From the IMG/VR virus record IMGVR_UViG_3300043957_000063, positions 1 through 39,012 of that record: DNA of 39,012 bases. One strand, 5' to 3'. The notes under the pieces are model-generated. The model did not search any database. It was given only the letters and a program-made list of their open reading frames with translations, and was not told where the DNA came from. Numbering within the stretch: position 1 is the first letter of the stretch; each line of letters starts with the position of its first letter. This DNA is from a virus. The position numbers and the translations under genes were made by a program. Below are positions 1 through 39,012 of the stretch, piece after piece.

Positions 1-127
1 TGCGCAAATCCGCTAACAGAGACAAAGCCCTCACTCAGGGGATGCGTGTCCTGTTGCGTGCCCGACTGATCGACATCCACGAGAAGTATGTGGAGCACGA
101 CGAGCTGTGCCCCGTGAACGTGAAGGA
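1..127. repeat. Terminal overlap copy 1, identical to 38886-39012
   Basis: Direct comparison: the first 127 nt (tgcgcaaatccgctaacagagac...ccccgtgaacgtgaagga) recur exactly as the last 127 nt. Confidence 0.95.
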
Positions 128-251
128 AGAGGCCGACGAGGTGTACACCGCGTATCACGGTCTCGGCGGTAACGGGACGGGCACGCATCTGCATGACGAG
201 ATCATGGACGCGCACATCTCCTCCGACAATCCAGGCCCTGCAATCCACTAA
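1..251 (+). CDS. 3-prime part of a wrap-around gene that starts at 38804; membrane-anchored lysis-cassette protein (holin-like), 110 aa when joined
   Basis: ORF 42..251 is in frame with ATG 38804 through the overlap. The joined protein MDYISTTAIGWLITTALGGLVGFLASFMRK... has one N-terminal TM helix followed by a charged soluble domain. It lies just upstream of the lipoprotein and endolysin genes. Confidence 0.6.
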   Translation, partial: RKSANRDKALTQGMRVLLRARLIDIHEKYVEHDELCPVNVKEEADEVYTAYHGLGGNGTGTHLHDEIMDAHISSDNPGPAIH

Positions 252-270
252 CCACACACTCAATTATCCA

Positions 271-299
271 AGCCTCCGAATTCTCGGGGGCTTTTCTTA
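271..299 (+). terminator. Rho-independent terminator-like hairpin
   Basis: 9-bp stem agcctccga / tcgggggct with a 4-nt loop, followed by ttttcttat. Confidence 0.6.
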
Positions 300-323
300 T
301 GCCCAAATCTAGGAGGCAGCATC

Positions 324-821
324 ATGCACAAACGATTACTGGGAGCATTGGCCGCGCTGGCCTTGCTCGGCTCGCTTGCCGCGTGCGGCACCAGCACGCC
401 CGCACCAACTGCTGTGAAGCCGACCACGTCGGCCAGTCAGACCATCAAAACACATACGGCGACGGTCAATGTCGATGGTACCGGCACGGCCACAGACGTG
501 ACGGTCACCATCATCGACCCGGACACCGGACTCAAACCCGCGCAGGGTGCCGAGGGGCTCGAGGGTGCGTCCGCGACTCCGACCGACAGCGATCAGCATG
601 TGGGGGACAGCAAGGCGCAGACGGACAGTAATCCGAATGTGCCGCTCCCGTTCGCGGGCGTCTACGAGTTGACTACTGGCCAGAAGCTCACGGTGGCGGC
701 CCAGAACGGTACTGCCGATTCCACTATCACCGTGACTATCACCCTGGATGGGGAAACCACTACACAGAGCGGGAGCGGGGCAAACACTGCCGTTGCTGCT
801 ACCAGTAAGGAGGCCAAATGA
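324..821 (+). CDS. Putative secreted lipoprotein, function unknown, translationally coupled to the endolysin
   Basis: AGGAGG at 311-316 precedes ATG 324. The signal peptide MHKRLLGALAALALLGSLAAC carries a lipobox L-A-A-C, followed by a Thr/Pro-rich linker. The stop overlaps the endolysin ATG (ATGA at 818-821). Confidence 0.75.
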   Translation: MHKRLLGALAALALLGSLAACGTSTPAPTAVKPTTSASQTIKTHTATVNVDGTGTATDVTVTIIDPDTGLKPAQGAEGLEGASATPTDSDQHVGDSKAQTDSNPNVPLPFAGVYELTTGQKLTVAAQNGTADSTITVTITLDGETTTQSGSGANTAVAATSKEAK

Positions 822-2089
822 GTCGGAAACATCGCAGCCCTCATGAGCGTAAGCCCGAACCCAGGGATATGAAGCGGCTGCTGACTGCGGGTTTCGTGTC
901 GACGGTGCTGTGCATGGGATTGGTTCCAGCGGCGTCGGCGGACACTGTGGGCCATGACATCAGCCGATGGCAGGGTTCCATCAACGTGAACGCGCTCGGT
1001 TCGTTCGTGATCGTGAAAGCGGGCGGATCGGATATCGGCTACTACTACACCGACCCGATGTACGACCGGAACGCGAAGGCCGTGCGGGCGGCAGGCAAGT
1101 CGTTGGGCCATTATTACTACAACGGTTATGCGGACCCGACCACGGCGGCGAACAGTTTCGTCAACGGCCTGGTGTCCTATCAGCCGGGTGACCCGCTGGT
1201 GTATGACGCCGAGGAATCCCGGTTCGTGAGCCCTGCCAAAGTACAGGCGTGGGTGCAGCAGGTGAGGTCTCGCCTGGGTGCTGATGCGAACGTGTACGTG
1301 TACATGAGCTCGAGTGTGACCAGGGCCTACAACTGGTCGTCCGTGGCCGCGTCCGGTGTGAAACTCTGGGTTGCGAACTACGGTTCGAACAACGGGGCCT
1401 ATCACGGTTCCCCGTCCGTGGCCTACTGGGACAAGTGGCTCATCCACCAGTACACGTCGGTCGGCAGAGTCACCGGCTACAACGGTTCCCTGGACACCAA
1501 CCTCGCCCGATCGGGAGCATTCGGCAACGGGTCCACGACATCGACCGTACCGGTCGCTGTTACGACAGTGAGCACGGTTCCTCACGGCATGTACCTGGGC
1601 TATTCGGTTGCTCAAACACAGCGGTTGCTCAACGCCAAGGGGTATCAGCTCGCCGTGGACGACTACTACGGTCCAGGCACGAGAGCAGCGGTACGCGACT
1701 ACCAGTCGAGACACGGACTGCAGGTAGACGGTTACGCGGGTCCTGACACACAGGCCAGCCTCTCCGGCAATCCGGCAGTGGCCGCACGCACCTACACGGT
1801 GGTGCGTGGCGACACTCTCAGCAGGATCGGGGCGAAGACCGGTGTTCCGTGGACCATGATCGCCAACCTCAATGGCATCCGCGCCCCCTATGTGATCTAC
1901 ACGGGGCGAACCCTGAAACTCGCCGGCAGTAGCACGGTCGCGTCCTCGAATCGCAGGTACACGATCCGCAGGGGCGACACCCTCTCATCGATCGCCCGCA
2001 GACTCGGCACCACCACCAGCAGGCTCGCCTCGCTCAACGGGATCAGCAACCCCAACCGCATCTACACCGGACACACCCTCAAATATTAA
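818..2089 (+). CDS. Endolysin: signal-peptide/SAR-like N-terminus + GH25-type muramidase + PG_binding_1-like repeat + two LysM domains
   Basis: AAGGAGG at 806-812. The N-terminus is a charged stretch followed by the hydrophobic LLTAGFVSTVLCMGLVPAASA. GH25-like motifs: GHDISRWQG, VIVKAGG, GHYYY, LVYDAEE. PG-binding repeat: LNAKGYQLAVDDYYGPGTRAAVRDYQSRHGLQVDGYAGPDT. LysM repeats: YTVVRGDTLSRIG... and YTIRRGDTLSSIA.... Confidence 0.9.
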   Translation: MSRKHRSPHERKPEPRDMKRLLTAGFVSTVLCMGLVPAASADTVGHDISRWQGSINVNALGSFVIVKAGGSDIGYYYTDPMYDRNAKAVRAAGKSLGHYYYNGYADPTTAANSFVNGLVSYQPGDPLVYDAEESRFVSPAKVQAWVQQVRSRLGADANVYVYMSSSVTRAYNWSSVAASGVKLWVANYGSNNGAYHGSPSVAYWDKWLIHQYTSVGRVTGYNGSLDTNLARSGAFGNGSTTSTVPVAVTTVSTVPHGMYLGYSVAQTQRLLNAKGYQLAVDDYYGPGTRAAVRDYQSRHGLQVDGYAGPDTQASLSGNPAVAARTYTVVRGDTLSRIGAKTGVPWTMIANLNGIRAPYVIYTGRTLKLAGSSTVASSNRRYTIRRGDTLSSIARRLGTTTSRLASLNGISNPNRIYTGHTLKY

Positions 2090-2100
2090 GGACAAAAAAC

Positions 2101-2529
2101 ATGAATACAGCAATACTGGTGTCGCTTCTCGCCCCCGCGGTGGGAACCGGCATCGTGGGCTCCAGCCTCACGCAACTCACCAAGACATTCATCCCCGACC
2201 GGTGGCGCACCCTGTTCGCCCTCGTGGTCACCGGCCTCGTCTCACTAGTCGGCGCTGGCATCGTGTGGGCACTGGTCGGCACATACACATGGGCGGCACT
2301 CGTCGTGCAGCTCCTCGCCGCACTCGGCGTAGCCCAAGGAACCTATGCGCTGGTCAAGCGAGCCATCCCGGGATCTCGCGACGTGGATATTACCGATCTC
2401 GTAAAACAGGCCGAAGACACACTGGACACCATCCGGAAAATCACCGCAACCACAGTCCCTGCAACACTGCCAACCACTGACGAGCAGGCAGCCACACAAG
2501 TCAAACAGGCTACAGGATTATCAAAATAA
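2101..2529 (+). CDS. Holin-like membrane protein (about 3 TM helices plus a charged C-terminal tail)
   Basis: Hydrophobic segments AILVSLLAPAVGTGIVG, LFALVVTGLVSLVGAGIVWALVG and WAALVVQLLAALGVAQG. It lies immediately after the endolysin and is followed by a strong terminator. Confidence 0.65.
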   Translation: MNTAILVSLLAPAVGTGIVGSSLTQLTKTFIPDRWRTLFALVVTGLVSLVGAGIVWALVGTYTWAALVVQLLAALGVAQGTYALVKRAIPGSRDVDITDLVKQAEDTLDTIRKITATTVPATLPTTDEQAATQVKQATGLSK

Positions 2530-2558
2530 GGCGCTCAGGCGTCACACCTTTACCACCG

Positions 2559-2600
2559 AGCCCCGCTCCCGGCATCACGCCGAGGGCGGGGCTTATTTTT
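2559..2600 (+). terminator. Rho-independent terminator closing the lysis operon
   Basis: GC-rich stem agccccgc(t)c / gagggcggggct followed by ttattttt. Confidence 0.8.
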
Positions 2601-2645
2601 GCATGTGGACTGCTTATAGATAAATTGACTAACATGCATTTATTC

Positions 2646-2658
2646 TTGATAAAGAAAT
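2646..2658. repeat. 13-bp direct repeat TTGATAAAGAAAT, copy 1
   Basis: An exact copy recurs at 2830-2842, just upstream of the ATG at 2851. Confidence 0.8.
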
Positions 2659-2701
2659 TGCTAATAATCCTCTTAGCATGTGATTTTCAAAACACCGTAA
2701 T

Positions 2702-2722
2702 ATCAACGAACCATATGGTGCC
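2702..2722. repeat. Imperfect direct repeat TCAACG..ATATGGTGCC, copy 1
   Basis: atatggtgcc occurs at 2713-2722 and again at 2781-2790. Both copies are preceded by tcaacg. Confidence 0.7.
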
Positions 2723-2767
2723 GATATGTCGATTTCGCACGGGCCGATGTTGAATATTCGTTGCTAT

Positions 2768-2790
2768 TTCAACGTTTCCTATATGGTGCC
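2768..2790. repeat. Imperfect direct repeat TCAACG..ATATGGTGCC, copy 2
   Basis: See copy 1. Both copies lie in the A+T-rich leader of the 2851 gene. Confidence 0.7.
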
Positions 2791-2829
2791 TAGCTTAATC
2801 TCCTCTTTCGTGATATAAATGAATCAATT

Positions 2830-2842
2830 TTGATAAAGAAAT
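2830..2842. repeat. 13-bp direct repeat TTGATAAAGAAAT, copy 2
   Basis: Exact match to 2646-2658. It abuts the GAGGA ribosome-binding site of the 2851 gene. Confidence 0.8.
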
Positions 2843-2850
2843 GAGGATAC

Positions 2851-3768
2851 ATGGCAGAGAGAGAAAAAGGCGAAACGGCCGAATACAGTGGCGAGTTGCA
2901 ACTTGCGGAGGGGATCGACATACAGTGCGGCGTTATGAAGGACGGCACACGGCTGTTGTCCGAGCGGCAGGTCAGTGCAGCGTTGGGGAACAAACGAGGA
3001 GGATCGCACTGGATTCGGCAGAAAGAGGGCAACAAGCTACCCGTCTATGTTTCGGCGGGGAATCTGAGACCATACATTTCCGCGGCATTGGAACGCAAGC
3101 TTGTTGACCACCGCCTTTGGCGGGCAAAGGGCCACGGAGGATTCGGAGCCTACGGTATCGATGCGACATCCCTGCCTGAAATATGCGATGTGTTTCTGAA
3201 GGCGCGAAGAGACCACGCGCTCCTGCCGTCACAGGAGCATATCGCGATACAGGCTGAGATACTGATGACCGCCTTGGCTAAAATCGGAGTAGTGGCTCTG
3301 GTGGATGAGGCTACCGGGTATCAGTCGGTAAGACAGCATAACGAGCTTGAGCTTTTGCTGAGTAAATATATCTCCGAAGAGCTCCAGCCATGGGCGAAAC
3401 GATTCCCCGACGAGTTCTATTCCCAAATGTTTAAGCTCAAGGGCTGGGATTACATAAATCTGGGCGCAGGAGGGAAGAAACCGAGGGTTGTCGGGAAAAT
3501 CACGAATGATATCGTCTACGACAGACTCCCGAGTGGAGTACTTGAAAGTCTTAAGAAAAAGAATCCCTCCGACGCTGATGGGCACAGAAAACATCACCAC
3601 CATCAATTCCTCACCGAAGATATTGGCGACAAGCATCTTGAAAAGATGATCGGTTCCGTTATCACTCTTATGAGGGCTTCAGGCTCATGGTCCGAATTTA
3701 TTCGACTCCTCGACCGTGCATACCCGAAGCATGGTGCGGTACAGGAAGAGTTAACGCTAGACGAATAG
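2851..3768 (+). CDS. P63C-domain-like protein (moron gene, function unknown)
   Basis: Motifs I associate with the P63C family: IQCGVMKDGTRLLSERQV, LPEICDVFLKAR, GVVALVDEATGYQ, WAKRFPDEFY, HHQFLT. GAGGA lies before the ATG. The gene is visibly A+T-rich and bracketed by terminators. Confidence 0.6.
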   Translation: MAEREKGETAEYSGELQLAEGIDIQCGVMKDGTRLLSERQVSAALGNKRGGSHWIRQKEGNKLPVYVSAGNLRPYISAALERKLVDHRLWRAKGHGGFGAYGIDATSLPEICDVFLKARRDHALLPSQEHIAIQAEILMTALAKIGVVALVDEATGYQSVRQHNELELLLSKYISEELQPWAKRFPDEFYSQMFKLKGWDYINLGAGGKKPRVVGKITNDIVYDRLPSGVLESLKKKNPSDADGHRKHHHHQFLTEDIGDKHLEKMIGSVITLMRASGSWSEFIRLLDRAYPKHGAVQEELTLDE

Positions 3769-3798
3769 TCACTACTCGGATCCGCCCAAATGAACCAC

Positions 3799-3826
3799 GC
3801 CCCGGCTTCGGCCGGGGTTTTTCTTA
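3799..3826 (+). terminator. Rho-independent terminator
   Basis: Stem gccccggc / gccggggt with loop ttcg, followed by ttttcttattt. Confidence 0.8.
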
Positions 3827-3871
3827 TTTCAGCGACGGCTTAACGAATCGTGATTCACTAGCATCTGGAAC

Positions 3872-4147
3872 ATGCCCGATTTCGAAGACTCCGACGACGT
3901 GACCACCCGCCCAACGGTATGGGCCGAACAGCATGGCAACACCGACCAGGAACGCAACCAGCGCACGCGCACACTCCTGGAGAAACGCAAAGACGCGATC
4001 CTCGACGCATTGGCAAACCCGCACCTCACCAGAGGAGAGCGCAAACTCCTCGAAACCCAGCACAAGGAAATCCGTACAGACATCCGCACCATCCGATACG
4101 GCGCACCCATACACGTACTGCGAGCGCTAGACCGAAAGTGGAGATAA
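3872..4147 (+). CDS. Hypothetical charged helical protein (91 aa) adjacent to attP
   Basis: This ORF has more protein-like composition than the two overlapping minus-strand ORFs. The ribosome-binding site is weak and I recognise no motif. Confidence 0.4.
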   Translation: MPDFEDSDDVTTRPTVWAEQHGNTDQERNQRTRTLLEKRKDAILDALANPHLTRGERKLLETQHKEIRTDIRTIRYGAPIHVLRALDRKWR

Positions 4148-4152
4148 TTACG

Positions 4153-4171
4153 TAGGCTACAGTTAGGCTAC
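4153..4171. repeat. Arm-type repeat pair TAGGCTAC (x2), left arm of attP
   Basis: taggctac at 4153-4160 and 4164-4171. The same cgtaggctac...ttaggct arrangement recurs at 4391-4412. Confidence 0.6.
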
Positions 4172-4205
4172 ACCGAAGATATTTGTATCAGTATTCGGAA
4201 TATAT

Positions 4206-4269
4206 GAGAGCGCTTTGTAATCAGTCTTCCAAACTGATTACGCGGGTTCGATTCCCGTCGCCCGCTCCA
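4206..4269 (+). other. attP core: 3-prime portion of a tRNA-Gly(UCC) (anticodon arm, T-arm, acceptor 3-prime strand and CCA); not a complete tRNA
   Basis: Anticodon stem tcagt/actga with loop cttccaa (anticodon TCC). T-arm gcggg-ttcgatt-cccgt. Acceptor strand cgcccgc, then t and cca. No matching 5-prime acceptor strand (gcgggcg) is found upstream. int lies immediately downstream. Confidence 0.75.
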
Positions 4270-4360
4270 CACACGGAGCCGCACAGTGGCGGAATCCCAA
4301 CGAATACAGCCTGTCATTCCAACGATCGCAGATACTACCAAAAACATGACTAAAACTCGA

Positions 4361-4389
4361 TTGCGGTGAATTACGGTGGTTTACGGTGG
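4361..4389. repeat. Three 10-bp-phased repeats TTRCGGTGR
   Basis: ttgcggtga at 4361-4369, ttacggtgg at 4371-4379 and ttacggtgg at 4381-4389, lying between the attP core and int. Confidence 0.7.
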
Positions 4390-4392
4390 CCG

Positions 4393-4412
4393 TAGGCTAC
4401 TCATTAGGCTCA
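4393..4412. repeat. Arm-type repeat pair TAGGCTAC / TAGGCTCA, right arm of attP
   Basis: taggctac at 4393-4400 and taggctca at 4405-4412, mirroring the 4153-4171 pair on the other side of the core. Confidence 0.6.
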
Positions 4413-4434
4413 CTTTTATGCTAATATTAAAACC

Positions 4435-6165
4435 ATGGAATTAACTGATGAGTGCCAGACTGAGGCCATCTCCGAGCGCCCACAGGAACTCATCAGACGG
4501 TTATTCAAGCATCGGCGTGTTGACCCAGTTTCAAACTGCTGGTTCTGGACGGGCGGTCATACGGATAATGGGTATGGACACGTGTATTTAGACAAATCGA
4601 CGGTACTGGTTCACAGACTCAGTTATGAGATTTTCCGTGGAGCTATCCCGGAAGCCCATATCGTTGACCACCGCTGCTTTAACAGACTCTGTTTTAATCC
4701 AAACCATTTACGCTGCATTACGATCGCGGAAAACAACCAACATAGATTCGGCGCATCAAGCAACAATCGGTCATCCGGCGTCAGAAACGTTTACTGGTAT
4801 GGCTATAGGAAGAAATGGTTTGCGGCAATCCACCACAACGGCAAACAAATAAGAAGTGAATATTTCGACGATAAAGAACATGCATGCGAAGAGGCGGTAA
4901 GACTCAGAGCATTGTATTTCAAGGACCAAGGTGATAGCGATATGAAAGCCAAACACAGGAGGCCTCGCGGCACTGGAGCCGTATTTGTCGATTCACAAAA
5001 TCGGTACACATATACGCTCGAGCTACCCAATGACCCTGCGACGGGAAAACGCAGACGTAAAACATTCCGCAGCAAGGATCCGAATAAAGCCAAGGCCAAA
5101 TATCTGGAAGCTCGGAAGAAACTAATATCTACCGGAGTCCTTGCCTCGGATGTAACACCGAAACTGGCAGACTGGCTGGGACGCTGGCTCGAGGAGTTCA
5201 AGCGCCCCAACGTCAAGCCCCGCGTCTGGGAATCGTACCGCTCCGACTGCCGGAACATCACGAACAGCATCGGGGCCGTCCGCATCGGCGATCTCACAGC
5301 GGCGCATGTGCGCAAGCTGGAGAAGGACATCACCTCGACGCGCAGCAGCAAGACCGCGCTCAACGCGTATCGTCGTCTGAGCAACGCCCTCGATGACGCC
5401 GTTGGCGAGGGATTGATAGAGGTTAATCCATGTGCCCATTGCGACCCGCCCAGGGTCGAGGCGAACCCGACGGTGATACTTGATGCGGGCCAGCCCGTCA
5501 GGCTCATACAGGCCGCTTCCAGCGCCTCCGGCGAGGTGAAACGCAGGCGCGGCCAGAACAAGTGGCCGGACAGTCCCGAGGATGACGCGATGTGGAGCCT
5601 CATGTGGCGGCTCGCGTTCGAAACAGGCATGCGCCAGGGGGAGCGGTTCGCACTCACGCCTGCCGACCTTGTGGAGGTCGACGGCACTCCCGCGATCCAC
5701 GTGTGCCACGAGTTGCAGCGCTACGCGAAAGGCGCGGTCATACCCTCATGGCTCAAGGCCGAACCCATCACCAAGGGCATATGGATGGTGCCGCCCAAAT
5801 CGAAGAAGGGCGAACGCATCGTGCCAGTCAGCAAAACCCTCTGGGACGACCTCGCGGGGTGGGCGACCGATCATGAGCTGACCTCCAAGGATCTGATTTT
5901 CACCCGCAAGGGTCAGCCGCTGACCAATACGGTCGAACGACGCCGCTGGTACCGCGCATTGGAGAAGGCCGGACTACCGAGAGTGACGATACGCAGCGCA
6001 CGACACTATTTCGCCACCCAACTCGCCATAGCCGGAGCATCCGAAGACGCCCGCAAAAGCATCATGGGTCACGTCGACATCGGCACCACAGCAGGATATA
6101 CCCATTGGTCACCACAGGCTCTCGCGGAAATCACAGGAAAGACGGCGCTGAGCATCGAACAATAG
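4435..6165 (+). CDS. int: Tyrosine integrase with an in-frame N-terminal HNH_3 + AP2-like module (576-aa ORF; a conventional integrase could start at ATG 4942)
   Basis: HNH pattern: CWFWTGGHTDNGYGHV..LVHRLSYEIFRGAIP..VDHRCFNRLCFNPNHLRCIT..EN. AP2-like segment: SGVRNVYWYGYRKKWFAAIHHNGKQIRSEYFDDKEHACEEAV. Integrase motifs: RGTGAVF, TGMRQGERFAL, ARHYFATQL, IMGHVDIGTTAGYTH. No stop codon separates the modules. Confidence 0.85.
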   Translation: MELTDECQTEAISERPQELIRRLFKHRRVDPVSNCWFWTGGHTDNGYGHVYLDKSTVLVHRLSYEIFRGAIPEAHIVDHRCFNRLCFNPNHLRCITIAENNQHRFGASSNNRSSGVRNVYWYGYRKKWFAAIHHNGKQIRSEYFDDKEHACEEAVRLRALYFKDQGDSDMKAKHRRPRGTGAVFVDSQNRYTYTLELPNDPATGKRRRKTFRSKDPNKAKAKYLEARKKLISTGVLASDVTPKLADWLGRWLEEFKRPNVKPRVWESYRSDCRNITNSIGAVRIGDLTAAHVRKLEKDITSTRSSKTALNAYRRLSNALDDAVGEGLIEVNPCAHCDPPRVEANPTVILDAGQPVRLIQAASSASGEVKRRRGQNKWPDSPEDDAMWSLMWRLAFETGMRQGERFALTPADLVEVDGTPAIHVCHELQRYAKGAVIPSWLKAEPITKGIWMVPPKSKKGERIVPVSKTLWDDLAGWATDHELTSKDLIFTRKGQPLTNTVERRRWYRALEKAGLPRVTIRSARHYFATQLAIAGASEDARKSIMGHVDIGTTAGYTHWSPQALAEITGKTALSIEQ

Positions 6166-6430
6166 GAATGCCGAGAGACTCTCAACGCATCACTCAACTT
6201 TACGAAATAAAATCGATGATAATTTCATCAAACGAAACCTGCGTATTTGATTTAACAATTACTGGTCAATTACAGAAAAATTAAATTCATATAATCGGAT
6301 ATAAGTGATACGCTTTCTGTACAACAGAAAAGTGCATGTTTGATTCAGAGCCAGCGGTACACGTCTATCGTCTGGTTTTTACTTTTCAAACATTGCTTTA
6401 GCTGTTGAATAAAGGAAAGGGGCGGCAGAC

Positions 6431-6607
6431 ATGGCGTTGAGATCTTTAAGCGAAAGCTACGTAATAAATCGCGAGCCGTTAAGTCAGGAAGAGCGCAACG
6501 AATCTGCTCAGAAATTGCAAAGTTTCATGGCAGGATTCACTTCCCGTAGATTGGAAGGAAATTCGGAACTTCAGCATGAGGTTGGAATAGGCTTCAAGAA
6601 AAACTAA
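6431..6607 (+). CDS. Small ORF (58 aa), candidate antitoxin or partner of the downstream GNAT-like gene
   Basis: Below the length cut-off of the ORF track. A strong RBS AAAGGAAAGGGG at 6411-6422 precedes ATG 6431. The TAA stop at 6605-6607 lies 3 nt before ATG 6611, and the downstream gene has no RBS of its own. Translation: MALRSLSESYVINREPLSQEERNESAQKLQSFMAGFTSRRLEGNSELQHEVGIGFKKN. Confidence 0.5.
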   Translation: MALRSLSESYVINREPLSQEERNESAQKLQSFMAGFTSRRLEGNSELQHEVGIGFKKN

Positions 6608-6610
6608 CAA

Positions 6611-7231
6611 ATGGCTCTTTCATACTCATTGGTCGGAGTTAGTGAACTAGATTCACTCTCCGACCAAAAAATTGTCCAAAACCTGAAATCGCAAATGCGT
6701 GATTTTGAATGTCTAGATACCCGTACCGTAAAACGGTTTATCACCACGGAAAATGTCTATATTGCTGAGGATCATGGCGAATCTCGTACATATCTAGCTA
6801 TAAACGAAGACGACAATTCGATGATTGGTTTCTTTACTCTTGGATTAACAAGTGTCAAATGGGAAAAGATCACTTGTAGTGAAGGCTGGTCGGCCCTATC
6901 AAAGAAGAAACAGGCTAAGTATTCCAAGGGTGTACGCCAATCAACAGACGGATATGTGGGAGTATACACAATAGGAGAACTGGCGAGAAGCAGTCGGTTT
7001 ACACATGAAGATTTTCCTGGGACCGTATTGCTCAGAGAGGCAATCTCGCAAGTTATGCGGGCAAGAGAGATATCGGGAGGAAGATTTCTTCTTGTTGATT
7101 CACTTCAACATCTTTACGATGCTCTTTACAGCAAGGCTGGTTTCATCAGAATTGGGGATCTCGAGGCTCCTGACGAGGATGACGAGGCCCAGTATTGTGT
7201 GAGCATATTGACTCTGGAAAATCTACTCTAG
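6611..7231 (+). CDS. Divergent GNAT-fold protein resembling AtaT/TacT/KacT-type acetyltransferase toxins
   Basis: The motif order matches my memory of that family: DFEC..., SRTYLAINEDDNSMIGFFTL, an ALSKKKQAKY insertion, VYTIGELARSSRF, GGRFLLVDSL...LYSKAGFIRIG. The usual Q/RxxGxG acetyl-CoA loop is replaced by THEDFPG. The gene is very A+T-rich. Confidence 0.55.
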   Translation: MALSYSLVGVSELDSLSDQKIVQNLKSQMRDFECLDTRTVKRFITTENVYIAEDHGESRTYLAINEDDNSMIGFFTLGLTSVKWEKITCSEGWSALSKKKQAKYSKGVRQSTDGYVGVYTIGELARSSRFTHEDFPGTVLLREAISQVMRAREISGGRFLLVDSLQHLYDALYSKAGFIRIGDLEAPDEDDEAQYCVSILTLENLL

Positions 7232-7268
7232 AAGTTCACGTACAGGTACTACCATTTGATCTTTTTAT

Positions 7269-7296
7269 GCCCGGCCTTGTGCCGGGCTTTTCTTTT
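7269..7296 (+). terminator. Rho-independent terminator
   Basis: Stem gcccggc / gccgggc with loop cttgt, followed by ttttctttt. Confidence 0.8.
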
Positions 7297-7333
7297 ACCT
7301 ATGAGGAAGCCCCGCAGAAGCGAGACCAAAAAG

Positions 7334-7561
7334 CTAGACAATCATTTCCTCAACGGCTTCGAGCACTTCCCTTTTTAGCTGGTCTTCCTTATTTTTTTGA
7401 TCAATAACAGTCCAGCAGCCAAACGCGATCACAGCAATTATGGCTATGGCACCGATTATTCGTGCCGTGGTCTTCCTTTTTTGTTCGCGGTCCTTTTTCT
7501 GTTGCTCAAACCATTCTCTTTGGAGTTCCTCGATGCTGGGTTTCTTTTCGTTATTGCTCAT
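7334..7561 (-). CDS. Small single-pass membrane protein (75 aa), same strand as the repressor
   Basis: GGGGGAAAG RBS upstream. The N-terminus is charged, the TM helix is IIGAIAIIAVIAFGCWTVI, and the C-terminus is acidic. Confidence 0.6.
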   Translation of the reverse strand: MSNNEKKPSIEELQREWFEQQKKDREQKRKTTARIIGAIAIIAVIAFGCWTVIDQKNKEDQLKREVLEAVEEMIV

Positions 7562-7647
7562 ACTTTCCCCCGATTTCGATTCTTAGGAAAACTATAGCGT
7601 TTCCCGACAACGGTTTTTGTCGCATTCGTGCGTATCATGTTGCTTAC

Positions 7648-7687
7648 GTTCGAACAAATTGTGAAAGTGTTCGAACAAGATGTGAAG
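7648..7687. repeat. Tandem 20-bp direct repeat GTTCGAACAAATTGTGAAAG / GTTCGAACAAGATGTGAAGA
   Basis: Read directly. Each unit contains the palindrome TTCGAA. The repeat lies between the repressor terminator and the 7561 gene. Confidence 0.8.
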
Positions 7688-7700
7688 AATAAGTAATTAG

Positions 7701-7744
7701 ATAAAGTAAAGGGGCTTGCCATCCAGCAAAGAAACGAAAGCCCC
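7701..7744 (-). terminator. Terminator-like hairpin after the repressor gene
   Basis: On the minus strand: stem ggggctt...aagcccc (7 bp, long loop) followed by tttactttat. Confidence 0.45.
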
Positions 7745-7784
7745 GAATCGAGTACACCAATTGAGGTGCAACATGTAGTTTAAC

Positions 7785-8045
7785 TCAGTTTCGGTGTATT
7801 CCTCGAACTTCATCTAAGAGTCCGAAAACGTTAGTGTAACCAAGAATGCGAGCCAGTTTATCTAGATCCTCGGTCGTCCATGCATCTAAACCGCGAATCC
7901 GAACAGATATATACGACTGAGACCTGTGCAACTCTCTCGAGACCTGTGTTTGTGAAACGCTTTTCCGCTCCAAGAGCTGAGCAATGGTGTCGGCAATAAG
8001 TTTTGCCGTTGTGCCAATGCTTGGCAGTTCGTTGTTTCTTACCAT
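7785..8045 (-). CDS. CI-like repressor, XRE-family HTH (86 aa)
   Basis: HTH segment SVSQTQVSRELHRSQSYISVRIRG. AAAGGAG RBS. The gene is divergent from a cro-like gene across an operator-containing region. Confidence 0.75.
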   Translation of the reverse strand: MVRNNELPSIGTTAKLIADTIAQLLERKSVSQTQVSRELHRSQSYISVRIRGLDAWTTEDLDKLARILGYTNVFGLLDEVRGIHRN

Positions 8046-8066
8046 ATAAGACTCCTTTCATGTCTC

Positions 8067-8094
8067 ACATTATCGCATATGCGTAGTTTGTCAA
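8067..8094 (-). promoter_or_regulatory. Putative repressor-gene promoter: -35 TTGACA (8094-8089), 16-nt spacer, -10 TAATGT (8072-8067)
   Basis: Read on the reverse complement. The spacer is exactly the 14-bp operator repeat O1. Confidence 0.55.
8073..8086. promoter_or_regulatory. Operator O1: TCGCATATGCGTAG containing the perfect palindrome CGCATATGCG
   Basis: An exact 14-bp copy recurs at 8146-8159. Confidence 0.7.
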
Positions 8095-8145
8095 CTCTAC
8101 CGAGATATATAAGGGAGTTTACAAGAAAAACGCGACACGCCATGT

Positions 8146-8159
8146 TCGCATATGCGTAG
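8146..8159. promoter_or_regulatory. Operator O2: TCGCATATGCGTAG
   Basis: Identical to O1. It overlaps the -35 of the rightward promoter. Confidence 0.7.
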
Positions 8160-8184
8160 ACAAATATCAGTAATCATGTATTAT
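8157..8184 (+). promoter_or_regulatory. Putative early rightward promoter: -35 TAGACA (8157-8162), 16-nt spacer, -10 TATTAT (8179-8184)
   Basis: Hexamers read directly. The promoter is positioned upstream of the cro-like gene. Confidence 0.5.
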
Positions 8185-8195
8185 GTAACTATCAG

Positions 8196-8211
8196 CTTCG
8201 CAAATGCGAAG
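8196..8211. promoter_or_regulatory. Operator O3: CTTCGCAAATGCGAAG (near-perfect 16-bp palindrome with the same CGCA-WA-TGCG core)
   Basis: Read directly. It lies between the rightward -10 and the ATG at 8227. Confidence 0.6.
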
Positions 8212-8226
8212 AAGAAAGGAAAGAAA

Positions 8227-8472
8227 ATGACTGATTTTCAGCATCTTTTCTCAAATGCGATAAAAGCACAGATGGGCCGGCTCAGCATCTCGAAAGTTGA
8301 CCTATCCGAAAAGCTTGGTTGGGGAAAGAACACATCACGTTTATCTGCGAGGTTAAACAACAAGACCAATTGGAACACAGCAGATTTTGAAGTTGTTTCA
8401 AAGGCTCTTGACCTTCCAGATGCATGGGCTCTCATTAATTTAGCTCAGCAGGAAGCGGCTCTGGTGGCATGA
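8227..8472 (+). CDS. Cro-like HTH regulator (81 aa)
   Basis: Start chosen at MTDFQ (ATG 8227), preceded by AAGAAAGGAAAG. HTH segment ISKVDLSEKLGWGKNTSRLSARLN. The longer ORF from 8152 would run through the operators. Confidence 0.7.
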   Translation: MTDFQHLFSNAIKAQMGRLSISKVDLSEKLGWGKNTSRLSARLNNKTNWNTADFEVVSKALDLPDAWALINLAQQEAALVA

Positions 8473-8507
8473 CCTACCCACATCCCTGGTAGTTCAACAA
8501 TCAAGTT

Positions 8508-8539
8508 TCAAATAAATAAAGCCCCGCTGCAACGGGGCT
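8508..8539 (-). terminator. Hairpin that reads as a terminator only on the minus strand
   Basis: Stem agccccg / cggggct. The T-run (tttatttattt) follows the hairpin only on the minus strand. Confidence 0.35.
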
Positions 8540-8559
8540 CAAAAGAAAGGTAATAACTA

Positions 8560-9333
8560 ATGACCAGTATACAACCCTTCGATTTCAAGGGTACACCGGT
8601 ACGAACCATCACCTATGAAACGGGCCTGACCTGGTGGGTGCTCAAGGATGTCTGCGACGCACTGAATCTCAGCAACCCCACCATGATCGCCCAACGGCTC
8701 GATGACGATGAGCAGTCGAAGATTGACCCTAAGTCTGGCTTAGGGTCGGTTTCCAACACCCCTGTGAACATCGTCAACGAAGCCGGTCTGTACAAGATCA
8801 TTCTTCGCAGTGACAAGCCGGAGGCGAAGGAATTCCAGCGTTGGGTCACCCACGAAGTGCTTCCCTCCATCCGCAAACACGGCGGCTACATGGCCGGCCA
8901 GGAGAGCATGACACCCGAGCAGATGGCGCTCGCCAGCATGCAGTGGCTGCACAGCAAGGTCGAGGAACAGGCGAGGCAGCTCGAAGCGCAGGCGCCCAAG
9001 GTTCTGTTCGCGGACGCGGTCAACGCATCGCAAACGTCGATCCTCGTCGGGCAGCTCGCGAAGATCATCCAACAGAACGGCGTGCCTATGGGACAGCGAC
9101 GTTTGTTCGCCTGGCTTCGTGAACGCCATTACCTGTCGAGCCGCAAGGGCGAGGACTACAACATGCCGTTGCAGAAGTACATCGAGCAGGGCCTGTTCGA
9201 GATCAAGGAGTCAACGCACACGAATCCTGACGGGGTCACGTTCACCACGCGCACCGTCAAAGTCACCGGTAAGGGCCAGCAGTATTTCGTCAACAAATTC
9301 CTTGGCAACAAGGGCATCGAGAAGGCGGCGTGA
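8560..9333 (+). CDS. Antirepressor (Bro-N domain + KilAC/ANT C-terminal domain)
   Basis: Bro-N-like: FDFKGTPVRTITYETGLTWWVLKDVCDALNL...EAGLYKIILRSDKPEAKEFQRWVTHEVLPSIRKHGGY. The C-terminal region contains LFADAVNAS...LAKII. Confidence 0.8.
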   Translation: MTSIQPFDFKGTPVRTITYETGLTWWVLKDVCDALNLSNPTMIAQRLDDDEQSKIDPKSGLGSVSNTPVNIVNEAGLYKIILRSDKPEAKEFQRWVTHEVLPSIRKHGGYMAGQESMTPEQMALASMQWLHSKVEEQARQLEAQAPKVLFADAVNASQTSILVGQLAKIIQQNGVPMGQRRLFAWLRERHYLSSRKGEDYNMPLQKYIEQGLFEIKESTHTNPDGVTFTTRTVKVTGKGQQYFVNKFLGNKGIEKAA

Positions 9334-9554
9334 TCATGAAGTCGATAGCAGATTTGAAGGATGTGGAGTGGTGGACGGCGATGGATGCGGCTCGGGTTCT
9401 GAACATTGATTACAAGGTCGTCAGGGATGCGTTTAACAACCATGAGGTTGTGGTCAGATATCCGGGTTCGTCGCGTGCGAAGGCGAATGCTGACGAGTTG
9501 AGGGAATGGGCTCGACATGCACCGTTGACGCCGGGGGGTGAGTGGATTGACTGA
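9330..9554 (+). CDS. Small HTH DNA-binding protein (excisionase-like candidate)
   Basis: WWTAMDAARVLNIDYKVVRDAF resembles excisionase/MerR-type HTH segments. GTGA overlap with the upstream gene. Confidence 0.45.
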   Translation: MIMKSIADLKDVEWWTAMDAARVLNIDYKVVRDAFNNHEVVVRYPGSSRAKANADELREWARHAPLTPGGEWID

Positions 9555-9628
9555 TCGTGTTTTGCCTCTTGATTTTGAGCGTTTGGATCCTCGTACGTTG
9601 CAACTGATTCGTCGGTGGGAGGTGTCTC

Positions 9629-9814
9629 ATGTTGTTGATCACGAGCGACGGGGTGCGTAACCAGAGGTTGCGGACGGTGCGCCGGTTCGGCTGGTTTGGT
9701 GCGGATTTGTATGACGCGGACGAGGTTGACGCGTTGTTGGATGACCGGGTGATCCCCACGTTGGAAGCGCATGAATCCGGGTTGATTGAAAGATTTGGAA
9801 GGAACTGGAAATGA
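9629..9814 (+). CDS. Hypothetical protein (61 aa)
   Basis: GGGAGG RBS upstream. ATGA overlap with the next gene. Confidence 0.5.
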   Translation: MLLITSDGVRNQRLRTVRRFGWFGADLYDADEVDALLDDRVIPTLEAHESGLIERFGRNWK

Positions 9815-10458
9815 GTGAAGTGGATAGCAGGAAAAGCGTGTATTTGACGCGTCAGGTGGCGGCGTTGCTGGTGAGGGATGCGGCTCGTGAATCGTCCCGT
9901 CCGGCGCTGCAGCATATTTTCTTCGAGGATGGGTTCGCTTACTACACGAACCGGTTCTTCGTGGTTCGCTGGGATTTGCGTGGCTTGGAATTGCCTGACG
10001 GCAGTTGGATCGATCTGGTGCCTCCTGACACCGATTCGCTTCCCGACGCGCATATCGACACGAAGGGGAATCTCGCTGCCTGGGTGAAGATCGCGACAAG
10101 ACGCAGCTCGTGGGATCTGATGAATCCCGACCGGTGGAGGTCGCCTGACGAGTTCGAAGGCACGCATCCGAATGCGGGCAAGCTGTTCCGTCTTCCCGAT
10201 GGTCCCGTGGAGCCCGTGGAGAGCGTCGCGTTCAACCCCGAGTATCTGCGGGTGTTGTCGGTCATCATCTCTGGGAGTTTCAACACGTTTCTGCGGTTGA
10301 TCCCCAGCAAGTCCGAGTCTCCGCAGAACGCTCCCTGGTGGCTGACGGGAACTGACGAGCAGGTAGTGGCGCTCCTTGTACCGATGCGCAGCGGATACAC
10401 CATGGACAAACCATACGTGCCTGAAACCAAGAAACAGGAAACGGAGGCCACCAAATGA
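9811..10458 (+). CDS. Hypothetical early protein (215 aa); weak resemblance to the beta-clamp-like N-terminal pattern
   Basis: Translationally coupled at both ends. The segment ESSRPALQHIFFEDGFAYYTNRFFVV is reminiscent of clamp-domain motifs, which is a weak basis. Confidence 0.55.
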   Translation: MSEVDSRKSVYLTRQVAALLVRDAARESSRPALQHIFFEDGFAYYTNRFFVVRWDLRGLELPDGSWIDLVPPDTDSLPDAHIDTKGNLAAWVKIATRRSSWDLMNPDRWRSPDEFEGTHPNAGKLFRLPDGPVEPVESVAFNPEYLRVLSVIISGSFNTFLRLIPSKSESPQNAPWWLTGTDEQVVALLVPMRSGYTMDKPYVPETKKQETEATK

Positions 10459-11687
10459 GAATTACTGAGTTGCGGGCTGAGAATGTGAAGCGGTTGAAGG
10501 CCGTTGATATCACGCCCGGTGAGCATTTGCAGATTATCGGCGGCAGGAACGCTCAGGGCAAGAGCAGTGTGCTGGATGCGGTGGCGTTGGCGTTGACGGG
10601 TAAGGATGCGAAGAAGCTGAATCCTCGTCCTCTGCGTGATGGTGAGCGGAAAGGGCGGGTGCAGCTGGATCTTGGTGAGTATGTGGTGACGCGCACGTTC
10701 ACTGCGAATGGTGGCGGCGCGTTAACGGTCACCGCTGGCCGTTCGGGGGCGCGGTTTCCCAGTCCCCAACGTGTGTTGGATGACCTGATGGGTCGTTTGT
10801 CGTTCGACCCGCAGGAGTTCATCGGATTGTCGGGGCGGGAGCAGGCCGAGGTGTTGCGTGGCCTGGTGGATCTGCCCATTGATCTGGATGAGGTGGATGC
10901 GCAGCTCGACGAGTTGGCGCAGTCACGATTGTTGGCTGGCCGTGAGCTTAAGGCGTTGGGCGAGCCTGGCAGGGTTGACGATTCATTACCTAGTTCTGAG
11001 CGTTCCGCCACGGTGATCGTGAACCTGATCCAGACGGCACGTGACCGCAACCGTGAAATCGAGAACGCACGACGTGAGCATGCAGATGCCGGGGACCGCA
11101 TTGTCGACCTCGCGCATCAGATTCAACAGCTTCAGCACGAACTGGAAACCGAACGCGCTGACCAAAAGAGGTTGAAGGAACGTATCGACTTCCTCGGTGA
11201 GCCAAAGGACACGACGGAGCTTGAATCCCAGTTGGCCAACATCGAGGACACGAACGCTCGGGTTCGCGCGAACCGGCAGGTAGTTGAGCGGAACGCCGAT
11301 ATCACGTCCCGGCAGCGCACGTATGAGGGGTTGGACCAGCGGATCAACGACCTGCGAGCATCCAAGGACAAGGCGCTTGCCGAGGCTAAGTTCCCGATTG
11401 ACGGGCTTGGTTTCGACGAGTCGGGCGTCACCTACAAGGGTGTGCCGTTCCAACAGGCGTCGAGCATGGAGCAACTGCGAGTGTCCCTGGCGATCGCGAT
11501 GGCGTCGAACCCGAAATTGCGTGTCATCCGCATCAAGGACGGTTCCCTCCTGGACGATGACGCTCTCGCACTAGTAGCAGAAACCGCCGAACACCACGAT
11601 TACCAGGTGCTCATGGAGCGGGTCGGCACCGGGGATCCCGGAGCGATCATCATCGAGGACGGCCAGGTCAAGGAGGCCACCAAATGA
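10455..11687 (+). CDS. AAA/SMC-type (RecF/SbcC-like) ATPase of the recombination module
   Basis: Walker A GGRNAQGKSS near the N-terminus, a central coiled-coil-like region, and a Walker B-like VIRIKDGSLLDDD. Confidence 0.75.
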   Translation: MRITELRAENVKRLKAVDITPGEHLQIIGGRNAQGKSSVLDAVALALTGKDAKKLNPRPLRDGERKGRVQLDLGEYVVTRTFTANGGGALTVTAGRSGARFPSPQRVLDDLMGRLSFDPQEFIGLSGREQAEVLRGLVDLPIDLDEVDAQLDELAQSRLLAGRELKALGEPGRVDDSLPSSERSATVIVNLIQTARDRNREIENARREHADAGDRIVDLAHQIQQLQHELETERADQKRLKERIDFLGEPKDTTELESQLANIEDTNARVRANRQVVERNADITSRQRTYEGLDQRINDLRASKDKALAEAKFPIDGLGFDESGVTYKGVPFQQASSMEQLRVSLAIAMASNPKLRVIRIKDGSLLDDDALALVAETAEHHDYQVLMERVGTGDPGAIIIEDGQVKEATK

Positions 11688-12211
11688 ACAACATTCAGGA
11701 ACTCATAGCCGACGGTGAGATCACTCCCATAGAGGCTGCGCAACAGTTGGCGTTGGTGACGTCAATGCTGCGCCAATTGAAGGATTCGGAGAGTGTGTTG
11801 CGCGGCTATCTGACCGACCACTTGGACCCGAAGGAGCATCTGACTACGGCGTTGGGCGTGGTGAGTTATAAGCGTGGCGGTGAAGCGAAATGGCGGGTGA
11901 AGGATCCGGTTGCGTTTGGCCAGTGGCTTGCACGTAATGGTGAGGAGTCGAGCGTGGAGGAGGTGTTGTATCCGGTGGAGTTCATTACGAAACCGGATGC
12001 GATCGAGAAACTGGTGCGCGATCATCTTGGCGAACAGCCCGATGGTGTGGAGCTGTCGGGTGGCAGGGCCGATTCGGTGGCCACGTCGAAGGTCAAAGCG
12101 TGGAGCGAAATCATGGCCGACCTGACCGCGCAACGGCAGGCGGGCGCACTGCTCGGTATCGACAGTGGCAGTCAGGAGCAGGAGGAGGTGTCGGAATGGG
12201 ACAGGATCTAA
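11684..12211 (+). CDS. Hypothetical protein (Gp157-like position between the ATPase and RecT)
   Basis: ATGA coupling with the upstream gene. I recognise no confident motif. Confidence 0.55.
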   Translation: MNNIQELIADGEITPIEAAQQLALVTSMLRQLKDSESVLRGYLTDHLDPKEHLTTALGVVSYKRGGEAKWRVKDPVAFGQWLARNGEESSVEEVLYPVEFITKPDAIEKLVRDHLGEQPDGVELSGGRADSVATSKVKAWSEIMADLTAQRQAGALLGIDSGSQEQEEVSEWDRI

Positions 12212-12984
12212 CCACACAAAACCAGTCGGGATTGCAGTCGCAGATGCAGTGGGCGAAACTCGCCGAAGCGTCCGACATCATCCCCGACTCGTATCGGGGT
12301 AAGCCCGCGAACATTCTCGTGGCCGTAGGGTTCGGTGCGTCGATGGGATTATCACCGGCGGAGAGCCTGTACCGCATCTCCGTGATCAAGGGCAAACCGA
12401 CGATGAGCGCGGAACTGATCGCCTCGCAGGTGCGTCGCGCGGGCCACAAGCTACGCATCCAGAAGGATCCGGCCAGTCAGAGCGTCACCGCGACAGTGCT
12501 CCGTTCTGATGATCCTGATTATCCGATCAGCGTGACCCGTGACCTAGCGTGGGCGAAAAGCATGGGATTGGCGGGCAATCAGAACTATCAGAAGCAGCCC
12601 ATGACGATGCTCACCTGGCGTGCCATTACCGCGGTGGCTCGTGAAGCATGCCCTGAAGCGCTCTACGGTGCCGGTTACACGCCCGACGAGTTGCAGGATA
12701 TCCCTGACGACGTGCACGCTCACGTCGAACCGGACACGGAACCCGTGCAGAGTGCTCCCTTGGAGCCGTCCCCGTCGAAGGAAGACTGCAAGCATATTGC
12801 CGAGCTCATGAAACAGGGCGGTGTCAGCGACGCGGAGTCGGCTCGTGTGGCGTTCCACGCGTTGACCGGCAGGGACATCACCAGCACCAGCGAACTGACG
12901 ATGGTGGAAGCCGAACAGTTACTCTCCGCACCTGAACTAGTCGTCTCCCGCACCCAACAAGCATTGGGAGCACACCATGAGTGA
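12196..12984 (+). CDS. recT: RecT-family single-strand annealing protein
   Basis: Start at MGQDL (ATG 12196) after GGAGGAGG. Motifs: IPDSYRGKPANILVAVGFGASMGLSPAESLYRISVIKGKPTMSAELIASQVRRAGH. Confidence 0.8.
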   Translation: MGQDLTTQNQSGLQSQMQWAKLAEASDIIPDSYRGKPANILVAVGFGASMGLSPAESLYRISVIKGKPTMSAELIASQVRRAGHKLRIQKDPASQSVTATVLRSDDPDYPISVTRDLAWAKSMGLAGNQNYQKQPMTMLTWRAITAVAREACPEALYGAGYTPDELQDIPDDVHAHVEPDTEPVQSAPLEPSPSKEDCKHIAELMKQGGVSDAESARVAFHALTGRDITSTSELTMVEAEQLLSAPELVVSRTQQALGAHHE

Positions 12985-13174
12985 TTCCACCATTAACGCT
13001 ATCTGGTTCGTGCTCATGTTCCTACTGCTGATCGTTTCCTGCGCTATGTCGTTCCTGAGTTTCATGTGGCTGGTGGCTGCTGCGGCTTCCAGTGTGGGGA
13101 TCATACCCTGGCTGGTCATATTCCCCGTGTCACTGGCGGGCGTGTGGATTACGGCGGGGCAGGTGGAGCTATGA
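12977..13174 (+). CDS. Small membrane protein (2 TM, 65 aa)
   Basis: Hydrophobic throughout. The start overlaps the recT stop. Confidence 0.55.
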   Translation: MSDSTINAIWFVLMFLLLIVSCAMSFLSFMWLVAAAASSVGIIPWLVIFPVSLAGVWITAGQVEL

Positions 13175-13353
13175 CCACAGATGTTCCTTTGCTGCATGGT
13201 GCGGTGCGTGTCTGCGAGGTGTGTGGCGGCCCTGATATAGGTCCTCTCCGCTGCCCGCACGCGATCGACCCGCATTACCCGTGCCCCCAACGTAAACCTC
13301 GCCCGGTCAAGGGCAACAACCCGTACATGAATCGTAGAAAGAGAATGCTATGA
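13171..13353 (+). CDS. Hypothetical Cys-rich small protein (60 aa)
   Basis: ATG 13171 overlaps the upstream stop (ATGA) and the stop overlaps the ssb start. The ORF-track version from 13066 overlaps the previous gene. Confidence 0.45.
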   Translation: MTTDVPLLHGAVRVCEVCGGPDIGPLRCPHAIDPHYPCPQRKPRPVKGNNPYMNRRKRML

Positions 13354-13889
13354 GTAACGAAACAGTCATCACGATGGTGGGTAATCTCACTGCGGACCCG
13401 GAGCTTCGCACCACGTCCAATGGTGGCACGGTCGCGAACTTCACCATCGCGTCCACGGTCAGGGTGTTCAACCGCAACAGCCAGCAGTGGGAGGACGGGG
13501 ATGCCCTGTTCCTGCGCTGTTCGGCTTGGGATTCGCAGTATTCGCGGTTGGCGTCGAATATCCAGGCGAGTCTCGCCAAGGGTATGCGCGTGATCGCCCG
13601 GGGTGCCGTGGCGCAACGCTCCTACAAGGATCGCGAGGGGCATGACCGCACGGTCGTGGAGTTGAAGGTCAGCGAGATAGGCCCCGCCTTGTCGAAAGCC
13701 AGCGCACAGGTCACCAAGCAGACCGCTGGCGATTCGAGCCAGGGGAACGTGCAACGTTCGCAATCCTCGGCTCAGCAGGCGGGTGGCGCGATGCCTGCGG
13801 GATATCAGTATGGGTCGTTCAACAATCCCACGAACTCGTGGAACGCTTCGAATGAGTTCGGAGGTGAGTCCGGTGAACCGAGCTTCTAG
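13350..13889 (+). CDS. ssb: Single-stranded DNA-binding protein
   Basis: OB-fold motifs VITMVGNLTADPELRTTSNGGTVANFTIAS and FLRCSAWDS. Gly/Gln/Ser-rich tail ending in the acidic-hydrophobic tip GEPSF. Confidence 0.9.
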   Translation: MSNETVITMVGNLTADPELRTTSNGGTVANFTIASTVRVFNRNSQQWEDGDALFLRCSAWDSQYSRLASNIQASLAKGMRVIARGAVAQRSYKDREGHDRTVVELKVSEIGPALSKASAQVTKQTAGDSSQGNVQRSQSSAQQAGGAMPAGYQYGSFNNPTNSWNASNEFGGESGEPSF

Positions 13890-14022
13890 CACCTACGTGT
13901 ATCCGGCTGAGACGCCTCCTGATTTCGAGCGTTGCCCGTACTGCGGTTCGACCCTCAACGCTCAGGGGCATTGCATGAGTGGCGTGAATCATTACCTCGA
14001 CGAGTACTGGGAGCAAGCATGA
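13873..14022 (+). CDS. Small zinc-ribbon protein (about 49 aa, GTG start)
   Basis: GGAGGTGAG precedes GTG 13873. Motif CPYCGSTLNAQGHC. The stop overlaps the next ATG. The start is uncertain (GTG 13864 is an alternative). Confidence 0.4.
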   Translation: MNRASSTYVYPAETPPDFERCPYCGSTLNAQGHCMSGVNHYLDEYWEQA

Positions 14023-14387
14023 GCAGACAGAAACAGAAAGGCACCCTCGCGGAGACCGCGGTCGTCAGATACCTGCGCAGGGTGCTTGGCGACAGTGAGA
14101 ACACGATACGCCGTGAGACGTTGCACGGCACGCGTGACGTGGGCGATGTGACCGGCGTGCGCATCCACGGCGAACCCGTGGTGATCGAAGTGAAGAACCA
14201 TAAGACCTACGAGTTGAAACAGTGGCTCGGTGAGGCCCGTCTCGAAGCGGGCAATGCCGACGCCCCATACTATGTGGTCGCGTTCAAACCGGTCAGGGTC
14301 ACCAACCCGGGCGACTACATGGTACTCACCGACCTACGCACCCTGGCACGCATCGCAGGCCACGGCATCATCCAGGAGGAATCATGA
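14019..14387 (+). CDS. PD-(D/E)XK nuclease, putative Holliday-junction resolvase
   Basis: Start at MSRQKQKG. The motif GTRDVGDV...VVIEVKN fits the D...E-x-K pattern. Confidence 0.6.
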   Translation: MSRQKQKGTLAETAVVRYLRRVLGDSENTIRRETLHGTRDVGDVTGVRIHGEPVVIEVKNHKTYELKQWLGEARLEAGNADAPYYVVAFKPVRVTNPGDYMVLTDLRTLARIAGHGIIQEES

Positions 14388-14719
14388 CGCGGGCGGCGGG
14401 TCTTGATCCTGGTGTGAGGATGCTCGCGGAGTGGCTGCGTGAACCGGCATCGGAGCGCCGGTCGGTGCAGCGTATCCGTGAACTGGATGGTTTCGGCGGG
14501 TTCAGCATCCCCGAGGATCTGACAGGCAGACGGTTCGGGATGTTCACCGTTCTGGGTGATCCAGAACCAGACCCGGGCCACGGGTTGACATGGCTGTGCG
14601 AATGCGACTGCGGCCAACAACGTCGGGTCAGGCAATGGAATCTCACGGCAGGCAGGAGCCTATCCTGCGGCTGCCAGCGAGGCAAACACAAACGGAAAAG
14701 GGAGGAACACAATGAGTGA
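14384..14719 (+). CDS. Hypothetical zinc-ribbon protein
   Basis: The pattern DLTGRRFGMFTVLG...WLCECDCGQQRRV...SCGC recurs in phage proteins of unknown role. Confidence 0.55.
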   Translation: MTRAAGLDPGVRMLAEWLREPASERRSVQRIRELDGFGGFSIPEDLTGRRFGMFTVLGDPEPDPGHGLTWLCECDCGQQRRVRQWNLTAGRSLSCGCQRGKHKRKREEHNE

Positions 14720-15035
14720 GCTTACTGAGGTTGGTAAAGCCTTCGCGGGTTGGGCTGAGGAGAACTCGGGTCTCTCGGTTGATGAGAATTTCGAGTACAC
14801 GGATCGCACGGTTGGTAATTTCGCTGCCGCAGCGTTTGCGGCAGGTGCTGAATGGCAGTCCCAACGCGAGCCTACCGAAGCGGAGATCGAGGCGGCGGCG
14901 CGAGTTTTCTTCGGGAATCTGCATTACCCCAGCGCTTCGCTTGATTGGGATAATGCAGCCGACTCTGTGAAAGATAATTGGAGGCTTAAAACTCGATTAG
15001 CTCTCACTGCTACTCGTAAGGCGGTGATGGCATGA
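14712..15035 (+). CDS. Hypothetical protein (107 aa)
   Basis: Coupled to its neighbours by overlapping start and stop codons. Confidence 0.55.
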   Translation: MSELTEVGKAFAGWAEENSGLSVDENFEYTDRTVGNFAAAAFAAGAEWQSQREPTEAEIEAAARVFFGNLHYPSASLDWDNAADSVKDNWRLKTRLALTATRKAVMA

Positions 15036-15154
15036 CATTGCGAATTGAGAATTTTGCCGAATGGTTGGCATGCGGTGAGCGTGGTGAATCTTCTAATGCG
15101 ATTGTTGCACGCGTAACTCGCGTATTTCAACAGCAAGGAAGGAGTTGGTGGTGA
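15032..15154 (+). CDS. Possible small ORF (40 aa)
   Basis: ATGA overlap with the upstream stop and TGATG overlap with the downstream start. It is short and carries no motif. Confidence 0.3.
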   Translation: MTLRIENFAEWLACGERGESSNAIVARVTRVFQQQGRSWW

Positions 15155-16062
15155 TGCGGATTCGAACGATTAAGCCGCAGCTGTTTACAGACGCTGACCT
15201 GTCCTCGATGGGACTGTTTACTCGATATCTTTTCGTTGGTTTGTTCAGTTATTGCGATGACAATGGTGTGGGGTTGGATGATGAGGCGCTGATCTGTACG
15301 CAGTTGTTCCCCCATGATTTCTATGAGCATCCGAACGAGGTGCGTCAGCAGGTTCACAACGCGCTTCTGCAACTCTCCGGAAAATTACCGGAAGACTCCG
15401 GAAAATTACGGAAGGTGTTCCTGAAGCGGTATTGGGATGGAAAACACCATGTTTTTTACCTGGTCAACTGGGATAAACACCAGAAGATCAGCCACCCCGC
15501 GAAGAGTGAGTTTCTTCGACCTGACGAAGTGCCCGAAAACGTTGAAATTCCAAGGGATGGGGGGTTGTTTCCGAATGACTCCGGAAAATTACCGGAAGAC
15601 TCCGGAAAATTACCGTCTGGAATAAGGAATAAGGAAGGGAATAAGGAAGGTATTACTTCTTCGTCGGAAATCGCTGACGCGAAATCCGATGAGGAGAATC
15701 CCGATGCCGTCGCTCTGTGCGATCATCTACGTCAACGCATCATCGACAACGGTTCGAAACCGCCGAAGGTAACCAAGCGGTGGCTGAACGAGGCTCGGCT
15801 CCTCATCGAGACGGATCATCGTCCATTGAGGCAAGCTCATGCGCTCATTGACTGGTGCCAACAAGATTCGTTCTGGAGTCCCAACATCCAGAGCATGCCC
15901 AAGTTCCGTGAGAAGTACGACACGTTGCGGTTGAAGGCCGAACAAGCCAACCCGCGTTCCAAGGCCCAGCAGAATCAGGATGCGAACGAGCAGATGGTAC
16001 GCCGGTACGCCGAGGACGCCCGGCAAGCCAGACAAGCGGAACAGTTGAGATTGGGGGCATGA
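15154..16062 (+). CDS. Putative replication initiator / replisome organiser
   Basis: ATG 15154 follows AAGGAAGGAG. The N-terminus RIRTIKPQLFTDADL...YLFVGLFSYCDDNGVG is common in actinophage replication proteins. The gene contains four iteron copies. Confidence 0.6.
   Translation: MRIRTIKPQLFTDADLSSMGLFTRYLFVGLFSYCDDNGVGLDDEALICTQLFPHDFYEHPNEVRQQVHNALLQLSGKLPEDSGKLRKVFLKRYWDGKHHVFYLVNWDKHQKISHPAKSEFLRPDEVPENVEIPRDGGLFPNDSGKLPEDSGKLPSGIRNKEGNKEGITSSSEIADAKSDEENPDAVALCDHLRQRIIDNGSKPPKVTKRWLNEARLLIETDHRPLRQAHALIDWCQQDSFWSPNIQSMPKFREKYDTLRLKAEQANPRSKAQQNQDANEQMVRRYAEDARQARQAEQLRLGA
15375..15409. repeat. Iteron pair 1: core CTCCGGAAAATTAC at 15375 and 15396 (21-bp phasing)
   Basis: Read directly. 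It encodes SGKLPEDSGKL in the protein. Confidence 0.85.
15579..15613. repeat. Iteron pair 2: core CTCCGGAAAATTAC at 15579 and 15600
   Basis: Same 14-bp core, 204 bp downstream of pair 1. Confidence 0.85.
15619..15650. repeat. Purine-rich A+T-rich repeat tract GGAATAAGGAATAAGGAAGGGAATAAGGAAGG
   Basis: Read directly, immediately after iteron pair 2. Confidence 0.8.
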
Positions 16063-16589
16063 GCATGAATGACGAATACTGGGCCACCGCCAGAGGCAAG
16101 CAGCGTCTGGCCGATGCGAGTCTCCTGCTCACGAAGATCGGCGCGCATCACGGTAACGCCGTCCCATCGGACCTGCAGGTGAGGACCTTCGCCGAGGAAA
16201 TGATGCCGACATACACTCTCGCGGATGCAATCGAAGCCATACGCCAGTTCTACATGGCGAACGTCAAGAACCAATGGATGAGTTCCGGCCAGCTCAACGC
16301 GGGAATCAGGGTATTGCGTCGCAAGCGGATACCCGAGGAAACGCGAATAGGTGAGCTTATGGACGCGTCGCACGTCGATGCTGACCACATGCTCGCCTAT
16401 CGGCGTGAACTCATCAAGGGCATTCAGCGTGGACTGAGCGCCGAGCAATCGGCACAGCGGGCATCCGTGAAATCCAAGCAGCTACGCATAACAGCAGCAC
16501 CAGAGAAACCAAGAAAGCGGAAGCAATACCATTTCGCAGGCCGCATCGACCGCATGAATTTACACGACGTTTTAGGAGAAACAACATGA
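16059..16589 (+). CDS. Hypothetical protein (176 aa), possibly replication-associated by position
   Basis: ATGA coupling to the initiator gene. Confidence 0.55.
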   Translation: MSMNDEYWATARGKQRLADASLLLTKIGAHHGNAVPSDLQVRTFAEEMMPTYTLADAIEAIRQFYMANVKNQWMSSGQLNAGIRVLRRKRIPEETRIGELMDASHVDADHMLAYRRELIKGIQRGLSAEQSAQRASVKSKQLRITAAPEKPRKRKQYHFAGRIDRMNLHDVLGETT

Positions 16590-16684
16590 ATCGACCATTA
16601 GGCGCAGTTGAGCAATGGTGGCATGAGAATAGCCGCTAGAACACCGCGAAAGTATTCAATTCCATCGATGACGGACTCTTCGTC

Positions 16685-16834
16685 ATGATTGCACGAGACG
16701 GCGGAGGCATCGTCTTTGAAGGGATTCCGGAACCGGCGACACTAAACACCGGGGCGTACCACCTTCCAACACATAGGGCCAGAGAAATGGCTGAATGGAT
16801 TCTTGCAAACACCACGGGAGAGGAACATCGATGA
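16685..16834 (+). CDS. Possible small ORF (49 aa)
   Basis: Below the ORF-track cut-off. The stop overlaps ATG 16831 (ATGA). It fills a plus-strand gap otherwise covered only by an antisense ORF. Confidence 0.35.
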   Translation: MIARDGGGIVFEGIPEPATLNTGAYHLPTHRAREMAEWILANTTGEEHR

Positions 16835-17187
16835 CTAAACGCTATATCAGCCCTCAGAGCGGCCCGGTAGACATCAAGACCGATAAGGATAGCCATCACC
16901 CTTCCCAAGAGCACACGAAGCCCGCTGGATGGCAAAACGAGGCACATACGCCAACCACCGAGGAAGTGTGCGAATGCTGGACAACACGGAATGATATCGG
17001 CAACCCATACGAGCCCGATGCCGATTTCGAAGAAAGACACCATGAAGAAAGCGTCAAGTTCAACCGTTGGCTACGCAAAATCAAATCCGCAGCGTGGGCT
17101 GAAGGTGCCGAATTCGGCTGGTATCGAGGATGGGACGACATAAGCCTGGAACCCGAAGACAACCCTTACGAAAGCGAGGAAGCATGA
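16831..17187 (+). CDS. Hypothetical protein (118 aa)
   Basis: Start at MTKRY after GGAGAGGA. The C-terminus is acidic. Confidence 0.55.
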   Translation: MTKRYISPQSGPVDIKTDKDSHHPSQEHTKPAGWQNEAHTPTTEEVCECWTTRNDIGNPYEPDADFEERHHEESVKFNRWLRKIKSAAWAEGAEFGWYRGWDDISLEPEDNPYESEEA

Positions 17188-17468
17188 GCGAACAATTTTG
17201 GTTAGGCATGTTCCTGCCGCTGATCGCTTGGGTAATACTGCTGGGATTCTACGGGTTGTATATCGCGTTTTGCTGGCTCGCCACGCACAAGAAGTGGCTC
17301 CTGCGCACCCAGGAACTCAGAGAAGACATCACCGAAACGAACATCGAGCCATTGCGCGACATGGAGAAGGCAATCATCCATTCCCGCAGATGGAAGATGC
17401 TTCGCATGTTCGGACGAACCATCCTCATCGTCCGCGACAGCACAGGCGACACGAAGGAGCAGCATTGA
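17184..17468 (+). CDS. Small membrane protein (94 aa)
   Basis: Start at MSEQFW (ATGA overlap with the upstream gene). TM segments LGMFLPLIAWVILLGFYGLYIAFCWL. Confidence 0.55.
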   Translation: MSEQFWLGMFLPLIAWVILLGFYGLYIAFCWLATHKKWLLRTQELREDITETNIEPLRDMEKAIIHSRRWKMLRMFGRTILIVRDSTGDTKEQH

Positions 17469-17617
17469 GCAAAAACAGCGAAACCAGGTACAGAGAAGCG
17501 ATCCAACTCATCCGCGAAGGAGCCGACGACGACCGGATACGACGCGAATTCGGCTACAACCAGAACGTCATCAACGGGCTGAGGCAATCACTCGCAGACA
17601 AGGGGCCAACATGGTGA
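17465..17617 (+). CDS. Possible small HTH-like protein (50 aa, TTG start)
   Basis: GAAGGAG lies 7 nt upstream of TTG 17465, which overlaps the upstream stop. Confidence 0.4.
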   Translation: MSKNSETRYREAIQLIREGADDDRIRREFGYNQNVINGLRQSLADKGPTW

Positions 17618-18363
17618 ACGTCATCGTCGGCTGCCAGGTCTGCGGCGCGAAAACCAGCGGAGGGAGAGTGTGTGGCAATTGCACCGGCGAGTTGGCGCAC
17701 ACTTTGCGACATCTGGCGGCGCGCCTGCCCGACCTGCGTATCGTCGCCGCAAAGAAGGCTTCGGTCATGGCACGAGAGCAAGGCCACGGGTCACGTACCG
17801 TCGCCCCGATTCCATTGAACGCGGGAGCATGGCAGTTGCAGCAAAGCATCGAGAAATACGCCGTCACCCTCGCCGGCGTGCTCACGCTCCCATACCGGAA
17901 ACTCCCCGCCGAAAGCCTGCTCAAAGGCGCAGCATCACGTACACCAGCGCTCATGCAACGCAGGGACGCGGCCAGCATCCACACGTTGGCTTCGATCGCC
18001 AGCAGACGCCTCGACCGACAGTTGGAGCCACCCCAAAGCCGCATCCTCATCGGACAATGCCCCTACTGCGGCGACGACGTATGGAGCAGCGAAGACGACC
18101 TAGCCGCAGGCTGGCAGCCATGCAACTGCGGGCAAACCATCAACATCCCATCCGTCCAAGAACAACGCATCTTCAAACTCGCCATCTCCGACGCGCAAGG
18201 CACCGCAGCAGCACTCAGCAAACTGTTGAAAGGATGCGGGATCGAGGTCAGACGGCAGACGATCAGCGAGTGGAAGAGACGCGGCGTAATCAAGCCCGTA
18301 GGCAGTCAGGACGGCAAGCCAGTGTTCCTGCTCTGGGATGTGTGGGGAGCGTACACACGCTAA
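17611..18363 (+). CDS. Hypothetical protein with two zinc-ribbon-like motifs and a C-terminal HTH-like segment (candidate regulator)
   Basis: Motifs CQVCGAKTSGGRVCGNC and CPYCGDD...CNCG. The C-terminus contains VRRQTISEWKRRGVIKP. It is the last gene of the early block. Confidence 0.55.
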   Translation: MVNVIVGCQVCGAKTSGGRVCGNCTGELAHTLRHLAARLPDLRIVAAKKASVMAREQGHGSRTVAPIPLNAGAWQLQQSIEKYAVTLAGVLTLPYRKLPAESLLKGAASRTPALMQRRDAASIHTLASIASRRLDRQLEPPQSRILIGQCPYCGDDVWSSEDDLAAGWQPCNCGQTINIPSVQEQRIFKLAISDAQGTAAALSKLLKGCGIEVRRQTISEWKRRGVIKPVGSQDGKPVFLLWDVWGAYTR

Positions 18364-18398
18364 CTGTGGACGTTATTTGCAATTCCTGACTGTGGACG
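18363..18398. repeat. 10-bp direct repeat ACTGTGGACG (18363-18372 and 18389-18398)
   Basis: Read directly, at the start of a noncoding stretch of about 530 bp. Confidence 0.75.
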
Positions 18399-18576
18399 CC
18401 ATACTGGTTAAAGTTGATTATTTTCATATGTGGGGCTCGGGAGCAATCTCGGGCCCTTCGTCATTCTTGCCGTCATATAGCGGGCGGCAATATTCTTTCC
18501 GCACTGCTCCTCGACCGGTTGTCGACATACGCTCCTTGGCCTGGAGTGTTTCTGGTCATGCATAAGGCGGAAGGAC

Positions 18577-18647
18577 TCCTCTGTAGCTCAACGGATAGAG
18601 CACGTAATGTTAGTGCGCGCGAGCGGGTTCGACTCCCGCCAGAGGAA
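18577..18647 (+). tRNA. tRNA-Asn(GUU)-like gene with a non-canonical shortened anticodon stem; no encoded CCA
   Basis: Acceptor stem tcctctg/cagagga (7 bp). D-arm gctc-aacggata-gagc. T-arm gcggg-ttcgact-cccgc. Anticodon loop atgttag (GTT). Only 4 clean anticodon-stem pairs (cgta/tgcg, including one G-T), and 71 nt in total. Confidence 0.6.
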
Positions 18648-18893
18648 CAGCGCCACTGTCAATGTCAGCAGTGGCTTGCGTGGAGACAGCTACCACGTAA
18701 TCGCAGAATGACACCGCGGGCAAGCTGAAATGCGGTGCTCCCCGAGAGCGCCCAAGCCTCTGCCCGCACACTCTTGCCTGGTGGTCTTACAACCTTTCAC
18801 CACCAGGCACCACACTTGCTCTGCCATGCCACATCCCAGCACGCCACACGGTGGCAGACATGAGCAGAGCACATTCAACCTAGGAGCTGACAT

Positions 18894-19130
18894 ATGAGCT
18901 TGTTGGACGAGGCGGTCCGTGTGCAGGACAGTAACAATCTGCAGCGTTACAGATTCAAGCTCGACCGGTGGATAGACAGCCAGGACAAGCTCGAACGCGA
19001 AGACGTGGAAAGCCTCGCATCTAATCTCACCATCTCGTCGCGCACGGTGCTCAAGGTACTCGCCAACCACGGCTACGACGGTACCGAATCCTCGATCAGC
19101 TCATGGAGGCGAGCGCATGTCACTCGCTAG
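18894..19130 (+). CDS. Small HTH-like protein (78 aa)
   Basis: AGGAG precedes the ATG. The segment ISSRTVLKVLANHGY is HTH-like. Confidence 0.5.
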   Translation: MSLLDEAVRVQDSNNLQRYRFKLDRWIDSQDKLEREDVESLASNLTISSRTVLKVLANHGYDGTESSISSWRRAHVTR

Positions 19131-20265
19131 CGAAGCGGAACAATTGGAAAGCATGGCGGCATTGCCGTCACAGTATCAGCCACATGCCGAGATAGACGGC
19201 GACGATGGCACGGCGGCAACCGGTCTGGTAGACGGAACGCTCATCGGCAGCGATAACGACCTGCTCAAACTCGCGAACCTGGATCCCGCCGAATGGGTAG
19301 TGACCAACGCCAAGAAGCAGATATGGACGAAGGAGACGGCGCACGGCGTACGCCGCAGCATCTTCTTCGGATTTACCCGACGCACACCAGAACGAGAACA
19401 CATAGCGCACATACTCGCTTCGAAGATACAACCCTTAAAGCCTGCGCTCGGACAGCAGTCCGCCGACGGCGAGCCGCTCGTCATATGCTTCGCTGACCTG
19501 CAGACCGGCAAGGCGGACGAGAAGCACGGTGGCACTCCGGAACTCATCGACAGATTCCACAACGTACTCGGACAGCTCGTGGACATCGCGGCAGCGGAGA
19601 ACCCGCGCACGATAGCCATCTGCGATCTTGGCGACATCTGCGAAGGATGGAGCAACCACACTTCCATCTCCCAGGCATCATCGAACGACATCACCCAGTC
19701 CGAACAGCTTCGCGTCGCACGACGGCTCATCACCGAAGCCACCGTCAGCCTCGCACCATACGCAGGACATACGATCGTCAGCGGCGTAGACAGCAACCAT
19801 GCAGCAGAACGCATGCAGAACGGCATGCAGAACCGACACGGCGACTGGGGGCTGGAAAACCTGCGCGGCATACGAGATGCGTTCGAACTGTTGGAAACCG
19901 ACCTCGAACCAGAGTTCATCATCCCCGAACCATTGGAGTCCGGCGCATTCATCGACATCGAAGGACTGCACATCGCACTCACCCATGGGCATGACGCGAA
20001 GCGCATCGAGAACATGGGCCAATGGCTCGCCAACCAGGCAGCATTGCCAGGCAGCAGATACGCCACCTCGAACGTACTCATCCACGGACACTACCATCAC
20101 TTCGCAGCATCCGAATCACGGCACCGACTCATACTCGGATGCCCAGCACTCGAATCCGGAAGCAACTGGGTGACCCGCATGAACGGTGAAGAATCCAACC
20201 CCGGAGTCCTCACCTTCCGAGTCAAAGACCGTAAGCTACATGGGCTACGGATCATCGAACCATAA
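19117..20265 (+). CDS. Calcineurin-like metallophosphoesterase with an N-terminal extension of about 110 aa
   Basis: Motif series ICFADLQTG, ICDLGDICEG, VDSNHAAE, ALTHGHD, LIHGHYHH. Confidence 0.7.
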   Translation: MSLASEAEQLESMAALPSQYQPHAEIDGDDGTAATGLVDGTLIGSDNDLLKLANLDPAEWVVTNAKKQIWTKETAHGVRRSIFFGFTRRTPEREHIAHILASKIQPLKPALGQQSADGEPLVICFADLQTGKADEKHGGTPELIDRFHNVLGQLVDIAAAENPRTIAICDLGDICEGWSNHTSISQASSNDITQSEQLRVARRLITEATVSLAPYAGHTIVSGVDSNHAAERMQNGMQNRHGDWGLENLRGIRDAFELLETDLEPEFIIPEPLESGAFIDIEGLHIALTHGHDAKRIENMGQWLANQAALPGSRYATSNVLIHGHYHHFAASESRHRLILGCPALESGSNWVTRMNGEESNPGVLTFRVKDRKLHGLRIIEP

Positions 20266-20372
20266 GACCAAACAACGGGACAAAGATACCATCACAGCAC
20301 ATACTTGCCCTGCCTCGCCATAATCCAAGCGCAGACGAGAGCAGGGCAACACATACGCAGGGAGACTAGCGC

Positions 20373-20672
20373 ATGGCAACTAAGAAGCGCGTCAGTACGC
20401 GAGCGTTCCAGAAGCAACGTGATCAGTTCTTCGAACAAGGACAACGAGAGAACGCACCATGCTGGCTATGCGGACAACCCATCGACTACACACTCAAACC
20501 AGGAAGCGCCGACGACTCACACGAACTCGATCACTACGTTCCAGTCAGCGTAGACCCAACATTGCAATACGATCCAGCAAACTTCAGGCACGCACACAAG
20601 ATATGCAACGTGCTACGAAGCAACAAGCCACCCAAGTTGAGCCTCGGAATACACAGCAGACAATGGTATTAA
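20373..20672 (+). CDS. HNH endonuclease (packaging-associated type)
   Basis: Motif CWLCGQPIDY...HELDHYVPVS...NFRHAHKICN. It lies just upstream of terS and terL. Confidence 0.8.
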   Translation: MATKKRVSTRAFQKQRDQFFEQGQRENAPCWLCGQPIDYTLKPGSADDSHELDHYVPVSVDPTLQYDPANFRHAHKICNVLRSNKPPKLSLGIHSRQWY

Positions 20673-20850
20673 ATAATAGTGTTTCAAATAAAATTATAGA
20701 AATTATTCAAAATAATTAATTATATACACAGGGGATAGGGCGTTGACATCGCTGGAGACCTGTTGGACGGCTTACTTCCCGCGTGCGAGTGTTCCCCTCT
20801 CCCCGAGTTGTCCAATAGGGGTCGCGCGCGATGTAGGGCGGAGGTGAATC

Positions 20851-21171
20851 GTGGTTGCTAGATTTGAGTTGCTGAGCGTCGCTGATGCGTTTGAACGATC
20901 ATTGCGTAATATGAGCGGGCTCTCGGCGAAGCATTCTGCACTCGTCGCGGCATCGAGAGTACTTGCGGAACGTATCGACCTGATTGCGGAGGACGGATTC
21001 ATTGATGGCAACGGGAAACTGGACAATGTCACTGTCCCAACGTTCCTCAAATATTTGCAGGCGCTTGGCATGACCGTTGATGTCGTGCAGAAAGCGCCTG
21101 CAAAGGCCAAAGGCGGATCACAGAAGGATATGCTCGCTGATTTCCGTCGTGAGCACCGGCAGACGGTCTGA
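20851..21171 (+). CDS. Terminase small subunit (P27-like), GTG start
   Basis: GGAGGTG precedes GTG 20851. The call rests on size, position and the C-terminal segment PTFLKYLQALGMT followed by a basic tail. Confidence 0.55.
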   Translation: MVARFELLSVADAFERSLRNMSGLSAKHSALVAASRVLAERIDLIAEDGFIDGNGKLDNVTVPTFLKYLQALGMTVDVVQKAPAKAKGGSQKDMLADFRREHRQTV

Positions 21172-21513
21172 TCACATCTGCTGTAGCCATTGGATTGCGT
21201 ACATACCAAGGAACAGAACAAGGGCTGATGCCACAATTCCTGTGATTGCAATCCCCATTCCTCGCAGTACGCCGGTTGCTCTACTTGATACTGCGCCGAC
21301 GATTGAACATATGAGTCCGGCGAGCGCTGCAATACTGCCCAGGGGCGCGAATAGACCTGCGCCGCGTATCGCAACAGCCACCATGACTGATAGGAATGCG
21401 ATGCCGCTGAGAATCAGTCCTGTTATGGCGCTTGTGGATAGGGGTTTCCTGTTTGTTGGGGCCGTGGCTTGAATCGGTAGTTGTTGTGGTTGCATGTTGC
21501 TCTCTTCGCTCAA
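21172..21513 (-). CDS. Reverse-strand multi-TM membrane protein (113 aa, DUF4190-like appearance)
   Basis: Polar N-terminus MSEESNMQPQQLPIQATAPTNRKP followed by 3-4 hydrophobic helices. The stop abuts the terS stop and the start lies 12 nt from the terL start. Confidence 0.6.
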   Translation of the reverse strand: MSEESNMQPQQLPIQATAPTNRKPLSTSAITGLILSGIAFLSVMVAVAIRGAGLFAPLGSIAALAGLICSIVGAVSSRATGVLRGMGIAITGIVASALVLFLGMYAIQWLQQM

Positions 21514-21525
21514 GGTGGTGGTTCC

Positions 21526-23103
21526 ATGTCTTCGACATTGTTGGGGAAGATGGAGCCTCGCATTTGGACTCGTCCTTTAAGGAAGCTTACTCCTGAGACT
21601 TCTCTGGGTTACGAAGTCGTTGATTTCGCCCGTTCGATTCTTGGCATCGAGCTTCGTCCATGGCAACAATGGCTTTTGGTGCATGCTTTGGAGTTGATGC
21701 CGGATGGTTCGTATCGGTTCCGCCGTGTGATTGTGCTGGTGGCGCGGCAGAACGGTAAGACCATGTTGGCGAGTGTCCTTGCCTGTTGGTGGCTTCTGGT
21801 GGATTCGTTGCGTCATCCTGAGCGGGTGCCTCCTGTGAAGTTCAAGATTGTGGGGACCGCGCAGAATCTCGATATTGCGCGTGAGCCTTGGGCTCAAGTG
21901 AAGATGTGGTGTGATCCGGAGCCGGATACGGAGGAGGCTGGTGATCTTGCGGTTCCTGCACTTCAGGACAACACCGCGAAGGTTTCGGACACGAATGGCA
22001 AGGAGTATATCCAGTCGAAGAAGCTGGCTCAGTATGAGATTCGAGCGGCGAAGAACGCCCGCGGAAAGCCAGCTGCTCGTGTGCTTATGGATGAGCTCCG
22101 TGAACAACAGACGTGGGTTGCCTGGAATGCCACGTCGCAGACCACCAAGAGTTTCTGGTCGGGCCAGCTGTGGGGTATATCCAATGCCGGGGATGGCACC
22201 AGCGTGGTGTTGAAGGCGCAGCGTGATGCCGGTATCGCTCAGATCGCGGAGTGGGACAAATACGTTGAGGATGGCTTGCAGGATGCCGAGGAGTATGCGA
22301 ATTCGCATGATGTGAGCATCGGGCTGTTTGAATGGTCCGCACCTGATGGGTGTGCGTTGGATGATCCCGAGGCGTTGTGTCAGGCCAACCCGAGCATCGG
22401 ATTCGGTGGTATGACGGTGCAGTCTTTGGCTTCTGATGCCGCTGGCATGACCGAGACCGGTTTCCGTACCGAGGTGCTATGCCAATGGGTGACCGCGGAC
22501 GTGGACACGTACCTCGATCCTGACAAATGGAAGCGCGGCACCGATGCTGGTTCGTCTATCGAGGATGGTGGGCGGATCGTGCTCGGGATCGATACCACGG
22601 CTGACGGTTCGGTCACGTGGGTGGCCGCCGCGGGACTGCGTTCTGATGGCCTGCCTCACGTGGAGGTGGTGACTCGCAGGGATGGGATGATGTGGGTCCC
22701 TAACCTGCTTAAACGTATCCGTGACACCACGGGTGCCAATGAGGTTGCCATACAGGGCAGGGGTTGCCGTGCAGTGGATCTGATCGACCCGCTGGCGGAG
22801 CTTGGCTTCCAGGTTGACTCAATAGATGGTCCTCGTCTGGGGGCGTCCACGGGCCAGTTCCGTGACCGTGTGCGCGAGGAGAAGCTCCGGCACTTGCCTC
22901 AGCCTGCGATCGATGAGGCGGTATCCGCTGGCGTCGCGCGCAAGCTCGGTGATGTCGAGGTGTGGGATCGCAACAACTCCATGATGGATATCTCGGGTTT
23001 GATTGCTGAAACATATGCATTGTACGGCCTCGAGATGTTCGAGGCTTCGAATTCTTCGATGACTGCTTCCGCTTATGCGGAGCATGGTCTGATGGTTCTC
23101 TAG
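21526..23103 (+). CDS. terL: Terminase large subunit
   Basis: Start at MSSTLLG after AAGGTGGTGG. Motifs LRPWQQWLL and Walker A VARQNGKT. The C-terminal half is nuclease-like. Confidence 0.85.
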   Translation: MSSTLLGKMEPRIWTRPLRKLTPETSLGYEVVDFARSILGIELRPWQQWLLVHALELMPDGSYRFRRVIVLVARQNGKTMLASVLACWWLLVDSLRHPERVPPVKFKIVGTAQNLDIAREPWAQVKMWCDPEPDTEEAGDLAVPALQDNTAKVSDTNGKEYIQSKKLAQYEIRAAKNARGKPAARVLMDELREQQTWVAWNATSQTTKSFWSGQLWGISNAGDGTSVVLKAQRDAGIAQIAEWDKYVEDGLQDAEEYANSHDVSIGLFEWSAPDGCALDDPEALCQANPSIGFGGMTVQSLASDAAGMTETGFRTEVLCQWVTADVDTYLDPDKWKRGTDAGSSIEDGGRIVLGIDTTADGSVTWVAAAGLRSDGLPHVEVVTRRDGMMWVPNLLKRIRDTTGANEVAIQGRGCRAVDLIDPLAELGFQVDSIDGPRLGASTGQFRDRVREEKLRHLPQPAIDEAVSAGVARKLGDVEVWDRNNSMMDISGLIAETYALYGLEMFEASNSSMTASAYAEHGLMVL

Positions 23104-23117
23104 GAAAGGGGGATCGT

Positions 23118-24557
23118 GTGAGCGTTTGGTCCACTATTTCGGGCTGGTTCAATCGTCCCCTGGTCAATGTCACGTTCACGCAGGATGACGTGGCGCAGGT
23201 ATTGGGGCAGTCTCCGGCGCAACTGTATGCCACTCAGCCGCATCTTCGCACGGTGATCTCCTTCATGGGGGACAATGTCGCGCAGGTTGGGTTGCAGTTG
23301 TTCAACAGGGAGTCGGACACGAACAGGGTCAGGGTGACCGATGACCCGTTGAACGATTTGCTGAACAGGCCGAATCCCGATATGACGCAGTTCGAACTGT
23401 TGCGTTCACTGGTGTGCGATATCGCGCTCTATGATGTCGCCTACTGGATCGTGGTGCAGGCTGACTCCCCTTCGGGGTGGATGATCCGACCGATCCCTCC
23501 ATCGTGGGTGACGATGAAGAAGCAGGGAGACGTGTTCTCCCCCCAAGTGTTCACGGTAGATCCCGAGCAGGGGCATGCCGTCGACATCAAAGCCGAGGAC
23601 ATGATCGTGTTCCATGGGTGGAATCCCTGCGATCCAGCGTCCGGCGTCTCACCCATCCGGGCGTTGAAGGACGTGGTGGCGGAACAGATTCAGGCGTGGT
23701 CATACCGCACGCAGATGTGGAAGCGTGGTGGGCGCATCGGCATGTATCTGTCCCGTCCGAAGGATGCGCCCAACTGGGATGACAAGGCCCGTGAACGCTT
23801 CCAGAGGGATTGGAAGGAATACCAGGACAACGGCGGCAAAGCCGGTTCCAGCCCTCTGCTCGAGGACGGCATGACCATGAACCGCGTCGGGTTCTCCGCT
23901 CGCGAGGACGAGTTCCTGGAAGTCACGAAGCTCTCGCTCCAGACAGTGGCCCAGGTGTATCACGTGAACCCAGTCATGGTCGGCATCCTCGACAACGCGA
24001 ACTTCAGCAACACCAAGGAATTTCGCAAAATGCTCTACTCGGAGACATTGGGCCCTCTGATGCAGATGGTGCAGGACCGTCTCAACACGTTCCTCGTGCC
24101 CAGGGTGAGCAAGGCCAGCAGCCCGTATCTGGAGTTCAACATTCAATCGAAGCTCGCCGGTGATTTCGAGGAGCAGGCCAGCGTGCTGTCCACCAGCATC
24201 GGCGCTCCCTGGATGACCGTGAACGAAGGCAGGGCACGGCAGAACCTTTCCAAGCTCGAAGGTGGGGACAGACTCAGAGTCCCGCTCAATGTGACCGAGG
24301 GTGGCCAGTCCAGCCCGCAGGATGGCGGAGACCCTCTGCCTGATGTAGTTGATGATGTGGTGAAGCGTTGGTTTGCGCGTATGAAACGTTCCAATAGTTC
24401 ACGTAAGGCAGCTGGTGAAAGTATCGATTGGAAGCGTTGGGAACGTGAGCTGCAAGCCGACCTCGTGTCGTCCGGTATTGACCAGTTCAATGCGGGCATG
24501 CTCGCGAAGCAGACGAACGTTGCGGCGATGAAATATTTTGACAGTAAGGAAGCCTAG
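23118..24557 (+). CDS. Portal protein (HK97 family)
   Basis: GTG start after AAAGGGGGA. The call rests on size, position and motifs such as LLNRPNPDMTQFELL. Confidence 0.85.
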   Translation: MSVWSTISGWFNRPLVNVTFTQDDVAQVLGQSPAQLYATQPHLRTVISFMGDNVAQVGLQLFNRESDTNRVRVTDDPLNDLLNRPNPDMTQFELLRSLVCDIALYDVAYWIVVQADSPSGWMIRPIPPSWVTMKKQGDVFSPQVFTVDPEQGHAVDIKAEDMIVFHGWNPCDPASGVSPIRALKDVVAEQIQAWSYRTQMWKRGGRIGMYLSRPKDAPNWDDKARERFQRDWKEYQDNGGKAGSSPLLEDGMTMNRVGFSAREDEFLEVTKLSLQTVAQVYHVNPVMVGILDNANFSNTKEFRKMLYSETLGPLMQMVQDRLNTFLVPRVSKASSPYLEFNIQSKLAGDFEEQASVLSTSIGAPWMTVNEGRARQNLSKLEGGDRLRVPLNVTEGGQSSPQDGGDPLPDVVDDVVKRWFARMKRSNSSRKAAGESIDWKRWERELQADLVSSGIDQFNAGMLAKQTNVAAMKYFDSKEA

Positions 24558-24559
24558 CC

Positions 24560-25357
24560 ATGAAGCTTAAGGATATGCCGGTATCGTTCCGGACCGACGG
24601 TGACGATCTGGAGGATGGCCAGTTTCTGGTCTACCCCTCGACGTTCACCCGCACCCCTGACTCGTATGGTGACGTCGTAGCAAAGAATGCGTTCGACGAT
24701 ACCATCCAGCAGTGGAAGCAGTCGGGGAACGTGATGCCGATCATGTACGGGCATCGCATGGATGATCCTGATTACAATCTCGGCGGCGCAATCGACATGG
24801 GAACCGATGACCATGGTTGGTGGGTCAAGGGCCAGTTCGACATGGACTCACCCAAGGCTGCGCAGGTGTACAGGCTGGTGAAGGGCAAGCGTCTTTCCCA
24901 ACTATCGTTTGCCTTCGATGTACTGGACGAGGGGACCGTGCAACTTGACGATGGCCAAACAGCCAACGAGTTGAGAAAGCTTCAGGTTTACGAAGCCTCG
25001 TTCGTACCTGTCGGAGCTAACCAGGACACATCGATCGTGGCGGTCAAATCAGCAGCCGACATGCTCACTGCGGAGGTCAAGTCGGGGCGCGTCATCTCCG
25101 CGAAGAATGAAAGCTCGCTGCGTGAATCCGTATCCCAGATCACTGCTGCAGCGGAAAGCCTGAACAATGTCCTGTCCCAGTTGGATGGGGAGAAAACCAA
25201 TCTTGATGTGGATGAAGCCAGCGGTAACGCCGAAGCCAAGACCGAGGAGCCTGAACAGGCCAAGGTCGAGGAGCGGAAAGCCAATCCGTCCGTGGAGGCC
25301 ATGTCGCAGTTAATACACATCTATGAGCAGACAGCTCAGGAAGGAGATTCACTGTGA
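24560..25357 (+). CDS. Prohead protease (HK97 type) with a C-terminal acidic coiled extension
   Basis: Motifs GQFLVYPSTFTRTPDSYGDVVAKNAF, MPIMYGH, LSQLSFAF, YEASFVPVGAN. Confidence 0.85.
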   Translation: MKLKDMPVSFRTDGDDLEDGQFLVYPSTFTRTPDSYGDVVAKNAFDDTIQQWKQSGNVMPIMYGHRMDDPDYNLGGAIDMGTDDHGWWVKGQFDMDSPKAAQVYRLVKGKRLSQLSFAFDVLDEGTVQLDDGQTANELRKLQVYEASFVPVGANQDTSIVAVKSAADMLTAEVKSGRVISAKNESSLRESVSQITAAAESLNNVLSQLDGEKTNLDVDEASGNAEAKTEEPEQAKVEERKANPSVEAMSQLIHIYEQTAQEGDSL

Positions 25358-26595
25358 ATCTCAAGGAGAAACGCGCTGCGGCACTCGCCAAGGCGCAGAA
25401 GTTCAACGAGCGCATCGCCAACGGAGAGGAACTCGGCGAAGACGATGTCACCGCATTGAAGGGCATCCTCGCCGAAGTGAAGGACTTGGACGCACAGCTG
25501 GCTAAGGCTGCGGAGAAGAAGACCCTGCTCGACCAGCTCGGTTCCCTCGGTAAGAAGGAATCCAAGGTCGACAATGAGGCCAAGTCTGGCGTGATCGATG
25601 CCAAGACTCCAGGCGAGTTCTTCATGAAGAGCTTGAAGAACGCTGGTCTGACCGTTCTCGACACGAAGACCCGAGGATTCCAGACCACCGAGTTCAAGGG
25701 CGCAACCGACTTGCATCGCATTGGACAAGAGACAGGCGCTTTCGGCCCGCTGGTCACTGACATTGACAAGAACTTCGTCATGCCATACCAGCGTCCGCTC
25801 CTATTCGCCGACATCCTCGGCTCGGGCACGGTTTCCGGCAACAGCATCAAGTATCCAGTGTTCAAACCGCTCGAGGGGGCCACGGCATTCGTGGCCGAGG
25901 GTGGTGCGAAACCTCAGATCCATCTGGCTGACCCCACATGGGTGACCGATTCGCTTGCCGAGGTCGCGGGATTCTTCAATATCACCGATGACATGGCGGA
26001 GGATGCCGACTATGTGGTGTCCGAAATCAACTCGACCGCACTCTACGACTTGCAGCTGCGCGAGGAACTTGCCTTGCTGTCCGGGGACGGCACCAGCAAC
26101 TCCATCAAGGGCGTGCTCAAACGCGACGGCATCCAGACTGTGGCGAACGTTTCGAAAGGGACGATCAGCGACCCTGATCTGATCTTCAAGGGCATTTCCG
26201 CCGTGCAGGAGGTAACCGGCTTCGCTGCTGATGGCATCGTCATTAACCCAGCCGACTATCAGGCCATTCGTCTGTCCAAGGATTCGAACGGACAGTACTT
26301 TGGTGGCGGTTTCTTCGCTGGCCAGTATGGCAATGGTGAAATCATGCAGAATCCATCGTTGTGGGGGCTTCGCACCGTCGTGTCCGCCAGCATCCCGAAG
26401 GGTACTGTCGCTGTCGGCGCGTTCTCGATCGCCGCGAAGGTGTTCCGCAAGGGTGGTGTGCGCATCGAATCCACTAACTCGCATGGCGATGATTTCACCA
26501 ACGATCAGATCACCGTGCGCCTGCGCGAACGTCTCGGATTGCAGGTCAAGTATCCGGCAGCCATCGCCAAGGTGACTCTTGGCACTACGGCATGA
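25354..26595 (+). CDS. Major capsid protein (HK97 fold) with an N-terminal delta/scaffold domain
   Basis: Coiled N-terminus KEKRAAALAKAQKFNERI.... The call also rests on size and on position after the protease. Confidence 0.85.
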   Translation: MNLKEKRAAALAKAQKFNERIANGEELGEDDVTALKGILAEVKDLDAQLAKAAEKKTLLDQLGSLGKKESKVDNEAKSGVIDAKTPGEFFMKSLKNAGLTVLDTKTRGFQTTEFKGATDLHRIGQETGAFGPLVTDIDKNFVMPYQRPLLFADILGSGTVSGNSIKYPVFKPLEGATAFVAEGGAKPQIHLADPTWVTDSLAEVAGFFNITDDMAEDADYVVSEINSTALYDLQLREELALLSGDGTSNSIKGVLKRDGIQTVANVSKGTISDPDLIFKGISAVQEVTGFAADGIVINPADYQAIRLSKDSNGQYFGGGFFAGQYGNGEIMQNPSLWGLRTVVSASIPKGTVAVGAFSIAAKVFRKGGVRIESTNSHGDDFTNDQITVRLRERLGLQVKYPAAIAKVTLGTTA

Positions 26596-26762
26596 GGTGC
26601 TCGCCGATGATGAAACCCTATGAACTCAACGGCCGCACCTTCCTGTATAGGGAAGGTCAACAGCCGAAGGGCGCGGTTGAGGTCACGCAACGAGCACCAG
26701 AGAACAAGGACGCATCCAAAACGGTGAAGCGCAAAACCTCCACCGCCAGACAAGAGAAGTGA
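26592..26762 (+). CDS. Small conserved head-module protein (about 50-56 aa; the start may be 26607)
   Basis: ATGA overlap with the capsid stop. The segment KPYELNGRTFLYREG resembles small ORFs commonly found after capsid genes. Confidence 0.45.
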   Translation: MRCSPMMKPYELNGRTFLYREGQQPKGAVEVTQRAPENKDASKTVKRKTSTARQEK

Positions 26763-26774
26763 GGTGATGGGGCG

Positions 26775-27305
26775 ATGGTTGAATCGATTCCAGACCTGGT
26801 ATCCAGTGATACGACGGTGGACTCGTCGACATGGCTCAAGGCCGCACAGCAATCCGTGCGATCCTACTGCGGCTGGCACATCGCCCCAAACATCACACAG
26901 ACCCTGAAACTAGACTCCTACGGCGCGCGCACCCTGCTGCTGCCATCCATGCACGTCACCGACATCTCAAGCCTGCTGGTGAACGGCGTTGAAATGAAAG
27001 ACAGCATCGATTGGGGCATCGCAGGGACCGTGCGCCTGCGTGAAGGATGTTTCCCCGACTGTCCAGGAGCCGTACAAGTCACGTTGTCCCACGGTTTCGA
27101 TGCCAGTGAAGTCGCAGACGTGACATCGCTGATATTGAAGCTCGCGCAACGCGGTTCGACTGGTCCTGGAGTCATCGGCTCGCAATCCACGAACGGTTCG
27201 AGCGTCACCTTCATCACCGCAGGCGGAGCACCATTGAGTATCCCACTCCTGCAGATTGAGAAGGACGCAATAGAGCCGTACAGGCTGACATGGGGAGTGT
27301 CATGA
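26775..27305 (+). CDS. Head-tail connector (gp6-like)
   Basis: Position, size and GAGGTGA RBS. Confidence 0.6.
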   Translation: MVESIPDLVSSDTTVDSSTWLKAAQQSVRSYCGWHIAPNITQTLKLDSYGARTLLLPSMHVTDISSLLVNGVEMKDSIDWGIAGTVRLREGCFPDCPGAVQVTLSHGFDASEVADVTSLILKLAQRGSTGPGVIGSQSTNGSSVTFITAGGAPLSIPLLQIEKDAIEPYRLTWGVS

Positions 27306-27694
27306 GCACCGCAGCCGATTACGTAAAGCAGAATTCAACGTTTTCGCTGCGGTACACGGGACAGTTCACACGCCAGCGCAGGAAGCAGGTCGTTGACCCG
27401 TACGATCCAGACACCGCCACGCTTGGCGATTGGACCGATACGGACGACATACAGGTGGACGGTGCCTTGGCATCACTCACCAGCGTCGAACAGGACGATG
27501 CCATGCGCAGTGAGGTGCTCAGCACGGCTCAATTCGTTTCAGACAATCCCGATCTTGATGTCAGACGTGGCGACCGGCTACTGGCTTCTGATGGGCGCAA
27601 ATGGAACGTGGTCGGCTACCCGACTCGTGACATGAACGCTTTCACCGGCTGGCAGCCGACAATCGTATGCAACCTTGAGGAGGTGACCGGATAA
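27290..27694 (+). CDS. Head-tail adaptor / head closure protein (the start could be 27302)
   Basis: Position in the connector block. Confidence 0.55.
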   Translation: MGSVMSTAADYVKQNSTFSLRYTGQFTRQRRKQVVDPYDPDTATLGDWTDTDDIQVDGALASLTSVEQDDAMRSEVLSTAQFVSDNPDLDVRRGDRLLASDGRKWNVVGYPTRDMNAFTGWQPTIVCNLEEVTG

Positions 27695-27981
27695 TGCCAA
27701 GAGCAGGACAGACGCAAGTGGATTTCAATGACGCGTTCTTCGAATCGATCCTGCGCAGCTCCGGCGTCAAAAGCCTCTGTACGCAGAAAGCCGAAAAGGT
27801 GCTGCAAGCCGCAAAAGCCAGTGCCCCCGTCGATAGCGGAGCATACAGGGACGGCCTGCAACTGCGCACGGTATCCAGAGCGCACCGAGACACCATCATG
27901 GTAGTGGGCACGGACGCGAAAACCATGCTCATCGAATCCAAGACCGGCAACCTCGCCCGCGCATTGAAGGCCGCGAAATGA
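27694..27981 (+). CDS. HK97 gp10-like tail-head joining protein
   Basis: The motif APVDSGAYRDGL resembles the gp10-family D-T/S-G-x-L-R motif. Confidence 0.6.
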   Translation: MPRAGQTQVDFNDAFFESILRSSGVKSLCTQKAEKVLQAAKASAPVDSGAYRDGLQLRTVSRAHRDTIMVVGTDAKTMLIESKTGNLARALKAAK

Positions 27982-28391
27982 CCCTCTACCTGCCACCAGA
28001 CATGGAACTGTTCCTCACCGGATGGCTGCGCTCGCAGATTCCTGATGTGCGTTTCGTCAACAAGGAGCCGGAAGATCTTTCGACTCCACTAGCCAACCCT
28101 GTTGTTGTGATACGTGACGATTCGGGAACCAAGACATCGTATGCGACGTTCGACCGTTCCATTGGGGTGAGCGTGCTCGCCGGGTCGAAGACCAATGACA
28201 AGCCCGCTAATGATCTTGCGAGACTTGTATTTGCATATCTAACGAGCGACGATATCGTATCCGCGCCTGATTCTCCCGTTGCTTCCATCATTGAGGGTGG
28301 CTGCAACGGTCCGTATCCGGTGCAGGATGATCAGGATTACGCACGTCGATATCTGACCGTCGAATATTCGACCATTGGATCCATTCAATAA
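27978..28391 (+). CDS. Tail terminator / tail completion protein
   Basis: Position immediately before the major tail protein. ATGA coupling with the upstream gene. Confidence 0.55.
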   Translation: MTLYLPPDMELFLTGWLRSQIPDVRFVNKEPEDLSTPLANPVVVIRDDSGTKTSYATFDRSIGVSVLAGSKTNDKPANDLARLVFAYLTSDDIVSAPDSPVASIIEGGCNGPYPVQDDQDYARRYLTVEYSTIGSIQ

Positions 28392-28415
28392 ACAATCAGT
28401 ATCTATTTATCATGT

Positions 28416-28439
28416 GCCACCTTTTTGAGGTGGCTTTTT
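28416..28439 (+). terminator. Hairpin plus T-run before the major tail gene
   Basis: Stem gccacct / aggtggc followed by ttttta. Confidence 0.6.
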
Positions 28440-28456
28440 ATATATAAGGAGAAAAC

Positions 28457-29038
28457 ATGACTTCTGACAGCAAGGGCAATGATCTTCAAGCCGTTGACGT
28501 ACCTATCACGGGACAGCTTGCAATAGCGCCCTATGATGCAGCAAACCTCTTGACCTCCGAGCAGGGCGGAGGGAAGACGGTGACGTGGCCGAAAACCAAT
28601 CCGTATGAATGGCTTGGCCTGATCAAGCAGGATGGTGGAGCGACCGAAAGCCAGGACCAGGACGATGCCATCGAGTTCTTCCAGAAGGGCTACTACCTGA
28701 ACCAGGATCCCACCATGACGATCCAATGGGGTTTGGCGGAGTTCAACGCCGCGGTGCGCAAGCTCATCACCGGCCAGACCGCGGACGCGAACGGCATGAT
28801 CGCCGTCGACACGTACACGCCGGACACCAGGTGGGTCCTGTTCTACGAGGAGGTCTACAAGAACGGGAAGATCCGCCGTCTCAACGGCGTCATCCAGGTG
28901 ACCACCACCGAGGTCGACCAGTCCGAGCGAGGCAGTGTAAAGGGCAGGACCGTGACCATGACGTGGCAGCCCGACAAGATCGTGGGCAATGGTTCCACCA
29001 CCAAGTTCAATGAATGGCAGTACGACCCAAAAGCGTGA
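28457..29038 (+). CDS. Major tail protein (frame-0 product, 193 aa)
   Basis: AAGGAG RBS. Position between the tail terminator and the chaperone genes. Predicted beta-rich composition. Confidence 0.75.
   Translation: MTSDSKGNDLQAVDVPITGQLAIAPYDAANLLTSEQGGGKTVTWPKTNPYEWLGLIKQDGGATESQDQDDAIEFFQKGYYLNQDPTMTIQWGLAEFNAAVRKLITGQTADANGMIAVDTYTPDTRWVLFYEEVYKNGKIRRLNGVIQVTTTEVDQSERGSVKGRTVTMTWQPDKIVGNGSTTKFNEWQYDPKA
29026..29032 (+). promoter_or_regulatory. -1 slippery heptamer C_CCA_AAA, 4 nt before the major tail protein stop
   Basis: Frame-0 codons gaC CCA AAA GCG TGA. The -1 frame stays open for 91 further codons. Confidence 0.65.
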
Positions 29039-29304
29039 AGTCGGTAGTGGTAACCGCCTCTGACGGCGGAACTACTCCGACAGTGCAAGTTGGCTCAACA
29101 ATTCAACTGAAGGCCGTTGCAACATTGGCAGACGCTTCGACGATTGATGTCACCGCATCGTCACAGTGGGCATCGAATGCGGTGTCCAAGGCAACTGTTG
29201 ATGGCTCAGGGAAGGTTACCGGCGTTGCTGCGGGGACGACGGAAGTTACCGCTACAAGCGGTGACGTTACATCGTCTGCCGTGACTGTCACAGTATCCGC
29301 CTGA
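29032..29304 (+). CDS. -1 frame extension encoding a Big_2-type Ig-like domain (C-terminal extension of the major tail protein)
   Basis: The sequence KSVVVTASDGGTTPTVQVGSTIQLKAVATLADASTIDVTASSQWASNAVSKATVDGSGKVTGVAAGTTEVTATSGDVTSSAVTVTV is a typical Big_2 pattern. The internal ATG at 29014 has no RBS. Confidence 0.65.
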   Translation, partial: SVKSVVVTASDGGTTPTVQVGSTIQLKAVATLADASTIDVTASSQWASNAVSKATVDGSGKVTGVAAGTTEVTATSGDVTSSAVTVTVSA

Positions 29305-29313
29305 AAGTTATTC

Positions 29314-29357
29314 ATCCCATCCGTGTGGTTCATGCTCTCCATGCGGATGGGATTTTC
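29314..29357 (+). terminator. Terminator-like hairpin after the Ig-like extension
   Basis: 10-bp stem atcccatccg / cggatgggat followed by tttt. Confidence 0.55.
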
Positions 29358-29392
29358 ACAGAAAAAGAGCCTCATCTTAAAGGAGCATAAGA

Positions 29393-29794
29393 ATGGTACA
29401 GAAGAACGATATTCCAGATGATCTCAACTTTGAAGAAGCCACCGAAGAATCATATGAAGCAGGAATCGTCGAAGCTGGCAAGACATTGGAGAACCGCTAT
29501 ATTGTCAGATTCCCTAACCTGTATGTGAAAACTTACGAGGGACATACTTACCGCCTACCGCTGGCAGTGAGGGCTGACTACTTCGATGACGAGGACGGCC
29601 AGGAATCGCCATTAGCGCAGATCAGATCGGTGCTGACGCGCGAGAATCCAACCAAACGTAAATTGATCAACAGTGAAATGTCGGTCACCTTGCTTGCCAT
29701 TGGCGACAGGTATGCGGATGTTATCGCCGACGTGCAGATGGCATCACTGGGAAAATACAAGGCTTCCTCCGCAGTATCGAAGCCGACCGAGTAG
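29393..29794 (+). CDS. Tail assembly chaperone (gpG-like, frame-0 product)
   Basis: Acidic protein located directly upstream of the tape measure gene. AAGGAG RBS. Confidence 0.75.
   Translation: MVQKNDIPDDLNFEEATEESYEAGIVEAGKTLENRYIVRFPNLYVKTYEGHTYRLPLAVRADYFDDEDGQESPLAQIRSVLTRENPTKRKLINSEMSVTLLAIGDRYADVIADVQMASLGKYKASSAVSKPTE
29749..29755 (+). promoter_or_regulatory. -1 slippery heptamer G_GGA_AAA for the G/GT chaperone frameshift
   Basis: Frame-0 codons ctG GGA AAA. The -1 frame is open from 29755 to 30117 and ends with an ATGA overlap on the tape measure start. Confidence 0.75.
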
Positions 29795-30117
29795 AAGCCG
29801 CTGCGGACTTCGCCAGGCTCGGCTGGTCACTGACTGGTGATGTGGGTAGACGGCTGCGTTACGGCGACGCGATGGCGTTGTACGCCTCCCTTATGGCCGA
29901 TCCATCAAGCATGACCGGGGCCAAACATCTCGGATTGGACTATCCGATGAGCTGGGAAGGGTTGTCCGCCGCCTTCCACCAGCGAGGGTATCTGATGCCG
30001 GCACCCCTGCGCATCGGTGAAGAACCGTGGAGTGACCCTGCTGACGATGAGGAATTGGAACAGGCTAAAGCGAAACTCAGCCCGTTCCCCGGAGTGAACG
30101 TTGAGGAGTTGGCATGA
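29755..30117 (+). CDS. gpT-like -1 frame extension of the tail assembly chaperone
   Basis: Continuous -1 reading frame (IQGFLRSIEADRVEAAADFARLGW...). It contains the 29842..30117 ORF from the track. Confidence 0.7.
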   Translation: MQGFLRSIEADRVEAAADFARLGWSLTGDVGRRLRYGDAMALYASLMADPSSMTGAKHLGLDYPMSWEGLSAAFHQRGYLMPAPLRIGEEPWSDPADDEELEQAKAKLSPFPGVNVEELA

Positions 30118-33100
30118 CAGGTGCAGCAGGGGCCGAGGTAGGTTCGGGACACGTTTCAATCTTCCCCGTCATGACAGGGTTCCGGTCGATGGTCTCCAAG
30201 GAGATCCAGGCATCGGGCAAGGAAGGTGGCAGCATCTTCTCTCGCGCCTTCCAAGGCGTCGGGTCGAAGGCGGGATCATCTCTCGGCAAGGATATGAAGA
30301 GCGCGTTCAACGGTTCGGCCGGTGACCTGGCTTCACCCGCTTTGAAGAAGATGCAGTCTGAGGTGGCATCAGCAGCCCGTGCGATGAGCGCAGCGAGACT
30401 CAAGCAGCAGGACGCTGCAGGCAAAGTGCGCGTTGCCGAAGCGCAGTTGGCGGCGGCGATAGCGAAGAACGGTGCCGAATCGGTGCAGGCCGTAGCCGCT
30501 TCCGAGCGTCTTGCCTCGGCGAAACGCAGGGAACAATCCACCTCGGAGGCACTGACGGCGGCCGAAGGTCGCCTCAAGGATGCCAAAAAGGCAGTCTCCG
30601 ATGTCAAACAGGCCACCATAGAAGCACCAAAGACAGGCGTGTTCACCAACGCCATCCAACGTATCCGCAGCAGCGTACAGGGATTGAACCGTGAGAACGT
30701 CGATGCGGTCTCCTCGAAGCTCTCTGGCTTCGGTGTTAAGTGGGGAGTAGTCGCCGGAGTAGCCGGGGCGGCGACACAGCGGATCATGGGATTGTTCTCG
30801 GGCATGATCTCTGGTGCCATGGATGCCTCGGATTCGACGCAAAAGTTTAAGAATACGTTGAACTTTGCAGGAATCGACACCGAGACCATCGGCAAGCTCG
30901 TCGACCAGACCCAGGTCTACGCCGACAGGACCGTCTATAATCTCGGTGACATCCGTTCCGCGACAGCCCAGTTGGCATCCAACGGTGTGAAGGACTACGC
31001 GAATCTAGTGGAGGCCGCTGGCAACCTGAACGCCGTGGCCGGTGGTAATGCGGACACGTTCAAAAGCGTGACGATGGTGCTCACCCAGACCGCAGGAGCG
31101 GGAAAGCTCACCACAGAGAACTGGAACCAGCTTCGTGATGCGATCCCCGGCGCTTCGGGAAAGATCCAGGATGCCTTGAAGAAGAACAAGGCCTTCACCG
31201 GGAACTTCTCCGACGCTTTGGAGAAGGGCCAGGTCAGCGCCGACGAGTTCAACCAGGCGCTCATGGATCTTGGCATGACCGACATTGCGAAGAAGGCGGC
31301 GGCCGACAGCAGCACATTCGAAGGTGCGATGGGCAACTGGGAGGCTGCTGTCGAGAAGTTCGGCAGCACGTTCCTGGACACGATGAAACCCCAATTGACA
31401 GGGGCCATCAATTTCGCTTCAGACAAGCTCGGTAACTTCACCAACTGGTTCAAAAGAACGTGGGATTCGGTCTCTGGACTCATTGAGAAGAAGGACTTCA
31501 AAGGCGCGTTCAAGAAGGCCTTCAACGTCGACGACTCCACCATGCGCCGGTTGGAGGAATCATTCTCAGGCATCCATGAGGGATTGAACACCATCGGTGA
31601 CGCGTTAAGCCCGCTCAAATCCAAGGTGACCGGTGCCGGCAGCTCGTTCCCCACGTTGAACCGGGGGCTGAACGGGTTCGCGCAGGCATTGGACACCGTG
31701 CAGCCCGTGCTCCCGGCCATCGCGAAACTGCTCGACCTGTTCGGTGAACTCCCTACGGGAGTGCAGTCCGCCGTGCTCGGTTTCGCTCTGTTCGGCAGGC
31801 AGGCCAGCATGGTGCTCTCACCGATCGGCATGGTGGTGAAAGCCTCGGCTGGATTGGTGAAGGGCATCGGATCCGTAGGCAGCGCCATCGGTGGCCTGGT
31901 GTCGGGCAGACTCTCGAAATCCAGTTCCATAACGTCCATAGCCGAATCATTGGAGGATGCGGGCAGCAATGCCTCAGGCGCAGCTCCGAAGATCAGCAAT
32001 GCGGCCAAGAGCGTGGAAACCCTTGACACTAAAGCAGCCGGAGCGGTCAAGAAAACAGGTGGACTGTCATCCGCATTAGGGGGCATCAGTCCCGCAAGCG
32101 TAGCCTTTGGCGCAGCCGCACTCGGCGTCACGGCTTATACCGCCACAATGAGCGACCAAATGCAGAAAACCCAGAATATGGTCGATGACTTCTCCGCGGC
32201 AATGAAAGAAGGAGCAGATAGTGTAAGTAGCTTCTGGTCGAAGATGCAATCCGGACAGTCTGGCGACCTTGGCATCATCGATAAACTGAGCTCACTGGGT
32301 AAAGACAGTAACTTATCCTCACTGGTCAAAGACACGGGGACCAGCTGGTCAACCGTCAAGGATGCGATAACCGGCACCGGTGATGCCATGTCTCAACTGG
32401 ATAAGGCAGCCGGTTCGGGAATAACCTTCAACGGCACATACAAGGCGAAAATGCAGAGCCTTCGCGATGTGGTGAACGATCTGAAAGGTTCCTACCAGGA
32501 CACTATCAAGGAGATGATCGAATATTCGCAGACCCAGAACGCGATTAATAACGGTACCAGCGCTGTCCAATCCGCTTTCAGCCAACTCTCTACCACGCTG
32601 AAAGCCAACGGCGACGATCTGGCGAACAACGGACAGTTGACAGCCGCTTCACAGCAAGCAGTGAGTTCAGCTACCGATGCATTGTGGCAGAATGTGCAAG
32701 CTCAACTGGAGTATGGGAAAACCAGCGGGGATATGTCCACCGCCATCCAAGGCGCTAAAAACAGTGTCCAACAGATGCGAGACTCACTGATCGCCACTCT
32801 GGAACAGCAGGGAATGAGTTCTCAAGCAGCTGCACAGTACGCGGACTCTCTCGGCCTGATACCGGCAAATGTGAACACCACCTTCACAGAGAATTCCACA
32901 CTGACCAAAGGCGAGGTGGAAGCCTACCTCAATACCTTGGGATTGACTCCAGCACAGAAAAGCACCGTGATGAACGCATTGACCAACCAGGCCAATGGGG
33001 ACATCAACAACTTGCATCTGAACATGAACAGTTTGCCAGGAAAAGTACAGACCCTGCTAACCGCTGACAATACGGATGCCCAGAAGAAAACAGCTGAAGC

Positions 33101-33680
33101 GACGACGTCGTTACGTCATTTTGATGGTTCTAAAGCTAATGCGTCGCTAAACGCCGATAATTCTGATGTGAAAAATAAGGCCAGTGAGGCAAGAGGGAGT
33201 ATTAAGTCCGTTCCCGAAGAGCATAAGACTAACTTCTTCGCCGAACAAGCCGGTAGCGGCTGGACGAACATCAAGAACTTCTTCGGGAGCTTTGGCAGCA
33301 CGATGAAATCCTACTGGGGGTTGTCGCATGGAGGAGAGGTGCATCGTGCGAATGGCGGTATTGTTCAACGTTTGGCGTCAGGTGGTCCATCGGGGTTTGT
33401 GTCGGGTCCTGGGACTTCAACTTCTGATTCGATCATGACCTGGCTCTCGGATGGAGAATACGTCATCCGCGCTGCAGCCGCGAGAAAGATTGGCCTGCAG
33501 AATCTTAACCGGGCCAACGCCACGGGAAAGCTTTCTGGAGGAACGGTCATATCGTCGCAGCCTGTCGTGAATCAGAATATCAGTATTACGAATAAGGGTG
33601 TGGTGAATCCTTATGTGAATGGGAACATTCTTGGCCGCACGGCAGCCTCCTCTGCCCGTACTTCTTTGATGGGGGTGTGA
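30114..33680 (+). CDS. Tape measure protein (1188 aa)
   Basis: Length, Ala/Ser/Gly-rich helical repeats, internal hydrophobic segments, and position after the G/GT genes. Confidence 0.9.
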   Translation: MTGAAGAEVGSGHVSIFPVMTGFRSMVSKEIQASGKEGGSIFSRAFQGVGSKAGSSLGKDMKSAFNGSAGDLASPALKKMQSEVASAARAMSAARLKQQDAAGKVRVAEAQLAAAIAKNGAESVQAVAASERLASAKRREQSTSEALTAAEGRLKDAKKAVSDVKQATIEAPKTGVFTNAIQRIRSSVQGLNRENVDAVSSKLSGFGVKWGVVAGVAGAATQRIMGLFSGMISGAMDASDSTQKFKNTLNFAGIDTETIGKLVDQTQVYADRTVYNLGDIRSATAQLASNGVKDYANLVEAAGNLNAVAGGNADTFKSVTMVLTQTAGAGKLTTENWNQLRDAIPGASGKIQDALKKNKAFTGNFSDALEKGQVSADEFNQALMDLGMTDIAKKAAADSSTFEGAMGNWEAAVEKFGSTFLDTMKPQLTGAINFASDKLGNFTNWFKRTWDSVSGLIEKKDFKGAFKKAFNVDDSTMRRLEESFSGIHEGLNTIGDALSPLKSKVTGAGSSFPTLNRGLNGFAQALDTVQPVLPAIAKLLDLFGELPTGVQSAVLGFALFGRQASMVLSPIGMVVKASAGLVKGIGSVGSAIGGLVSGRLSKSSSITSIAESLEDAGSNASGAAPKISNAAKSVETLDTKAAGAVKKTGGLSSALGGISPASVAFGAAALGVTAYTATMSDQMQKTQNMVDDFSAAMKEGADSVSSFWSKMQSGQSGDLGIIDKLSSLGKDSNLSSLVKDTGTSWSTVKDAITGTGDAMSQLDKAAGSGITFNGTYKAKMQSLRDVVNDLKGSYQDTIKEMIEYSQTQNAINNGTSAVQSAFSQLSTTLKANGDDLANNGQLTAASQQAVSSATDALWQNVQAQLEYGKTSGDMSTAIQGAKNSVQQMRDSLIATLEQQGMSSQAAAQYADSLGLIPANVNTTFTENSTLTKGEVEAYLNTLGLTPAQKSTVMNALTNQANGDINNLHLNMNSLPGKVQTLLTADNTDAQKKTAEATTSLRHFDGSKANASLNADNSDVKNKASEARGSIKSVPEEHKTNFFAEQAGSGWTNIKNFFGSFGSTMKSYWGLSHGGEVHRANGGIVQRLASGGPSGFVSGPGTSTSDSIMTWLSDGEYVIRAAAARKIGLQNLNRANATGKLSGGTVISSQPVVNQNISITNKGVVNPYVNGNILGRTAASSARTSLMGV

Positions 33681-34552
33681 GGATGATTGATGCTCATGCG
33701 TTTCTCTATTTCGGAGATAACGAGAATATCCAATTTCATTCCGGAAGGTACAAGCCCGTAGGTGGTGCTCTGATGCTGTCCAAGGAAGGCATCGAGGGTT
33801 GGTGGGGTGCTCCTGATTTGAAGGTTGATGTGACGGAGCGTGCGTCGGGTAATGGTGCGCATGATGTGGCGGCGGATTCGATACTCTATGCGACGCGTAC
33901 GGTGACGGTGCATTTCGATGCGATTGGTGACGTGCATGGTGAGGTGTTGGATGCGATCACGAGAGTGTCACAGGCGAACGGGATGCCGGTGAGGTTGCGT
34001 GTGGTGGATGACCGGTCGGATACGTTCGTGTCGGGATATGTTCGTCCCGAGTTCGGGTCCGGCTGGAACGAACGCCATCAGACTGGCACGCTTACCATTA
34101 TCTGTCCGCGTCCTGAGCGTCTGGCTTGGTCGCCGTTGCAAACACAATTATTCCCTGTGTCGGTTATGCAGGGTGGGTTGCAGTACAACTCTGGCAAGGG
34201 TTTGAAGTATCCGCTTTCCTATGGTACTGCTGGCTCCGCGTCGAACGTGGCGTTGTTGCTGAATCAGGGCAGTTCGAAAGCGTTTCCGGTGCTCACGGTG
34301 ACCGGAAGCTTCCCGAACGGGGTGCAGATCCAGTGGGGTGGTAACGCGCTGCAGTATGACGGCGCGATCGGTGCTGTGCCGCTTATCTTGGATTCGCGCT
34401 CGCAGACGGCTTCAATGGGTGGCGTGGACGTGAGCCGTAACCTGTCGCGTCGTGATTTCCCTGTGGTGCCAGCAAATGGTTCGGTGTCGCTCAGGCTCAT
34501 GAGTGCGGGTACCGGCTGGGTGACGGCAGTGTGCCGTGACACCTACATCTAA
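33677..34552 (+). CDS. Distal tail protein (Dit-like)
   Basis: Position directly after the tape measure gene, and size. Confidence 0.6.
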   Translation: MRMIDAHAFLYFGDNENIQFHSGRYKPVGGALMLSKEGIEGWWGAPDLKVDVTERASGNGAHDVAADSILYATRTVTVHFDAIGDVHGEVLDAITRVSQANGMPVRLRVVDDRSDTFVSGYVRPEFGSGWNERHQTGTLTIICPRPERLAWSPLQTQLFPVSVMQGGLQYNSGKGLKYPLSYGTAGSASNVALLLNQGSSKAFPVLTVTGSFPNGVQIQWGGNALQYDGAIGAVPLILDSRSQTASMGGVDVSRNLSRRDFPVVPANGSVSLRLMSAGTGWVTAVCRDTYI

Positions 34553-34575
34553 ATATCTCTTTTCAAACATTCATT

Positions 34576-34604
34576 GCCTCGCCTCGTGCGGGGCTTTTAT
34601 TTTG
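34576..34604 (+). terminator. Terminator-like hairpin inside the tail operon
   Basis: 7-bp stem gcctcgc / gcggggc with loop ctcgt, followed by ttttatttt. Confidence 0.55.
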
Positions 34605-34612
34605 GAGGCTCT

Positions 34613-35485
34613 ATGACAACCGCACTCGGGGTTGATGTTGACACTAATGGCAAGGGTTTGGACCCGTTGACGCACCGCCAGATCATCAAACGGCACTGGA
34701 ACAACACGGGCATCATGGGCGGATTGACGGTTTCCGGACGTTCCGACCTGTACTATGCCGTGTCGGCCGGAACGGCGGTGTGCAGCATGGGTGATGCGGA
34801 CGGCTACACTGAGGCGTACTGGCCCGGTGGCAATACTGAGAACGCGGTGAGTGCGGGGGATGGCACGTATCCGCGCATCGACGTGGTGTACATGCTCGCC
34901 AACACGGGCACGCCCGACAACCTGGTGCACGTCATGGTCAAGCAGGGCACGCCCGCCGCGAGCCCCGCCATACCCGGCCTGCCGGCGGGCGGACTCGCGT
35001 TGGCGATGTTCCTCATGCCAGCGGGCGGCGGCACCACGGGCGCGGCGGCACGCTACGGGGACGTCAACTACGCGATCCCCTACGGCGTGGGCCTCGACCG
35101 TATCGGCTACCAGGCGAACACGGGTTCGCAGACGCAGGATTGGCGGCCGAACCTTTGGTGGGGGCAGGCGGCGTGCACGACCCAACACCTTCCCATGGAC
35201 CGCAGTGTGACGGTCCGGTTCGTGTACCGTGCGTCGAGCGCCGATGAGGTGCTTTCGAGTTTCTACGCGCGATTGAAGGTCGATGGGCAGGTGATGACCG
35301 ACGGTCTGGACGAATGCCCCGTGTTCCCCGTGTGGGCGCGCCAGCAGGTGTCGTTCCCCATCGTCCTGTCGGGCGGTCGGACGCACAGCGTCGATGTGGA
35401 GGTGTGCCCGAACACGAACCGCAAGGCGTTCACGTGGCGTGGACTTCGGTATGTCGAGGTCGTAGATGGCAGCGTGGCGAAGTGA
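34613..35485 (+). CDS. Minor tail protein (290 aa), function unknown
   Basis: Start at MTTALGV after GGAGG. The protein is Gly/Ala-rich. The ORF-track start at 34574 would include the hairpin. Confidence 0.55.
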   Translation: MTTALGVDVDTNGKGLDPLTHRQIIKRHWNNTGIMGGLTVSGRSDLYYAVSAGTAVCSMGDADGYTEAYWPGGNTENAVSAGDGTYPRIDVVYMLANTGTPDNLVHVMVKQGTPAASPAIPGLPAGGLALAMFLMPAGGGTTGAAARYGDVNYAIPYGVGLDRIGYQANTGSQTQDWRPNLWWGQAACTTQHLPMDRSVTVRFVYRASSADEVLSSFYARLKVDGQVMTDGLDECPVFPVWARQQVSFPIVLSGGRTHSVDVEVCPNTNRKAFTWRGLRYVEVVDGSVAK

Positions 35486-36720
35486 CGTGGGCGCATTGGC
35501 TCACGGACGCGCGCACCGGCAGGATCATCGCGCCCATCGACATCCCATCGTTCTCCTGGCAGATGAGCGTGTCGGATTTCGGGTTCACGACCACGGCGAA
35601 GAATCTGGGTGAGGCCGATGCGTCGAACCTGACGCTGCCGTGGAGCCAGTTCGACGAGTTCGACGACGCGGGAGTGCTGACGCATCGGGCCACTGCCGCC
35701 GAACTGAACCACATGCTCGGCATGGGGAGGCGTGCGCTGTGCTCCTCATGGGTGTATGAGGGTGTGGCCGACCGTCGTGGTACGCCGATCCTGTGGGGCG
35801 CGTTGGGCGAGCGGGAGGACTCGTGGCTCGATACCACGTTCCCGGTGTATTCGCCCATGACGCTCATGGGATCGCGCTACGCGATCCGTGACGGGGCGTT
35901 CCAGGATGGCAGGAGCACCGATACCGTGAGCTGGACGGGGCTGTCCCTGCGTGGGTTGGCATCCAACCTGATCGACCTGGCGGTCAACGGCAAGAACGGC
36001 GGCACGCTCCCGTTCGACTGCACGTATGTGAACGAGCCGGGCAACCACCAGCGCACGGACTACAAGGCTTGGAACGTGCAGAACCTCGACGTGAAATCCC
36101 TGCTCACGAACATCGCGAACGTGCAGGGCGGCCCGGACATGACGTTCCGCCCGTACTGGTCGGATGACCGGCACGCGCGTTGCCGGTTCCTGGCAGGGTC
36201 GGACGCGGATGTCTACCTCGATATGGATCACGCGCCCCTCGCCCTGAACAGTTTTCCCGGTGGCGGCTCGCTGGAGGGGCTGAAAGTCTCCTACGCGCTG
36301 CCATGCCAACGCGTGTACGGGACGGGTGCGGGAACCGACGAGAGCGTGGTCACCGCGATCGCGGAGGACCTCTCCCAGGTGACCGGGTCGATGGACCCGC
36401 CGATCCTGCGCGAGACGGCGTACTCGGACACCGATGCCGCGACCGTGGAGAACCTGAAACCCAAGGTGCTGTCGATCCTGAACGCCGACAAGCGCACCGT
36501 GATGCAGCTGACCGGCAGCATCGACGTGAACGACACCGACACGGCGGGCAGGCCCATGCACCCGTTGGGCTCGTTCTGGCCGGGACAGTCCTGCGAGGTG
36601 AGTGTGACCGGGCATCGCACGCTGCCGGACGGCACCTATTCGACCAGACTCATGGAGATGAGCGGGGACCAGTCCAGCAAGGTCTCATTGAAATTCGATG
36701 TCATGAACGCACCATTCTAA
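35482..36720 (+). CDS. Minor tail protein (Tal-like baseplate or tail-tip component), GTG start
   Basis: GTGA overlap with the upstream stop. The N-terminus is VTWAHWLTDARTGRIIAPIDIPSFSWQMSVSDFG. The ORF-track start at 35314 overlaps the previous gene. Confidence 0.55.
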   Translation: MTWAHWLTDARTGRIIAPIDIPSFSWQMSVSDFGFTTTAKNLGEADASNLTLPWSQFDEFDDAGVLTHRATAAELNHMLGMGRRALCSSWVYEGVADRRGTPILWGALGEREDSWLDTTFPVYSPMTLMGSRYAIRDGAFQDGRSTDTVSWTGLSLRGLASNLIDLAVNGKNGGTLPFDCTYVNEPGNHQRTDYKAWNVQNLDVKSLLTNIANVQGGPDMTFRPYWSDDRHARCRFLAGSDADVYLDMDHAPLALNSFPGGGSLEGLKVSYALPCQRVYGTGAGTDESVVTAIAEDLSQVTGSMDPPILRETAYSDTDAATVENLKPKVLSILNADKRTVMQLTGSIDVNDTDTAGRPMHPLGSFWPGQSCEVSVTGHRTLPDGTYSTRLMEMSGDQSSKVSLKFDVMNAPF

Positions 36721-36730
36721 GGAGCATGTT

Positions 36731-38788
36731 TTGGCTTTTCACCCGGATATCACACGCAGGGACGATGTGTCGGTGGCGTTGGATGCGGCGAACGCCGCGG
36801 TCAGGCTCGCCTCCCGTCAGATGACCGGCAACGCCGGCAGTGTAACCATACCCAACGCCGACGGCACCAAGACCGTGATGGGCGTGGACGCCGGGGATGC
36901 CGGTGTAGCGCCCTGGGTGGGGGACACCACCGCGCCGGGAACCCCGACAGGCGTCAGCGCACAGAGCGGCAGCGGCATGATCGTCGTCTCCTGGGACGGG
37001 ACTCTCGATGGTGGGGTCCCACCGGATTTTCACCATGTCGCACTGTTGGTCGATGGCGTCGAATCGGGCAGGCTCGCCGCGAAGGGCAGCGTCGTGTTCG
37101 GCCCATACGACAGCGGTGCCACTCATCTGGTGAGTGCCGTCGCCTATGATGACGCTCACGGTGAGGACGGGTCGAGCAGGCCCAACGCGTCGGCTCCATC
37201 GGATTCGATCACGGTTAAGGTCGCCGGTTCGGACATCGACCCCGACAGGCTCGGCATAGCCATCACGAAAGCCATCACAGACCCTTCCGGGAACGGCGTG
37301 AACAATGGCGACCTGTGGCTCAAGTACGACCGCGACCCGGATTCCAGCGGAGCAGCCCTCGTGGGCGAATGGTGGTGGGACGAGCGTGCGTGGGTTGAGA
37401 TACCGGTAAACATCTATCTCGACCAACTGGCCTCTAGGGGGATAAACGCCGACAGCGCGGTAATCGGCCTGATTGCGGCTGGCATCATCACAGGCGGCTT
37501 GTTCCAGACTTCAGCAGACAACCCGCGCTCCTATTTTGACACGCAGGGATTCCACACCACCGACGCCGACGGGAACTTGACGTTTAATACCTCGAACGGC
37601 GTGGTGAATATGATCAACGCGATCGCTAAAAACATGACCGTTACCGAACTCAACGCCGTGGGTGGGTCAATGTCGCTGACCCCTGCCGAGACACCATCGT
37701 CAACGACGATCTACAGTCAGACCTTTGAGGACTCAGCGGGTATCGAGGGCTGGCGTTCAGTGGGCGAGGCGCAGTTTACGATTTCCACGGAACAACACCA
37801 TTCGGGGAGCTCGTCACTGAAGGTGCCATCGTCGGCAATATGGGCGTCCCTGTCCCTGAGGGACGTCATACCTGCCGATCGTCTCCTGCCGGGAGCCACC
37901 TATACGTTCGATTACTGGGTATATTTCCCCACCCCATCAACCACCAGCATCGACACGTTCAACTGGGCCGACGGCATCGGGGCCAGCGACCTCAACCCCA
38001 GCCGGACGGTAGGGTGGAATCACGTAACCTACACGGCCAAGATCCCCTATGGCAAGGCGATGGGAACATCAAGCATCTTCCCCTATATGCTGGTCAACCC
38101 GCCTTTCGATTCGAGCACCCAGAAGATCCTTGACTGCTATATCGACGATTTGACCATCACTCGCACGCCGTTCGGCGCGGGCGCATACTTCGGCCTCAAC
38201 GACAATGGGTATCCGGCCCTGGAAATGTACGGGGACGATGGCGACACCCTCATAAGCATCAAAGCCTCGGATAGCGGCAGCACCGGTGGCAAGGTGGTGT
38301 TCGCCACGAAAAACGGCGTGTTCCTTGGTACCGAGGCGCAACAGCCTCAGATAAACATCACGGACGAAACGGTGGGGATTTCCTCGTCCAACCGGGTTGA
38401 CATCACCGCCGTCAATGATGGCGTGTATATCAACAGCAGGAAAATGAGCGACTCGGGATGGGTAGACCTGTCATCCTATCTAGCCAGCGGAGTCAAGGGG
38501 ACCTTTAAGGGTCGAGTGATCGATGGAGTCGCGTATCTGGCACTTCTGTGTCAAGGTTTCAATGTCTCAAGCATGAGTACCGTACAACTCGCCAACGGTA
38601 TTCCATCGTCATGGCTGCCCAAAAACGATTTCCCGACGAACGCCATCATTGGATCATCCGGCTACTTTTCGGGAATAGTGTCGTTGTATCTGGATGGATC
38701 CGATAGAGGAAGTATCAGATTCCAAAATCTAGAAAAAGACAACGCATGGATTTGTCGCAGTACACTCACCCCATATGCACTCGGATAG
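36731..38788 (+). CDS. Tail fibre / receptor-binding protein with an FN3-like region and a CBM-like C-terminal region
   Basis: TTG start 6 nt after AAGGAG. FN3-like segment APGTPTGVSAQSGSGMIVVSWDG. The later segment TIYSQTFEDSAGIEGWRSVGEAQFTISTEQHHSGSSSLKV...YTFDYWVYF resembles carbohydrate-binding modules. Confidence 0.7.
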   Translation: MAFHPDITRRDDVSVALDAANAAVRLASRQMTGNAGSVTIPNADGTKTVMGVDAGDAGVAPWVGDTTAPGTPTGVSAQSGSGMIVVSWDGTLDGGVPPDFHHVALLVDGVESGRLAAKGSVVFGPYDSGATHLVSAVAYDDAHGEDGSSRPNASAPSDSITVKVAGSDIDPDRLGIAITKAITDPSGNGVNNGDLWLKYDRDPDSSGAALVGEWWWDERAWVEIPVNIYLDQLASRGINADSAVIGLIAAGIITGGLFQTSADNPRSYFDTQGFHTTDADGNLTFNTSNGVVNMINAIAKNMTVTELNAVGGSMSLTPAETPSSTTIYSQTFEDSAGIEGWRSVGEAQFTISTEQHHSGSSSLKVPSSAIWASLSLRDVIPADRLLPGATYTFDYWVYFPTPSTTSIDTFNWADGIGASDLNPSRTVGWNHVTYTAKIPYGKAMGTSSIFPYMLVNPPFDSSTQKILDCYIDDLTITRTPFGAGAYFGLNDNGYPALEMYGDDGDTLISIKASDSGSTGGKVVFATKNGVFLGTEAQQPQINITDETVGISSSNRVDITAVNDGVYINSRKMSDSGWVDLSSYLASGVKGTFKGRVIDGVAYLALLCQGFNVSSMSTVQLANGIPSSWLPKNDFPTNAIIGSSGYFSGIVSLYLDGSDRGSIRFQNLEKDNAWICRSTLTPYALG

Positions 38789-38803
38789 GACGGCGGTATA
38801 GCA

Positions 38804-39012
38804 ATGGATTACATCAGCACCACAGCAATCGGCTGGCTGATCACGACTGCACTTGGAGGTCTCGTGGGGTTCCTCGCCTCGTTCATGCGCAAATCCGCTA
38901 ACAGAGACAAAGCCCTCACTCAGGGGATGCGTGTCCTGTTGCGTGCCCGACTGATCGACATCCACGAGAAGTATGTGGAGCACGACGAGCTGTGCCCCGT
39001 GAACGTGAAGGA
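38804..39012 (+). CDS. 5-prime part of the wrap-around lysis-cassette membrane protein (continues at 128..251)
   Basis: ATG at 38804. The reading frame continues through the terminal overlap. Confidence 0.6.
   Translation, partial: MDYISTTAIGWLITTALGGLVGFLASFMRKSANRDKALTQGMRVLLRARLIDIHEKYVEHDELCPVNVK
38886..39012. repeat. Terminal overlap copy 2, identical to 1-127
   Basis: Direct comparison of the two window ends. Confidence 0.95.

Follow-up and report, generated by a model that had tools for sequence, protein, structure and literature searches.

An HNH-AP2 homing-endonuclease-type module fused in frame to the tyrosine integrase of a temperate Bifidobacterium phage

Why should the integrase gene of a temperate phage open with 169 codons of a nuclease, and is the resulting reading frame a working gene, a relic or an error? 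The question is raised by one locus in the window, by which we mean the whole 39,012-nt stretch of viral DNA analyzed here (IMG/VR record IMGVR_UViG_3300043957_000063). The initial annotation had described an unbroken 576-codon ORF at 4435-6165, and both an ORF call and direct reading agree: 576 aa are encoded on the plus strand with zero internal stops, split into a nuclease part (residues 1-169, HNH_3 and AP2) and an integrase part (residues 170-576), which are laid out as follows:

4435..4941, + strand: HNH_3 + AP2 homing-endonuclease module, residues 1-169 (Pfam, PHROG, alignments, AlphaFold and Foldseek)
4942..6165, + strand: tyrosine integrase, residues 170-576, its own Met kept and in frame with the HNH part (Pfam, PHROG and alignment)
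4942..5169, + strand: predicted arm-binding N-domain of the integrase with linker, residues 170-245 (GC3, AlphaFold and a weak Pfam AP2 signal)

The fusion is real and not an artefact. Codons 1-576 are open in the window and in the prophage loci L001 and L002, in keeping with the earlier statement that no stop separates the modules, and a search among relatives for a stop or frameshift parting them found none. That a missed stop or a junction indel arising in assembly or sequencing has joined two genes is hardly credible: one family of JGI metagenome assemblies does supply most of the contigs, but at least 10 samples contributed more than 15 independent contigs with the open junction; 10 contigs carry the exact fusion protein and 7 a variant of it. 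It is likewise open in a second allele with 77% nucleotide identity to the window, and diverged fusion alleles come from one JGI contig, from an independent run assembled in Logan and from an NCBI genome (GCA_047722595.1); the differences between alleles around the junction keep the reading frame. These counts describe a narrow sample of three HNH alleles, of which one has decayed, chiefly from one JGI metagenome set. On whether relatives keep the fusion or have two genes, the close integrase relatives are without the module and no two-gene split was found.

The nuclease part is a recognizable member of a known family. The HNH_3-type pattern first noticed at residues ~30-105 is confirmed by a profile search, in which Pfam HNH_3 (PF13392) covers residues 58-101 above threshold (51.1 bits, cut-off 24.8; E 1e-13), and PHROG 3593 'HNH endonuclease' matches residues 18-163 (E 1e-39). 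A His-Me finger core at ~28-108 is followed by a predicted AP2 domain at ~112-165, a layout that is complete but for the stop codon. The AP2 domain had been placed at ~112-162; the assignment holds by fold and family context, whereas a Pfam match above threshold is lacking (residues 115-156, 17.1 bits vs 33.3). PF00847 is carried by more than half of the best 120 HNH-family relatives in a profile search, AlphaFold (pLDDT 85) models residues 119-165 as three strands and a helix, and Foldseek returns I-HmuI (1u3e) as the best match (prob 0.99) together with the AP2 domains 3igm and 7et5 (prob 0.96-1.0). The family-invariant residues C35, W38, D78, H79, C86, N88, P89, H91 and N100 are all retained, and D78, H79, N88, H91, N100, C35, C81 and C86 are present in both the window and L001. 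Across the 169 codons, the window and L001 share 75% amino acid identity (~23% nucleotide divergence, dS 1.39) with no indel or stop, and dN/dS is 0.105 (65.5 synonymous and 53.5 non-synonymous differences), a pattern of substitution which indicates that the module is translated and under purifying selection, with both halves of the fusion constrained. It aligns end to end with free-standing HNH(+AP2) actinobacteriophage proteins of 150-200 aa, which stop 0-5 residues past the position aligned to D169; judged by these alignments, the module is a complete homing-endonuclease gene minus its stop. Its nuclease activity, target and homing are putative.

A word-indexed homology search with residues 1-169 alone gave no match, and an exhaustive HMMER search and a profile search were used instead. 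The former found no HNH relatives above 50% identity outside the fusion clade, and the latter no integrase domain among the best 120 HNH relatives; ten long relatives among the top matches (357-536 aa) are also without integrase domains and have multi-HNH or HTH architectures. A PADLOC scan with defence-system libraries yielded just one weak generic homing-endonuclease match. We rejected an intein identity for the module: its position at the extreme N-terminus of the protein leaves no N-extein, the integrase keeps its own complete N-terminus and there is no Pfam or NCBIfam intein match.

From M170 onward the protein is, as the initial annotation had it, a standard phage tyrosine integrase. Phage_integrase (PF00589) matches residues 447-559 (60 bits, cut-off 27.1; E 3e-16) and PHROG_1 residues 187-566 (E 4e-54), and R400, K455, R523, H546 and Y555 are invariant or nearly so in 43 relatives. 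Met170 aligns with Met1 of relatives of 409-412 aa that are 83-90% identical, and RefSeq WP_273298331.1 is exactly the 407-aa form for the identical sequence. AlphaFold models the arm-binding domain as three strands and a helix (E183-185, E191-197, E207-213 and H216-233), a predicted fold resembling both the lambda Int N-domain and AP2, and a weak Pfam AP2 signal falls within it at residues 198-231. Duplication of the AP2 domain of the HNH part as the source of the Int arm domain was discarded: the two have no pairwise similarity, and int-only relatives have clear orthologues of the arm domain. The linker between the halves (165-182) is predicted to be disordered. In the full-length AlphaFold model the integrase is confident and the head unconstrained, because the combined HNH and integrase MAFFT alignment (A6) was misaligned and discarded.

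The attachment site was said to lie directly upstream of the gene, and it does so, flanked by repeats:

4151..4171, + strand: P-arm pair of arm-type repeats, CGTAGGCTAC and TTAGGCTAC, left of the core (sequence reading, repeat D8)
4221..4269, + strand: attP core, whose 49 nt match exactly the 3′ part of the host tRNA-Gly(TCC), from the anticodon loop to the CCA-less end
4360..4389, + strand: three ATTRCGGTGR repeats of 10 bp in tandem within the P′ arm (invariant columns of alignment A2)
4391..4413, + strand: P′-arm pair of arm-type repeats, CGTAGGCTAC and TTAGGCTCAC (sequence reading, repeats and alignment)

The homology break of the core is at 4221, and ARAGORN finds the full tRNA-Gly(tcc) in the prophage loci L001-L005 and no complete tRNA at the attP core in the window. 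The repeats at 4151-4171 and 4391-4413 are candidate Int arm sites: they are of one motif type on both sides of the core, and the motif type co-varies with the type of Int N-domain in relatives (TAGGCTAC vs TAGTCCC in alignment A2). The ATTRCGGTGR repeats are kept in all relatives, with HNH present or absent. We considered whether two classes of repeats could serve two AP2-like domains and ruled this out; int-only relatives carry both classes, which leaves no attP repeat peculiar to the additional AP2 domain. The window is a circular genome in the attP state whose ends overlap by 127 nt, and a prophage integrated at tRNA-Gly(TCC), L018, is 100% identical to it over 5,684 nt from the core rightwards. 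The circle and its identical integrated counterpart together imply that integration and excision work, and the window phage is a temperate Bifidobacterium phage.

Comparison of such prophages places the module in a mosaic segment. The nuclease was said to be more A+T-rich than the integrase core, and the contrast is there (46.9% GC in the HNH part, 62.5% in the core), but the low-GC block also spans the arm-binding domain to ~5170: GC3 is 51 in the HNH part and 47.4 in the Int arm domain, against 69-70 in int-only arm domains and 77 in the int core. One feature marks this segment in the comparison with L002:

4285..5006, + strand: 722-nt block without a single difference from prophage L002 (mismatch map)

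Outside this block the window and L002 int differ by 7-20%, their homology is limited to 4221-6159 and their remaining genes are unrelated; at 7% divergence, the chance of zero mismatches over 722 nt is ~2e-23. Homology to int-only relatives stops right after the 4391..4413 repeats, which sets the left boundary of the HNH cassette there. The int-only locus L010 differs from L001 only in the cassette, their left flanks being 89.5% and their int cores 91.1% identical. The arm domain is 98.7% identical in amino acids between fusion lineages and 64-68% identical in nucleotides to int-only relatives. Presence or absence of the module is thus polymorphic at a single locus with cassette-like mosaic boundaries, and HNH and the low-GC Int arm domain appear from these comparisons to behave as one swapped cassette. 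No exact empty-site allele having this arm-binding domain turned up, all integrases with that domain carrying HNH. Ordinary homologous recombination among prophages could, as an alternative to nuclease-driven repair, be the source of the identical block. The sole disrupted copy is that of B. psychraerophilum (L011/L012), with lesions within both the HNH part and the int core; since its integrase is broken as well, it represents a dead prophage rather than a dead HNH beside a live int.

The architecture is rare and confined to prophages associated with B. crudilactis and B. psychraerophilum. None of 44 integrase relatives has the module in another integrase cluster, and protein-pattern scans for further fusions found none in GTDB genomes or JGI metagenome contigs, with only the provirus cut from L002 and one weak unrelated HNH in IMG/VR. 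Degenerate DNA patterns for the junction likewise gave no hit in genomes or metagenomes and, among viral contigs, only the L002-derived provirus.

Two signals bear on how the fused gene might be expressed:

4422..4427, + strand: TAATAT, a -10-like TAnnnT hexamer separated by 7 nt from the downstream ATG 4435, predicted as a candidate int promoter
4928..4935, + strand: Shine-Dalgarno (SD)-like AAGGTGAT within the final HNH codons, 6 nt upstream of ATG 4942 (duplex energy)

Each of the three alleles has a TAnnnT hexamer 6-7 nt ahead of its ATG (TAATAT in the window, TATCCT in L001 and TACCAT in L011), and the int-only L007 too has TAATAT after its arm sites, followed by a leader with an SD. A generic sigma-70 scan did not call TAATAT at 4422-4427. 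ATG 4435 has no SD, its duplex energy being +1.5 kcal/mol in the window and +1.0 in L001, and TAATAT may be a promoter giving a probably leaderless mRNA from that ATG. The internal start reported earlier, ATG at 4942-4944 with GGTGAT at 4930-4935, was read at precisely those positions. Its SD:anti-SD energy is -7.9 kcal/mol in the window, a value reached by ~10% of all window ATGs and typical for gene starts of this phage, and -9.4 in L001 (AAGGAGAT). With ATG 4942 and the SD-like sequence retained, internal initiation at M170 probably yields an ordinary 407-aa integrase as well.

Each half has familiar counterparts. Free-standing HNH_3-AP2 homing endonucleases (e.g., Cane17 gp77, Murai gp54 and Persistence gp41) are 37-47% identical to the module over all 169 residues; the phages in question infect Mycobacterium (Cane17, Murai) and Arthrobacter (Persistence), and these enzymes belong to His-Me finger group 2, with I-HmuI as prototype. 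The module resembles the actinobacteriophage HNH_3-AP2 proteins in its invariant residues, its order of HNH core then AP2, its length and its patchy presence among related phages (PMC5714182, PMC10448857). Unlike them, it is without a stop or an SD of its own and runs into a 407-aa integrase. HNH-AP2 is a recognized homing-endonuclease family, attributed to Magnani et al. 2004 as cited in PMC10448857, and nuclease genes mark boundaries of genetic exchange in phages (PMC10448857; PMC5714182). For the location there is a precedent in the mycobacteriophages Demsculpinboyz (gp51/gp50), ThetaBob and Yoshi, in which a GIY-YIG endonuclease gene lies directly against the 5′ end of int, reads in the same direction and, in Demsculpinboyz, overlaps the tyrosine integrase gene by 47 nt; that arrangement differs in nuclease family and in having separate frames, each gene with its own stop and start and no fusion protein. 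The closest integrases are those of int-only Bifidobacterium elements (B. crudilactis, 409-412 aa; phages PMBT6 and Bbif-1), the nearest of them 83-90% identical over residues 170-576, and the prophages among them share the tRNA-Gly(TCC) site beside a LysE gene, the arm-site layout and the catalytic residues; they differ in that their integrases lack the module and begin at the equivalent of M170, after a 15-90-nt leader with an SD. Lambda-type integrases start at the arm-binding domain, whereas the window ORF has 169 further codons ahead of the conserved Met. Homing-endonuclease insertions can also remodel an essential phage gene and leave it functional, as when mobE splits nrdA in Aeromonas phage Aeh1, with nuclease and host gene co-expressed; there the host gene is divided into two polypeptides, while here the nuclease is joined to the N-terminus of the host protein in one ORF. 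MargaretKali gp29/gp30 was tried as an in-frame analogue one stop short of fusion and dropped, gp29 being without HNH or AP2 features on inspection.

We consider it reasonably likely that a selfish HNH-AP2 gene has lodged between the int promoter with the P′ arm sites and int. Of the two alternatives in the initial annotation, the arrival of a nuclease gene between attP and int followed by translational fusion is the one we favor: free-standing relatives end 0-5 residues past the D169 position, integrase relatives start at M170 and the module sits in a recombination cassette. A gene of the free-standing HNH-AP2 type would occupy the short gap before the int start, replacing the 5′ leader of int, and would be translated as the N-terminal portion of an HNH-Int polypeptide; with the HNH stop codon gone, translation from ATG 4435 necessarily gives the 576-aa HNH-AP2-Int protein. 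The integrase part would carry out normal integration and excision at the 49-nt tRNA-Gly(TCC) core, and the most likely task of the nuclease part is to cut or nick, near the attP-int junction, those alleles of related phages or prophages that lack HNH; repair would then copy the HNH gene with its flanks, namely the P′ arm and the segment of int encoding the arm-binding domain. A hitch-hiking nuclease, and not a new type of recombinase, is the most likely description of the locus.

The other alternative of the initial annotation was a single polypeptide coupling a nuclease head to a recombinase. It is possible, if rather doubtful, that the fusion itself is functional, the HNH-AP2 head having been recruited by the integrase and selection keeping one polypeptide; the head might then be an extra sequence-specific binding or nicking module at attP/attB, or an Int-tethered nuclease against rival att/int alleles. 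The in-frame junction does have the same design in alleles that are 75% identical in amino acids at a dS of 1.39, with no indels or restored stop, and its codons change mostly synonymously (4 synonymous vs 1 non-synonymous). The arm-domain type always comes with HNH, the pair being inherited as one low-GC cassette; the AP2 and Int arm-binding domains stand in tandem with the same predicted fold; the first ATG is at the expected transcription start of the int promoter; and the carrier phage integrates and excises. Against this reading, the head is an unmodified full-length protein of homing-endonuclease type with its natural C-terminus at the junction, the integrase's own Met and SD-like site are still there, the linker is predicted to be disordered, head-less int-only relatives share the tRNA-Gly site and arm-site types, no class of attP repeats is specific to the extra AP2 domain and the architecture is limited to one narrow clade. 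The persistence of the fusion across alleles at dS ~1.4, its stop never restored, is a pattern also expected of a selected fusion. We did not retain the missing stop as proof of selection: there are ~4 one-step paths to a stop in codons 161-169, and by a rough estimate from the values of the dN/dS comparison only ~1-2 such events are expected, so the absence is not significant. We regard as unlikely the stronger proposal of a natural nuclease-recombinase hybrid, in which the arm- and core-binding domains would deliver an active HNH nickase or nuclease and a second AP2-type reader to att DNA. Such a hybrid could bias or stimulate integration or excision, or it could cut the attP/int of competitors or an occupied attB ('integrase-guided homing' or exclusion), the covalent link being under selection in either mode.

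Conversely, only the 407-aa integrase might be made, the 5′ 507 nt being an untranslated, non-functional remnant of a dead endonuclease that is open by chance. RefSeq/PGAP gives the identical sequence as the 407-aa integrase only, ATG 4435 is without an SD and the module is decaying in L011/L012. These points notwithstanding, we hold this to be quite improbable: untranslated DNA that had diverged by ~23% in nucleotides would not be expected to keep 169 codons free of stops and indels with a dN/dS of 0.105, the family-invariant residues are all kept, the conserved TAnnnT 6-7 nt before the ATG fits leaderless translation, and the integrase of the decayed copy is broken too.

Both halves of the protein are textbook entities, yet their conserved, selected in-frame fusion, with the nuclease at the N-terminus of a phage integrase that works, seems to be previously unreported. 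The initial annotation knew of no integrase with this architecture, and we likewise found in the literature no description of an HNH-AP2 fused to the N-terminus of a phage integrase, nor any instance among the 44 integrase relatives. On the reading preferred here, the locus would be a case of a selfish nuclease gene settling inside a gene essential for lysogeny and leaving it functional: the nuclease gene would borrow the int promoter, and its coding sequence would provide a ribosome-binding site. It would also suggest that nuclease genes mark recombination boundaries down to a single protein domain, with the Int arm domain and arm sites traveling along. Should the covalent link prove functional, the protein would be a natural counterpart to engineered nuclease/nickase-integrase fusions.

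The RefSeq start at M170 is an annotation decision and carries no evidential weight for internal initiation. JGI gene calls for the fusion gene also begin at internal Mets, and together with the 407-aa listing in RefSeq this makes fusions of such a kind invisible in current annotation.

The integrase gene of this temperate Bifidobacterium phage is a single ORF of 576 aa (4435..6165, + strand), in which both the ORF call and a direct reading of the sequence find no internal stops, as the initial annotation had claimed. Profile searches of the product recovered Pfam HNH_3 (residues 58-101, E 1e-13) and Phage_integrase (residues 447-559, E 3e-16) above threshold, and the PHROGs 'HNH endonuclease' (residues 18-163, E 1e-39) and main integrase (residues 187-566, E 4e-54) families span the two parts, bearing out the HNH_3-type pattern first seen by eye. 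The AP2 domain proposed behind it holds by family and structure but not by Pfam score: the match at 115-156 is sub-threshold (17 bits vs 33.3), and a second signal of the same weakness lies within the integrase N-domain (198-231). Among the 120 proteins that best match the HNH-AP2 module, over half carry Pfam AP2, and an AlphaFold model of residues 1-176 based on 100 homologues (pLDDT 85) shows an HNH core and, behind it, three strands and a helix (119-165). Foldseek places this head closest in the PDB to I-HmuI (prob 0.99) and to Plasmodium and Arabidopsis AP2 domains (prob 0.96-1.0), with the lambda Int N-domain also among the matches. The AP2 identity of the head's C-terminal part is thus confirmed by family, predicted fold and fold match, and more weakly by sequence. 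A linker at 165-182 is predicted to be disordered, and the nuclease part is, as noted earlier, more A+T-rich than the integrase core (46.9% vs 62.5% GC).

Residues 1-169 give full-length alignments, at 37-47% identity, with HNH(-AP2) endonucleases of 150-200 aa that are free-standing in Mycobacterium and Arthrobacter phages. These relatives terminate 0-5 residues past the site corresponding to D169, and one of them, 169 aa long, ends exactly there. M170 corresponds to Met1 of integrases 409-412 aa in length, to which the remainder of the protein is 83-90% identical; in the integrases of Bifidobacterium phages PMBT6 and Bbif-1, the nearest from phages, similarity begins only at about residue 171. 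Since the head ends where its relatives end and M170 matches the relatives' Met1, the ORF is an endonuclease gene complete but for its stop, directly joined to a complete integrase gene. By sequence and fold the head belongs to the HNH_3-AP2 homing endonuclease family but differs in not being free-standing, and the tail belongs to the lambda-type tyrosine integrases, from which the protein differs by its N-terminal extension. An intein reading was rejected after domain searches and integrase alignment. The closest known arrangement is that of the mycobacteriophage Demsculpinboyz and relatives, where a GIY-YIG endonuclease gene overlaps the integrase gene 5' end by 47 nt; there the two remain separate proteins.

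Ten contigs encode the exact 576-aa protein and seven encode a variant of equal length; several of these are integrated prophages, in which the LysE gene, tRNA-Gly, the fusion ORF and phage genes follow one another in that order. For the diverged allele L001 the existing gene call starts at an internal Met and gives 523 aa, but its ORF is open from the equivalent-position ATG (579 aa). A third allele has decayed, having gained one A in the HNH N-part and lost ~75 nt of the int core, with its junction still open; it occurs in a B. psychraerophilum genome and, independently, in a Logan assembly. An assembly artefact, by far the least credible origin of the fusion, is excluded because the open junction recurs on many contigs, in prophages and in diverged alleles; the initial observation as a whole was real and correctly described. 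The decayed copy (L011, GCA_047722595.1; lesions at 5960-5966 and about 6688) sits at the same LysE/tRNA-Gly site, apparently within a prophage remnant. Public annotation conceals the architecture (window 4435-6165; L001 5833-7572; L011 6001-6693): the RefSeq entry for the identical sequence is a 407-aa integrase (WP_273298331.1), the JGI call for L001 begins at internal Met57, and the entry for the B. psychraerophilum remnant (WP_415460090.1, 230 aa) reads 'HNH endonuclease signature motif containing protein'.

The ORF is preceded by the following attachment-site features.

4151-4171 and 4391-4413: paired arm-type repeats CGTAGGCTAC / TTAGGCT[A/C]AC, on both sides of the attP core
4221-4269: attP core, identical to the 3' 49 nt of the tRNA-Gly(TCC) gene
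4360-4389: three tandem ATTRCGGTGR repeats

In integrated copies a complete tRNA-Gly(TCC) gene adjoins the same ORF. Integrase relatives without the HNH head (int-only) use this site too, their arm sites being followed by a short leader with a Shine-Dalgarno sequence and then the ATG. The arm-type repeat varies together with the integrase N-domain type: TAGGCTAC accompanies 'RRPRGTG...TYTLEL' domains (window, L001, int-only L010, L011) and TAGTCCC accompanies 'RRTKGSG...VYRLEL' domains (int-only L006 and L007), while the ATTRCGGTGR repeats are invariant across all six.

ATG 4435 lacks a Shine-Dalgarno sequence (duplex energy +1.5 kcal/mol; +1.0 at the L001 equivalent). All three alleles carry a TAnnnT hexamer 6-7 nt before the first ATG, and the window's version, TAATAT, also follows the arm sites in int-only L007, which suggests a leaderless mRNA starting from the int promoter. 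ATG 4942 and the GGTGAT at 4930-4935 were found where initially placed; AAGGTGAT precedes this ATG at -7.9 kcal/mol (L001 counterpart AAGGAGAT, -9.4), energies typical of this phage's gene starts and reached by ~10% of all ATGs. From the candidate promoter and Shine-Dalgarno features at the two ATGs and the disordered linker, the likely products are the 576-aa fusion and a 407-aa integrase. Both alternative frames have stops at the junction: TGA 4943-4945 overlaps the int ATG as ATGA, also in L001, and TGATAG lies at 4932-4937. Because these sit right at the junction, one may speculate that an ancestral HNH stop overlapped the int start and that a single-base indel near the HNH end produced the fusion.

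Comparisons along the ORF and its relatives are as follows.

Selection (window vs L001), GC3 and nucleotide identity (L001 vs int-only L010)
HNH-AP2 part: dN/dS 0.105, dS 1.39; GC3 of the HNH part 51.5%
Int arm domain: dN/dS 0.009, dS 0.66; GC3 47.4% in the window, 69-70% in int-only relatives; identity 64.5%
Rest of int: dN/dS 0.119, dS 0.76; GC3 77%
Int core: identity 91.1%
Left flank: identity 89.5%

By these ratios the head is translated and constrained, and the fusion predates the window/L001 split. Against L002, a prophage locus with the fusion, the window has 0 differences over 4285-5006 (722 nt: the P' arm, the entire HNH part and 65 nt of int) and 7-22 per 100 nt beyond 5006, homology being confined to 4221-6159; at 7% divergence a stretch this long without mismatch has a probability of ~2e-23. 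The GC3 contrast, this block and the L001/L010 profile argue that the HNH gene and arm-binding domain form one low-GC cassette swapped among these prophages. Its boundaries are the P' arm sites and the arm-binding/core-binding domain junction, which agrees with published observations that nuclease genes mark the limits of exchanged segments (PMC10448857).

We consider it reasonably probable that the 5' end of int captured a selfish HNH-AP2 homing endonuclease gene, whose product is now made as the N-terminal portion of the Int polypeptide, the integrase functioning normally and the nuclease promoting the spread of its own cassette. That the covalent link is itself under selection seems unlikely; the missing restored stop is not statistically meaningful as support for it, and no int-only allele with the fusion-type arm domain was found among the integrases compared, so these data do not separate it from simple capture. 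A head that is untranslated or dead is more improbable still, as dN/dS and the intact nuclease motif speak against it: the family-invariant C35, W38, D78, H79, C86, N88, P89, H91 and N100 are all retained in both fusion lineages.

The fusion is rare and clade-restricted. No other HNH-integrase fusion occurred among 44 integrase relatives, the 120 best HNH relatives, the ten longest N-terminal-HNH matches of 150 listed from a 166,460-protein family, 50,697 phage records at coverage of at least 80%, or junction-pattern scans of three collections, and we found no description in the literature searched. Its importance would rise sharply only if it proved functionally required.

The fused ORF is the sole integrase gene of this phage. 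An exact 127-nt terminal direct repeat (1-127 = 38886-39012) identifies the window as a circularly closed 38,885-bp genome, the excised form carrying attP, and the prophage copy L018, integrated at tRNA-Gly(TCC), is 100% identical across 5,684 nt from the core rightwards; the same phage is therefore observed in both attP and attL states. Gene content is of the temperate siphophage type (GH25-LysM lysin, P63C-domain, HTH repressor and Bro-N/ANT-domain antirepressor genes), and a tRNA-Asn(GTT) gene (18577-18648, +) lies distant from the attachment site. Immediately 3' of int, the A+T-rich region 6200-7231 (32-46% GC) contains a 58-aa ORF and a 206-aa ORF (GC3 39%), for which Pfam, NCBIfam and PADLOC gave no match. 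The region resembles moron or cargo DNA, and different genes occupy its position in related prophages. The P63C-domain gene lies upstream of attP (2851-3768, +). Its counterpart in int-only L006/L007, 65% identical, is found beyond the 3' end of int and in reverse orientation (6296-7225, -), so that this module has moved across the att/int region.

Follow-up and report, generated by a model that had tools for sequence, protein, structure and literature searches.

GNAT toxins form a translation-blocking class of proteins that is tied to persistence and plasmid maintenance. To our knowledge, nearly all those described come from Proteobacteria, and their antitoxins are always of the DUF1778 or DUF4065 type. 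For AtaT, the surface facing the tRNA acceptor stem comprises H34, R37 and R40 of helix alpha1, the segment S76-K82 of alpha3, which touches the stem, and R95, while the mutation G108D blocks binding of acetyl-CoA (PMC7595197). Outside a 'true TA clade', Bikmetov et al. 2022 described GNAT-toxin homologues that occur in toxin-antitoxin (TA)-like bicistrons with short ORFs devoid of DNA-binding domains; the function of these outlying homologues was left open, with no family definition, partner description or experiment, and GNAT-toxin homologues were stated to be almost absent from Firmicutes (PMC9177977).

Here we analyse a two-gene cassette in a window of 39,012 nucleotides (IMG/VR record IMGVR_UViG_3300043957_000063), which derives from a temperate phage of Bifidobacterium crudilactis. 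The family to which its larger protein belongs most probably falls among the outlying homologues of Bikmetov et al. 2022; for the module itself, we found no characterisation in the literature. The cassette probably represents a toxin-antitoxin or phage-exclusion module of a sort not yet characterised, equipped with a new kind of neutraliser.

Results

Anatomy of the cassette

The cassette lies between the int and repressor genes and is organized as an operon on the plus strand, in the order leader, gene for a 58-aa protein, gene for a 206-aa protein, terminator. An earlier note, drawn up from the letters of this DNA, had described the int-repressor stretch as A+T-rich up to position 7330. Its G+C content is indeed low, at 0.40-0.45 over positions 6001-8400 compared to roughly 0.55-0.62 across most of the window, but the extent given was too small, as the low-GC stretch also takes in the repressor and cro genes and ends only at about 8400. 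The clean terminator reported at 7269-7296 is present: a stem of seven G:C pairs with a 5-nt loop (7269-7287) is followed directly on its 3' side by the T-rich tail TTTTCTTTT. Located downstream of the 206-aa gene, it is the single terminator of the operon and closes it. We do not count a 75-aa membrane gene on the minus strand (7334-7561) as a third component, as different genes occupy this place in sister loci.

On the upstream side, the boundary of the cassette lies at a conserved leader (6300-6430); this segment can be aligned to its counterparts in four other loci (L001-L004), although the upstream contexts differ. Near its beginning, the element TGATACGCT (6305-6313) may represent an extended -10 promoter element; a sigma-70 consensus scan returned four promoter-like sites versus 4.3 expected by chance, and hence no excess. 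In place of an obvious operator palindrome, the leader carries a long imperfect RNA hairpin (inverted repeat I1, 6322-6343 paired with 6386-6407), which encloses a terminator-like stem with a U-run at about 6346-6380. The predicted fold of the leader RNA has an energy of -41.3 kcal/mol (z = -3.0), and its structure is kept by RNAalifold with two compensatory pairs, from only five close sequences. A search of positions 6100-8300 against Rfam yielded nothing significant. Towards its end, the leader contains the Shine-Dalgarno (SD) sequence AAAGGAAAGG (about 6414-6423) that serves the 58-aa ORF.

This ORF (6431-6607), proposed earlier as an unannotated frame with a strong ribosome-binding site, is a real gene. 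Its SD sequence AAAGGAAAGGGG pairs with the anti-SD at -10.2 kcal/mol, close to the value that marks the 1st percentile of the background (-10.3). An identical protein (P0157) exists in JGI, ENA and Logan while being absent from NCBI, in keeping with the description of the ORF as unannotated. We consider the ORF to be more than a chance frame because its dN/dS is as low as 0.04 against L002, at a dS of 0.79, and because each of the 29 related loci that we inspected has it ahead of the GNAT gene. Its stop codon (6605-6607) is followed after 3 nt by the ATG of the 206-aa gene (6611-7231), which has no SD of its own (-0.8 kcal/mol, against a background median of -3.0). The same asymmetry, a strong SD on the first gene and none on the GNAT gene, recurs in 14 of 14 loci analysed from two phyla, with energies ranging from -8 to -15 kcal/mol before the upstream gene and from +0.6 to -6.4 kcal/mol before the downstream one, across intergenic gaps of -4 to +29 nt. 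The steady absence of an SD before the GNAT gene supports the translational coupling that had been suggested for the window. A strict two-gene anatomy, an asymmetry of this kind and tight junctions are the usual marks of a TA module.

It could be asked whether the pair is a decaying remnant or a coincidence of two ORFs with no current function; both genes lie within low-GC DNA acquired from a foreign source, and the GNAT protein is annotated as 'hypothetical' by NCBI. Against this, both genes are under purifying selection, with dN/dS values of 0.04-0.25 (0.04-0.13 for the 58-aa protein, 0.08-0.25 for the GNAT) at a dS of up to 0.8; both frames are intact in 28 of the 29 loci, and SD, leader and terminator are conserved. 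We regard the remnant reading as effectively refuted by the selection analysis and grant it next to no probability.

The position between int and repressor recurs in sister prophages, as the earlier note would lead one to expect, and the same cassette adjoins int in other bifidoprophages. In three Bifidobacteriaceae chromosomes it is found next to tRNA, Fic and ImmA genes. The searches brought up 458 relatives. Those whose partner is just as small occur frequently in prophages of Streptococcus, in satellite phages and on plasmids of Clostridium. In Streptococcus phage Javan166 such a pair is flanked by lysin and paratox; others are carried by the satellite phage Javan250 and by a plasmid of C. 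botulinum. A single cluster of Streptococcus partners is represented on 736 contigs, S. pyogenes among them. A scan of viral contigs with the Bifidobacterium alignment detected no relative. With this patchy spread over prophages and a satellite phage, over a plasmid and over islands beside tRNA genes, the unit behaves as an autonomous mobile cassette, as would be expected of a TA or defence module.

The 206-aa protein is closest to tRNA-acetylating GNAT toxins

As a single sequence, the 206-aa protein has no match in Pfam, NCBIfam, PADLOC, the PDB (phmmer) or phages (blastn), and at E <= 1 none of the defence-protein models of PADLOC-DB v2 recognizes either protein of the cassette. It does, however, match phrog_1758, annotated as 'acetyltransferase', from end to end (E = 2e-17), and a profile built from 116 family sequences substantiates the likeness to GNAT toxins that had been noticed from the motifs: among 177,635 PDB sequences, it matches only type II GNAT toxins (16 matches, best E = 2.6e-14), namely AtaT, TacT, KacT, ItaT and GmvT. 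By hhalign, the family aligns to a DUF1778-linked, KacT-like toxin with 97.5% probability (E = 7e-12).

An AlphaFold (AF2) model based on the 116-sequence alignment (pLDDT 95.8, pTM 0.90) shows the mixed alpha/beta fold of GNATs, with the element order beta1-alpha1-alpha2-beta2-4-alpha3-beta5-alpha4-beta6-7. The earlier note had named the lack of any GNAT-fold match or structural likeness as grounds for refutation, and the outcome was the opposite: Foldseek returned 504 PDB matches at E <= 1e-3, of which the best 50 are all GNATs. Ranks 1-24 are chains of ItaT, AtaT2, AtaT, TacT3, GmvT, KacT and TacT, with target-normalised TM-scores of 0.7-0.78, and the first non-toxin GNAT, PaiA, follows at rank 25. 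The viral fold library BFVD contributed generic GNATs only, at lower scores. In sequence and structure, the protein is thus nearer to tRNA-acetylating GNAT toxins than to other GNATs.

It does not belong to the canonical toxins themselves. On the family HMM, five DUF1778-linked toxins score 47-58 bits, compared to 129-199 bits for members and held-out relatives, and in a neighbour-joining tree the canonical toxins stand apart as a monophyletic cluster. By these sequence measures, the family (PHROG 1758) is a sister of the AtaT/TacT/KacT/ItaT/GmvT toxins, outside the canonical GNAT-DUF1778 'true TA clade', and it appears never to pair with DUF1778.

These comparisons also bear on a reading with reversed roles, as in the E. 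coli pair TopAI(YjhX)/YjhQ, in which the small protein would be the toxin and the GNAT its antitoxin. The gene order, small gene before GNAT, matches that of topAI-yjhQ, and the small protein is highly conserved. The homology points elsewhere: the family profile reaches YjhQ with an hhalign probability of just 2.3% over 15 residues, as opposed to the value above for the KacT-type toxin, the partner reaches TopAI with 0.4%, and it lacks a match to the Pfam family YjhX_toxin. Moreover, translation is stronger for the small protein than for the GNAT, the opposite of what would be expected if the small protein were the toxin. We dropped this very improbable reading on the grounds of homology.

Active site, cofactor loop and tRNA-facing surface

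With residue equivalences taken from HMMER alignments, the motif order is that of AtaT, as had been proposed: F32-x-C34 corresponds to F20-x-C22, SRTY to R45-A-Y, GFFTLG to GYYTLC, TIGELA to TLGRLA, GGRFLLVDS to GIHGLFVEA, and LYSKAGF to FYKSLGF. Other details need correction. The supposed insertion of 30 aa amounts to about 15 aa between beta3 and beta4, where 41 residues separate GFFTLG from TIGELA, compared to 26 in AtaT; the remainder of the 31-aa length excess over AtaT consists of terminal extensions. The acetyl-CoA loop does differ, reading H132-E-D-F-P-G137 where AtaT has Q103-G-Q-G-W-G108, but it is a conserved family variant and not degenerate. The canonical Q/R-x-x-G-x-G/A loop between beta4 and alpha3 is absent, with its last glycine alone conserved, and the family consensus is x-[ED]-[DE]-[LI]-[PS]-G. 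Since G137 (AtaT G108) is present in 108 of 116 relatives and Y173 (AtaT Y144, the predicted catalytic tyrosine) is invariant in all 116, we regard the loop as a family-wide variant and not as a product of decay; being modelled at a pLDDT of about 96-97, it is also no disordered remnant. The catalytic tyrosine of KacT is Y145. Together with the fold, these features predict an active, acetyl-CoA-dependent GNAT that shares common descent with the tRNA-acetylating type II toxins.

The toxin-specific N-terminal F-x-C...F motif (F32, C34 and F43, equivalent to AtaT F20, C22 and F30) is found in at least 110 of 116 relatives. Of the AtaT residues that face the tRNA, some have counterparts here and others are replaced. 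The basic alpha3 helix is kept as S97-K98-K99-K100-Q-A-K103; among the 116 relatives, a lysine or arginine occupies the column of AtaT K79 in 85 and that of K81 in 77. The tRNA contacts H34, R37 and R40 of AtaT are replaced by E47, Y50 and D54 in the window protein and are lost in its Bifidobacterium relatives; the essential R95 is E123 here and Q or E family-wide. The window protein is acidic (pI 4.98), as are its Bifidobacterium relatives (5.0-5.9 for the group as a whole), whereas the Firmicutes GNATs are basic (pI 8.2-9.0). The acidic pI, the loss of the H34/R37/R40 equivalents and the Q or E in place of R95 leave a tRNA substrate uncertain, and the acidic Bifidobacterium branch may have shifted to a non-tRNA target.

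A rival reading is a non-toxic accessory acetyltransferase serving lysogenic conversion. Its substrate would be a small molecule, a precursor of the cell envelope, or a protein of either host or phage, and the modification would benefit lysogen or phage, with the small protein acting as a specificity, adaptor or regulatory subunit instead of an antitoxin. The acidity of the Bifidobacterium clade and its missing AtaT tRNA-binding residues speak for this, as do the absence of an antitoxin-type DNA-binding domain and a partner that is more conserved than the enzyme, as in an obligate subunit. On the other hand, the neighbours of the family are specifically toxins, with PaiA appearing no earlier than in the Foldseek ranking above and with no non-toxin GNAT among the PDB profile matches; the toxin-specific N-terminal motif and the basic alpha3 helix are retained; and the SD asymmetry, together with a mobile unit of exactly two genes that travels on phages, satellites and plasmids, is typical of TA modules. 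Weighing these points, we consider an accessory acetyltransferase rather unlikely.

The partner protein has no recognizable antitoxin domain

Among 14 aligned homologues of the 58-aa protein, the N-terminus MALRSL, Y10, S25 and the motif FM[AS]GF-S are conserved. The protein has no match in Pfam, PHROG, PADLOC, NCBIfam or the PDB, and in a database of 5.8 billion proteins it is represented by only nine clusters, all from Bifidobacterium or metagenomes. Its dissimilarity to the usual DUF1778/RHH antitoxins, remarked upon earlier, was borne out: six members gave no Pfam match to them at E <= 10, and the hhalign probability against a DUF1778 alignment is 0.05%. Neither RHH, HTH, AbrB, Phd nor any other DNA-binding signal was detected in searches of Pfam, of the PDB by profile and of DUF1778 by hhalign. 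Against the PDB, the best profile matches are to unrelated proteins (E = 0.57-0.7); against Pfam, there is just a spurious match to DUF3042 below its cut-off, and none to DUF4065. For the Firmicutes partners, the top hhalign match is the neutralising betaB-alphaC segment of DUF1778, at 3.7-7.9% probability, from which the picture of a 'headless DUF1778' arises, put forward here strictly as a hypothesis on sequence grounds.

The Bifidobacterium and Firmicutes partners resemble each other solely in their first 13-15 residues, with the shared segment M-[AP]-[LTS]-x-[ST]-[LF]-x-x-x-[YFI]-x-[VLFI]. That the extreme N-terminus is the only part common to both partner families would suit a role as substrate or pseudo-substrate, in which Ala2, exposed by removal of the initiator methionine, enters the active site of the GNAT, so that the small protein would serve as an N-terminal acetylation switch or as a substrate-mimicking inhibitor; AtaT-type enzymes do acetylate alpha-amines (PMC7595197). 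However, the statistical support for the likeness of the N-termini is weak (0.8-3.9% probability by hhalign) and alanine is frequent at position 2 of bacterial proteins, and we judge this reading improbable. Between close relatives, the partner has changed less than the GNAT has (dN 0.029 versus 0.069). Slow evolution relative to the toxin is unusual for antitoxins.

Discussion

With modest confidence, we favour the view that the cassette is a self-contained, horizontally mobile operon, or moron, whose 58-aa protein neutralises a GNAT toxin. As a strong SD precedes the 58-aa gene but not the GNAT gene, the small protein would be produced in excess, with translation of the GNAT relying on coupling or re-initiation. 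It would then bind and neutralise the GNAT as a short antitoxin lacking a DNA-binding part. Once the small protein runs short, be it by proteolysis, because the element is lost or because an infecting phage shuts off the host, the freed GNAT would acetylate an essential target and arrest growth, the most likely target being the alpha-amino group of aminoacyl-tRNAs, as for AtaT and TacT. The outcome would be prophage addiction, abortive infection or exclusion, or a combination of these. The analysis shows that both genes are real, how the operon is built, that the GNAT is related to the toxins in sequence and fold, that its catalytic and cofactor residues are conserved, that the two genes invariably occur together and that the cassette is mobile. 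We infer the physical interaction, toxicity, neutralisation, target and biological role from the features described above, and several of these weaken the case: the partner lacks a recognizable antitoxin domain and evolves slowly, the GNAT is acidic and has lost tRNA contacts, its loop departs from Q/RxxGxG, no PADLOC model matches, and neither a palindromic operator nor a DNA-binding domain is at hand for autoregulation.

A bolder extension is that the cassette is the founding member of a widespread, phage-borne family of GNAT toxins in Gram-positive bacteria, both Actinobacteria and Firmicutes, each with a minimal headless neutraliser, and that it represents an uncatalogued abortive-infection or exclusion system. 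We advance this tentatively, as a possibility that is more doubtful than the proposal for the window itself. Within it, the neutraliser could be a descendant of the beta-alpha-alpha hook of a headless DUF1778, or an unrelated protein that plugs the active site with its N-terminal strand.

Whichever function applies, the cassette defines a sister family of GNATs that Pfam, NCBIfam and PADLOC miss and that is always tied to a tiny partner. If the GNAT is toxic and can be neutralised, the partner would be a new type of antitoxin, the cassette a candidate defence or addiction system of prophages in gut commensals and pathogens, and the family a natural experiment on change in the substrate surface and cofactor loop of GNAT toxins. 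If it is non-toxic, a toxin scaffold would have been turned to another acetylation task.

How does the cassette relate to the systems described so far? With the GNAT-DUF1778 modules AtaRT, TacAT1-3, KacAT, ItaRT and GmvAT, it shares the GNAT fold, the F-x-C...F motif, the catalytic tyrosine, the loop glycine and the basic alpha3 helix, as well as a small gene upstream of the GNAT in a tightly coupled bicistron and carriage on mobile elements. It departs from them in its partner, which has 58 aa instead of about 90 and no RHH/DUF1778 signal, and in its GNAT, which is about 30 aa longer, carries H-E-D-F-P-G in place of Q-G-Q-G-W-G and Q or E in place of AtaT R95, and, in the Bifidobacterium clade, has a pI of about 5 and no equivalents of H34, R37 and R40. 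TopAI (YjhX)-YjhQ likewise combines a small upstream protein and a GNAT-family protein in one operon, but neither partner is detectably homologous to those of the cassette and the roles are probably opposite. A precedent for the replacement of the antitoxin beside a GNAT toxin is provided by the DUF4065 (Panacea)-GNAT pairs (PMC9177977), although DUF4065 is much larger and recognizable, and the GNATs concerned lie inside the true TA clade. The same architecture and a common N-terminal partner motif are seen in the PHROG 1758-PHROG 6339 pairs of Streptococcus and Clostridium phages, whose partners have 54-56 aa and reading frames that extend 1 or 4 nt into the GNAT gene; yet the Bifidobacterium partner gives no score against phrog_6339, a family of unknown function, and the Bifidobacterium GNATs are acidic where those of Firmicutes are basic. 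Finally, in contrast to the account in PMC9177977, the family described here occurs commonly in the prophages and satellites of Streptococcus and on plasmids of Clostridium, which, should the Gram-positive toxin reading prove true, would overturn the near-absence of GNAT toxins from Firmicutes.

Two probably translationally coupled genes under purifying selection

The cassette comprises two plus-strand genes: a 58-aa ORF (6431–6607), preceded by AAAGGAAAGGGG, and a 206-aa ORF (6611–7231) whose ATG follows the TAA stop of the former after 3 nt. Downstream, a 7-bp stem made up of G:C pairs only (7269–7287) and a T-rich tail form a terminator. The anatomy described in the earlier note is present. 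On nine related metagenomic contigs, homologues of the 206-aa protein at 43–87% identity are encoded directly downstream of a small ORF in 9/9 cases. Pairwise dN/dS values (Nei-Gojobori) were 0.04 for the small ORF and 0.09 for the GNAT gene between the window and one of these contigs, L002 (dS about 0.8), 0.05 and 0.25 between two others, L008 and L009, and 0.13 and 0.08 between two further related loci, L016 and L020. These low values in all three comparisons indicate that both genes are under purifying selection, and a decaying remnant, which we consider scarcely credible, was ruled out on this basis.

The small gene has a strong SD in 14 of 14 loci from two phyla (−8.1 to −14.6 kcal/mol; background 5th percentile −7.8), while none of these loci has a good SD before the GNAT gene (+0.6 to −6.4 kcal/mol, −0.8 in the window; background median −3.0), with junctions between the two ranging from a 4-nt overlap to a 29-nt gap. 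This asymmetry and the junctions support translation of the GNAT by coupling, as proposed earlier, or by re-initiation, with the partner made in excess.

The conserved unit begins at about 6300, where the leader aligns with four of the metagenomic contigs despite differing upstream DNA. The 5' leader of the operon (6296–6436) folds as a long hairpin (6322–6343 paired with 6386–6407; −41.3 kcal/mol, z = −3.0), which encloses a terminator-like stem and UUUUU (about 6346–6380) just upstream of the SD. Compensatory changes occur at two pairs, from only five close sequences. The leader could be a transcription attenuator, or a regulatory RNA element that takes over from the absent DNA-binding head of an antitoxin.

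A sister family of the GNAT toxins

Single-sequence searches with the 206-aa protein gave no match in Pfam, NCBIfam, PADLOC or, by phmmer, the PDB; PHROG 1758 ('acetyltransferase') matches it end to end (E = 2e-17). Searched exhaustively with HMMER, a profile of 6 sequences recovered 458 relatives. Only 7 of 116 aligned relatives match any GNAT Pfam model at E ≤ 0.01, so that the family is effectively unannotated. A profile of these 116 sequences matched 16 distinct PDB sequences (best E 2.6e-14), all of them type II GNAT toxins (GmvT, AtaT, TacT1-3, AtaT2, KacT and ItaT) and no other GNAT. An AlphaFold model built with the same alignment (pLDDT 95.8, pTM 0.90) retrieved these toxins at Foldseek ranks 1–24, with target-normalised TM-scores of 0.7–0.78, ahead of the first ordinary GNAT, PaiA, at rank 25. 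The AtaT/TacT-like assignment of the earlier note is supported. A KacT-like toxin encoded at a DUF1778-GNAT locus on a plasmid was matched by hhalign with 97.5% probability (E = 7e-12). The family HMM scores 129–199 bits for members and for held-out relatives from Streptococcus, Clostridium, a high-GC actinobacterium and other Bifidobacteriaceae, and 47–58 bits for five canonical DUF1778-linked toxins, which form a separate monophyletic group.

Residues were mapped onto AtaT by HMMER alignment, using published mutational data (PMC7595197) and column counts among the 116 sequences. The catalytic Y144 corresponds to Y173 (116/116) and G108, whose exchange to D blocks acetyl-CoA binding (PMC7595197), to G137 (108/116). 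F20, C22 and F30 of the N-terminal motif correspond to F32, C34 and F43 (at least 110/116), and R45 to R59 (R or K in 98/116). The 206-aa protein is thus very probably an active acetyl-CoA-dependent acetyltransferase. Its acetyl-CoA loop, H132-E-D-F-P-G137, does depart from Q103-G-Q-G-W-G108 of AtaT, but by its family consensus, x-[ED]-[DE]-[LI]-[PS]-G, it is a conserved variant and not, as previously described, degenerate. The claimed insertion likewise exists, in that the β3-β4 segment is longer than that of AtaT, by about 15 aa and not 30.

The substrate is less clear-cut. Helix α3 of AtaT (S76–K82), which contacts the acceptor-stem backbone (PMC7595197), corresponds to S97-K98-K99-K100-Q-A-K103, with key columns mostly K/R. 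The essential R95 is replaced by E123 (Q or E in every family member), and the basic α1 residues H34, R37 and R40 by E47, Y50 and D54, with loss of basic character in the window. The Bifidobacterium clade is acidic (pI 5.0–5.9), the Firmicutes relatives basic (8.2–9.0). Aminoacyl-tRNA is a plausible but uncertain substrate in the Bifidobacterium clade. An alternative, to which we assign a minor but appreciable probability, is an accessory acetyltransferase without toxicity, the small protein being its subunit.

A new type of small partner

Pfam, PHROG and PDB contain no relative of the 58-aa protein, and a search of 5.8 billion proteins gave only nine clusters of relatives, each from Bifidobacteriaceae or metagenomes. 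Small upstream partners also accompany more distant GNAT relatives. In Streptococcus phage Javan166, where the pair is located between lysin and paratox, a 56-aa partner overlaps the GNAT start by 4 nt, and in satellite phage Javan250 one of 54 aa does so by 1 nt. On C. botulinum plasmid pCBG the partner measures 56 aa if counted from a conserved MAT start (86 aa in the annotation) and is separated from the GNAT by 29 nt. Eight further viral contigs have partners of 54–56 aa from the MAT start, with overlaps of 1 or 4 nt. The Firmicutes partners are PHROG 6339, of unknown function, and one of their clusters (P0172) occurs on 736 contigs, including S. pyogenes (JRS4). The Firmicutes pair is very common in streptococcal prophages, which fits poorly with the published view that Firmicutes almost lack homologues of GNAT toxins (PMC9177977). 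At one Streptococcus-type locus (IMG/VR UViG_3300007284_000094; 3001–3516) the GNAT is truncated to 171 aa, against 192–194 aa in relatives, beside an intact 56-aa partner; this may be an inactivated-toxin allele.

Bifidobacterium and Firmicutes partners have only the extreme N-terminus in common, M-[AP]-[LTS]-x-[ST]-[LF]-x-x-x-[YFI]-x-[VLFI], at a profile-profile probability of just 0.8–3.9%. That the partner is a substrate or N-terminal pseudo-substrate of the GNAT seems to us improbable. Reversed roles, as in TopAI/YjhQ, are more improbable still and were discarded for want of homology (2.3% and 0.4% probability). The Bifidobacterium partner gave nothing (0.05% probability) when compared with five aligned DUF1778 antitoxins, in keeping with the earlier view that it is unlike DUF1778/RHH antitoxins. 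The top match of the Firmicutes partners was repeatedly DUF1778 positions 53–76, at only 3.7–7.9% probability; in KacA, this segment is the βB-αC portion of the hook that wraps the toxin (PMC6698736). Given these low probabilities, descent from a DUF1778 protein without its head ('headless DUF1778') is offered as a hypothesis and not as a result.

Genomic setting

The window is the complete genome of a temperate siphovirus-type phage from Bifidobacterium crudilactis, with genes for endolysin (818–2089, phrog_291 match), integrase (4435–6165), HTH repressor (7785–8045, minus strand), cro-like protein, antirepressor, RecT, terminase, portal, major head and tape-measure; a B. crudilactis 'hypothetical protein' at NCBI is 100% identical to the 206-aa protein. 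G+C is 0.40–0.45 between integrase and repressor, against roughly 0.55–0.62 for most of the window, as the claim of an A+T-rich stretch implied. The low-GC block goes on past the cassette to include the repressor gene, the cro gene and the DNA between them (7600–8400, 0.40–0.44), making the whole lysogeny-control segment compositionally foreign to the remaining phage. A minus-strand 75-aa ORF between cassette and repressor (7334–7561; one predicted hydrophobic helix, weak matches to PHROG 'membrane protein' morons) is not conserved beside the cassette in sister prophages, where other genes take its place.

The integrase is a 576-aa fusion: its tyrosine-recombinase core comes after an N-terminal HNH_3 endonuclease-like domain (residues 58–101, E = 1e-13) and a weakly matched AP2-like DNA-binding domain. 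Immediately upstream of int are the endolysin and a phrog_2384 gene (818–4434), so that the window can be read either as a phage genome in circular permutation or as a junction of the lysis-attP-int type. The expected place of attP is from about 3770 to 4430, where ARAGORN found no complete tRNA. A tRNA-Asn (GTT) at 18577–18648, between replication/recombination and packaging genes, may be relevant if host or phage uses tRNA-targeting toxins.

The cassette of L002 is preceded by a tRNA and by an integrase remnant homologous to the integrase of the window, and an ImmA/HTH repressor pair comes after it; in another of the nine contigs, L001, an ImmA/HTH module and an antirepressor lie downstream. 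Non-prophage settings occur in B. mellis, Bombiscardovia coagulans and B. panos, with tRNA, Nudix, Fic or ImmA-like neighbours. In B. coagulans, ImmA/IrrE-type metallopeptidase genes (HELGHY motif; L011 2499–3083 and 5421–5972) flank the cassette on both sides, and in B. panos it adjoins a Fic-family gene and a tRNA (L012 1511–2752); both loci look like small defence or TA islands.

Discussion

The earlier observation is confirmed. Two of its details are corrected, and the interpretation is supported as far as computation can judge it. By sequence and predicted structure, the family is a sister to the GNAT toxins; its small partner is of a new type, and the two are widespread on mobile elements of Gram-positive bacteria. 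No characterisation of such a module was found in the literature searched, and PADLOC has no model for it. A toxin-antitoxin-like module is the best-supported reading, which we favour with moderate confidence. A short, strongly translated neutraliser lacking a DNA-binding domain would restrain an AtaT-like acetyltransferase; its depletion would release the enzyme, which would then acetylate some essential substrate, aminoacyl-tRNA being the likeliest, leading to prophage addiction and/or abortive infection or exclusion. Toxicity, a new neutralisation mode or a non-tRNA target, if true, would raise its significance. The placement of the family apart from the canonical toxins fits the GNAT homologues that Bikmetov et al. 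2022 placed outside the true TA clade, which they speculate have unidentified antitoxins or evolved other functions (PMC9177977).

Follow-up and report, generated by a model that had tools for sequence, protein, structure and literature searches.

The major tail protein gene and its surroundings

The DNA analysed here, hereafter the window, is the whole 39,012-nt stretch of IMG/VR virus record IMGVR_UViG_3300043957_000063, and it represents a temperate siphophage with a Bifidobacterium-type host. Its major tail (tube) protein (MTP) gene is flanked on one side by a tail terminator gene and on the other by chaperone and tape measure (1188 aa) genes. The final codons of the MTP gene are TAC GAC CCA AAA GCG TGA, with the stop at 29036-29038. 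Features of the locus are collected in Table 1.

The MTP was matched to phrog_10909, 'major tail protein' (E 2.3e-49). No Pfam family matched the tube domain, whose identity rests on PHROGs and on the predicted fold. With the AF2 model of the putative MTP-Ig fusion described below, Foldseek retrieved Mycobacteriophage Douge (8zdj_S; E 3e-14, TM 0.51), and the model also resembles lambda gpV (7t4f_A, E 6e-7) and T5 pb6. Both its similarity to tube proteins and its gene position identify the MTP as a siphophage tube protein.

We found no close cultured relative of this locus. Among isolated phages, blastn with positions 27900-30200 revealed similarity over only ~70-90 nt, in the neck gene. Using the fusion as a tblastn query, we collected only distant actinophage MTPs, from Rathayibacter phage NCPPB3778, Microbacterium phage Min1, Propionibacterium phage Anatole and Arthrobacter phage RootBeer. 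A search of genome contigs yielded only two distant Leucobacter prophages, both without the frameshift signal.

Table 1. Features of the MTP locus and their positions in the window
Feature	Position	Strand	Details
Shine-Dalgarno AAGGAG of the MTP gene	28446..28451	+	anti-SD duplex -8.2 kcal/mol
Major tail (tube) protein (MTP) gene, zero frame	28457..29038	+	193 aa, ends ...EWQYDPKA* (ORF list)
Slippery heptamer C_CCA_AAA	29026..29032	+	X_XXY_YYZ phase; read from the sequence
7-nt spacer GCG TGA A	29033..29039	+	holds the zero-frame stop one codon past the putative slip site
-1 frame extension, Big_2 Ig-like domain	29032..29304	+	90 new residues (SVKSVVV...TVTVSA) and stop
Predicted stimulatory stem-loop	29040..29081	+	16 bp, three stacked helices; begins 7 nt past the heptamer
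Hairpin 3' of the extension, terminator-like or mRNA-stabilising	29314..29357	+	15-bp stem 29314-29353, then UUUU

A Big_2 Ig-like domain in the -1 frame

The initial annotation had proposed that a long open -1 frame overlaps the end of the MTP gene and codes for a Big_2-type Ig-like domain. Both parts of this proposal were borne out. In the ORF list, the -1 frame (CCC AAA AGC GTG ...) runs for 92 codons from CCC, adding 90 new residues after Lys192, and it is open from 29014 to the TGA at 29302-29304. An HMM search assigned the extension to Pfam PF02368 (Big_2) with 42.1 bits, against a gathering threshold of 22.8 (E 8.6e-11). The extension also matches PHROG Ig-domain families. In the AF2 model, residues ~195-282 form an all-beta domain with pLDDT values of ~85-95, and the matches of this C-terminal domain in Foldseek include LigB (2mog, TMt 0.74), a Big_2-CBM56 protein (7r3t) and intimin.

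For the extension, the ratio of non-synonymous to synonymous polymorphism (pN/pS) is 0.18 in the -1 frame vs 1.39 and 1.50 in the other two frames. Purifying selection on the extension thus acts in the -1 frame only. The pN/pS value of the MTP (0.30) was set aside, because a single haplotype carrying a codon deletion inflates it.

The predicted products are of 193 aa (21.43 kDa) and 282 aa (29.88 kDa), base 29032 being read twice if the ribosome shifts by -1. The junction of the longer product is predicted to be ...NEWQYDPK|SVKSVVV.... Trypsin cleaves at the junction lysine; the predicted diagnostic peptides are those generated by Asp-N, DPKSVKSVVVTAS from the fusion and DPKA from the 193-aa product.

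The slippery heptamer and the predicted RNA structures

A heptamer in the correct phase had been described four nucleotides before the MTP stop. The phase is as described, the first C of the heptamer being the third base of the GAC codon, so that it follows the X_XXY_YYZ pattern. The gap to the stop is 3 nt (GCG), a trivial difference. The sequence CCCAAAAGCGTRR occurs a single time in the window, and dinucleotide shuffles contain on average 0.17 matches to it with one mismatch allowed. The only other CCCAAAA of the window, at 38618, is out of phase with its ORF. In the window, the frameshift signal is confined to the tail gene, and the capsid gene does not have it.

In E. coli, A_AAA is generally held to be less shifty than A_AAG. 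The chaperone gene adjacent to the MTP gene harbours its own X_XXA_AAA site, G_GGA_AAA at 29749-29755, with a -1 frame open to 30117. Sites of this type are therefore evidently usable in this host.

The stem-loop predicted after the spacer has the layout GUCGG.AGUGGU..CCGCC-UCUGAC-GGCGG.ACUACUCCGAC, and its folding energy is -26.3 kcal/mol over 66 nt (z = -4.0). In relatives, the corresponding values are between -26 and -37 kcal/mol, with z between -2.4 and -6.8. In clade L024 the hairpin is only modest (z = -0.6), and in L020, a relative in which the Ig-like domain is encoded in frame, the stem-loop is lost (z = -0.4). The two sites of Lactobacillus casei phage A2 that are discussed below also give weak simple folds (z = -0.5 and -0.8). 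Given the weak folds of L024 and A2, the stimulator may be something other than a plain hairpin.

We also looked for covariation in the stem. In the window's own clade alone it was not significant, with two compensatory pairs and 62 of 500 shuffles scoring as well. With clade L170/L202 included, 94% of cells were paired with four compensatory pairs, and none of 500 shuffles reached the covariation score; as the helices lie within coding sequence, part of their conservation represents protein constraint. Clades L024 and L073 were left out of the pool, because their hairpins are different and cannot be aligned column by column. No Rfam family was detected at positions 28800-29900.

The hairpin reported after the extension proved to be real, with a direct fold of -27 to -29 kcal/mol (z = -3.3). 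A consensus terminator scan did not call the hairpin at 29314-29353, because of its short U tract and 10-nt loop.

Conservation of the signal among related tail protein genes

Comparison of four MTP clades (WIN, L024, L073 and L170) revealed that the 13-nt core CCCAAAAGCGTGA is 100% identical among them, whereas identities between the same clades are 36-65% for the MTP, 43-48% for the extension and 32-63% for the flanking 60-nt stretches. The GCGTGA that follows the heptamer is invariant throughout the four clades. The identical heptamer was found in 31 of 81 related MTP loci, belonging to three clades, and additionally in a fourth clade. The -1 ORF is intact, at 88-94 codons, in the window's clade and in three further clades. 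Since the window's clade was recovered from at least 15 different metagenome datasets and comprises 13 haplotypes, sequencing error is excluded.

Other members of the family encode the domain in frame. In L020 and L021, whose MTP part is 88.6% identical, the corresponding stretch is TAC GAC CCC AAG AGC GTG, with one extra base and no heptamer. These loci code for an in-frame fusion of 282 aa, the junction of which, YDPKSVKSV, is exactly that predicted for the transframe product. Further homologues of 275-287 aa are also in-frame MTP-Big_2 fusions. Some MTP relatives have no Ig domain at all, indicating that it is dispensable for tail assembly.

The in-frame fusions raise the question of whether the window simply harbours a broken one, in which the deletion of a single base, or a misassembled A run, has left the downstream ORF as a decaying, untranslated remnant. 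The junctions of L020, L021 and many homologues differ from that of the window by a single base, and the loss of the Ig domain is tolerated in some relatives, as this scenario would have it. Nevertheless, the same layout recurs over the haplotypes and datasets listed above and in three other clades, with an identical core and an intact -1 ORF. The extension is under selection in the -1 frame only, and a remnant would not retain a phased heptamer and a hairpin at 7-nt spacing. We consider a broken fusion very improbable. The locus combines the features of -1 tandem slippage, namely a phased heptamer, an overlapping -1 ORF under selection, a predicted structure within the ~5-9 nt downstream where a stimulator is expected, and a signal that is conserved in diverged homologues needing the shift and lost where the ORFs are fused.

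Alternative routes to the extension

Could the Ig-like domain be made without frameshifting, as a free 96-aa protein that attaches to the tail non-covalently or serves some unrelated function? The -1 frame does have an ATG at 29014, 12 nt upstream of the heptamer, from which such a protein might start, if not from another internal site. However, this ATG lacks a Shine-Dalgarno sequence, as the initial annotation had noted: its anti-SD duplex has an energy of 0.0 kcal/mol, vs -8 to -11 kcal/mol at the starts of the MTP, chaperone, tape measure, capsid and portal genes. Moreover, the ATG arises incidentally from the invariant Glu and Trp codons (GAA TGG) of the MTP; it is missing in clade L073, which has GAA AGC TGG, and sister phages carry the domain covalently fused in frame. 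We regard a free protein as very improbable, too.

Alternatively, RNA polymerase might slip on the A4 run and add one A, generating an in-frame mRNA without any ribosomal frameshift. The A run is present, and one added A would give the same DPKSVK junction. However, productive transcriptional slippage is known from runs of about 7-9 A or more, and the four A residues found here fall far below this range. The invariant CCC, the fixed phase and the structure 7 nt downstream are rather features of tandem tRNA slippage, and there is very little chance that the polymerase is responsible.

Lastly, a mainly regulatory signal, with a ribosomal pause near the stop that adjusts mRNA stability or coupling to the downstream genes and the -1 product an irrelevant by-product, would fit the hairpins at 28416-28434 and 29314-29353 that bracket the MTP gene and the dispensability of the Ig domain in relatives, but we find it hardly credible, because the -1 frame protein is under purifying selection, retains a recognisable Big_2 fold and has in-frame equivalents, all three of which show that the protein product itself is selected.

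Two putative isoforms of the tail tube protein

Altogether, the MTP gene very probably yields two isoforms, the longer of which would carry the Ig-like domain by means of a -1 frameshift. The frameshift reading is strongly supported by comparison among related loci, and from it we infer the slippage itself.

In the proposed decoding, most ribosomes would read GAC CCA AAA GCG and stop at the TGA, producing the 193-aa tube subunit. A fraction of them would pause at the stem-loop 7 nt downstream while tRNA-Pro is paired with CCA in the P site and tRNA-Lys with AAA in the A site. A one-base backward slip of both tRNAs, to CCC and AAA, would then let translation resume in the -1 frame (AGC GTG AAG ...) for 90 more codons. 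The outcome would be a 282-aa subunit composed of the tube domain and a C-terminal Big_2 Ig-like domain. Within the hexameric rings of the tail tube, the Ig domain of such subunits would project from the tail surface, and the decoration of the tail would be sub-stoichiometric. The efficiency of slippage could be very low.

Carbohydrate or mucin adhesion is a general hypothesis for phage Ig-like domains. The domain of the window's phage may be adhesive as well, by binding surface carbohydrate weakly.

Comparison with phage A2 and other tail systems

The closest parallel is found in Lactobacillus casei phage A2, for which passages of PMC5009743 and PMC7260188 cite -1 frameshifting for head and tail proteins. 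We inspected the A2 genome (NC_004112). Its orf5, coding for the major head protein, ends with CC CCA AAA GCG TAA (full signal CCCAAAAGCGTAA), and its orf10, coding for the major tail protein, ends with CC CCA AAA GCG TAG (full signal CCCAAAAGCGTAG). The -1 extensions of both consist of PKSV followed by Big_2, with E values of 1.6e-17 for orf10 and 3.5e-7 for orf5. The primary A2 frameshift papers, as cited in PMC5009743 and PMC7260188, are Garcia et al. 2004 (J Bacteriol 186:1714) and Rodriguez et al. 2005 (J Bacteriol 187:8201).

The window resembles A2 in several respects. The heptamer and the next four bases are identical and lead into a stop, C_CCA_AAA GCG T(AA/AG/GA). The site lies in the last codons of a gene for a major virion protein, one of the two A2 genes also coding for an MTP. 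Finally, the -1 product opens with PKSV, and its payload is a Big_2 domain of ~85-90 aa. As A2 has the same signal on two genes, we regard the window locus as a further case of the known A2-type recoding.

There are differences, however. A2 is a Firmicutes phage, whereas the window comes from an Actinomycetota-type phage with 55-58% GC. The MTP families are unrelated in sequence, that of the window being phrog_10909, and A2 carries the signal on head and tail genes, in contrast with the tail gene only in the window. The hairpin predicted in the window is far more stable than the simple A2 folds. Frameshifting is reported in the literature for A2 (PMC5009743), whereas in the window it is predicted. 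Our search of the openly accessible literature returned no relevant account of CCCAAAA in phages, nor any of frameshifting in Bifidobacterium phage tail proteins.

Other tail systems share parts of this arrangement. Like the longer product predicted here, lambda gpV has a tube domain and a C-terminal Big_2 Ig-like domain, the latter described in PMC8718954. In gpV the domain is in frame and present on every subunit, whereas in the window only a fraction of the subunits is proposed to carry it. Two tail-tube isoforms per gene, the longer of them bearing an Ig-fold or carbohydrate-binding decoration, are known for SPP1 (gp17.1/gp17.1*), lactococcal 936 phages (MTP-TpeX) and Listeria phages PSA, A118 and A500. 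In Bacillus phage SPP1, the isoforms occur at 3:1 and the extension can be dispensed with (PMC8718954); further cases of +1 tail extensions are described in PMC4759559 and PMC5009743. These systems use a +1 shift at CCC.UAA or CCC.UAG, unlike the -1 tandem-slippage heptamer of the window. A +1 'shifty stop' was considered for the window and rejected, as the +1 frame extends only 8 codons beyond the stop, and the codon before the stop is GCG instead of CCC.

The tail assembly chaperone G/GT pair (lambda G_GGA_AAG) likewise relies on -1 tandem slippage, at an X_XXA_AAZ heptamer within a tail gene, and the window has its own copy of this site in the G_GGA_AAA at 29749-29755. The gene and the purpose are different: the chaperone product is not a virion component, and its extension is what binds the MTP while the tail is being assembled. 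The G/GT -1 frameshift is said to have been described by Xu, Hendrix and Duda in 2004.

Wider spread of the signal and significance

In scans of IMG/VR, the same signal was found at the 3' ends of many unrelated head and tail genes from viral metagenomes, behind at least six PHROG head-protein families and at least three tail-protein families. Rather than being a local invention of the window's tail gene, the 13-nt signal might thus form the 5' boundary of a portable recoding cassette, a view that we hold tentatively, with slightly less than even confidence. Such a cassette would combine C_CCA_AAA GCG and a stop with a PKSV(A)P linker, a downstream hairpin and a small surface domain, which is Big_2 in most cases and HeH-like in some. 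Many unrelated major head and tail genes, in phages of Firmicutes and Actinomycetota alike, seem to have acquired it at their 3' ends.

If there is such a cassette, the frameshift signal would travel with the domain. A different published suggestion, summarised in PMC5009743, is that domains land out of frame by chance and that frameshifting is selected afterwards. The alternative to a mobile cassette is repeated convergence on one optimal signal, which would be of interest in its own right. If the cassette reading is true, it would supply a ready-made, sub-stoichiometric decoration to any abundant virion protein.

At present, the gene is annotated in two pieces, a 'hypothetical protein' and an unannotated ORF, or is labelled only where the domain is fused in frame. 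The proper annotation would be a single gene with ribosomal slippage, and the same holds for dozens of phage contigs of Bifidobacterium type from gut and dairy sources. The invariant CCCAAAAGCGT followed by a stop could serve as a cheap and specific search key for recoded head and tail genes in viral metagenomes.

With the Ig domain absent, in frame or frameshifted within one MTP family, these phages offer a natural series in which to study the selection for partial decoration. Weak adhesion to mucin or cell-wall polysaccharide is a candidate function of the Ig-decorated tails. Bifidobacterial phages inhabit the mucosa, and adhesion there could alter the rates at which they encounter their hosts.

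Genomic context and the predicted frameshift

The window spans the nearly complete genome of a temperate siphophage, with a G+C content of about 55-60%. Its plus strand encodes an endolysin, an integrase, an anti-repressor, RecT, replication proteins, the large terminase, portal and protease. The major head protein is followed by a head-tail adaptor, a head closure protein, a neck protein and a tail terminator, and the major tail protein (MTP) by a tail assembly chaperone, a 1188-residue tape measure protein and minor tail proteins, all on the same strand. The integrase carries an unusual N-terminal fusion: residues ~10-165 match HNH endonuclease families of the PHROG collection of phage proteins, and residues 187-566 match the tyrosine-type integrases (phrog_1).

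Positions of the features discussed, in window coordinates
Feature	Position	Strand	Details
Integrase ORF	4435-6165	+	576 aa
tRNA-Asn (GTT) gene	18577-18648		mid early/replication region
Major head protein	25354-26595	+
Upstream hairpin	28416-28434		terminator-like; between tail terminator and MTP genes
MTP ORF	28457-29038	+	193 aa; strong Shine-Dalgarno sequence
Internal ATG	29014
Heptamer C_CCA_AAA	29026-29032
Predicted stem-loop	29040-29081		starts 7 nt past heptamer; 16 bp, three stacked helices
Stop codon (TGA) of -1 frame	29302-29304
Downstream hairpin	29314-29353
Tail assembly chaperone pair	29393-30117	+	canonical G/GT arrangement
Open -1 frame of chaperone	29677-30117
Chaperone heptamer G_GGA_AAA	29749-29755		in phase

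The 193-residue ORF matches PHROG 10909 'major tail protein' (E 2.3e-49) and no Pfam family. Its final codons are TAC GAC CCA AAA GCG TGA, which places C_CCA_AAA in X_XXY_YYZ phase, one codon upstream of the stop. The initial annotation correctly located the heptamer just before the stop, its only slip being a spacing of four nucleotides instead of three (GCG). The -1 frame continues as CCC AAA AGC GTG AAG and remains open up to its own TGA. The 90 new residues scored 42.1 bits against Pfam Big_2 (gathering threshold 22.8 bits, E 8.6e-11), which bears out the Ig-like domain that had been proposed, and the two forms have computed masses of 21.43 and 29.88 kDa, in line with the ~21 and ~30 kDa anticipated. 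Thus, the observation was confirmed and its interpretation supported: it is very probable that a -1 frameshift at this heptamer yields an MTP-Big_2 fusion. The adhesive role ascribed to the Ig-like domain would follow by analogy, from a general hypothesis on phage Ig-like domains. The short form is publicly annotated as 'hypothetical protein'.

Other origins of the longer product were considered. Independent initiation of the Ig domain at the internal ATG is unlikely. As had been noted, this codon lacks a ribosome-binding site (anti-Shine-Dalgarno duplex energy of 0.0 kcal/mol, vs -8 to -11 kcal/mol at real starts); it is a by-product of invariant Glu-Trp codons and is absent in one of the related clades described below (L073). 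Transcriptional slippage is improbable, with a run of just four A residues, and it would leave the conserved CCC, the phase and the hairpin unexplained. A +1 'shifty stop' as in SPP1, 936-group and Listeria phages was excluded, as the +1 frame closes after eight codons.

The 133-residue chaperone gene (phrog_18582) also has an in-phase heptamer of this type within an overlapping open -1 frame. Two neighbouring tail genes of the phage thus each seem to rely on a -1 frameshift site of the X_XXA_AAA type. The hairpin upstream of the MTP gene (GCCACCTTTTTGAGGTGGC followed by TTTTT) and the downstream one bracket the MTP-Ig gene. They may serve for separate processing of its transcript or for stabilization of this highly expressed gene.

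Conservation of the signal among MTP clades

A homology search with the 193-residue MTP found no matches beyond Bifidobacterium and metagenome proteins. Nine homologues of 275-287 residues have an Ig-like domain in frame, mostly Big_2 (TIG in P0016), and four have 191-193 residues. Scanning IMG/VR with the MTP family alignment yielded 80 loci, which were analysed by script. CCCAAAAGCGTGA ends the gene in all 20 loci of the window's own clade (MTP identity 89.6-96%), which come from at least 15 different metagenome datasets, as well as in L024 (64% identity) and in ten loci, L073-L082 (38% identity). In all of them the -1 ORF extends 88-92 codons past the stop, except for 52 codons in L011, where the locus ends. 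Counted from the CCC of the heptamer, these ORFs have 92-96 residues and start with PKSV(K/T).

A fourth clade (L170/L202) emerged from a pattern scan. The 13-nt core does not differ by a single base between the four, whereas the 60-nt flanks on either side share 32-63% identity, the MTPs 36-65% and the extensions 43-48%. Perfect nucleotide identity that is confined to a phased slippery site, amid diverged coding DNA, is the classic signature of a functional recoding signal, and it likewise excludes an assembly error. A more distant MTP homologue (L072, also L026) has an in-phase C_CCG_GGC 25 nt before the stop, and its -1 frame is open for 94 codons; this could represent a different slip site or a mere long open frame in high-GC DNA.

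Over 13 haplotypes of the window's clade, the pN/pS ratio of the extension is 0.18 in the -1 frame vs 1.39 and 1.50 in the other two. This comparison points to purifying selection on the -1 polypeptide, and the extension is therefore not a decaying remnant.

Relatives with an in-frame Ig domain or none

Two sister phages (L020 and L021, MTP identity 88.6%) encode a single protein of 282 residues, as long as the predicted fusion. Their junction, TAC GAC CCC AAG AGC GTG AAG, has one extra base and the heptamer is destroyed. The resulting peptide, YDPKSVKSV, is exactly that predicted from tandem slippage on the C_CCA_AAA of the window; the proposed transframe product thus has an in-frame counterpart made by evolution. 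Two other close relatives (P0013 and P0011, on contigs L324 and L326; 65-68% identity) lack an Ig ORF altogether, and in them 80-90 nt separate the MTP stop from the start of the chaperone gene. The family thus comprises three states, without Ig domain, with the domain fused in frame and with the domain behind a frameshift signal, and on this comparison the Ig domain is evidently an accessory decoration.

The AlphaFold2 model of the 282-residue fusion, built on the family alignment, has a mean pLDDT of 78.9. Its N-terminal domain is rich in beta structure and has a single disordered loop (residues 58-84), and its C-terminal domain is all-beta and confidently predicted. The best full-length Foldseek match in the PDB is 8zdj_S from the connector complex of Mycobacteriophage Douge (E 3e-14, TM 0.51), followed by the lambda tube protein gpV (7t4f_A, E 6e-7) and T5 pb6. 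The C-terminal domain matches the Big_2-type domains of LigA/LigB, intimin and a Big_2-CBM56 protein. Based on these matches, the modelled fusion has the architecture of lambda gpV, a tube domain followed by a C-terminal Big_2 domain.

A predicted RNA structure downstream of the heptamer

The 66-nt stretch that harbours the predicted stem-loop folds to -26.3 kcal/mol (z = -4.0), and the members of the window's clade to -26 to -37 kcal/mol (z -2.4 to -6.8). Compensatory changes within this clade (AGUGGU/ACUACU, GCGGU/ACCGC, GCAGU/ACUGC) involve non-synonymous changes on both strands. Covariation among the seven distinct sequences of this clade was not significant, with two compensatory pairs, matched by 62 of 500 shuffles. 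The L170/L202 hairpin has the same length and register and different inner helices. With its addition there are four compensatory pairs and 94% paired cells, the observed covariation score was reached by none of 500 shuffles, and the slid controls all collapse. L024 has a different and weaker hairpin, likewise 7 nt from the heptamer, and L073 has two hairpins. In the in-frame L020 the structure is lost (-16.5 kcal/mol, z = -0.4), as expected if it is needed only where frameshifting is. An Rfam search of the region matched no family.

Phage A2 and the distribution of the signal

Frameshift-added Ig-like domains on phage head and tail proteins are established (Fraser et al. 2006; A2, T3, SPP1 and Listeria phages; reviewed in PMC5009743 and PMC8718954), as the initial annotation had stated for tail tubes, and A2 is cited for -1 frameshifting of both head and tail proteins in PMC5009743 and PMC7260188. 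The closest known case is that of Lactobacillus phage A2 (NC_004112, L083). Its major head gene orf5 ends with ACC CCA AAA GCG TAA and its major tail gene orf10 with GCC CCA AAA GCG TAG (signals at 5568-5580 and 7927-7939), with PKSV and a Big_2 domain next in the -1 frame (E 3.5e-7 and 1.6e-17, respectively). The eleven bases CCCAAAAGCGT and the position of the stop are identical in A2 and the window; the host phylum differs and the MTP families are unrelated. We file the predicted frameshift of the window with this known kind. No description of such a frameshift in Bifidobacterium phages was found in the open-access literature.

IMG/VR was scanned for ACCCAAAAGCGTGA and for CCCCAAAAGCGTAG, with at least 120 stretches matched in each case. 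The full arrangement, defined as a long zero-frame ORF ending with PKA and a stop and a -1 ORF of at least 60 codons starting with PKSV, is present in at least 49 stretches per scan among the 120 matches listed in each. Among these listed matches, CCCAAAAGCGT and a stop, then PKSV in the -1 frame and a small domain, occur in contigs of 36-54% GC (L204-L323). Nine representative upstream proteins belong to six PHROG major-head families (422, 840, 267, 10, 544 and 29) and to major-tail family 88; genes of at least six major-head families and of phrog_88 thus close like both A2 genes.

Over all loci compared there are at least 61 distinct junctions, whose upstream proteins fall into 23 BLAST-unrelated clusters, a few of which, from high-GC contigs, probably reflect chance matching. 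One Big_2-like cluster takes in 42 of the 61 extensions. Compared with random windows of the same loci, the 60 nt past the heptamer have more stable folds (median z -2.1). Head genes of five loci (L211, L214, L237, L260 and L275) have the same signal with an extension of 60-78 residues rather than an Ig domain, ending in a weak HeH/LEM-like motif, ...TVAQITAWLDAHNISHTG..KADLLALV (Pfam HeH E ~1e-3, below the gathering score). Protease-major capsid fusions of ~612-658 residues (L110, L114, L122, L125, L147 and L318) also end with PKA and a stop at the same 13-nt signal, including a subgroup of 656 residues with a 144-codon extension. Their -1 extensions of 138-144 codons matched no Pfam family and may represent a new capsid decoration domain.

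These comparisons suggest either that abundant virion proteins acquire signal, linker and domain together, as one mobile unit, or that a single optimal signal was reached convergently in many lineages. The arrangement of CCCAAAAGCGT and a stop resembles a recoding cassette, be it portable or convergent. As a single instance, the predicted frameshift of the window is ordinary biology to a phage specialist; its value lies in a correct annotation, a tidy three-state comparative series and a lead on a widespread recoding cassette.
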